From positions 1 to 26,143 of the forward strand of contig JAEOTB010000048.1 of NCBI GenBank assembly GCA_016840065.1: DNA of 26,143 bases, given 5' to 3'. Shown here piece by piece: positions 1 to 26,143 of the stretch. Made by a program: the position numbers and the translations under genes. This DNA is from Candidatus Hermodarchaeota archaeon (GTDB taxonomy: Archaea > Asgardarchaeota > Hermodarchaeia > Hermodarchaeales > Hermodarchaeaceae). The notes below the pieces were generated by a model. That model ran no database searches and was not told where the DNA came from. It worked only from the letters and a program-made list of their open reading frames with translations. How positions within the stretch are numbered: the stretch's first letter is position 1; the number at the start of each line of letters is the position of its first letter.

Positions 1-1280
1 GAATACGAGGGGAAGTACCCAAAGTAGGCAATAGCCCAGTGAGTATCCTGCATGACTCCTTCGCTGTCGTTCTCGATTTCGAGGCCAAGGTATTTGTCGT
101 ATTTCTCATTCCAGATACTGGGAAGGTCGGGGAAAGCGATTTTCTCTGTAAAGAGGTCGTATTCCACCTCAAACCTGATAATAATATGGAGCAGATAGGT
201 GAGTTCGTCAGCTTCGACGCGTATCTTGGAACGCTCCACGTTGTTGACTGCTTGGACCATCTGCTCGACTGAGATGTCCTTGAAGGTCTTTCCGGTGTGT
301 TTGTTGAGACGGGGGAGGAAATACTCCCAGAACTCAGAAGACCTACCAACATTGTTCTCAACGAAGCGTGACTGCGACTCGTGGATACCAAAGCTAGATG
401 CATCGCCGACAGGCTGCCATTTCCATTCTTCGGGGTGCCCCTGAGTGTAAAGAGCGTGCCCTGCCTCGTGTAAAATGCCGTAGAAACCAGAGGTGAAATT
501 ATCCTCGAAGTAGCGAGTAGTAATTCTGACGTCATCATAATATCCTGTACTAAAAGGATGTGTCACTTCATCGATGCGTCCACCAGCTTCTTTAGAGGTA
601 GTGTCATATTTCGCGAAGCTAGCAAGGTCTGTGGCAATAAGGCGCTGTGTCTCGATGGGGACAGACCTGTTAAGGAAGCGCAAATCTAATTTGCTACTGG
701 CTTCAACACAGGAGTTTACCAGGGGGACTAACTGTTTACGGAGCTTTGTGAAGACCTCTGAGATTTTTTCACTCCGCATATTTGGTTCGAACTGATCAAT
801 GAGCGCGTCATAGGGCGTTGGGGTGCCTTTCACCTCCATCAATATCGCAGCCCGTTGCTTTACCAGGTCAACAAGCTTTGAAAGCTCTGGCTCGAAAATC
901 TTCCAATCTTTTGCAGTCTTTGCCCGTTTCCAAGCACCGTTTGTGATAGTGCGTTGTTTAGTGAGAGCGGTGACTAGCTCTTCAGGGATACGAGTTGCCA
1001 TATCGTACTGCTTTCGGATGAGGTGTACATTGCGCTTCTGGACCTGATCCAGTTTCCCATAGGTGGTCTTCTGTTCGACCTTTCTCAGCAGCTTCCCCAA
1101 ATCATCACTGCTCAGAATTCTGTGGCGCATCTTACCTAGGAAAGCTTGCTGCTCTCCCCGCTGAGGATAACCACGCGGGGGCATGTATGTCTCTAGATCC
1201 CAGCCAATTACACCACTTATTGTCTCGATTATTGTTACATCTCGGGTTTTGGCGAGAAGCTCATCATAAGCTGCTGTCAT
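1..1280 (-). CDS. Carboxypeptidase Taq, M32 metallopeptidase (3' end beyond the window edge)
   Basis: Translated by hand from ATG at 1280 (MTAAYDELLAKTRD...). Contains WDLETYMP, HPF, DVRITTRY, HEAGH (HEXXH), HESQS, IRVEADELTY and QDTHW...GYFPSY, the diagnostic M32 motifs. The frame is open to the edge, so it is missing from the ORF track. Confidence 0.95.
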   Translation of the reverse strand, partial: MTAAYDELLAKTRDVTIIETISGVIGWDLETYMPPRGYPQRGEQQAFLGKMRHRILSSDDLGKLLRKVEQKTTYGKLDQVQKRNVHLIRKQYDMATRIPEELVTALTKQRTITNGAWKRAKTAKDWKIFEPELSKLVDLVKQRAAILMEVKGTPTPYDALIDQFEPNMRSEKISEVFTKLRKQLVPLVNSCVEASSKLDLRFLNRSVPIETQRLIATDLASFAKYDTTSKEAGGRIDEVTHPFSTGYYDDVRITTRYFEDNFTSGFYGILHEAGHALYTQGHPEEWKWQPVGDASSFGIHESQSRFVENNVGRSSEFWEYFLPRLNKHTGKTFKDISVEQMVQAVNNVERSKIRVEADELTYLLHIIIRFEVEYDLFTEKIAFPDLPSIWNEKYDKYLGLEIENDSEGVMQDTHWAIAYFGYFPSY

Positions 1281-1414
1281 AGCGGAGGCATTGAATACCT
1301 TGCCCTTAAAAGTCTGACAGATAGGGGTAAAATTCGTAATTAACAGAACAAGCACAGGAGTTTAAGGGTACAAACTATGGGAACCACAACATCCATCGAA
1401 TCGAAGTGAAATAG

Positions 1415-2515
1415 ATGGGTGACATCTCAAAACTCCTCAAAACTCATATCCAGAAGGCGAAACCGTATAGTCCCACAGCCGCCCTTCGGCTGCTGAAACC
1501 TAGGGCTAAGGGTTCAGGGTTCATTCGCCTTCAGGGAAACGAGCTGCCCTTCGGCATCTCACCCAAAGTTCAGCAAGCCATAATCGATGCCCTCCCAGAG
1601 GCGCACCTGTACCCGGATTCTTCCTATTACGATGTGATGAAAGCCCTAGCCGAGTACACAGGCTTTGACGCTAAAGCCCTAGTGTTGGCCAATGGTTCAA
1701 CCCAGTTCATCGACAGTTTATACCATGGCTTCATCAATCAAGGTGATTCTGTCCTCTTCATCCCCCCAGATTATGGTCCCTACAGAATCCGCCTTAGAAT
1801 CTGTGGCGGAAAAGCACAACTCGCCTCCCGTCCACCACCAGATTACAACTGGGATTTTGACAAGGTCATAGATGCGATTACCCCTGAAACCAAAGTCGTT
1901 GTTGTAGTCAGTCCAAACAACCCTTGCGGAGATTGCACTCCTGAAGCTGGTCTTCGCCGTCTCCTAGAGAAGGATCTTCTCGTTGTTGTGGATGAAGCCT
2001 ACTACGAGTTCGCCGATAGCACACTAGTTCACCTAGTCAAGGAATATGAGAACCTTATCGTCACACGAACCTTCGCCAAGGTCTTTGGCTTCGCTGGACT
2101 CCGCCTAGGATACGCTATCACCACACCAGAACTTGCAAAATACCTAACAAAGGTAATTCATCATTTTCCAGTGAACCGTCTAACAGCAGCTGCTGCTGTT
2201 GCAGCGCTCAAGGATAAAGAATTCCTAGAGTTTGTACGCCGCGAAATCCGTACCAACCGGGTTTACCTTGAACAAGAACTCAACAAGATTGAGGGTGTCC
2301 GAGCTTTCCCCTCTCAGACTAACTTCGTCCTCGCTCAGTTGTCAAAACCAGGGCTTACCTCCGGTAAGATAGCAACGAAGCTACTCCTTCGGGGTATCCT
2401 CATCAGAGACTACACGGGCAAGGCAGGTTTAGAAGGAGAGTTCATCCGTATCACCGTAGGAACGAAGGAACAGAACAAAGCCGTGGTTCAGATTATTGCC
2501 TCTGCATTCTCCTAG
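1415..2515 (+). CDS. hisC: Histidinol-phosphate aminotransferase-like PLP-dependent aminotransferase (class I/II)
   Basis: Motifs GNELPFG, YPD, NGS, SPNNPCG, DEAYYEF, RTFAKVFGFAGLRLGY (PLP lysine), PSQTNF and RITVGT. No other his genes are nearby, so the substrate is uncertain. Confidence 0.85.
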   Translation: MGDISKLLKTHIQKAKPYSPTAALRLLKPRAKGSGFIRLQGNELPFGISPKVQQAIIDALPEAHLYPDSSYYDVMKALAEYTGFDAKALVLANGSTQFIDSLYHGFINQGDSVLFIPPDYGPYRIRLRICGGKAQLASRPPPDYNWDFDKVIDAITPETKVVVVVSPNNPCGDCTPEAGLRRLLEKDLLVVVDEAYYEFADSTLVHLVKEYENLIVTRTFAKVFGFAGLRLGYAITTPELAKYLTKVIHHFPVNRLTAAAAVAALKDKEFLEFVRREIRTNRVYLEQELNKIEGVRAFPSQTNFVLAQLSKPGLTSGKIATKLLLRGILIRDYTGKAGLEGEFIRITVGTKEQNKAVVQIIASAFS

Positions 2516-2546
2516 GATCAGAGTTTTCTGAAGCATTTCCCAGGTG

Positions 2547-3716
2547 TTAAGAACTGGTTTGTAGGAAATCGTCCATTTCCTTTAGTTTGTCTTGGAATAT
2601 TGTGGAATAGTGCAAGAACACTTCCACTCGCTTTGATTCTGCGTTATAAAACTTAGTTAGCGGTTGAGAACGGAGATATTCAAGCAACGGTTTGAGGAAG
2701 GCGTCATCTGAGAAGATAGTTTGTACAGTTTTGATTGATTGGTTCAACTCAGAAAGGTATTCTTGGCTTTGTCGAATACCTATCCGGAGTAGCCCAAAAT
2801 CAATCGTATCTGGAAAAGAGTTTACAACATCGGGTTCTGGGTGGGTGAAAAACTCCCGCCGCCAACCTGCGATGTCAGTGTCCTTAGGGATAACTGTTGT
2901 CAGGATGCAAATTTCATGTTTGACAAACAAATCGTAGACCTTCGCCCGTAATGTCAATAACTCCGATAGTTTCAGGCCCCATTCTTCGATGGGTGCAAAA
3001 AGATCAATCCGCTGCTCTAATTGAGGACCGTTAACCTTGATAGGCGTGTCGTCTGAACTAATTAATAGAGGTTGGGTAGCCCGAATTACCGCGAAAAGGT
3101 CGAAGTACTTGGCAATTGCCTGTTGAATTTGATGAGGATCTTTCGTGTCATAAGCATTAGTCAGCGTTTGACTGAATGCACGATAGAAACTTTGGCGTGA
3201 ATCCTGGGATAAAGCTGTTAAAATTACTGGTACGCTTTTAAGGTGTTCACATTCAAGAACCTCGATAGCTTCTACCATTCTAGGGGCATTTCGAGCTAGT
3301 TCTTCGGTTTGGTCAACTAATATGGTCAATTCGGTGAGAGCATCAGAAACAACCCAACGCAAGTAGTCGGTGTCCAGCTTCTGGTCTTCCATAAATGGTA
3401 ATATGCTTGCAGAGTGGTCAAGTACTGCTTCTATCTGTTTTTCAGTCAACCTCAGATTGTTGCATATATTTTCGAGATGATTTTGCCATTGCTTCAGCTG
3501 CTGCACATATCCTGCAGCCCCCCGAATCAAATAAACAAGGTGCTGCAACCACTCAGTCTCTAATATAGGCACGTCCCCGGGTTCTTGAAGTACCCTGTCC
3601 CAAGCGTCCATGCTGGTGTCTTCTACTCCTGTTGGTATGTCGTATACTCGTCGGACGAAATCGCGTATCAGTATGAAATACTCGGCTATGATTCTAACAT
3701 CCGGTGGAAGAGACAA
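2547..3716 (-). CDS. Unknown all-alpha-helical protein, paralog A (389 aa from the likely TTG start at 3716)
   Basis: Long ORF. TTG at 3716 follows GGAGCAGGTG and puts AEYF at residues 11-14, exactly as in the neighbouring paralog. About 42% identical to 3871-5037 by hand count, with one gap. Confidence 0.85.
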   Translation of the reverse strand: MSLPPDVRIIAEYFILIRDFVRRVYDIPTGVEDTSMDAWDRVLQEPGDVPILETEWLQHLVYLIRGAAGYVQQLKQWQNHLENICNNLRLTEKQIEAVLDHSASILPFMEDQKLDTDYLRWVVSDALTELTILVDQTEELARNAPRMVEAIEVLECEHLKSVPVILTALSQDSRQSFYRAFSQTLTNAYDTKDPHQIQQAIAKYFDLFAVIRATQPLLISSDDTPIKVNGPQLEQRIDLFAPIEEWGLKLSELLTLRAKVYDLFVKHEICILTTVIPKDTDIAGWRREFFTHPEPDVVNSFPDTIDFGLLRIGIRQSQEYLSELNQSIKTVQTIFSDDAFLKPLLEYLRSQPLTKFYNAESKRVEVFLHYSTIFQDKLKEMDDFLQTSS

Positions 3717-3870
3717 AAGTGCACCTGCTCCCAAATTTACTTCATTGACTATTAGTAAACTGGTCGATAAGGATTTCCCTAGAAAGGGTTAGTGATGTTA
3801 ACATGCGAGGATTCTGTTAGTTTTAGATAAAATCTGGTAAGGATTTAGAAACAATGGTCTCTCAATCTTC

Positions 3871-5037
3871 TCAAGATAAATCTCGAAGGAAAGCGTGAAT
3901 CGCCTCAAGCCTTTTCACAAACTGATCCGAATAGGAGAAGAAAGCGTCCATCCGCTTTAGTTCAGCATCTAAGAAGCGTCTGAGTGGAGGAGAACGGAGG
4001 TAATCCAGTACAAGAAGGATAGACTCGTTGCTGAGTATAGATTGAGCCTGAGTAACATAACTGATCACCTCTGAGAGCTGGTCTAAACTTTGCCCGATGG
4101 CTATCTGTAAAAGGTCACTATCACAGGTGGCTGGGAAGAAGGTAGTTGCTGCTCTTTTCGGATGAGCGAAGAATTCCCGTAACCATAGAATGTGATTCTG
4201 CTCCCTTGGTAGAATCGCTGAAATTAATGTGAATTCATGCATGATAAACAAGGTGTAGATTTTTGCTCGAAGGTCTACTAATTTTTCTATATCTTGGTTC
4301 CATTGCTGAATAGTGTCAAACAGGTTGATTCGTTGATTCAGTTCCTGGGGAGTAAATCCCATTAGTGCATCATCTTCGTCAATGAAGAAATGTTGACTTG
4401 TGCGGATACGCTTGAAATAATCAAAGTACTCAGCGAGGAGTTGTTTAATCCGATGAGGGCTTTTTGAAGAATATGCCTTAACAAGAGTGTTGTTTATACG
4501 TCTGTAGAAGCTCTGACGGAAATCATCAGAAAAACCTTCGACGATAACAAATCCCGTTCTAAGATGTTCACAATCAAGCTCTTTAATTGCCTCAAGGACT
4601 GAAGGGAATTCAAGAACCAATTCCTCAGTCTGGTCAACCAAGGATGTAAACTCTGTGATGGCGTCAGAGACTACCCAATGTAAGTAATCTAGCTCGAATT
4701 CCTGTTCCTCCAAGAAGGGTGTTATCTCCTCTGCAAGAGTTACGACCTTGTGTTGCTGCTCCTTTGTTAGCCGAAGATTCGACGAAAGATGGTTTAGATG
4801 TTTCTGCCATCTCTCTAGTAGTCGGAGGTAGCTATTAACACCTCCAATTACGTTGACAAGGTGCTTGAGCCACCTCGTCTCTATAGCTGGAACCTCTCCG
4901 AGCTTTTCGGTTAACTGTGCCCAAGAGCCCGTTTCCATACCCTCTACCCCTGTTCCAAAACTAAACGCCTTTTGTACAAACTCCCGTAAGAAATCGAAAT
5001 ACTCCGCAACCACTTTGATTACCGAAGAAGGTTCCAA
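3871..5037 (-). CDS. Unknown all-alpha-helical protein, paralog B (388 aa)
   Basis: Long ORF, colinear with paralog A (WVVSDA.TE.T.LVDQTEEL, CEHL, RQSFYR, W.REFF.HP, YLRS.PL). GAGGGG lies upstream of the TTG start. Confidence 0.85.
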   Translation of the reverse strand: MEPSSVIKVVAEYFDFLREFVQKAFSFGTGVEGMETGSWAQLTEKLGEVPAIETRWLKHLVNVIGGVNSYLRLLERWQKHLNHLSSNLRLTKEQQHKVVTLAEEITPFLEEQEFELDYLHWVVSDAITEFTSLVDQTEELVLEFPSVLEAIKELDCEHLRTGFVIVEGFSDDFRQSFYRRINNTLVKAYSSKSPHRIKQLLAEYFDYFKRIRTSQHFFIDEDDALMGFTPQELNQRINLFDTIQQWNQDIEKLVDLRAKIYTLFIMHEFTLISAILPREQNHILWLREFFAHPKRAATTFFPATCDSDLLQIAIGQSLDQLSEVISYVTQAQSILSNESILLVLDYLRSPPLRRFLDAELKRMDAFFSYSDQFVKRLEAIHAFLRDLS

Positions 5038-5235
5038 AGATATCTAAATCCCCTCAGAAAGGTTGTGTAGTAATTTAGTGTTGGATAATTTAAATGTAAT
5101 ATTTTGAAGTATGTGAACTTTGAATTCTGGGGACGAAAAGACTAATCCCAAAACCAGCAACTACACATATTCCCTGCCAAAGGAGGAAGGGCTTTCTTTA
5201 TATTATTTAATAAAAGCTTGAGGTGTATACGCGAC

Positions 5236-5760
5236 ATGAAATTTGAGGACCACATTAAACAATTCCAGCTCCAACGTGGTGCTATCTATTATGCTGGTCG
5301 GCGCCTTGTTATCGTCGAAGCAGAGTATTTGGCTGGGCTACAACAAAAGATGGAAGAAATTATCGGAACTGACGGTACTTTTGCCATAATTCGCGACGCC
5401 TCCTTGGAGGGTGGGCGGCGTATTGCGAAGGCTCTTGTTACGATGTTTAAGGACCTGCTACCAGAGGAACTGATTAAGGCATTCTTCAAACTCCTTGAAT
5501 TTGGGGGTTTTGGTCTCTCGGAGTTAAAGGAGTTCAGTCTAGATCCTTTCAAGATGACTGTAACCTGTGAGAACACCTATCTGGCTGGTACGATAACAGG
5601 TGCCAGTGAGCCCAGGTGTCTTTTTTTCACCATGGCGGTGGCCTTTATCGAGGCACTGCTTAAGGAGAAGGGCTATGACAAGGAATTCACCTATGAAGAA
5701 ACACAATGTGTTGCCAAGGGCGACAATATCTGTGAATCTAAGTTTTCGCAAAATGATTAA
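5236..5760 (+). CDS. V4R domain protein (XylR-N/V4R-like)
   Basis: ATG at 5236 after GAGGTG. Motifs GRRLVIV, GGFG, EPRC and EETQCVAKGDNICE match the V4R ExxCxAxGxxxC signature. Confidence 0.85.
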   Translation: MKFEDHIKQFQLQRGAIYYAGRRLVIVEAEYLAGLQQKMEEIIGTDGTFAIIRDASLEGGRRIAKALVTMFKDLLPEELIKAFFKLLEFGGFGLSELKEFSLDPFKMTVTCENTYLAGTITGASEPRCLFFTMAVAFIEALLKEKGYDKEFTYEETQCVAKGDNICESKFSQND

Positions 5761-5778
5761 GAATCCATTTTCGCCGTT

Positions 5779-6921
5779 TTAGCTTCCCGTTTCCAAGTCA
5801 CGCAGTTTGTATAGGACGATTTCTCTGTGGCCTGCGGTACTCAAGCTCCGTAGGTAGTCAATCATGTCTTGGTCATTCTCTAGACCGTGTCTTTTCAGTG
5901 TCCGAGCTACTAATGCATTGAATTCTTCATCAGAGAGGCTTGCTATCTCTACATCATCTAGCTCATCTAGCTCTTTCTCTTCTTCAGTATAGGGTTCCTC
6001 AATTTCAGGATGTGTCCTCTCAAAAGATGAAGGCTGTTCAGAATCGGAGGTTCTTTCATCGTAGAGGTTCTGTAGGCGATGTATTACCGTCTCTCGGTGA
6101 CCCGCGGCGCTTAGGCTTCTGAGGTAATCATAGATCAGTTCGTCTCTTTTCACACCCAGTTGCTCTAATATCTTGGTTACTCGCTCGTCAAACTCTTCTT
6201 GCGGCAAGCTCGCATCAGATAAGCTCGCAAATAGCAAGACTAAACTGCTTTCTTCATCTGAAACGGCAGGAGTAGGCTCAGGTTGAGGTGTTTCCTGTTG
6301 AGAGGGTGCTGCTGCTAGAGGTATTCTAACAAGAGTTCTTGGTGGGCCTTCGGATTTGATATTTACCTCGACAAGACGCTGGAATATGGCAAGTATGTTC
6401 TGCTCATTGGAGGCGCTGGTTTCAAAATAATATGCACCGAGTTCCTCTGCGAGGGCTTGCCCCTCCTCTTTCCTGATAACCCGCTCATCTTCGATATCCA
6501 CCTTTGTCCCTACAAGAACGGTAGGGATGACACCTTGGGTGCGAAGAATCTCCTTTGACAGATTGGGCACTTTCTCAAAGGAAGCTCGGCTAGTCACACT
6601 AAAGACATGGATTGCGCCAACGCTCCCACGATAATGGGATTCCCGCAGGCTCTGAAACCACGGCTCACATCCCAGCATCCACAACTGGAGGGCGATAACA
6701 TCCTCCCCGTATTCTAACTGGCAAACGCCAAAGGAAGTACCAGTGAGCCGATAATATCCTTCATTGAAAAAGTCGTATCCGATGAAGTTTTGGATGAGGG
6801 TTCTCCTACCCACACCAGTGTCTCCGAGAATAAGCACTTTTAGTACGTAGCTACTTTGTCTTTCTAAACTGCTCTCGGTGCTAGGGGGTTCCTCACGACG
6901 AGATTTCCAAAATCTTCGCAC
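5779..6921 (-). CDS. Rab-like small GTPase with degenerate G1/G3 motifs and a duplicated C-terminal helical domain
   Basis: KVLILGDTGVGRRT (G1-like), LQLWMLG (G3 position), HYRGS.GAI.VFSVTSRASF, VLVGTKVD (G4) and YFETSA (G5). GTG start follows GGTGGGAG. Confidence 0.9.
   Translation of the reverse strand: MRRFWKSRREEPPSTESSLERQSSYVLKVLILGDTGVGRRTLIQNFIGYDFFNEGYYRLTGTSFGVCQLEYGEDVIALQLWMLGCEPWFQSLRESHYRGSVGAIHVFSVTSRASFEKVPNLSKEILRTQGVIPTVLVGTKVDIEDERVIRKEEGQALAEELGAYYFETSASNEQNILAIFQRLVEVNIKSEGPPRTLVRIPLAAAPSQQETPQPEPTPAVSDEESSLVLLFASLSDASLPQEEFDERVTKILEQLGVKRDELIYDYLRSLSAAGHRETVIHRLQNLYDERTSDSEQPSSFERTHPEIEEPYTEEEKELDELDDVEIASLSDEEFNALVARTLKRHGLENDQDMIDYLRSLSTAGHREIVLYKLRDLETGS
5794..6213 (-). 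repeat. Two 50-aa repeats in the GTPase C-terminus (aa 237-286 and 327-376)
   Basis: ASLPQEEF...DYLRSLSAAGHRETVIHRLQNL versus ASLSDEEF...DYLRSLSTAGHREIVLYKLRDL: 25/50 identical, ungapped, 90 aa apart. Confidence 0.95.
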
Positions 6922-7140
6922 AGATTATCTCCCACCGATTGATTTTGTTTCCCAGCTCAATGAGCCCGGGCTTGACGATGTTACAATATCTCCTTGCATC
7001 CTATATTAGTACTGTTCTCTGCAAGACGAAATAGCCAAAAAACAACAGCAACCAAGATTAGCTTGAATTGTAGAGGAAGAATTAGGGCTTTCCATTCATT
7101 TTTTAGCCTTGATTGTAGGAGGGCGAGGGAGTGATTCAAC

Positions 7141-8925
7141 ATGACTGAAAGCAACATGGCGTGGAATCTCGCCCCCCTAGTAGATTCATCAGATCTAGAG
7201 TATCTGAAAACCCAGATGGAACAGCTCATCGCTGAAGCAGAAAAACTGGGCAAAGATTACAGGGACAAGATTACCTCGCTGGACGCAAATGGGCTTCTAA
7301 AACTCCTAAAAAGAATAGAGAAAAACATTCTAGAACGGGAGTCGGTTCTCAGATATGCCCGGCTGAGGTACTCAGCGAACTCACTGGACCCAGAGGCAAA
7401 ACAAATCAATGATATGGGTCGGAGAGCCGAGATGAAGATACAGCAGGAAACAGCTTTTGCCATGATCGAAACAACACAACTACTCACTCAGAAACCAGAG
7501 CTAGTCAACGATCCAATATTATCAGAATATAAGCACATGCTGGAAGTGATTGTCCGTGGAGCACCACATATCCTTTCAGAGAAAGAGGAGCGCTTGATAA
7601 TCCAGAAAGACCGATTCGGCATAGACTCCTTCTACCGTCTGCAACAAGACTGGCTCACAACCCGCACCTTCAAAATCGAAGTAGATGGCAAAATAAGAGA
7701 GATGCCATATGGGGAAATCACAGCTCTCTACGAACATCCCGACCGTCAGCTTCGCAAGAAGTCCAATCGGATTGTCTATTCTCAGTTAGGAGAAGATGAG
7801 ATTCTTTGGGCAAGCGGGTTCCGCGCTATCTTCGGTGACCACCTAGAAACATGTAAACTTCGTAAATGGCCCACACCCTTAACTCAAAGCGTAATCGATA
7901 ATGATATCGATGAACAAACAGTCAAAGCACTGATGGATACGGTAGAGAATCATGTAAAACTCTACCAGCGATATCTCCGCCTCAAAACCCGTATGATGAA
8001 GCTCCCAAAGCTAGCCAACTATGACATCATAGCTCCACTGCCAGACATGCCAGACCGAAGCTTCACATGGGACCAAGCACGAACCCTCGTCATAGAATCA
8101 TACAAATCCTTCGACAAAGAATTCGCCGACATCGTAGAACACATGTTCGAGAAAAGGAGAATTGACGCAGAAGTACGGAAGGGCAAATCCTCAGGCGCTT
8201 GGTGTGCCTCTTGGCTCTCAGGAAACTCTGCCTTTATCCTTATGAGTTTTAATGGTGCCATTGGCGAAGTCTTCACACTCGCCCACGAGAATGGTCACGC
8301 AGTGCACTCAGTCCTCATGTCCACTAAACTGTCACCCTTGAACACAAGCATAAGCTTTGGCGTCGCAGAAACAGCCAGTATCTTCGGCGAACTACTCCTC
8401 GCCGAGAAGCTCATCGCCCAGGCAAAAACAAAAGCAGAAAAACAAGAGGTCCTAACCAGGATACTCGACGAATTCGGCATGACCGTGTTCCAAGTCTCCG
8501 CCAGATTCTTCTTCGAAACATGGCTCTACGAAGCCACAGAACGCGGCGAATTCCTCGACGGCGAAACCATCGCCAAATACTGGACAAAAGCCCGAGACAA
8601 AATGTACGGAGACACTATCGAATGGCTCCCCGAAATGAAATGGGAATGGACCATGAAAGCCCACTACTATATTCCTCGTTTCCGCTATTACAATTGGCCG
8701 TACGTGTACGGTCAGTTATTCGTGTTTGCACTGTATCAGTTGTATAAGGAGCAGGGCAGTGCTTTCGTTCCTAAGCTGAAGGCGCTCCTGTCTTCTGGTA
8801 GTACCAAGTCTCCTCGAGAGATGGGGTTGGAGCTGGGATTAGATATCACGACTCCGGAGTTCTGGACATTGGGTATGAAGATGGCAGAGGAGTTCCTCAA
8901 AGAGTTAGAGTCACTGATGGAATAG
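7141..8925 (+). CDS. pepF: Oligoendopeptidase F (peptidase family M3B)
   Basis: N-terminal WNL, RKGKSSGAWC, TLAHENGHAVH (HEXXH), AETASIFGE, HYY...YYNWPYVYG; 594 aa. Confidence 0.93.
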   Translation: MTESNMAWNLAPLVDSSDLEYLKTQMEQLIAEAEKLGKDYRDKITSLDANGLLKLLKRIEKNILERESVLRYARLRYSANSLDPEAKQINDMGRRAEMKIQQETAFAMIETTQLLTQKPELVNDPILSEYKHMLEVIVRGAPHILSEKEERLIIQKDRFGIDSFYRLQQDWLTTRTFKIEVDGKIREMPYGEITALYEHPDRQLRKKSNRIVYSQLGEDEILWASGFRAIFGDHLETCKLRKWPTPLTQSVIDNDIDEQTVKALMDTVENHVKLYQRYLRLKTRMMKLPKLANYDIIAPLPDMPDRSFTWDQARTLVIESYKSFDKEFADIVEHMFEKRRIDAEVRKGKSSGAWCASWLSGNSAFILMSFNGAIGEVFTLAHENGHAVHSVLMSTKLSPLNTSISFGVAETASIFGELLLAEKLIAQAKTKAEKQEVLTRILDEFGMTVFQVSARFFFETWLYEATERGEFLDGETIAKYWTKARDKMYGDTIEWLPEMKWEWTMKAHYYIPRFRYYNWPYVYGQLFVFALYQLYKEQGSAFVPKLKALLSSGSTKSPREMGLELGLDITTPEFWTLGMKMAEEFLKELESLME

Positions 8926-8939
8926 TGTGACTTTTGCCT

Positions 8940-9440
8940 TTACCCTCTTGGATGCGTTCTCGACCAGGCTTGAATCTGGTGTATGTGTTGTTGGCTTTGC
9001 GCCATTCCGCGTCGGTCACCAAGTTCACTGAATAACTGGTACCCCCTTTGTGCCTTCTCAAGGGCTTCATCATACCGCTGCAGCTTTGCCAAGACGATAC
9101 TGAGATTCCCTAGCTGGTTCGCCATTCCTCGCTTATCTCCCGCCTCCTGGCTCAGGCGAACTGCCTCTTCGAGTTTAACTAACGCCTCTTGAAGCTGTCC
9201 CGTTTGCATCAACACGTTACCCATATTCCCAAGATTGTATGCGATCCATTCCTTGTCGCCCGATTTTTGGTAGAACTGAAGCGCTTTCTCCATCATTTCT
9301 ATAGCCTCTTCGAAGCGCCCCATCTGAGTCAATATCACTCCGATGTTGCTCTGCAATTCAGCTACTCCTAGAGGGTTCCCCATTTGCTGATTGTACTTCA
9401 ACAAGTCAAGGTGTTCCCTCAATGCGGCCTCTAAATTCAT
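8940..9440 (-). CDS. Tetratricopeptide repeat protein (~40-aa TPR units)
   Basis: Three to four repeats such as NIGVILTQMGRFEEAIEMMEKAL, NMGNVLMQTGQLQEALVKLEEAV and NLSIVLAKLQRYDEALEKAQRG. ATG at 9440 follows AGGTGA and is preferred over the TTG at 9596. Confidence 0.88.
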   Translation of the reverse strand: MNLEAALREHLDLLKYNQQMGNPLGVAELQSNIGVILTQMGRFEEAIEMMEKALQFYQKSGDKEWIAYNLGNMGNVLMQTGQLQEALVKLEEAVRLSQEAGDKRGMANQLGNLSIVLAKLQRYDEALEKAQRGYQLFSELGDRRGMAQSQQHIHQIQAWSRTHPRG

Positions 9441-9608
9441 ACATTCACCTGTAACACTATCTTGGTAAAACATTTCCGCCCTCAGAGTCCCTGATGGACT
9501 AATCGACAAGAATAACCAAGTAAAACTCAACCTGGGCGATTCCAGAAAAAAGAAAGGGTTGGGAACCGTACTAGATTTCGTTAAATACGATCCCAATTAG
9601 AGCGTGTA

Positions 9609-11339
9609 TTAGGCGCCACGCCGGCGAATAAGACAGACAACCACTACAATGACAATCACTATTATTATCACTGCAACGATAACAAGGATTAACAAAAGGG
9701 GTATCCCACCAGCTCCCGCTCCTGGAAGAGCTAGCTGGAAAGCACCAGCGCCGCCATATGATGCTACTCTGATGTAATAGGTTGTACCAGATGTAAGGGT
9801 TCCTGTGACAGATTCATCTGAATCAGGGGAGGTATCCGAATCCATCAGTACTAGAGAGCCTGGGGCTCCAGAATAGAGATAGAGGTCAAAGTCTACGCCG
9901 GTGTTCTGCATCGCATCAAGGTTGAAAGTCTGAGAACCAGAAGTAGCAGCAGTGTAGCTGAAGAAGACGTTATCGCCAGTTCCTTCAAGGTATCCATAAC
10001 AGTACCCTGATGAAACGTTGAAAGCTGTATATTGGGTTTCACCGATGTCGAGGAAGGGACCGAGGAACTCATCGAAATCAGTGTCAGTCAGCAGATCCAA
10101 GGAGTAGGCTCCGTGGTCCTCGAAGGCAATGGCCATCCCTGTGGAACCGGGTAATCCAGAGAGGTGCGCCTCATCGGTCACCGCAGTCAAATGCGCAGTG
10201 TTGAGGGCTGACGCATACCCAGCAATGGTAGCATCGGTGATGGCACCAGCGGCGGCAGAGGCGAAGCCTCCCAAGTCAATGAAGGTGAGGTCAGTGAAAG
10301 CTTGAGCCTGTCCAATGGCATAGCTTATTGCACCGTACTGGGCTTCAAGGGTTGCCGTGGGGAGAAGAGCCGATGAGAATGTGTCTAGGGCAGTACCAAC
10401 AGCTCCAATCGAAGATGTTTGGACAGCTGAAAGACCGACATTACCGACATTAGGGTCATAGTAGATTCCGCCAGTGTTGTAGGCGGTGTGGTACCGAGTT
10501 ACTAGCTGAGTGCACAAGCTTGCAGGAGTAATACTGGGGCTGTTCACAACATCGGGCAGCCACTCTTGGTAGGGAAAGCCCGACAAGGGGATTGTGTCTT
10601 CTGAAAAGACCACATAATCAGTTTCACCCACAAGCTGATACGCGACTTCTATCTGAGCCATGAGACAAGCATCAAAGGCGACAATATCAACATCAGTTAT
10701 GGAGGGGTCAGCCAGTACTGATTCAATCTCAGCCATGGTCAACCAGTTTCCACCAGGGTCATCATCAAAACAGACTCCAGGATAGCCTGCACCGTGATTC
10801 CATAGGATTAGTAGGTAGTTGTTTGCTGGGGCGAAGGACTGAGCTGTCTGGATGAAGCCTAGCAAGACACCGGGAAGCCCACAGTCAGGAGAAAAGGCAG
10901 CAATATACTGCGAATTAATAGTGCCAGAGGTATCATACGTGACGTTGTATATTCCCTGGTCACTAAAATGGGCATCAAAGTCTGCTGCAACAATGATGTT
11001 GACATCATCCGTGGATCCTACCGTCTCCATATCGTTGAAGTCCTGGTAACCTACAGCGTCCAAGTTGTTGTCAGCACAAAGATAGACCATTATCGTCCAG
11101 TCTAATGTTTGACGTGTCGGGTTCTGTTCTGAAGAAACCTCAGCTGGGGCTTCTTGGGGAATCACTGGTTCAAGTATGGTGGAAGTTCTAGGGTCAGCGT
11201 CGAAGAATCGTGTCATACTTGGCGCTTGGAGCTTGTGGGAAGATCCAGATGAGATGCCAAGTATCATCGCTGGTGCAACTGAAGAAGTGGCAAACGTTGC
11301 GAAAAGAAGTGTTATAACAAGTAACCGTGTAACTTTCAT
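9609..11339 (-). CDS. Clostripain-family (C11) cysteine peptidase, secreted and C-terminally membrane-anchored, with a PPC-like domain
   Basis: Signal peptide, WTIMVYLCADNNL, LILWNHGAG (catalytic His), DIVAFDACLM (catalytic Cys), PPC-like DFDLYLY...GTTYYIRV, then a long hydrophobic helix followed by RRRGA. Confidence 0.92.
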   Translation of the reverse strand: MKVTRLLVITLLFATFATSSVAPAMILGISSGSSHKLQAPSMTRFFDADPRTSTILEPVIPQEAPAEVSSEQNPTRQTLDWTIMVYLCADNNLDAVGYQDFNDMETVGSTDDVNIIVAADFDAHFSDQGIYNVTYDTSGTINSQYIAAFSPDCGLPGVLLGFIQTAQSFAPANNYLLILWNHGAGYPGVCFDDDPGGNWLTMAEIESVLADPSITDVDIVAFDACLMAQIEVAYQLVGETDYVVFSEDTIPLSGFPYQEWLPDVVNSPSITPASLCTQLVTRYHTAYNTGGIYYDPNVGNVGLSAVQTSSIGAVGTALDTFSSALLPTATLEAQYGAISYAIGQAQAFTDLTFIDLGGFASAAAGAITDATIAGYASALNTAHLTAVTDEAHLSGLPGSTGMAIAFEDHGAYSLDLLTDTDFDEFLGPFLDIGETQYTAFNVSSGYCYGYLEGTGDNVFFSYTAATSGSQTFNLDAMQNTGVDFDLYLYSGAPGSLVLMDSDTSPDSDESVTGTLTSGTTYYIRVASYGGAGAFQLALPGAGAGGIPLLLILVIVAVIIIVIVIVVVVCLIRRRGA

Positions 11340-11477
11340 GGTAGGTAACAGGAGTTATCCGATAATAAATCTGTTCATTTAACGGATGTCAAACAGGGTA
11401 GTGAATTCTGCGCCTAAAAAGGACTTTTAAGAAGAAACCCCGTTCTCTCTTCCTATCAATCATGGTGGGTTTTGGTA

Positions 11478-12812
11478 ATGTCAGCTAGACGCCCAATATC
11501 TGAAAACAAAGACGGGGACAAGATAAATTTCGTCGAGTTACTCACCGTTGACATCTTTGGGCAACCCAAGGGGTTAACGGTACCAATCAGTCCCGTGGAC
11601 TCCGTGGAACCGCTTGCCAGCGGGGCTGTTCCCATTCCCAATGGCAGTATTGATGGCTCCTCGGTTCGGGGTCTCAAGCAGGTCTCCAACTCCGATATCC
11701 GCCTCATTCCTGACATTTCCACGGTAACCGAGTTACCAGCGGCTTCTCCTCGCCGGGCCTGTGTCTTCACCAACATGTTTCGGCGCAGCTCAACAGGGGA
11801 TCTTGAACCACATCCCCTCTCCTCCCGGTCCATCCTTCACAACCTGCTTAAGCAGCTCGCAGCCAGGAAGATTTCTGTACGGGTCAAACTTGAGCCAGAA
11901 TTCTACTATCTGCAGGAAACAGGTGAGCCACTGGACCGAGGCAAGTACGCAGAACTCTTCCCAAAGAACCTAGGTCAGGATTTACTCTTAGAGACAGCAC
12001 TGGACCTGCGGTTAGCGGGAATTGAAACCCGGTGGTTGCATTCAGAACTAGGTGAAGGGCAACAGGAAATCGAAATAGACTTTACTGATTTGGGTCGGGC
12101 TGCAGACAACCTAATTCTCTTCAAGCTGCTAGTACACCGGTGCGCAGCACACCATGGTGTTGAAGCAACCTTCATGCCAAAGCCTTTCCCTGACCAAGCA
12201 GGTAGCGGCCTTCACTGCCACATCCAGCTCTGGCAAGATGGTAAAAACATCCTAGGCCAGTCTGATGGCTCCCTTTCAAGCCAAGGACACTACTTTGTTG
12301 CAGGACTCCTAAAACACGCACCAGCAATCACTGCAATCGCCAACTCCACGATTAACTCTTACAAGCGGCTGGTGCCAGACTTTGAGGCTCCTACCCACAT
12401 CGCCTGGGGATATATGAACCGTTCAGCCCTCATTAGGATCCCTCTATTTACCGAAGCTGAAAAGGCAGCTGTGGAGTTCCGTTCACCTGATCCTCTTGCT
12501 AATCCCTATATTCTTCTGACAGCTCTCATCACTGCAGGTCTTGACGGGCTAGACCATAAACACCAATCTCCACAACCCATTAGTGAAAACCTCTACAAGC
12601 TCTCAGCACGGCAAAGGGCAAAACAGGGAGTAAAGAGCCTCCCACAAACTCTGAAGGCAGCGCTCCAAGCCTTCCAGAAAGATACAATCCTCCAAAGCCA
12701 ACTAGGAAAGGAGTTCTGCGAACTATACCACGAGATTCACTTGGCAGAGTGGGAAGACTATACTTTGAAATCAGTCACCGACTTTGAATGGGACCGGTAC
12801 CTTCAAAGATGA
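11478..12812 (+). CDS. glnA: Glutamine synthetase type I family
   Basis: DGSS, EPEFY, E.GEGQQEIE, FMPKPF...GSGLHCH, NSYKRLVP.FEAP, NRSALIRIP and EFRSPDP.ANPY. Start is ATG 11478 or TTG 11472. Confidence 0.9.
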   Translation: MSARRPISENKDGDKINFVELLTVDIFGQPKGLTVPISPVDSVEPLASGAVPIPNGSIDGSSVRGLKQVSNSDIRLIPDISTVTELPAASPRRACVFTNMFRRSSTGDLEPHPLSSRSILHNLLKQLAARKISVRVKLEPEFYYLQETGEPLDRGKYAELFPKNLGQDLLLETALDLRLAGIETRWLHSELGEGQQEIEIDFTDLGRAADNLILFKLLVHRCAAHHGVEATFMPKPFPDQAGSGLHCHIQLWQDGKNILGQSDGSLSSQGHYFVAGLLKHAPAITAIANSTINSYKRLVPDFEAPTHIAWGYMNRSALIRIPLFTEAEKAAVEFRSPDPLANPYILLTALITAGLDGLDHKHQSPQPISENLYKLSARQRAKQGVKSLPQTLKAALQAFQKDTILQSQLGKEFCELYHEIHLAEWEDYTLKSVTDFEWDRYLQR

Positions 12813-12906
12813 ATCAATTGACGCGTAGTTTGCACAACACAAGGCTAAGCCTTTTGAAGTTAGAGACGCACACAAGAGCGTTACTCTTTGTGAATGGAGG
12901 TATCCG

Positions 12907-14484
12907 ATGTCTCGGTCAAAAGGCGGTACAAAGATTGTATTAACCGCTTCTGAAATCGAGATGTCTAACTTTCGTAACGACCCTTTCGCTGCCTTTGCTG
13001 GCTCATTTCTCCCCGCCCCTGGGATTGTAAAACGGTTTTTCTACCCAGAAACCAAAGGCTTTGGAGACAAAAGAGCGAAGATAGCACCTTACGGTCTTCG
13101 CAAAATAGAAGCACTCCTCCTTGAAAACGGATTCACACCCTCAGAGGTTGCGGTTGTCCATCCCAAGAAGCTCAAATATTTCATTGGACCTGAAACCCGG
13201 GTTGTGGGCATCTCAAGCATGGATCCGCTTGGTATTGCCTATGTCTCCCTGACCTACTCGAACCTCTTCACCTCTGGAGGTGAACCAAACAATCGCACTG
13301 AATTTCGGAACCTACTACTGAACACGTCAATCACCAAAGCACGACAAAAGGGGCAAATCAAGGTGATTGTTGGAGGTGCAGGCGCATGGCAACTTGCACC
13401 AAAAACAATCCGTGAGTTCCTCGGTATTGACTGTGTCCTAACTGGAGAGGGAGAAGAAGTGGTAGTGGATGTCTTTCGTCGAGCCATAAAGGGAGAACCA
13501 ATTCCACCAGTTGTACAGGGCAATTCCCCGAGAAACCCTGAGGATATCCCCTTAATCAAAGGTGAGGCAGTTCATGGTTGCGTAGAGATAACGAGGGGCT
13601 GCGGGCGGGGCTGCCAGTTCTGCTCACCAACCCAGCGTCAACGAATGTCAATTCCACTTGACCGAATCCTCAAAGAAGTCAAAGTAAATGTTGATTCAGG
13701 AGCAGAAATGATCATTCTAGCAACTGAGGACATCTTCCTTTATGGTCTAAAATCCCGCCGCTTCCTACCTAACCGGGAACGCATCGTAAAACTCGTCAAA
13801 GCCATCGCCGAGGTTCCTGGAGTCAAGTATGTCCAACCCGCCCACATGGCACTATCACCTGTCGTCGCAGACCCCAAGTGTGTCGAGGAAATGGCTGAGA
13901 TCCTCATTACAAAATCAAGTTATCGTCGCCGAGGAAAACCCTACATCACTGCTGAAGCAGGTGTAGAAACAGGTAGTCCAAGGCTGTTCAAAGAAAAAAT
14001 GGCAGGAAAAGCCCTTCCCTTCAAACCCAAAGAATGGCCCGATATAGTGGTGCAGTCCTTCGGCATCCTCAATGACAACAACTGGAACCCGCTAACCACC
14101 TGGATTGTGGGACTTCCAGGCGAACGGGAAGAAGATGTCCTTGCCTCACTTGAACTCCTTGACCGCCTCAAAGGTGCAATCGCCTTCTATGTGCCCTTAC
14201 TCTTCATACCCTTGCGCCCATCGATTCTCAGCGAAGGAAGCCGTCCAGAGATAGAATCCCTAACTGATTTGCAATGGGAGTTCTTCACAAGGTCCTGGGA
14301 ATACAATCTAGATATCTGGCGGCGACCCCTTTCGCCAACTCCACGAAACCTGATATCCAGTCTTCTTCTTCCAATTCTAGGAGGGCTGTTCTATTTTGGG
14401 TCAGCAGCACGAAAACCAACAGGGCCCATGATGAAACGCTTAATCTTTCGTTCCATGAGAAGAGCATTTCTAGAACCCAGCTAG
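12907..14484 (+). CDS. B12-binding-domain radical SAM protein of the archaeal Grs/Gms-like (GDGT-modifying) family
   Basis: CxxxCxxC motif (EITRGCGRGCQFC), APYGLRKIEA.L, MDPLG, VIVGGAGAWQL and GVETGS; GGAGG RBS. The radical SAM call is firm; the subfamily comes from recalled motifs. Confidence 0.85.
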   Translation: MSRSKGGTKIVLTASEIEMSNFRNDPFAAFAGSFLPAPGIVKRFFYPETKGFGDKRAKIAPYGLRKIEALLLENGFTPSEVAVVHPKKLKYFIGPETRVVGISSMDPLGIAYVSLTYSNLFTSGGEPNNRTEFRNLLLNTSITKARQKGQIKVIVGGAGAWQLAPKTIREFLGIDCVLTGEGEEVVVDVFRRAIKGEPIPPVVQGNSPRNPEDIPLIKGEAVHGCVEITRGCGRGCQFCSPTQRQRMSIPLDRILKEVKVNVDSGAEMIILATEDIFLYGLKSRRFLPNRERIVKLVKAIAEVPGVKYVQPAHMALSPVVADPKCVEEMAEILITKSSYRRRGKPYITAEAGVETGSPRLFKEKMAGKALPFKPKEWPDIVVQSFGILNDNNWNPLTTWIVGLPGEREEDVLASLELLDRLKGAIAFYVPLLFIPLRPSILSEGSRPEIESLTDLQWEFFTRSWEYNLDIWRRPLSPTPRNLISSLLLPILGGLFYFGSAARKPTGPMMKRLIFRSMRRAFLEPS

Positions 14485-14516
14485 ATAATTCAGCTAGAAC
14501 TTCTCGTAATAAAGTC

Positions 14517-15065
14517 TTAATCTAGCTTAGCGCCGCATTTCAGACAGAAACCGTCACCAGGGCGGAAACGTTTCCCGCACTCCTCACAAAACTTTGGGAT
14601 AGGCTTCTCAAAACCCCTTGTCTTACCTGGAGAAGCTCCCTCTGCTACCCCGCTATCAATGGGCGGTATTTTAGGAGCCTCCTTAACCACGGGTTTTACA
14701 CCTCGGTGCTCCCGTACCTCATTGAGGAGCCGCTTATGCAAGACCCTCCAGATATTTCGGGTATTATTCTGAGTTCCGTGCTTTGGACACGATAGCGTGA
14801 ACGTCACTTCAGATTCAGTAGAAGCACTAAGAGCAACAGGATTAAGTTGGTAACCACACAGAGCGCAACGGTAAAGGCGATCCGCCACGGTCTTGGCCCA
14901 GATATTCAAAGCCGAGTGATCAAGAATTAAGGATTGAGGGGTGCGGTGGCGGGGACAAACAACTAGTGCTGAAACCTTGTTATCCCGTGTACGCTCCAAA
15001 GACAGCACCACAAGTGGAGCACCACAATTGCACGTGAAATTAGCTTCGATTGCATCCTGAACCAA
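14517..15065 (-). CDS. Soluble metal-binding protein: two Cx(1-2)C-x22-CPxH units plus a C-terminal double zinc ribbon
   Basis: CNCG..CPRH, CALCG..CPKH and FCEECG..FCLKCG. TTG start follows AAGGTGA. Confidence 0.85.
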   Translation of the reverse strand: MVQDAIEANFTCNCGAPLVVLSLERTRDNKVSALVVCPRHRTPQSLILDHSALNIWAKTVADRLYRCALCGYQLNPVALSASTESEVTFTLSCPKHGTQNNTRNIWRVLHKRLLNEVREHRGVKPVVKEAPKIPPIDSGVAEGASPGKTRGFEKPIPKFCEECGKRFRPGDGFCLKCGAKLD

Positions 15066-15190
15066 ATTAAATCACCTTAACTTGTCCGCACAACCTCTTT
15101 CTACGAATGATCATCAGTGATTCGTTTCCAGAGTTGAGTTAAGCACCTCTGCTAACTGAGGCAATATAAACTTCACCAACTCAGCAGATT

Positions 15191-16174
15191 CTAGTGAAGC
15201 AAGGACCCACAGCGATAGCAGTACTCATCTCCCACTTCAACCTGCACACCACAATCTGAACAGAACTGGCGGGATATTCCACGCTGAACCGATCTCTGCC
15301 TCACCCTGGGATATTGAGGGGTAGCTGTCTGAACGGGAGAAACCCTAACAGGGCGATGTACGCGTACAGTTGGGTGGCGTCCTGGGACAACATGTTGACT
15401 GTGGAATCCCACATCAACCTCAGGCCTGCCAGCCACATTGTGGTATAGGGGTGCCCAGATTCTCCGCCAAGCATTTGTACGGTGTCGACCACAAAAGGCG
15501 TTCACTCGCACATAATTGCGTCCCTGATGGCTGGTTCGTAGATGTTCAGTTCGCTCACCACACTTAACACATCGATGTAGACGGTCCTGAAAGACATCTG
15601 TCCATCCGTCCATCCAAGCTAGGGGTAGCTTAATGAGCTCGGATACTTTATCCAAGGGACAAATCGTTTTTACGAGCACTAAATGCCGACTCCCAATCGC
15701 GGAGAGAACAACAAGGGGTGCTCCGCAGAACCTACAAGAGAGCTTACTGTGCCACCTACCGCCTAAGGAAGTGGCAACTCCTCGCCAAGGGAAGCCTGTT
15801 ACTCTACGAGCGCGCTTCACTCTGCCCCAGATGGTGTCGCAAACACCTCCCGCTATTATGAGGCTGATACCTGAAAGGATGAGTATGAAGTTAAACATAC
15901 TGAGAATGCCACAGATCAGTATAATGAATCCTATTAACAAAAATCTGAAGCCAGCCTTGTCTGGAGTTCGCTGTACATAAGATGATGCGTGAATTGATAT
16001 AACCGCCCCCGAAAGGCATATCATGAAGAGGGGGAGGAAAAGAAACCACCTAATTGGAGACAGAAGAAACAAGTACGGGAAAGAGAAGGGCAGCATAAGA
16101 GCTACCAGGGGGCTCAGCACGGCCCCGATTCCGCCTAGAATTCCTAGGGTTTCAGCCGACGTAAATTGACTCAT
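15191..16174 (-). CDS. Membrane protein (about 4 TM helices) with the same two metal-binding units and a C-terminal double zinc ribbon
   Basis: Hydrophobic N-terminal ~110 aa, then CRFCGAPLVVLS..CPLD, DRLHRCVKCG..CGRH and FCSDCG..YCYRCG. Paralogous to 14517-15065. Confidence 0.85.
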   Translation of the reverse strand: MSQFTSAETLGILGGIGAVLSPLVALMLPFSFPYLFLLSPIRWFLFLPLFMICLSGAVISIHASSYVQRTPDKAGFRFLLIGFIILICGILSMFNFILILSGISLIIAGGVCDTIWGRVKRARRVTGFPWRGVATSLGGRWHSKLSCRFCGAPLVVLSAIGSRHLVLVKTICPLDKVSELIKLPLAWMDGWTDVFQDRLHRCVKCGERTEHLRTSHQGRNYVRVNAFCGRHRTNAWRRIWAPLYHNVAGRPEVDVGFHSQHVVPGRHPTVRVHRPVRVSPVQTATPQYPRVRQRSVQRGISRQFCSDCGVQVEVGDEYCYRCGSLLH

Positions 16175-16401
16175 CTAACCATTCCTCCAAGATAGTCGGT
16201 ACTCTACTAGATAGATACTGAATCCGTGATTAAAAAGGTTGACCTTCACGGCAATAGAACACCTTTCTTGCTCACGGATTCCGTAAACTACCGCACCAAG
16301 TAGATTCGACAATCCAGCTAAACTAACATATTGGATTACTTTGTATATTGACTCACGACCTTTTTTAGGGCGCTTGTGTAGAAAACCACGCCTAGCATTT
16401 A

Positions 16402-17226
16402 CTAGCCACCAGCCCCCTCGTACCGGTTCCGCCCCCGCCTCCAAACAATCCTGGAAAACCCCCAGAGAATAACTAGCCAAACGGTACTGAGAAGAAAGAT
16501 CGGAATAAGCTGGGATGCTTCATAGAATCCTTGGAGCACAACAACGGGGATGAAATAACAGTACTGAAAGGGAAGCAGGCTCAGAATAGTCTGGGCGACT
16601 GGAGGAAAGAAGGTCAATGGAATAAGACCACCACCAGCGATTAGAGTCGCCAGTGCAACGAGCTGTCGGAGCCACCATTGGCGTCCCACCCAGAAGGTAG
16701 CCAAAGCCAAAGTGAAGTACATAAGAAAAGTGATGGAATAGGATGCAAGCATCAAGGGAAGAAACAAGCCCACATTCACAAGGAGTGGAATCGGCAGGCC
16801 CAGTAGAAAGACGCCACCAACGTATGTGACCGCTCCGAAGCTGAGGAAAAGGAGGGCACGTGGAAGGTCAACAAAGAATGTGTGTCCCATGTAATCGACG
16901 GGCTTGCCAAGATAGGTCACAAGGGGTCCATCGTCGATATCCCGCTCGATTTGACGGCTCATGGCATGTTGAGGGAGCACCTTCTGCAACATGACACTAA
17001 CAAAGAGATAACTGATCAATTGAAACAGCGTGAAGCCACCAATAACCACGCTACTACTGAGGAGCCACGACTGCCAATACACAATCGAATACATGAAGAA
17101 CAAGGCGACCAGCTCTGCAGGAAAGTAGACAAAGTGCGTCAAGAAATTCACTGTATACTCACGAATATTTCGAAAGGAAATGCTGGTGACCGCCCAGTAG
17201 GTCCTGAATCGTGCACGCTGCCGCAT
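16402..17226 (-). CDS. ABC-2 family transporter permease
   Basis: About six hydrophobic segments, YL.KP.DY, G.LIPL.FFP...LPF and a C-terminal RYEGAGG. Likely ATG at 17226, 5 nt after the previous stop. Confidence 0.88.
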   Translation of the reverse strand: MRQRARFRTYWAVTSISFRNIREYTVNFLTHFVYFPAELVALFFMYSIVYWQSWLLSSSVVIGGFTLFQLISYLFVSVMLQKVLPQHAMSRQIERDIDDGPLVTYLGKPVDYMGHTFFVDLPRALLFLSFGAVTYVGGVFLLGLPIPLLVNVGLFLPLMLASYSITFLMYFTLALATFWVGRQWWLRQLVALATLIAGGGLIPLTFFPPVAQTILSLLPFQYCYFIPVVVLQGFYEASQLIPIFLLSTVWLVILWGFSRIVWRRGRNRYEGAGG

Positions 17227-17231
17227 CTCAA

Positions 17232-18062
17232 CTAGCCTCCGACAGGATTGTATCTCCGTAATCCTCGACTGAAAAGAAGACGAAACATCAACAGCCAACC
17301 TAGGAATAAGCCAGCTGCAATTCCCAAGTACAGTAACCCTGCCGATATGGGCAACTGCCCTAGTAAAAGCATCACCGGGACCGTAGCTATGTAGATAACT
17401 GGCAGGATAAATGTCAGAACTTGCTGCACAGTGTGGGGCATAACATCGATTGGCATACGAGCGAACTTCACTTCGATAGCATCCGAAATCTCCAACAGCG
17501 CGTGATTACGCCCAATCCAGAAGGAAAGAGTGGCAAGTCCAGCCCAGAGCGCATACAAGGCTCCTTGCCCAGTGACTAGAGCTAGAAACCCTAGGATCAA
17601 ACCTGGCAGACTAATTGTGAGCCCAAAGGAAATACAGGAAAGCCCAACCATAGCCCCACCAATAGCCACCTGAACAAGCCCCCCGAACCAGAAACTTTCC
17701 GCTAATAACAAGAAAAACGGGCTGACAGGACGGATGAGAAATTTCTCTAGCCCTTCTTCCGTAACATAATGCGGAAGCTCCCACGTACCCATATAAATGA
17801 AGGCGCCTAGACCCCAGGCGATCTCTGTCATACCGATTAATACGGTTAATTCGCCGCGTCCCCACACTGCTATCCCTGCACCTGTGAGAACTGGAACTTG
17901 GGTCGTGATGACATTCCAGAAGACAACATAAGCTGCGAGGTTAACGGCTGAACTGAAGATGGCACCCCAGAGCATAGCCTTGTTCTCTGCGGTCTTGAGG
18001 ACTGAAAGTTTGAAATAGGTTGGTAGCAGCCGCACCTGGCGTAGTAGGTCACGTAGTCCCAT
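17232..18062 (-). CDS. ABC-2 family transporter permease
   Basis: Hydrophobic segments, GLEKFLIRPVSP, FARMP.DV.P and GLRRYNPVGG. ATG at 18062 lies one base after the ATPase stop, with GGAGGTG upstream. Confidence 0.88.
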   Translation of the reverse strand: MGLRDLLRQVRLLPTYFKLSVLKTAENKAMLWGAIFSSAVNLAAYVVFWNVITTQVPVLTGAGIAVWGRGELTVLIGMTEIAWGLGAFIYMGTWELPHYVTEEGLEKFLIRPVSPFFLLLAESFWFGGLVQVAIGGAMVGLSCISFGLTISLPGLILGFLALVTGQGALYALWAGLATLSFWIGRNHALLEISDAIEVKFARMPIDVMPHTVQQVLTFILPVIYIATVPVMLLLGQLPISAGLLYLGIAAGLFLGWLLMFRLLFSRGLRRYNPVGG

Positions 18063-18063
18063 T

Positions 18064-19119
18064 TTAGGTGGACACCTCCTCTGATTGGCTGGATGATTGG
18101 AATTCGTCCTCACCAAAGATTCCACGAATTATATCTTCGAGGTTGGGTTCTTTGACTTCAATATCTTCGACGGTGACAAGGTCGAGGATTAGTTTCAGGA
18201 TTGTTGGTACTGCGATTTGGTCTTGGTTGATCGTTAGTTCAAACTGACCATTGCTCACTACTAGACCTGTGACTCCAGAGATTCCGCGGAGCTGCCGTCG
18301 CCAAGCTCGGGTTTTGGGTTTTCGGTAGATGACTCGGATTTGTCTTTCGTTGTGCCAGCGACGTTTCAATTGGTGTTTTGAGCCGTCAAATTTGATGTGA
18401 CCTTTAGAGATGAGGATGATGCGGTCGGTTAGCTCTTCGACGTCTCGCATGCTGTGGCTGCAGAGTAGGACCGTCACGTTCTCGTCGCGGTTGATGCGCC
18501 TGACGAAATCTCGGATTCGCTTCTTTGCGACCACATCAAGACCAACTGTCGGCTCATCAAGGAAGATAATCTCTGGTTTGTGGAGGAGAGCGGCAATAAT
18601 TTCGCAGCGCATCCGTTCGCCCAACGAGAGCCGCCGAGGAGCCGTTGCTAGGTAGTTGCGTATTTCTAGGATTTCAGAGAATTCTTCGAGCCTGCTTTCG
18701 AAATCCGACTTGGGGACATTGTACATCTTCTGATACAATTTCAAGCTTTCAATCACTGGAACATGACGCCAGAGGAGCGTACGTTGACCAAAGACCACGC
18801 CATAACGCATTGCACATTCGGTTCGGTTGCGATATGGATCCATTCCGAAGAGGCGTGCTTCACCAGAGGTAGGGCAGAGGATTCCGCTGAGTAGCTTAAC
18901 GGTTGTTGACTTGCCCGCGCCGTTGGGTCCCAGTAGGGCCACGCACTCGCCTGAGCGGATACTGAAGCTTACTCCGTCCACTGCTCTTATAGTTCGTTTC
19001 TCCCGTTTGAGGAATCCGTAGAGGCGTCGGGCTCTTCCCTTGCGTGGCTTCACCAGGGGTTTGGTGAAGGTTCGGACGATGTTGTCCACCTCTGCGATTG
19101 GTTCGTTTTGCAGTGGCAA
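18064..19119 (-). CDS. ABC transporter ATP-binding protein (ABC-2 exporter type)
   Basis: Walker A GPNGAGKS, VVFGQR, signature LSLGERMR and Walker B IIFLDEPT. TTG at 19119 (GGAGA upstream) is preferred because ATG 19158 abuts the TATA-like TTTTTATAG. Confidence 0.92.
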   Translation of the reverse strand: MPLQNEPIAEVDNIVRTFTKPLVKPRKGRARRLYGFLKREKRTIRAVDGVSFSIRSGECVALLGPNGAGKSTTVKLLSGILCPTSGEARLFGMDPYRNRTECAMRYGVVFGQRTLLWRHVPVIESLKLYQKMYNVPKSDFESRLEEFSEILEIRNYLATAPRRLSLGERMRCEIIAALLHKPEIIFLDEPTVGLDVVAKKRIRDFVRRINRDENVTVLLCSHSMRDVEELTDRIILISKGHIKFDGSKHQLKRRWHNERQIRVIYRKPKTRAWRRQLRGISGVTGLVVSNGQFELTINQDQIAVPTILKLILDLVTVEDIEVKEPNLEDIIRGIFGEDEFQSSSQSEEVST

Positions 19120-19250
19120 GATTATAGATCTCCGGTAATTGGGTGGGAACACCAACATAACTATAAAAATATTACTAAAAGAATAACAGAATCGTTAACC
19201 TATTGTGGGCTACCCCGATGAAAGAAGGCTAGCACAACACACAACATTCA

Positions 19251-19274
19251 TTATCATTTCACTCACAATGATAA
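19251..19274. promoter_or_regulatory. Perfect inverted repeat TTATCATT-N8-AATGATAA, candidate operator
   Basis: 8-bp perfect arms about 80 nt upstream of the TATA-like element (19161-19169) of the ABC operon. Confidence 0.4.
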
Positions 19275-19421
19275 CCTCTGATCCCATACAATCACTAACC
19301 CCAAAGTCCACAGGTCAGCGGAACAGGCTAATCTAATCCAACTTAAAAATAATCATCAAGATAGCCTCAGCAAGAAATCACTGGATACCTCCTCAAAAAC
19401 CTTATGGCTAGAACTCGATAG

Positions 19422-19671
19422 TAAGAAAAGAGGTGGTAGGCGAGTTGCGTCTAACCCTGATGCCTTTCAACTCGCATCAAGGAATAGCTGGGACTAAAAC
19501 AGTGTAGGAGAGCAGCTAGTGAAAAATCCGGAATCAAAGTGTGGGTGAAAGTGTCTCTTCGACCAATGATTCCGGTAAACCTGCTGTAGCGTAGCCTCTT
19601 TCTGACATTCAACAACTCGCCCACCTACGGGCTTTGATACGCACCATTCACCTTACAATGAAGCAGTGCGC
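19422..19671 (-). ncRNA. Candidate structured non-coding RNA of unknown family (~250 nt)
   Basis: TATA-like TTTTTAT at 19697-19691. Helices: 19639-19671 hairpin with a GUAA loop; 19625-19613 with 19447-19435; 19575-19567 with 19536-19528; 19482-19474 with 19463-19455. Mismatches resolve as GU only on the minus strand. U-rich 3' end. Confidence 0.55.
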
Positions 19672-19777
19672 TTGGTTGTTCTTGTGGTGGATAAAAAGAG
19701 TATTATTTCGGCACATCAACTGGGGCCTAAATCGAAGCCTTTATCCTCTATTCGTTAGAGGCAACAGAGCTATCCGC

Positions 19778-21475
19778 TTAGGGGTTCATTTCATAAGCGT
19801 CTTTCAGGGCATGTACTGTCTTCCAGACCCTTTGATACCGTTTCTCGTCAACAGATGGTTTCCTAATCATCTGCTGGCAGAACTCCATCTGCTTAGGAGT
19901 ACTACTTGGTTTGTTGTGGAGCTGTAAGGCGAAGGTTGAGTAGTCTCGTACCATGAAATCAAAAATCTGGTCAACGGTTGCATCATCTAACTTGTAGATT
20001 TTAGCATTCTCCAGAATGAGTTGCCCGTAGACCACCAAGGCGAACAAGTCACTCACGGTCATGGCAAAATCGGTGTCCTCGCGCTGATCCTTATCTGGAG
20101 TCGCCTGACCCAACAAATCCTTGAAAGCTGCAACCTGCTCCTTGAAGATTCCAACATTTGGCAAATCGTAGCTATCAAAGGCAGCAGAATAATCGTGGAA
20201 CTGAACCTTTCCCAGCCCACGCGTCGGCCCCTGCTGGAAGAGGAAATCATCATTCTGAGCTGCATCCATCATGGGAACTTCAGGGAATTTTCCAGGATTG
20301 AAGAAGTAGTTCAATATGAACTTGGCAACCAGAGCAAGATTCACGTGAACCGTACCCTCCAGCTTGGGCAGAGCCCGAATATCCCGGGCTGCCATCTCAA
20401 AATACATGTCCTTCTCAAAACCCTTAGCAGCAATCACATCCCAGAGAAGGTTGATAACCTCCTCGCCCTGCAGTGTCACCTTCATCTTGACCAAAGTATT
20501 GTACAGGAGATATCGTCGATCCTCAAGGGATGCAACACGCATGTAATCAGCCGCCCGCAAAGCGAACAACTTCATGGCCACTAATCTTGTGTAAGCGTCA
20601 ACGAACATACGCTGTACATGGGAGAAATCAGTCACGTACATACCGTAGAGGCGCCGGTTGGCAGCATGGTTAATGGCTTCATAAAAGGCATGCGTGCATA
20701 TGCCGATGGAAGCCCAACCCAAGTTAAATTTACCAACATTGACCGTATTAAGACAGCAATCCCAAGCCTCCCGACCCTGAGCTAGAACATCAGCCTCAGA
20801 GACCGGGTAATCTTTCAACGCATACTCGCCCACATAATTCTGACTGTTACAAACATTCTGAACACAATCGTAACCCCTGTTACGATAGTCGGCAACAAAA
20901 AACACATAGTCGCCGCTATCAGCCATCTTCCCAAAAGTCGACACCATCGGAGCCACATTCGCGTTGCCGATATAATACTTCGAGCCGTTGGCAACATAGG
21001 CTCCATCACCCTTTGGTGTGAGTGTCATTTCAGTCGAGTAGATGTCAGCACCGTGAGCACGCTCTGATAAACCAAGGGCGAATACGTTCCCCTCCTTGAG
21101 CAGCTTTGCAGCCTTGCGTTTAGCTTCCTCGTTCTTACTCATCCAGATGGGCCCCAGACCAAGGATTGAAACCTGCCAAGTATACCAATAAGCTAGTCCG
21201 TAGAAGCCGAGGATTTCGTTGAATCCGCAGTTTCTCCAGGTGTCCCAGCGGCAGTCCTTGTTTGTGGAATATTCTGTTGGTGTTAGGAGGGTTGCGAAGA
21301 GTTCCTCTCTCTTTTGGAATTCGATGAATTCTGTGTAGAAGCTTCGGGCGTGGTCGTCTTCCTTGAGTTTTCGTTTCCCTCGTTTCTCGAACCACTCGAT
21401 GGTTTTGAGCATGATTTCTTTGGAGCGTTCATCGGGGTATGGGCGTGTGTATTTGTTGGGGTTTAGGAGAATCAT
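19778..21475 (-). CDS. Acyl-CoA dehydrogenase family protein
   Basis: FALGLSERAHGAD, NGSKYYIGN, NTVNVGKFNLG and RDIRALPKLEGT. Likely ATG at 21475 (MILLNP). Confidence 0.92.
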   Translation of the reverse strand: MILLNPNKYTRPYPDERSKEIMLKTIEWFEKRGKRKLKEDDHARSFYTEFIEFQKREELFATLLTPTEYSTNKDCRWDTWRNCGFNEILGFYGLAYWYTWQVSILGLGPIWMSKNEEAKRKAAKLLKEGNVFALGLSERAHGADIYSTEMTLTPKGDGAYVANGSKYYIGNANVAPMVSTFGKMADSGDYVFFVADYRNRGYDCVQNVCNSQNYVGEYALKDYPVSEADVLAQGREAWDCCLNTVNVGKFNLGWASIGICTHAFYEAINHAANRRLYGMYVTDFSHVQRMFVDAYTRLVAMKLFALRAADYMRVASLEDRRYLLYNTLVKMKVTLQGEEVINLLWDVIAAKGFEKDMYFEMAARDIRALPKLEGTVHVNLALVAKFILNYFFNPGKFPEVPMMDAAQNDDFLFQQGPTRGLGKVQFHDYSAAFDSYDLPNVGIFKEQVAAFKDLLGQATPDKDQREDTDFAMTVSDLFALVVYGQLILENAKIYKLDDATVDQIFDFMVRDYSTFALQLHNKPSSTPKQMEFCQQMIRKPSVDEKRYQRVWKTVHALKDAYEMNP

Positions 21476-21630
21476 CTTGCCACATCCAGTCAACTTCCTC
21501 AGGTTCTACTCAGAGATAAGTCTAGGGGTCATTAACGACCTGAGTAAAAAGGGGTGGGTGAATTCTTAGGTGATTTGTCTTTCTGGTTTTTCCCGAATAA
21601 GATTGGTTTTGTTGTGGGTTTGTAGTGATA

Positions 21631-21668
21631 AGTGGCTGAGCAACCATGCAGCCACTGAGTTTTTCTCT
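21631..21668 (+). promoter_or_regulatory. 8-bp inverted repeat followed by a T-rich tract in a divergent intergenic region
   Basis: AGTGGCTG-N10-CAGCCACT, then GAGTTTTTCTCT; an operator or terminator-like element. Confidence 0.3.
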
Positions 21669-21720
21669 TCCTAGTAACTCTTTTATTTCATCACGATTGT
21701 ACTAGTTTTGGGAGGTTATT

Positions 21721-22173
21721 ATGTCTGGAGAACATCTCTATGCACCAATAGCAATACTTGATCAAAGACTTCTTGACCTTGTCCCAAAGGGGGACACAAT
21801 ACTCTACACCTCGAGAGCAACTATCTGGAAGACTGGTTTTGGTGGCGACAAGAAATACGGTCACTTAATCCTAACCGAAAGTGGGATTGCTTTCAGAGCA
21901 TCCAAAGGAGGATACCGAGGAGGCTGGGTCTCCATGGCGAAGGGCTCCATGCAAGACTATGTCCCGTATGAGCTAATCTATGAGTTTCACAATAAGGGGC
22001 GGACAGTGCGTATCAAGCAGACTCTTGCTGAGAACCCTGACAAGAGGCGAGGCTGGAAGTTTCACATCGAGCGTTGCAAGGAGGCAAAGGAGAGCAAAGA
22101 CTCCTGGAAACAGCGAGAGAAACTCTTCGGCGACTTCTTCGAGGATCTTTATCGGTCTGCAATAGGAAAATAA
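21721..22173 (+). CDS. Hypothetical protein, possible PH/GRAM-like fold
   Basis: GGAGGT RBS before ATG. GHLILTESGIAF resembles the GxLxLTxxxIxF strand pair of PH/GRAM domains; several beta strands precede a C-terminal helix. Confidence 0.7.
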   Translation: MSGEHLYAPIAILDQRLLDLVPKGDTILYTSRATIWKTGFGGDKKYGHLILTESGIAFRASKGGYRGGWVSMAKGSMQDYVPYELIYEFHNKGRTVRIKQTLAENPDKRRGWKFHIERCKEAKESKDSWKQREKLFGDFFEDLYRSAIGK

Positions 22174-22256
22174 CTAACACGACATTCCATAGTGGATTCT
22201 AGTGGCAGCACTCTTGGACTTGACTTCATAAACCATTGAATACCGATGGATGGCAT

Positions 22257-22904
22257 TCAACCAAGCCTGTATTCTTTTCCAGGTTCCAGTATTTGGACAT
22301 GAATATCAGGGGCAACCTCTAGCCTACGTCGGAAGACCTCAGGGTTTTTGTCCCATATATGCATGGGAATTACTATCCTTGGCTTGATGACAAGAGCAGC
22401 TTCTGCTCCATCAACGTCGTCTAGGGTGTAGGTTCCACCTGTGGGTAGCAGCGCAACATCCACCTTTCCGAGTTTTTCCATTTCAGGTATGAGTCCAGTG
22501 TCACCAGCATGATAGATAGTCTGCCCCTCCACGGTCACCAAATAGCCTACGCCAAATCCCTTAGGGTGGAACGGTTTCCCGGGTGAACGGAACCGTTTCA
22601 CGTTGTAGGCCTCCACGGCCTTGACGTGTATGCCTTCTAGGTCAATCTCCTCGCCTGCCAAAAGGGATTTCACTTCGCCCCCTATCTTTTCAACACAATC
22701 TGCAGGGGCTATGATGATGGTAGAGTCTTGGCGAACCTCTTTGATCTTCGCGGGGTCACAATGATCGTAGTGAGAGTGGGTGACGAGAATCACGTCAGCT
22801 GGTTCGGTTGGTTTTGAACTCTTCTCTAAATCGATGTATATAACCATCTCTTGGGCGTTTATCTGAAAAGCAGCATGTCCAAGCCATTTGATTACAACAG
22901 TCAT
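22257..22904 (-). CDS. Metallo-beta-lactamase-fold hydrolase
   Basis: KWLGHAAF, IYID, THSHYDH (HxHxDH), IYHAGDT, DVALLP.GG and IPMH. Confidence 0.92.
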   Translation of the reverse strand: MTVVIKWLGHAAFQINAQEMVIYIDLEKSSKPTEPADVILVTHSHYDHCDPAKIKEVRQDSTIIIAPADCVEKIGGEVKSLLAGEEIDLEGIHVKAVEAYNVKRFRSPGKPFHPKGFGVGYLVTVEGQTIYHAGDTGLIPEMEKLGKVDVALLPTGGTYTLDDVDGAEAALVIKPRIVIPMHIWDKNPEVFRRRLEVAPDIHVQILEPGKEYRLG

Positions 22905-22956
22905 CTCTCTAACCTCGAATACTTGACCTAAGATAAACAGTGTACAATTTAAGAGG

Positions 22957-23073
22957 TTACTTCATCACATTTGCCCTGTGGCATTGACAACAGTAGCCTC
23001 TTTTCCCTTTCTTTTGTTCGATCAGACATCTCTTACATTCAGTGTGCCTACAATAGCTGCATTTACGAGCCAT
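22957..23073 (-). CDS. Cys/His-rich microprotein 2 (38 aa)
   Basis: Hand translation: MARKCSYCRHTECKRCLIEQKKGKRGYCCQCHRANVMK*. Same motif spacing as the adjacent 55-aa ORF. TTATAA lies upstream at 23111-23116. Confidence 0.85.
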   Translation of the reverse strand: MARKCSYCRHTECKRCLIEQKKGKRGYCCQCHRANVMK

Positions 23074-23143
23074 AATCCGTCACGTCTGTGTATTATTCTT
23101 CCTTTCTCAGTTATAATAATTCCTAAGTTCTGAATGTCGAAGT

Positions 23144-23311
23144 TCAGCGCTTTGCGCGTTTCCTTGGCTTCTTCTTAAAACCTAGTTGATGGCATCGGCA
23201 GCAGAAGCCGGTTCCTCCTCTAACCTCGCCCGCCCGGCAATGGTTACAGCGGGTGTGACCACACACACTGCATGTCTTCAACCGACTCTTCGATCTTGAC
23301 TCAAATGTCAT
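23144..23311 (-). CDS. Cys/His-rich microprotein 1 (55 aa) with a basic tail
   Basis: Hand translation: MTFESRSKSRLKTCSVCGHTRCNHCRAGEVRGGTGFCCRCHQLGFKKKPRKRAKR*. TATA-like CTATATAG at 23331-23338, about 20-27 nt upstream of the ATG. An alternative TTG start is at 23281. Confidence 0.85.
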   Translation of the reverse strand: MTFESRSKSRLKTCSVCGHTRCNHCRAGEVRGGTGFCCRCHQLGFKKKPRKRAKR

Positions 23312-23398
23312 GACTAGCCATCCTAGATTTCTATATAGATTATTTAGTATTTTGAACTTAAAACCGCAGCGATTCGGGAAAACTAAGGGATTACCTAG

Positions 23399-23866
23399 TT
23401 AGAGCTTCGACAGTTCTTCCTCAATAAAACCAAGATGCTGTTTGAGTTGGTCTCGCATTCTTATTAGTACAGTCTTCCGTTCCTCAAGGGGTAGGTTTTC
23501 TAGGATTATTTCAGAAAAGTGCATCATCGGATTTGGCATTTGATCGGAAATGATCAGGTTTGAAAACAGTCTAGCAAATTTACCTAGTTCTTCCTTTGCG
23601 TGCCTCTTCCCCTTCCTGGTAATAGTGTAAATTGTCCGTTCCACTTCGCCCTTGAAGTCTTTCTCGCTAGTAATATACTCGTCCTCTTCAAGGGATTCGA
23701 GCATCTTGTAGAGCATGGAGTGGGAGGGGGTCCATCTGCCCTGTGTCATCTGTTCGATTCTTTTCATGATTTCGTAGCCGTGCATTGGTTCATCACGGAG
23801 TAGACGAAGAGTAAAGACATGGAGGAGGAATCCTTTGGGTCGACGGAAGAAGGAGGGTGATTTCAT
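23399..23866 (-). CDS. PadR-family transcriptional regulator
   Basis: LRLL...PMHGYEIMK.I...W.PS.SMLY..L..LE...YI and RTIYTITRKGK winged helix; AAGGA upstream. Confidence 0.93.
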   Translation of the reverse strand: MKSPSFFRRPKGFLLHVFTLRLLRDEPMHGYEIMKRIEQMTQGRWTPSHSMLYKMLESLEEDEYITSEKDFKGEVERTIYTITRKGKRHAKEELGKFARLFSNLIISDQMPNPMMHFSEIILENLPLEERKTVLIRMRDQLKQHLGFIEEELSKL

Positions 23867-23959
23867 TGGTACTAATTCCTTCTAAACACTTATATATCTA
23901 TTTTTGTTTCATGTCAATAAAATACATAAAATGCACCTATCCCATAGAAGGTAATCCAA

Positions 23960-24706
23960 ATGAGTAGTAGCCGGTCACAAGCGCGTACACGCACTTCAAA
24001 ACCTAAGCTTACATTTCTGGTCGAAACAGAAAACCTTCACCGCACTTACACCATGGGCAAGGTTGAGCTACATGCGCTTCGTGGTGTTGACCTGCAGGTT
24101 GAACCCGGTGAATTCGTGGTTATCCTCGGTGTCTCTGGGAGCGGGAAATCGACACTCCTCCATCTCTTAGGAGGCCTCGACCGCCCCACCCAAGGCAAAG
24201 TCATCATTGAAGGCGAAGACCTCTCAGAATTAAGTGACAATCAGCTCGCAGAGGTACGCCTCCAGAAAGTAGGTTTTGTATTCCAATTCTTCAATCTCAT
24301 GCCACAGCTTTCAGCTCAAGCTAACGTAGAACTACCGCTCTTCTTAGCAGACGTTCCCGCAAAGGAGGCTCAAACACGAGCCACCGAACTCCTCACCCTG
24401 GTAGGACTTTCTGAGCGACGCGAACACCGTCCAACAGAGCTAAGCGGTGGCGAGCAGCAGCGAGTAGCGATAGCCCGGGCCTTGGCAAACCAACCACAGA
24501 TTGTGTTAGCGGACGAACCCACAGGCAACCTAGATACAAAGACTGGTGCAGAAATCATCCGTTTACTGAAAAAGGTAAACCAAGACCAAAAACAGACAGT
24601 TATCGTTGTATGTCATGACCGAAGATTAACAGAGGTAGCAGATAGAGTGATTGAAATGAGAGACGGTCAATTCATCAGTGAAAAACCTGGAGGTGCCAAA
24701 ACATGA
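23960..24706 (+). CDS. ABC transporter ATP-binding protein, LolD/MacB type
   Basis: GVSGSGKS, VGFVFQFFNL, LSGGEQQRVAIARAL and LADEPTGNLD. Confidence 0.95.
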   Translation: MSSSRSQARTRTSKPKLTFLVETENLHRTYTMGKVELHALRGVDLQVEPGEFVVILGVSGSGKSTLLHLLGGLDRPTQGKVIIEGEDLSELSDNQLAEVRLQKVGFVFQFFNLMPQLSAQANVELPLFLADVPAKEAQTRATELLTLVGLSERREHRPTELSGGEQQRVAIARALANQPQIVLADEPTGNLDTKTGAEIIRLLKKVNQDQKQTVIVVCHDRRLTEVADRVIEMRDGQFISEKPGGAKT

Positions 24707-25986
24707 AGGTGCGACGAATTCTTGGATTGGCATTAACAAACATGAGACGTCGGAAGCTCCGCACCGGCCTTACCGCCTTAGGTATCATCATCGGAATCCT
24801 AGCGGTAGTCTCTATCTCAGCACTGAGCGGCGGCTTCGAGGTAGAAATGAGAGGGCAAATCGCCGAGAGCCTCGAAACCGATATTCTAATCGTTATGCCC
24901 GGCGGCGGAATAATGGGTGGAGGAGGACTAACTTATCTTTCAGAAAATGAATCTGAATACATTGCAACCAATATCACTGGAGTTGTAGCCGTTTTACCAT
25001 ACATGCAGCAGGGCGCAACCATCCACCTTGGTGACAACGAAACACTGGACACTCTGCTCACTGGACTCAACTTCACCCAGCTCTCGCAAGTCTATGGGGA
25101 TCGAGTGGAGTTCGCAGAAGGCGGAGCACCAGACCCACTAATCAACAACACATGCGTCCTAGGCTATCTGGAGGACCCAATAGCAGCGGTGGGCGACAAC
25201 ATAACAGTGGAATTCCTCATCCGGATTCCCGTTTGGCCATTCTTTAATGCGAAGAATTTCACCTTCACAGTAAGCGGCTTATTCGAAGAAGCAGGAACAT
25301 CTGGAGTAATGTCCTTTGACCGCGGATTATTCATTCCGCTAAACACCTCCAAGACGCTCTTCGATTCGGAAGAGATATCCACTATCATCGTCAAGATAGC
25401 TGACCCCGACCAGGCAGAAACAATCGCAGATGAAATCCGCGACTTCTACGAGGACCAGGCAATGGTGATAGTACCCACTTCTATCATTGAAATGGTGTCC
25501 ACATTGTTCAATCTGATGGAGGTATTCCTACTCGGAATAGCCTCAATCGCAATGCTAGTTGCAGGAATCAGCATATTGAACATAATGCTAGTAACAGTCA
25601 TGGAACGTACTCGGGAGATTGGTGTTATGAAAGCGTTGGGTGCAAAGGGTCGCACGATTCTTAGTCAGTTCCTCACCGAGGCAGCTCTTCTAGGTTTTAT
25701 CGGCGCCATCGTAGGCATTATCCTCGGTTACGGGCTAGCCTATGTGATGGGGATGCTTCTGCCGGTTATGTTCTCCGGACTAAGTTCCTCCATGGGAGAC
25801 CAATTTGGCGGTATGGGTTCCCAGAATATGGGGCAATTTAGCTCATTCACAATGACCCCGGTCCTTACCTTGGACACTATCATTATAGCGTTCACCTTCT
25901 CAATCCTGATAAGCGTGATCTTCGCCCTGTATCCGGCCCGGAAAGCCGCCAAACTCGATCCAGTGAAAGCACTCCGATACGAATAA
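24703..25986 (+). CDS. ABC transporter permease, MacB/FtsX type
   Basis: RT.LTALGIIIG, a large extracytoplasmic loop, NIMLVTVMERTREIGVMKALGA and YPARKAAKLDPVKALRYE; ATGA overlap with the ATPase. Confidence 0.95.
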   Translation: MKVRRILGLALTNMRRRKLRTGLTALGIIIGILAVVSISALSGGFEVEMRGQIAESLETDILIVMPGGGIMGGGGLTYLSENESEYIATNITGVVAVLPYMQQGATIHLGDNETLDTLLTGLNFTQLSQVYGDRVEFAEGGAPDPLINNTCVLGYLEDPIAAVGDNITVEFLIRIPVWPFFNAKNFTFTVSGLFEEAGTSGVMSFDRGLFIPLNTSKTLFDSEEISTIIVKIADPDQAETIADEIRDFYEDQAMVIVPTSIIEMVSTLFNLMEVFLLGIASIAMLVAGISILNIMLVTVMERTREIGVMKALGAKGRTILSQFLTEAALLGFIGAIVGIILGYGLAYVMGMLLPVMFSGLSSSMGDQFGGMGSQNMGQFSSFTMTPVLTLDTIIIAFTFSILISVIFALYPARKAAKLDPVKALRYE

Positions 25987-26014
25987 TCACTGTACCCTAA
26001 AGGACTCATTCTGG

Positions 26015-26058
26015 ATGAGTGATAGCACAATGTTGCTGTCACTCATTTCTTATTTTTA
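26015..26058 (+). terminator. Hairpin plus U-tract downstream of the ABC permease
   Basis: ATGAGTGATAGCA-CAATGT-TGCTGTCACTCAT forms 13 bp with one GU on the + strand, followed by TTCTTATTTTT. Confidence 0.6.
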
Positions 26059-26143
26059 ATACCTGAATAAATCATCAGTTCTGAGGTAGAAAAAACTGCT
26101 CCTAAGAATTTTTTAGCTTCAGCGAATTCAGATTATCGTACAA

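Follow-up and report, generated by a model that had tools for sequence, protein, structure and literature searches.

Does the roughly 620-nt gap between an acyl-CoA dehydrogenase gene and an ABC-2 transporter operon in an Asgard archaeon hold a structured non-coding RNA, and if so, where? An initial annotation of this region, made from the sequence alone, proposed that positions 19422–19697 on the minus strand, which lie within the gap, form either a small structured RNA with its own promoter or a cis-regulatory leader. The DNA is contig C23 of G000, a metagenome-assembled genome of 2.59 Mb that is 84% complete. The window is the whole stretch of DNA that was analysed, 26,143 nt long, and all coordinates given without a locus prefix refer to it.

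The locus and the genomes compared

The dehydrogenase gene occupies positions 19778–21493 on the minus strand, with its stop codon at 19780–19778. The operon is encoded on the same strand and consists of an ATPase gene (18064–19158 as the longest frame), a gene for an ABC2_membrane_6 protein (17232–18125) and a third frame without a Pfam match (16402–17298). The transporter is of the DrrA-like/ABC2_membrane_6 type.

The stretch at 19422–19697 occurs in only three genomes, all belonging to one genus of the Promethearchaeota (Asgard), and our analysis of its origin covers these three: G000, which contains the window, G002 and G003. A search of 60 related genomes gave a DNA match to the stretch in G002 only, at 94% identity. 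In G003, a third species of the genus, the contig carrying the ABC gene begins 862 nt upstream of that gene, and this upstream DNA aligns to positions 19582–19159 of the window and, in collinear order, to a short block around the 5′ arm of a long predicted helix described below.

In the sister genus, the dehydrogenase gene does not adjoin the ABC operon. Nothing like the stretch was found there downstream of the dehydrogenase gene, and the region upstream of the ABC gene likewise gave no counterpart, with resemblance confined to the last ~220 nt. Scanning metagenomes with the ABC ATPase returned only contigs like those of the sister genus and no further genome carrying the stretch.

Close homologs of the dehydrogenase are labelled Promethearchaeota, i.e. 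Asgard, and homologs at 77–90% identity are present. Many proteins with the labels Chloroflexota, Phycisphaerae or Proteobacteria also share 72–77% identity with it and are thereby nearly as close as its sister-genus counterparts (68–74%). The likeness could reflect inter-domain transfer or mis-binned contigs.

Sequence motifs and predicted fold

Every motif in the initial annotation is present on the minus strand where it was reported. Reading 5′ to 3′, the stretch opens with the T5 run TTTTTAT (19697–19691), located 81 nt downstream of the dehydrogenase stop codon. This run had been described as a promoter element; from its sequence, it may be a weak TATA-like box and could equally be an oligo-T tract that terminates the dehydrogenase transcript. 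Next comes hairpin 1 (19639–19671), whose loop is GUAA. A 13-bp outer helix is then predicted between a 5′ arm at 19613–19625 (GGUGGGCGAGUUG) and a 3′ arm at 19435–19447 (CAACUCGCCUACC), which are 165 nt apart and form 12 Watson–Crick pairs and one G-U pair. Enclosed by this helix are a short AGCAG/CUGCU pairing, a 9-bp helix whose arms at 19575–19567 and 19536–19528 are perfectly complementary, and a last hairpin of 9 bp at 19455–19482. The stretch ends in a T-rich tract at 19423–19432 (CUCUUUUCUU).

RNAfold gives the minus strand a minimum free energy (MFE) of −82.2 kcal/mol, with a z-score of −2.37 (3 of 200 shuffles did as well), and the plus strand a z-score of −1.73. Both the MFE and the centroid structures contain the 13-bp and 9-bp helices as well as the first and last hairpins; the AGCAG/CUGCU helix is missing from the MFE. 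When the 3′-arm region was paired with its own upstream sequence, the duplex reached −32.1 kcal/mol (z = −4.7), a value equalled by none of 200 shuffles.

A folding z-score had been suggested as a check on the proposed RNA, and the minus-strand value is the lower of the two, but it is ordinary for this DNA. Among 94 non-overlapping minus-strand segments of 276 nt, z was −2.37 or lower in three and −2 or lower in six, and all of these low-scoring segments are coding DNA. Two other 13-nt inverted repeats with 92% complementarity lie within 300 nt of their partners, at 13484/13733 and 26015/26034; the former falls inside a coding frame. For a scan of 26 kb, the helix set exceeds chance only weakly.

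Family searches agreed with the initial annotation that known RNA classes are absent. Covariance models from Rfam 15 gave no match across the window at the gathering threshold and, over 19100–19850 at E ≤ 10, gave three chance-level matches, none of which falls within 19422–19697. The stretch thus has no Rfam family, whether SRP RNA, RNase P RNA, a riboswitch, a C/D or H/ACA sRNA or any other, and ARAGORN found no tRNA. Thirteen related loci were also without Rfam matches at both gathering and permissive thresholds. We considered a bulge-helix-bulge motif, which has two 3-nt bulges flanking a 4-bp helix, and rejected it, as the long helix consists of 13–14 uninterrupted pairs in the MFE structures of both G000 and G003.

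Homology to a surface-protein gene

The G003 DNA homologous to the stretch is an open reading frame. It is cut by the contig end, running off the contig start (L023:2–559), encodes 185 aa or more and ends 333 nt ahead of the ATG of the ABC gene (L023:893). The encoded protein has three repeats of ~55 aa with the pattern GYTxSFGxGxxDxWLxRxD, followed by a PPPP linker and the tail MIPGFSWLAVLPALVLALTVGLLRRKRRTA. It exceeds the cut-off of the NCBIfam Loki-CTERM model (NF033507), scoring 23 bits where 19.9 are required, and its repeats match the delta-60 repeat model below threshold only (27 bits, cut-off 76.5).

An nhmmer comparison aligned positions 116–273 of the candidate (window 19582–19425) to L023:408–585 with E = 3.3e-7, and the 5′-arm block gave a collinear blastn match to L023:170–194 (E = 0.003). 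The stop codon TAG at 19453–19451 aligns with the G003 stop codon TAA, and the T-rich tract aligns with the terminator-like T-run of G003 (CTTCTTTTTT). Both the stretch and the G003 gene are also syntenic, lying directly upstream of the ABC gene and of a conserved element between the two, which we call element B. We regard it as demonstrated that the stretch is homologous to the 3′ end of a coding sequence and that its position is syntenic.

The stretch is thus collinear, from the last repeat through the T-rich terminator, with the G003 gene, which encodes an NF033507 surface protein with delta-60/SBBP-like beta-propeller repeats. Compared with this open G003 gene, however, the window and G002 share a deletion of ~225 nt, a deletion of 13 nt and a 1-nt indel that shifts the frame. 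A decayed coding remnant comprising the last repeat, the Pro-rich linker and the Loki-CTERM anchor can be traced by nhmmer and the three-genome alignment at 19451–19582 on the minus strand. It reads ..THTLIPDFSLAALL.. where G003 has ..PPPPTLMIPGFSWLAVL..RRKRRTA: PGF has become PDF, and the membrane helix and the basic tail are gone. A residual frame of 57 aa contains ..LIPDFSLAALLHCFSPSYS.., for which the G003 counterpart is ..MIPGFSWLAVLPALVLALTV.., and it has no match to NF033507 at E ≤ 1 and is not a Loki-CTERM member. The upstream third of the stretch (19583–19697) aligns to G003 at the 5′-arm block alone, so its origin is less certain.

Protein-level searches did not reach significance. 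A tblastn search with the G003 frame against the intergenic region gave short collinear matches only, with non-significant E-values of 0.15–0.5, and a blastx search with the intergenic region against all G000 open reading frames gave no match to any paralog. No intact ortholog of the G003 gene was found in the family. The G000 genome contains dozens of matches to the G003 protein, spread over a dozen or more large open frames, and ~20 places in it encode an IPGF-TM-RRRR tail.

The G003 gene and its surroundings have some features of their own. In the contig containing it, the RRKRR tail codons CGG CGG AAA CGC CGC (L023:536–549, plus strand) form a 5-bp hairpin (CGGCG-GAAA-CGCCG) with a GAAA loop just ahead of the stop codon, which differs from the 9-bp hairpin of the window. 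In the G003 assembly, contig C88 (L007) ends 16 nt beyond the stop codon of the dehydrogenase gene, and a second break, at contig C136 (L023), falls inside the Loki-CTERM repeat gene. A multi-copy repeat family probably fragments assemblies of this type, and Loki-CTERM repeat genes may be under-counted in them.

Conservation of the helices

Over the 276 nt, G002 differs from G000 by 16 substitutions and 2 one-base deletions, or about 6%. Two of the changes are favourable to pairing: C19670 to U keeps its pair, and G19448 to A extends the outer helix. Others are damaging. The 9-bp helix loses a pair through U19532 to C (A-U to A-C), and the last hairpin loses its closing pair through G19463 to A (C-G to C-A). 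Changes at 19583 and 19584 weaken AGCAG/CUGCU, and a deletion takes G19664 out of hairpin 1. Since G002 substitutions break or weaken three of the inner helices, these helices are unprotected. The G002 changes carry no strand signal, because each strand, plus and minus, would gain G-U pairs from two of them.

Neither hairpin 1 nor the TTTTTAT box has an equivalent in the aligned G003 sequence, and the hairpin is confined to G000 and G002.

The outer helix behaves differently. Its arms in G003 are GGUAGGCGAGUAG and CUGCUCGUCUACC, the 5′ arm (L023:170–182) corresponding to GRRVVEC codons and the 3′ arm lying at L023:563–575. All 13 pairs are retained in G003 though 5 of the 26 bases differ, through one two-sided change (U-A to A-U) and three one-sided changes that keep the pairing, and two G-U pairs of the G003 helix would be A-C on the plus strand. 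The simulated chance of such retention is 0.5–1.2% for five random substitutions and 2.6–4% at 19% divergence. The helix is present in the MFE structure of the G003 region, where it closes a domain of 380 nt. The energy of the G003 duplex is ordinary, however (z = −0.97, with 38 of 200 shuffles doing as well), and the orthology of the 5′ arm among repeat units is plausible, not certain. General pairing between the 3′ UTR and the coding sequence of Loki-CTERM genes was considered and rejected, as such pairing was absent in 14 intact paralogs (median z = +0.2).

Across the three genomes, then, the picture for a conserved non-coding RNA is mixed: the outer helix shows compensation, three inner helices are disrupted in G002, and the first hairpin is absent from G003. 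Of the structured RNA proposed in the initial annotation, the outer helix alone is borne out, being kept in the diverged G003 with G-U pairs on the minus strand, and the stretch is homologous to the coding 3′ end and 3′ UTR of a Loki-CTERM gene in that genome.

Divergence along the locus

Between G000 and G002, 34 of 196 fourfold-degenerate sites differ in the dehydrogenase gene over 19784–21208 (17%). The stretch itself diverges by ~6%, about three times below these adjacent sites; the young block contains no other intergenic region that could calibrate this comparison. A purely neutral relic should not diverge threefold more slowly.

The surrounding DNA is much more diverged. In the ABC gene, 52% of fourfold sites differ between G000 and G002, rising to 57% beyond codon 55. 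At the other end, about 54% differ in the first 95 codons of the dehydrogenase gene; divergence is high upstream of about 21200, and the spacer upstream of the gene is unalignable with G002. Because divergence is high in the ABC gene, low over 19784–21208 and high again upstream, the locus appears to be a recombination mosaic, a pattern that suggests recent homologous exchange of a block of ~2.2 kb, from about 19000 to about 21200.

Origin of the stretch

We conclude, with a probability of roughly 65%, that positions 19422–19697 are the degenerate 3′ end of a gene, now lost, for a cell-surface protein and not a non-coding RNA. The stretch is read as a gene relic because of the ~225-nt deletion, the 13-nt deletion and the frameshift relative to the open frame of G003, and we infer that it has no RNA function of its own. 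The lost gene, encoding a secreted protein of beta-propeller repeats with a Loki-CTERM (PGF-type) sorting signal as its anchor, would once have stood between the dehydrogenase gene and the ABC-2 operon. It is still open in the sister species G003, and most of it would have been deleted in the lineage of the window and G002, leaving ~200 nt of frameshifted coding remnant and the old 3′ UTR with its T-rich terminator.

The helices would then be by-products of coding ancestry. In the outer helix, the 5′ arm (former codons G-G-R-V-V, corresponding to the GRRVVEC codons of the G003 homolog) would pair with the old 3′ UTR, in which the 3′ arm begins 3 nt past the former stop codon. In the 9-bp helix, one arm (19567–19575) would derive from D-R-D-L-W codons of the repeat motif and the other (19528–19536) from (L/M)-I-P-G/D codons in the PGF sorting motif, so that former DRDLW codons pair with former I-P-G-F codons. 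The last hairpin would occupy what was once the sorting signal's basic tail, and the T-rich tract would be the former terminator of the lost gene. If so, the result is a caution: in a genome rich in repeat proteins, a decayed gene tail can mimic a multi-helix non-coding RNA, complete with a GNRA loop, G-U pairs valid on one strand only and a T-rich terminus, and it is the comparison with a relative that retains the gene that resolves the choice between relic and RNA.

Because the outer helix keeps 13 of 13 pairs in G003 and the relic diverges slowly, we also allow a minor share of probability, well below that of a functionless relic, to an RNA-level role for the relic or at least for its outer helix. 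In that case, the genus would have co-opted the relic as a structured RNA of its own, in which the 13-bp helix closes a domain. Its transcription would be driven by the TTTTTAT box, or the RNA would be a precursor of element B or extend it on the 5′ side. Compensatory change in the outer helix, with G-U pairs valid on the minus strand only, speaks for such an RNA, as do the low divergence relative to fourfold sites, the strong pairing of the 3′ arm with upstream sequence (z = −4.7) and the lower folding z-score of the minus strand. Element B's own TATA box is moreover degenerate in the genus (AAGGTTTTTGAGG, against AAATATTTTTAATC in the sister genus). These points have to be set against inner helices broken in G002, a hairpin 1 missing from G003, a G003 5′ arm that is coding sequence in an unremarkable duplex, a z-score ordinary for the window and a sample of three genomes. 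Paired changes in inverted repeats can also arise by template-switch mutation, without selection. A bolder and somewhat less probable version of the same idea is that a dying surface-protein gene was recycled into a genus-specific RNA, its final ~200 nt and 3′ UTR being kept by compensatory change in a closing 13-bp helix that pre-existed in the mRNA; this RNA might be the 5′ part or precursor of element B, whose promoter decayed in the genus. If true, it would offer a traceable birth of a non-coding RNA from coding sequence in Asgard archaea. Small RNAs born of 3′ UTRs or decayed genes are a concept known mainly from bacteria. The relic RNA, if real, would likewise consist of a former 3′ coding end and 3′ UTR, closed by a conserved helix, with compensation in one helix only.

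The remaining readings carry less weight than a decayed tail or an RNA derived from it. Constraint on the DNA or on a neighbouring transcript, in place of a folded RNA, seems improbable to us: the stretch could contain sites that regulate element B and the ABC operon, or it could provide the dehydrogenase gene with its 3′ UTR and a zone of termination, and the lowered divergence, the T5 run after the dehydrogenase stop codon and the position adjoining element B, whose promoter looks weak in the genus, would all suit this, but the low divergence is spread across all 276 nt and not in short boxes, no repeated operator-like motif was found, and the sister genus does without this DNA. That the 57-aa frame (19451–19624, minus strand) still encodes a small protein is far less credible. 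It is open in G000 and has no indel in G002, yet the nine G002 differences within it fall two, three and four at codon positions 1, 2 and 3, without third-position bias, and the frame is not under coding selection. It also matches no family, polar residues (HCFSPSYS) break the former membrane helix, and the GTG start has no evident ribosome-binding site or promoter. Least credible of all, and close to negligible, is a MITE or other mobile repeat. The 13-nt inverted repeats do look terminal, but the stretch is single-copy, its arms are unique in the genome and map to coding sequence and 3′ UTR in G003, and its position is syntenic in all three genomes, all of which contradicts this reading.

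A candidate structured RNA ahead of the ABC operon

The undescribed structured RNA of this spacer would instead be element B, predicted as five helices over ~200 nt at 19177–19376 on the minus strand, and not the stretch at 19422–19697. The ~220 nt ahead of the ABC gene are 98–100% identical between G000 and G002 and recognizable across the family. In an alignment of 22 copies, a TATA-like box, degenerate in the window's genus as described above, is followed ~25 nt on by an invariant GAGGC, then by ~200 nt of conserved sequence and by a second, near-perfect box (AATATTTTTATA). This second box is the TATA box of the ABC operon, AATATTTTTATAG at 19160–19172 on the minus strand in the window, and is conserved family-wide. 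The ABC gene probably starts at the TTG at 19119–19117, which is preceded by GGAG and lies 41–53 nt past the TATA box; the N-terminus read from it matches that of the sister genus (MP..EPIA..). The longest ATPase frame starts at an ATG (19158) only 2 nt past the TATA box, a codon that is TTG in G002.

As for the initial annotation's alternative, a cis-regulatory leader, the stretch at 19422–19697 cannot be the leader of the ABC gene: a distinct conserved RNA-like element and a perfect TATA box separate it from the ABC start. It resembles leaders and riboswitches of transporter operons in being long, structured-looking and upstream of the operon. Unlike them, it is upstream of the operon's TATA box, belongs to no Rfam family and is not conserved with the operon, which lacks it in the sister genus.

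A covariance model with five helices aligned 27 copies of element B. In this alignment, which was fitted to the model and so favours pairing, 87.6% of cells are paired, against 36–48% when the partners are slid by 1–3 columns, and the covariation score is 0.258 against 0.04–0.12 for slid partners. Two-sided changes occur in nine pairs and 31 cells, where shuffles give 11.6 ± 2.8 and none of 500 reaches the observed value. With 88 G-U cells and 11 A-C cells, the sense is fixed as that of the ABC strand, and indels of 4 and 3 nt within one helix speak against a coding frame. RNAalifold predicted no pairs on the raw MAFFT alignment because the strands of the helices are misaligned there.

With a second model, element B turned up at one locus each in 17 of the 19 genomes that make up the class sample; the family, order and class searches all cover this same set. 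The 132 further genomes searched in the Asgard phylum gave no copy. Rfam has no family for it in the window or at 13 related loci, and a literature search found no comparable structured regulatory RNA. An archaeal C/D box sRNA at 19322–19367 (minus strand), within the element, was considered and rejected: the snoR77Y model scores 16.9 bits against a gathering threshold of 52, and, where RUGAUGA and CUGA boxes are expected, the D box of G003 is CUGG and the C box of the sister genus is GGUGGA or UAUGGA.

Element B is like the motifs found upstream of transporter genes by comparative genomics (PMC2864571) in its covarying helices, conserved loops and fixed position, and in having no coding potential. 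It differs from them in being confined to one Asgard class, in standing between two TATA boxes and in being sometimes tandemly duplicated. It could be a separate small RNA that terminates at the T-run overlapping the ABC promoter, or a leader whose read-through feeds the ABC operon. It offers a concrete target, being RNA-like, covarying and strand-specific, present across the lineage and placed just ahead of an operon for an ABC-2 exporter.

In three genomes, a tandem second copy of element B lies ~700 nt upstream of the first. Diverged second copies occur in some sister-genus genomes, at L030:3285–3493 (minus strand), L025:588–796 (plus strand) and L032:3272–3479 (minus strand), and also in L056 and L057. 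The second copy has its own downstream TATA box, followed by ~430 nt without a credible open reading frame, and a GNAT-type acetyltransferase gene lies further upstream.

What the first reader, a model, noticed from the sequence alone, without database searches (positions are those of the whole stretch)
22957..23311. Tandem pair of unannotated Cys/His-rich microproteins with an identically spaced metal-binding motif
Seen: the apparent 490-nt gap between the MBL and PadR genes holds two minus-strand ORFs under 60 aa. They read KTCSVCGHTRCNHCRAGEVRGGTGFCCRCH and RKCSYCRHTECKRCLIEQKKGKRGYCCQCH. Both fit C-S-x-C-x-H-T-x-C-x2-C-x6-G-x2-G-[FY]-C-C-x-C-H with no gaps (7 Cys + 2 His) while intervening residues have diverged, which points to selection on protein. 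Each has its own TATA-like element and both are strongly basic; the first ends KKKPRKRAKR. Established: CxHxxCxxC...CxxC is the second part of a RING finger, and CxxC-x4-CxxC...CxxC occurs in FYVE/PHD-type cross-brace fingers. Inference: a minimal two-metal finger family, possibly binding nucleic acid or anionic lipid, or metallothionein-like. I do not recognise it.
Basis: partly seen in the sequence, partly recalled or inferred. Interest (0 to 1): 0.8.

Follow-up and report, generated by a model that had tools for sequence, protein, structure and literature searches.

The report
Ultra-conserved two-metal cysteine microprotein genes
The two tiny reading frames are real genes for metal-binding mini-proteins, and the 38-residue one belongs to an unnamed family kept about 80% identical between Asgard archaea and a few bacterial lineages, so it probably grips some very conserved but still unknown partner.

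Summary
Observation confirmed. Two minus-strand ORFs (A, 23144-23311, 55 aa; B, 22957-23073, 38 aa) lie between the PadR and MBL genes and share a gap-free Cys/His pattern. Both are real genes. Orthologues in three sister genomes (Hermodarchaeota) have saturated synonymous sites and dN/dS of 0.04-0.19, and there is a third paralogue (C) on another contig.

Across 19 family members exactly eight residues are invariant: C-x2-C-x-H-x2-C-x2-C-x(8-13)-C-C-x-C. That is enough for two tetrahedral metal sites. The trailing His is kept only in the B type.

B is the ancestral, slowly evolving form. It is 76-89% identical in Loki/Hel Asgard archaea, a Bathyarchaeia MAG, one Myxococcota order and Spirochaetota. 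Host GC ranges from 29% to 69% and third codon positions are randomised.

The family is rare: 20 loci in about 185,000 species genomes. Every source calls it "hypothetical", and it matches no Pfam, NCBIfam, PHROG or PADLOC model.

AlphaFold gives B a confident compact fold (pLDDT 87). Its weak nearest neighbours are RING, B-box and rubredoxin-type fingers.

Best reading: a minimal binuclear (probably zinc) finger, strongly basic, acting as a small adaptor on a conserved nucleic acid or protein. The metal, the sites and the partner are all inferred. This family was not seen elsewhere in the scan.

The parts
23144..23311 (-). Gene A: 55-aa paralogue. It has a disordered N-terminus, the finger core (Cys14...Cys40) and a Lys/Arg-rich C-terminal tail.
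   Evidence: ORF shown. Orthologues are present in G001, G002 (partial) and G003. Their starts are ATG, GTG and TTG at the same aligned codon, each preceded by an SD-like GGAGG or AGGTG. dN/dS is 0.04-0.19 with dS at least 0.9. The AF2 core has pLDDT 75-79, and residues 1-8 and the tail score low. A groups with the single copy of the sister genus (support 92/88).
22957..23073 (-). Gene B: 38-aa ancestral-type member. Invariant residues are C5 S6 Y7 C8 H10 C13 C16 Y27 C28 C29 C31 H32 R33 M37.
   Evidence: ORF shown. Orthologues occur in G002 and G003. Relatives 76-89% identical occur in other Asgard lineages, Bathyarchaeia, Myxococcota and Spirochaetota, each with an SD before the ATG. Codon positions 1+2 are 75-88% identical and position 3 is 29-53% identical. 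AF2 gives pLDDT 87.2.
23074..23143 (-). A-B spacer of 70 nt with AT-rich TATA-like stretches (23120-23111 and 23100-23091). This is a putative own promoter for B.
   Evidence: Sequence read. The function is inferred only. There is no Rfam match and no terminator-like site.
23312..23398 (-). Upstream region of A, with the TATA-like CTATATAG (23339-23332) and an SD-like AGGATGG.
   Evidence: Sequence read. A comparable AT-rich block and a GGAGGT lie upstream of the G003 orthologue. Not tested.
22257..22904 (-). Context only: an MBL-fold hydrolase gene 52 nt downstream of B on the same strand.
   Evidence: Pfam Lactamase_B_3, E 1e-31. The same order B then MBL is found in G002 and G003. It is not next to the microprotein outside this genus.
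23399..23866 (-). Context only: a PadR-family regulator gene upstream of A on the same strand. It is divergent from a MacB-type ABC pair (23960-25986 +).
   Evidence: Pfam PadR, E 5e-19. The same ABC / PadR / A order is found in G001. No link to the microproteins has been shown.

Best explanation
A and B are two expressed paralogues, with a third (C) elsewhere in the genome, of an unnamed microprotein family. The roughly 27-residue core carries eight invariant ligands: three CxxC knuckles, one His and the extra Cys of a CC pair.

The most likely reading is that the core folds around two tetrahedrally bound metal ions, probably Zn(II). This would make a very compact binuclear, cross-braced finger of the RING / B-box / treble-clef kind. 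The helix that starts at the third Cys supplies one ligand pair, and the adjacent Cys28 and Cys29 probably point to different sites.

The proteins have no signal or leader peptide and are strongly basic. B has 11 Lys/Arg against 2 Glu. They most likely act in the cytoplasm as small adaptor or regulatory modules that clamp onto a highly conserved acidic macromolecule, either RNA/DNA or a conserved protein.

B is the constrained ancestral form shared with other archaea and bacteria. A and C are faster-evolving Hermodarchaeota duplicates. They have lost the second His, and A has gained a disordered Lys/Arg tail, so they have presumably taken on modified targets.

Shown: the genes are coding, selected, conserved across domains and unmatched by known families, and the fold is confidently predicted. 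Inferred: metal identity and number, site partition, location and partner.
For: - Coding and selected: dN/dS is 0.04-0.19 with saturated dS in three paralogue groups. Start codons and SD sites are conserved. Codon positions 1+2 are conserved while position 3 is randomised, across hosts of GC 29-69%.
- Ligand set: exactly C5, C8, H10, C13, C16, C28, C29 and C31 are invariant in 19 sequences. This holds despite indels in the loop between C16 and C28.
- Fold: AF2 gives B pLDDT 87.2, with short beta bridges and a helix at 14-22. A's core has the same pattern.
- Weak but consistent neighbours are all metal fingers. The PDB profile search gives the MAT1 RING finger at E 0.004, RNF168 and Hakai RINGs at about 0.2, and eL37 at 0.12. 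The Foldseek top rows are nearly all RING or U-box domains (E 0.7-3, TMq 0.4-0.48). VIA-align gives a RING-type entry at Z 2.4, rmsd 3.1 over 37 residues, the Sec23 zinc finger at Z 2.2 and a rubredoxin at Z 2.1. ESM-Atlas fold neighbours are RING and LapB-type rubredoxin ribbons at TM about 0.5.
- FYVE_2 is hit below threshold in 8/19 members.
- Binuclear RING-like treble clefs, including B-boxes, are known in prokaryotes (PMC4506424).
- The gene stands alone in unrelated contexts in different Asgard lineages. That fits an autonomous small factor.
Against: - No metal binding was measured.
- No structural or profile match is significant. Foldseek gives no hit at E 0.001 or better, all Z scores are below 2.5, and hhalign against the genome's own B-box-like domains gives 5% probability.
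- The ligand pattern also fits iron or iron-sulfur chemistry. B-type members reproduce both Rieske boxes, C-x-H-x2-C and C-x-C-H, and the only NCBIfam hit is Rieske_proteo at E 0.25-0.9.
- In bacteria the gene keeps a conserved convergent ABC exporter + TPR neighbour. This could point to transport-related or exported roles rather than nucleic-acid binding.
- The patchy distribution (11 of 400 Asgard genomes) argues against a core housekeeping partner.
Confidence: 0.55

Rival explanations
1. Redox-active iron protein. The eight or nine Cys/His ligands hold iron (rubredoxin- or desulforedoxin-like Fe(Cys)4) or an Fe-S cluster, such as a Rieske-type [2Fe-2S] on Cys8/His10 and Cys29/His32 in B-type members. 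The microprotein would serve as a dedicated electron carrier or maturation factor for a conserved anaerobic enzyme.
For: - B-type members match both Rieske boxes, including the extra Cys in each box. Rieske_proteo is the only NCBIfam hit for 4 of 5 members tested (E 0.25-0.9).
- A rubredoxin is among the few VIA-align hits (Z 2.1), and rubredoxin-type ribbons appear in the Atlas list.
- An adjacent CC pair ligating iron is known from desulforedoxin (from my own knowledge).
- By their sample names, all the hosts appear to be uncultured organisms known from metagenome bins. I take them to be anoxic-sediment dwellers from my own knowledge.
- Extreme conservation of the whole surface would suit a docking redox partner.
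Against: - The E-values are at chance level.
- His32 is lost in the A (G003), C and D paralogues and in P0007, which still keep the other eight ligands.
- The His-to-Cys spacing is 18 residues, against the 15-17 usual for Rieske proteins (my own knowledge).
- Small electron carriers are usually acidic, and this protein is strongly basic.
- No redox enzyme gene is a conserved neighbour.
Confidence: 0.2
2. Metal buffer or chaperone. The protein would be a metallothionein-like or metallochaperone-like peptide that stores or hands over Zn or Cu. In this genus it could serve the neighbouring MBL-fold zinc enzyme.
For: - 18% of residues are Cys, plus His.
- B sits directly upstream of an MBL-fold, metal-dependent hydrolase in three genomes of the genus.
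- In one Spirochaetota genome the gene follows an ABC-3 (Zn/Mn-type) permease gene.
Against: - There is no Pfam metallothionein match.
- Non-ligand residues (S6, Y7, E19, Q20, K24, G26, Y27, Q30, R33, V36, M37) are as conserved as the ligands. That is unlike metallothioneins, which tolerate variation and lack aromatic residues (my own knowledge).
- The MBL and ABC-3 neighbours are lineage-specific.
Confidence: 0.1
3. Exported peptide. The protein would be a leaderless, cationic, cysteine-rich peptide (bacteriocin- or signal-like) pumped out by an ABC transporter encoded next to it.
For: - An orthologous 630-aa ABC exporter (37-52% identical over its full length) and a TPR protein lie next to the gene in Myxococcota and Spirochaetota.
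- A MacB-type ABC pair lies two genes away in the window.
Against: - The exporter is convergent, not co-transcribed.
- It has no C39 peptidase domain, and the peptide has no leader.
- G000 has no orthologue of that exporter's membrane domain. Other archaeal loci have no transporter nearby.
- Secreted antimicrobial peptides evolve fast, whereas this one is about 80% identical across domains.
- An invariant His among the Cys points to a metal site rather than disulfides.
Confidence: 0.06
4. The ORFs are chance frames or remnants of a decayed larger gene, and the region is really a non-coding spacer or regulatory RNA.
For: - Neither exact protein is in public protein collections.
- Both ORFs are short.
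Against: - Purifying selection acts on them.
- The motif expectation is 2e-5 per genome.
- Intact stand-alone orthologues with SD sites occur in 30+ loci of two domains.
- No longer forms were found.
- There is no Rfam match.
Confidence: 0.01

Closest known systems
RING finger and other binuclear RING-like treble-clef fingers (RING C3HC4, B-box, FYVE, PHD; reviewed in PMC4506424)
   Same: - Eight Cys/His ligands for two metals.
- The segment C-x-H-x2-C-x2-C-x11-C-x2-C reproduces RING ligands 3-8. The MAT1 RING finger is the best PDB profile hit (E 0.004).
- A helix begins at the C-x2-C that corresponds to ligands 5 and 6.
- RING domains dominate the (non-significant) structural neighbour lists.
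   Different: - The 9-39-residue loop between ligands 2 and 3 is absent. The first CxxC runs straight into the C-x-H.
- The count of eight ligands is made up by an extra Cys in a CC pair.
- The core is about 27 residues, against 40-60 in these families.
- No Pfam RING, B-box or FYVE model reaches threshold.
- The FYVE basic R(R/K)HHCR motif is absent.
- No E2, ubiquitin or lipid link is known for this family.
B-box-like N-terminal zinc fingers of membrane proteins in the same genome (sub-threshold Pfam zf-B_box)
   Same: They share the pattern C-x-S-C-G-x3-C-x2-C ... [YH]-C-x2-C with similar spacing. Both kinds are abundant in this Hermodarchaeota genome.
   Different: - Those domains start with an extra C-x2-H pair, which the microproteins lack.
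- They lack His10 and the CC pair.
- The profile-profile comparison gives only 5% probability (E 0.007).
Haloarchaeal one-domain zinc-finger micro-proteins (Haloferax volcanii C(P)XCG proteins, Halobacterium Brz; PMC10716476, PMC11241148, PMC2253796)
   Same: They are stand-alone archaeal proteins under 70 aa built around CxxC knuckles. Many have been shown to bind zinc and to have regulatory or stress phenotypes (abstracts listed).
   Different: - Those proteins carry two C(P)XCG motifs for one zinc.
- This family has eight invariant ligands and no CPxCG motif.
- It has a different taxonomic range (Asgard, Bathyarchaeia, Myxococcota, Spirochaetota) and far higher sequence conservation.
Zinc-ribbon ribosomal protein eL37
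   Same: The segment H-x2-C-x2-C-x11-[YV]-C-x2-C aligns without gaps (E 0.12-0.9). Both are small and very basic.
   Different: - eL37 has four Cys and one zinc.
- eL37 is universal in archaea, whereas this family is in 11 of 400 Asgard genomes.
- The match is not significant.
Rieske [2Fe-2S] cluster-binding loops
   Same: B-type members carry C-x-H-x2-C and C-x-C-H, as in Rieske boxes I and II. Rieske_proteo is the only NCBIfam hit.
   Different: - The protein is 38 aa, not a Rieske beta-sandwich of 100 aa or more.
- The E-values are 0.25-0.9.
- The second His is lost in paralogues.
- There are three further invariant Cys.

Membership tests
RING finger (Pfam zf-C3HC4, zf-RING_2 and relatives) | Ligand spacing C-x2-C-x(9-39)-C-x(1-3)-H-x(2-3)-C-x2-C-x(4-48)-C-x2-C | tested here: not met
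   The alignment shows C-x2-C-x-H-x2-C-x2-C-x(8-13)-C-C-x-C. The loop between ligands 2 and 3 is missing, so one Cys would have to serve as both.
RING finger (Pfam zf-C3HC4, zf-RING_2 and relatives) | Profile match at or above the Pfam gathering score | tested here: not met
   There is no RING model among the hits for A or B at E up to 10. zf-RING_5 reaches E 0.11 and IBR E 0.012, each in 1 of 19 members. The PDB MAT1 RING profile hit is E 0.004.
RING finger (Pfam zf-C3HC4, zf-RING_2 and relatives) | Cross-brace fold with two interleaved zinc sites | tested here: inconclusive
   The AF2 model has pLDDT 87. RING and U-box domains top the Foldseek list, but at E 0.7 or worse and TMq 0.48 or lower. 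VIA-align gives Z 2.4, rmsd 3.1, 37 residues aligned. Coordinates for measuring the sites were not available.
B-box zinc finger (Pfam zf-B_box) | N-terminal C-x2-H/C pair followed by C-x2-C, C-x2-C and a final Cys/His pair | tested here: not met
   The microproteins have no ligand pair upstream of the first CxxC. zf-B_box is not among the Pfam hits. hhalign against the genome's B-box-like domains gives 5% probability.
FYVE finger (Pfam FYVE, FYVE_2) | Profile match above threshold and the basic R(R/K)HHCR lipid-binding motif | tested here: not met
   FYVE_2 reaches E 0.036-0.58 and 10.8-14.3 bits, against a cut-off of 27.2. The motif is absent from the alignment.
Haloarchaeal C(P)XCG zinc-finger micro-proteins | Two C(P)XCG motifs in a protein under 70 aa | tested here: not met
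   The size criterion is met. No CPxCG motif is present, and only some members have CSxCG once.
Bacterial metallothionein (SmtA/BmtA, Pfam PF02069) | Profile match and a Cys-rich sequence poor in aromatic residues | tested here: not met
   There is no Pfam hit. Tyr7 and Tyr27 are invariant in the B type.
Rieske [2Fe-2S] proteins | Box I C-x-H-x-G-C and box II C-x-C-H, both His retained, within a Rieske fold | tested here: not met
   Both box patterns are present in B-type members. However, His32 is absent from the A (G003), C and D paralogues and from P0007. The Rieske_proteo hit is only 9.6-11.3 bits against a cut-off of 97.4. A 38-aa protein cannot form the Rieske sandwich.
Ribosomal protein eL37 | Significant profile match and universal presence in archaea | tested here: not met
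   The PDB eL37 chains score E 0.12-0.9. The family is found in 11 of 400 genomes of the phylum.
Any metal-binding finger | Measured metal content and coordination | not testable with these tools
   This needs ICP-MS, UV-vis, EPR or NMR on purified protein.

The most novel reading that the evidence does not exclude
The 38-aa B-type protein is an undescribed, cross-domain accessory subunit or cofactor protein. It would be the smallest known binuclear cross-brace finger, and it would dock onto a universally conserved machine (ribosome, RNA polymerase or a conserved anaerobic redox enzyme). It has been exchanged anciently between Asgard archaea, Bathyarchaeia, Myxococcota and Spirochaetota. Hermodarchaeota then expanded it into three specialised paralogues.
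Probability: 0.25. Interest if true: 0.8.

Novelty: new variant of a known kind. Interest (0 to 1): 0.62.

Why it matters
Small proteins are systematically missed, and neither A nor B had been called in any public gene set. This family is unusual because almost every residue of a 38-aa protein is fixed between archaea and bacteria whose genomes differ by 40 points of GC, while synonymous sites are scrambled. That level of constraint normally marks components of core machinery, yet the gene is rare and patchy. This points to a tightly fitting but unknown partner and to old inter-domain gene flow among sediment microbes, Asgard archaea included.

The ligand pattern would also be the most compact two-metal finger of the RING / B-box class. 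That makes it a useful minimal scaffold for studying how binuclear fingers fold and evolved. The synthetic peptide is small enough for direct chemical synthesis, metal titration and NMR, so the central claims are cheap to test.

Tried and rejected
- Word-index protein search with A alone found no candidates.
- Pfam, NCBIfam, PHROGs and PADLOC gave nothing at or near threshold for A, B, C or the bacterial members.
- Rfam found nothing in the window.
- Early weak tblastn hits in 175-182-aa frames of the sister genus turned out to be the zinc ribbon of MBF1-like proteins. I rejected them as unrelated.
- Relationship to the genome's own B-box-like domains: hhalign gives 5% probability, so it is not established.
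- Foldseek against PDB gave no match at E 0.001 or better. The VIA-align wide search and second look gave only Z 2.0-2.4.
- ESM Atlas feature search found only unnamed clusters at scores of 0.90 or lower.
- A search for fused or longer forms found none. The exception is P0007, found by the exhaustive search, and its other regions match nothing.
- The IMG/VR viral contig scan found no relatives.
- Full-text search for the motif strings found no paper.
- The scan's own index holds no look-alike sequence. Other Cys-rich microproteins noted elsewhere in the scan belong to different families.
- The A+B heterodimer test with four Zn gave a verdict of 'no answer' (score 0.00). It is not used as evidence either way.
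- Conserved neighbours outside the genus: none in archaea. The bacterial ABC exporter has no orthologue in G000.
- The sigma-70 promoter and intrinsic terminator scan is uninformative for an archaeon.

Full report
**What is in the window.**

A is 23144..23311 (55 aa) and B is 22957..23073 (38 aa).

Scanning all six frames of the 2.59-Mb genome for C-x2-C-x-H-x2-C-x2-C-x(8-14)-C-C-x-C returns three hits: A, B and a third paralogue C on contig C116 (L003 1498..1644, minus). The genome's residue frequencies predict 2e-5 hits. Rfam finds no RNA family here.

**They are genes.**

Three sister genomes of the same genus carry the same genes. G001 has A, and G002 and G003 have A, B and C. The order PadR, A, B, MBL is seen wherever the contigs reach.

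For all three paralogue groups the synonymous sites are at or near saturation (dS from 0.9 to uncomputable). dN is 0.04-0.28, and wherever a ratio can be formed it is 0.04-0.19.

A's start codon is ATG, GTG or TTG at the same aligned position in three genomes, each preceded by a GGAGG or AGGTG element.

A copy in one genome of the sister genus (G009) has lost Cys13 and evolves at a ratio near 1. It is probably decaying.

Neither A nor B is present as an exact sequence among 15 billion public predicted proteins, so "unannotated" is fair.

**The family and its ligands.**

An alignment of 19 members has exactly eight invariant columns. In B numbering these are C5, C8, H10, C13, C16, C28, C29 and C31. 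The loop between C16 and C28 varies by -3 to +2 residues. It is replaced in A of G003, in all C copies, in the sister-genus copies and in P0007. Eight ligands are what two tetrahedral sites need.

**An unexpected distribution.**

- A profile search of 400 genomes of the phylum, in six frames, finds the family in 11. These are all four genomes of this genus, 3 of 15 in the sister genus, and four genomes of three other families.
- Those distant archaeal copies are all of the B type, 37-38 aa.
- A pattern scan of one genome per species (185,579 species) returns 20 loci whose record titles name the hosts. They are Hermodarchaeota (the contigs of G002 and G003, which places the window's genome in that group), Promethearchaeota, Helarchaeota and a Bathyarchaeia MAG. 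Several Myxococcota or "Deltaproteobacteria" MAGs and Spirochaetota/Leptospirales MAGs are also among them.
- Every one has an ATG preceded by AAGGAG or GGAGG.
- B of this window is 34/38 identical to a deltaproteobacterial copy and 29-32/38 identical to the others.
- Across these hosts, genomic GC runs from 29% to 69% and GC3 of the gene from 0.13 to 0.79. Codon positions 1+2 stay 75-88% identical, while position 3 is 29-53% identical. The gene has therefore been resident long enough to take on each host's composition, and the protein is under very strong constraint.
- In one Myxococcota order, 9 of 23 genomes carry it.
- It is rare overall: 7 hits among 1.84 billion cluster representatives, 14 clusters among 5.8 billion, 10 loci in 241 million metagenome records and none in IMG/VR.
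- Every name given by a source is "hypothetical protein".
- A tree cannot resolve the B-type sequences. It does show that A groups with the sister-genus copy (support 92/88), and that A, C and that copy sit on long branches while B-type branches are short. B is therefore the slowly evolving ancestral form. The tandem pair, together with C, is a Hermodarchaeota expansion.

**Comparison with known families.**

- No Pfam, NCBIfam, PHROG or PADLOC model is matched at or near threshold.
- The best leads are all metal fingers. The MAT1 RING finger scores E 0.004, RNF168 and Hakai RINGs about 0.2 and eL37 0.12 in a PDB profile search. FYVE_2 is hit below threshold in 8 of 19 members.
- Rieske_proteo (E 0.25-0.9) is the only NCBIfam hit, because B-type members reproduce both Rieske boxes.
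- AlphaFold2 with the family alignment gives B a confident compact model (pLDDT 87.2). It has short beta bridges and a helix at 14-22 that begins at the C13-x2-C16 pair.
- A has the same core (pLDDT 75-79), with a poorly predicted N-terminus and basic tail.
- Foldseek finds nothing significant, though its top rows are almost all RING or U-box domains (E 0.7-3, TMq up to 0.48).
- VIA-align gives Z 2.0-2.4 for a RING-type entry, the Sec23 zinc finger and a rubredoxin.
- ESM-Atlas fold neighbours are RING and LapB-type rubredoxin ribbons (TM about 0.5).
- The genome also encodes at least nine membrane proteins with a B-box-like N-terminal finger of similar local spacing. The profile-profile comparison gives only 5% probability.
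[quoted passage not shown] Stand-alone zinc-finger micro-proteins are known in haloarchaea.
- The motif strings occur in no searchable paper.

**How it most likely works.**

The ligands form three CxxC knuckles (C5/C8, C13/C16, C28/C31) plus His10 and Cys29. Two knuckles can close one site, and the third knuckle with His10 and Cys29 can close the other.

Relative to a RING finger, the long first loop is deleted and the count is restored by the extra Cys of the CC pair. The adjacent Cys28 and Cys29 would then point to different metals.

There is no signal or leader peptide. B has 11 Lys/Arg against 2 Glu, and A adds a Lys/Arg tail. I therefore favour a cytoplasmic two-zinc mini-finger acting as an adaptor on an acidic, highly conserved partner, either a nucleic acid or a protein (confidence about 0.55 for this package). 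The statement that these are selected, metal-ligand-bearing protein genes of an unnamed family is close to certain.

Rivals:
- An iron or Fe-S redox carrier (0.2).
- A metal buffer or chaperone (0.1).
- An exported peptide (0.06).

**Context.**

Within the genus the order is ABC pair (divergent), PadR, A, B, MBL. C lies between two TPR-like genes.

In other Asgard lineages the B-type gene stands alone among unrelated genes: an RNA 2'-phosphotransferase, DNA polymerase B, geranylgeranyl reductase, an RNA polymerase subunit, a histidine kinase. Synteny is kept only between close relatives.

In Myxococcota and Spirochaetota it is convergent with an orthologous 630-aa ABC exporter (37-52% identical over its full length) that is preceded by a TPR protein. 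G000 has no orthologue of that exporter's membrane domain. This bacterial module is the only recurrent cross-phylum neighbour, and it remains unexplained.

**Verdict.**

This is a new, unnamed variant of the binuclear zinc-finger micro-protein kind. It is notable for its minimal size, its exact eight-ligand signature and its conservation across two domains of life. Function, metal and partner are open and cheaply testable.

Noticed in passing
G000 contigs C48:21286-23979, C89:7085-9897, C12:3000-7755, C37:6487-6663 (loci L025-L028): At least nine paralogous 270-390-aa proteins, partly in tandem arrays. Each has an N-terminal B-box-like finger (sub-threshold Pfam zf-B_box) followed by a Pro-rich linker. 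There is also a 55-aa stand-alone version. This is an expanded family in the Hermodarchaeota genome.
   Followed up: partly
L048, L050, L052, L055, L058, L059, L064, L065, about 4120-7800 in each locus: In Myxococcota and Spirochaetota the 38-aa gene is convergent with an orthologous 630-aa ABC exporter (37-52% identical across phyla) that is preceded by a TPR protein. This is a conserved three-gene neighbourhood of unknown meaning.
   Followed up: partly
L046 396-1442 (protein P0007): A 348-aa protein from a 1.7-kb contig of NCBI assembly GCA_029935835.1 carries the same finger at residues 141-177, inside sequence that matches no family. It is the only fused form found.
   Followed up: partly
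L009 1510-1686 (+), genome G009: A sister-genus copy has Cys13 replaced by Arg and Tyr27 by Cys, and its dN/dS is near 1 against its closest relative. It is probably a decaying copy, or possibly a ligand swap.
   Followed up: partly
window 23399-25986: The PadR regulator is divergently paired with a MacB-type ABC transporter (ATPase 23960-24706, FtsX-type permease 24703-25986). The same arrangement occurs in G001. It is likely a regulator-efflux unit independent of the microproteins.
   Followed up: no
window 21721-22173 (+): A 150-aa protein of no assigned family is conserved next to the MBL gene in G002 and G003.
   Followed up: no
L065 800-3909: In one Spirochaetota genome the microprotein gene directly follows an ABC-3 (Zn/Mn-type) permease gene on the same strand.
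   Followed up: no
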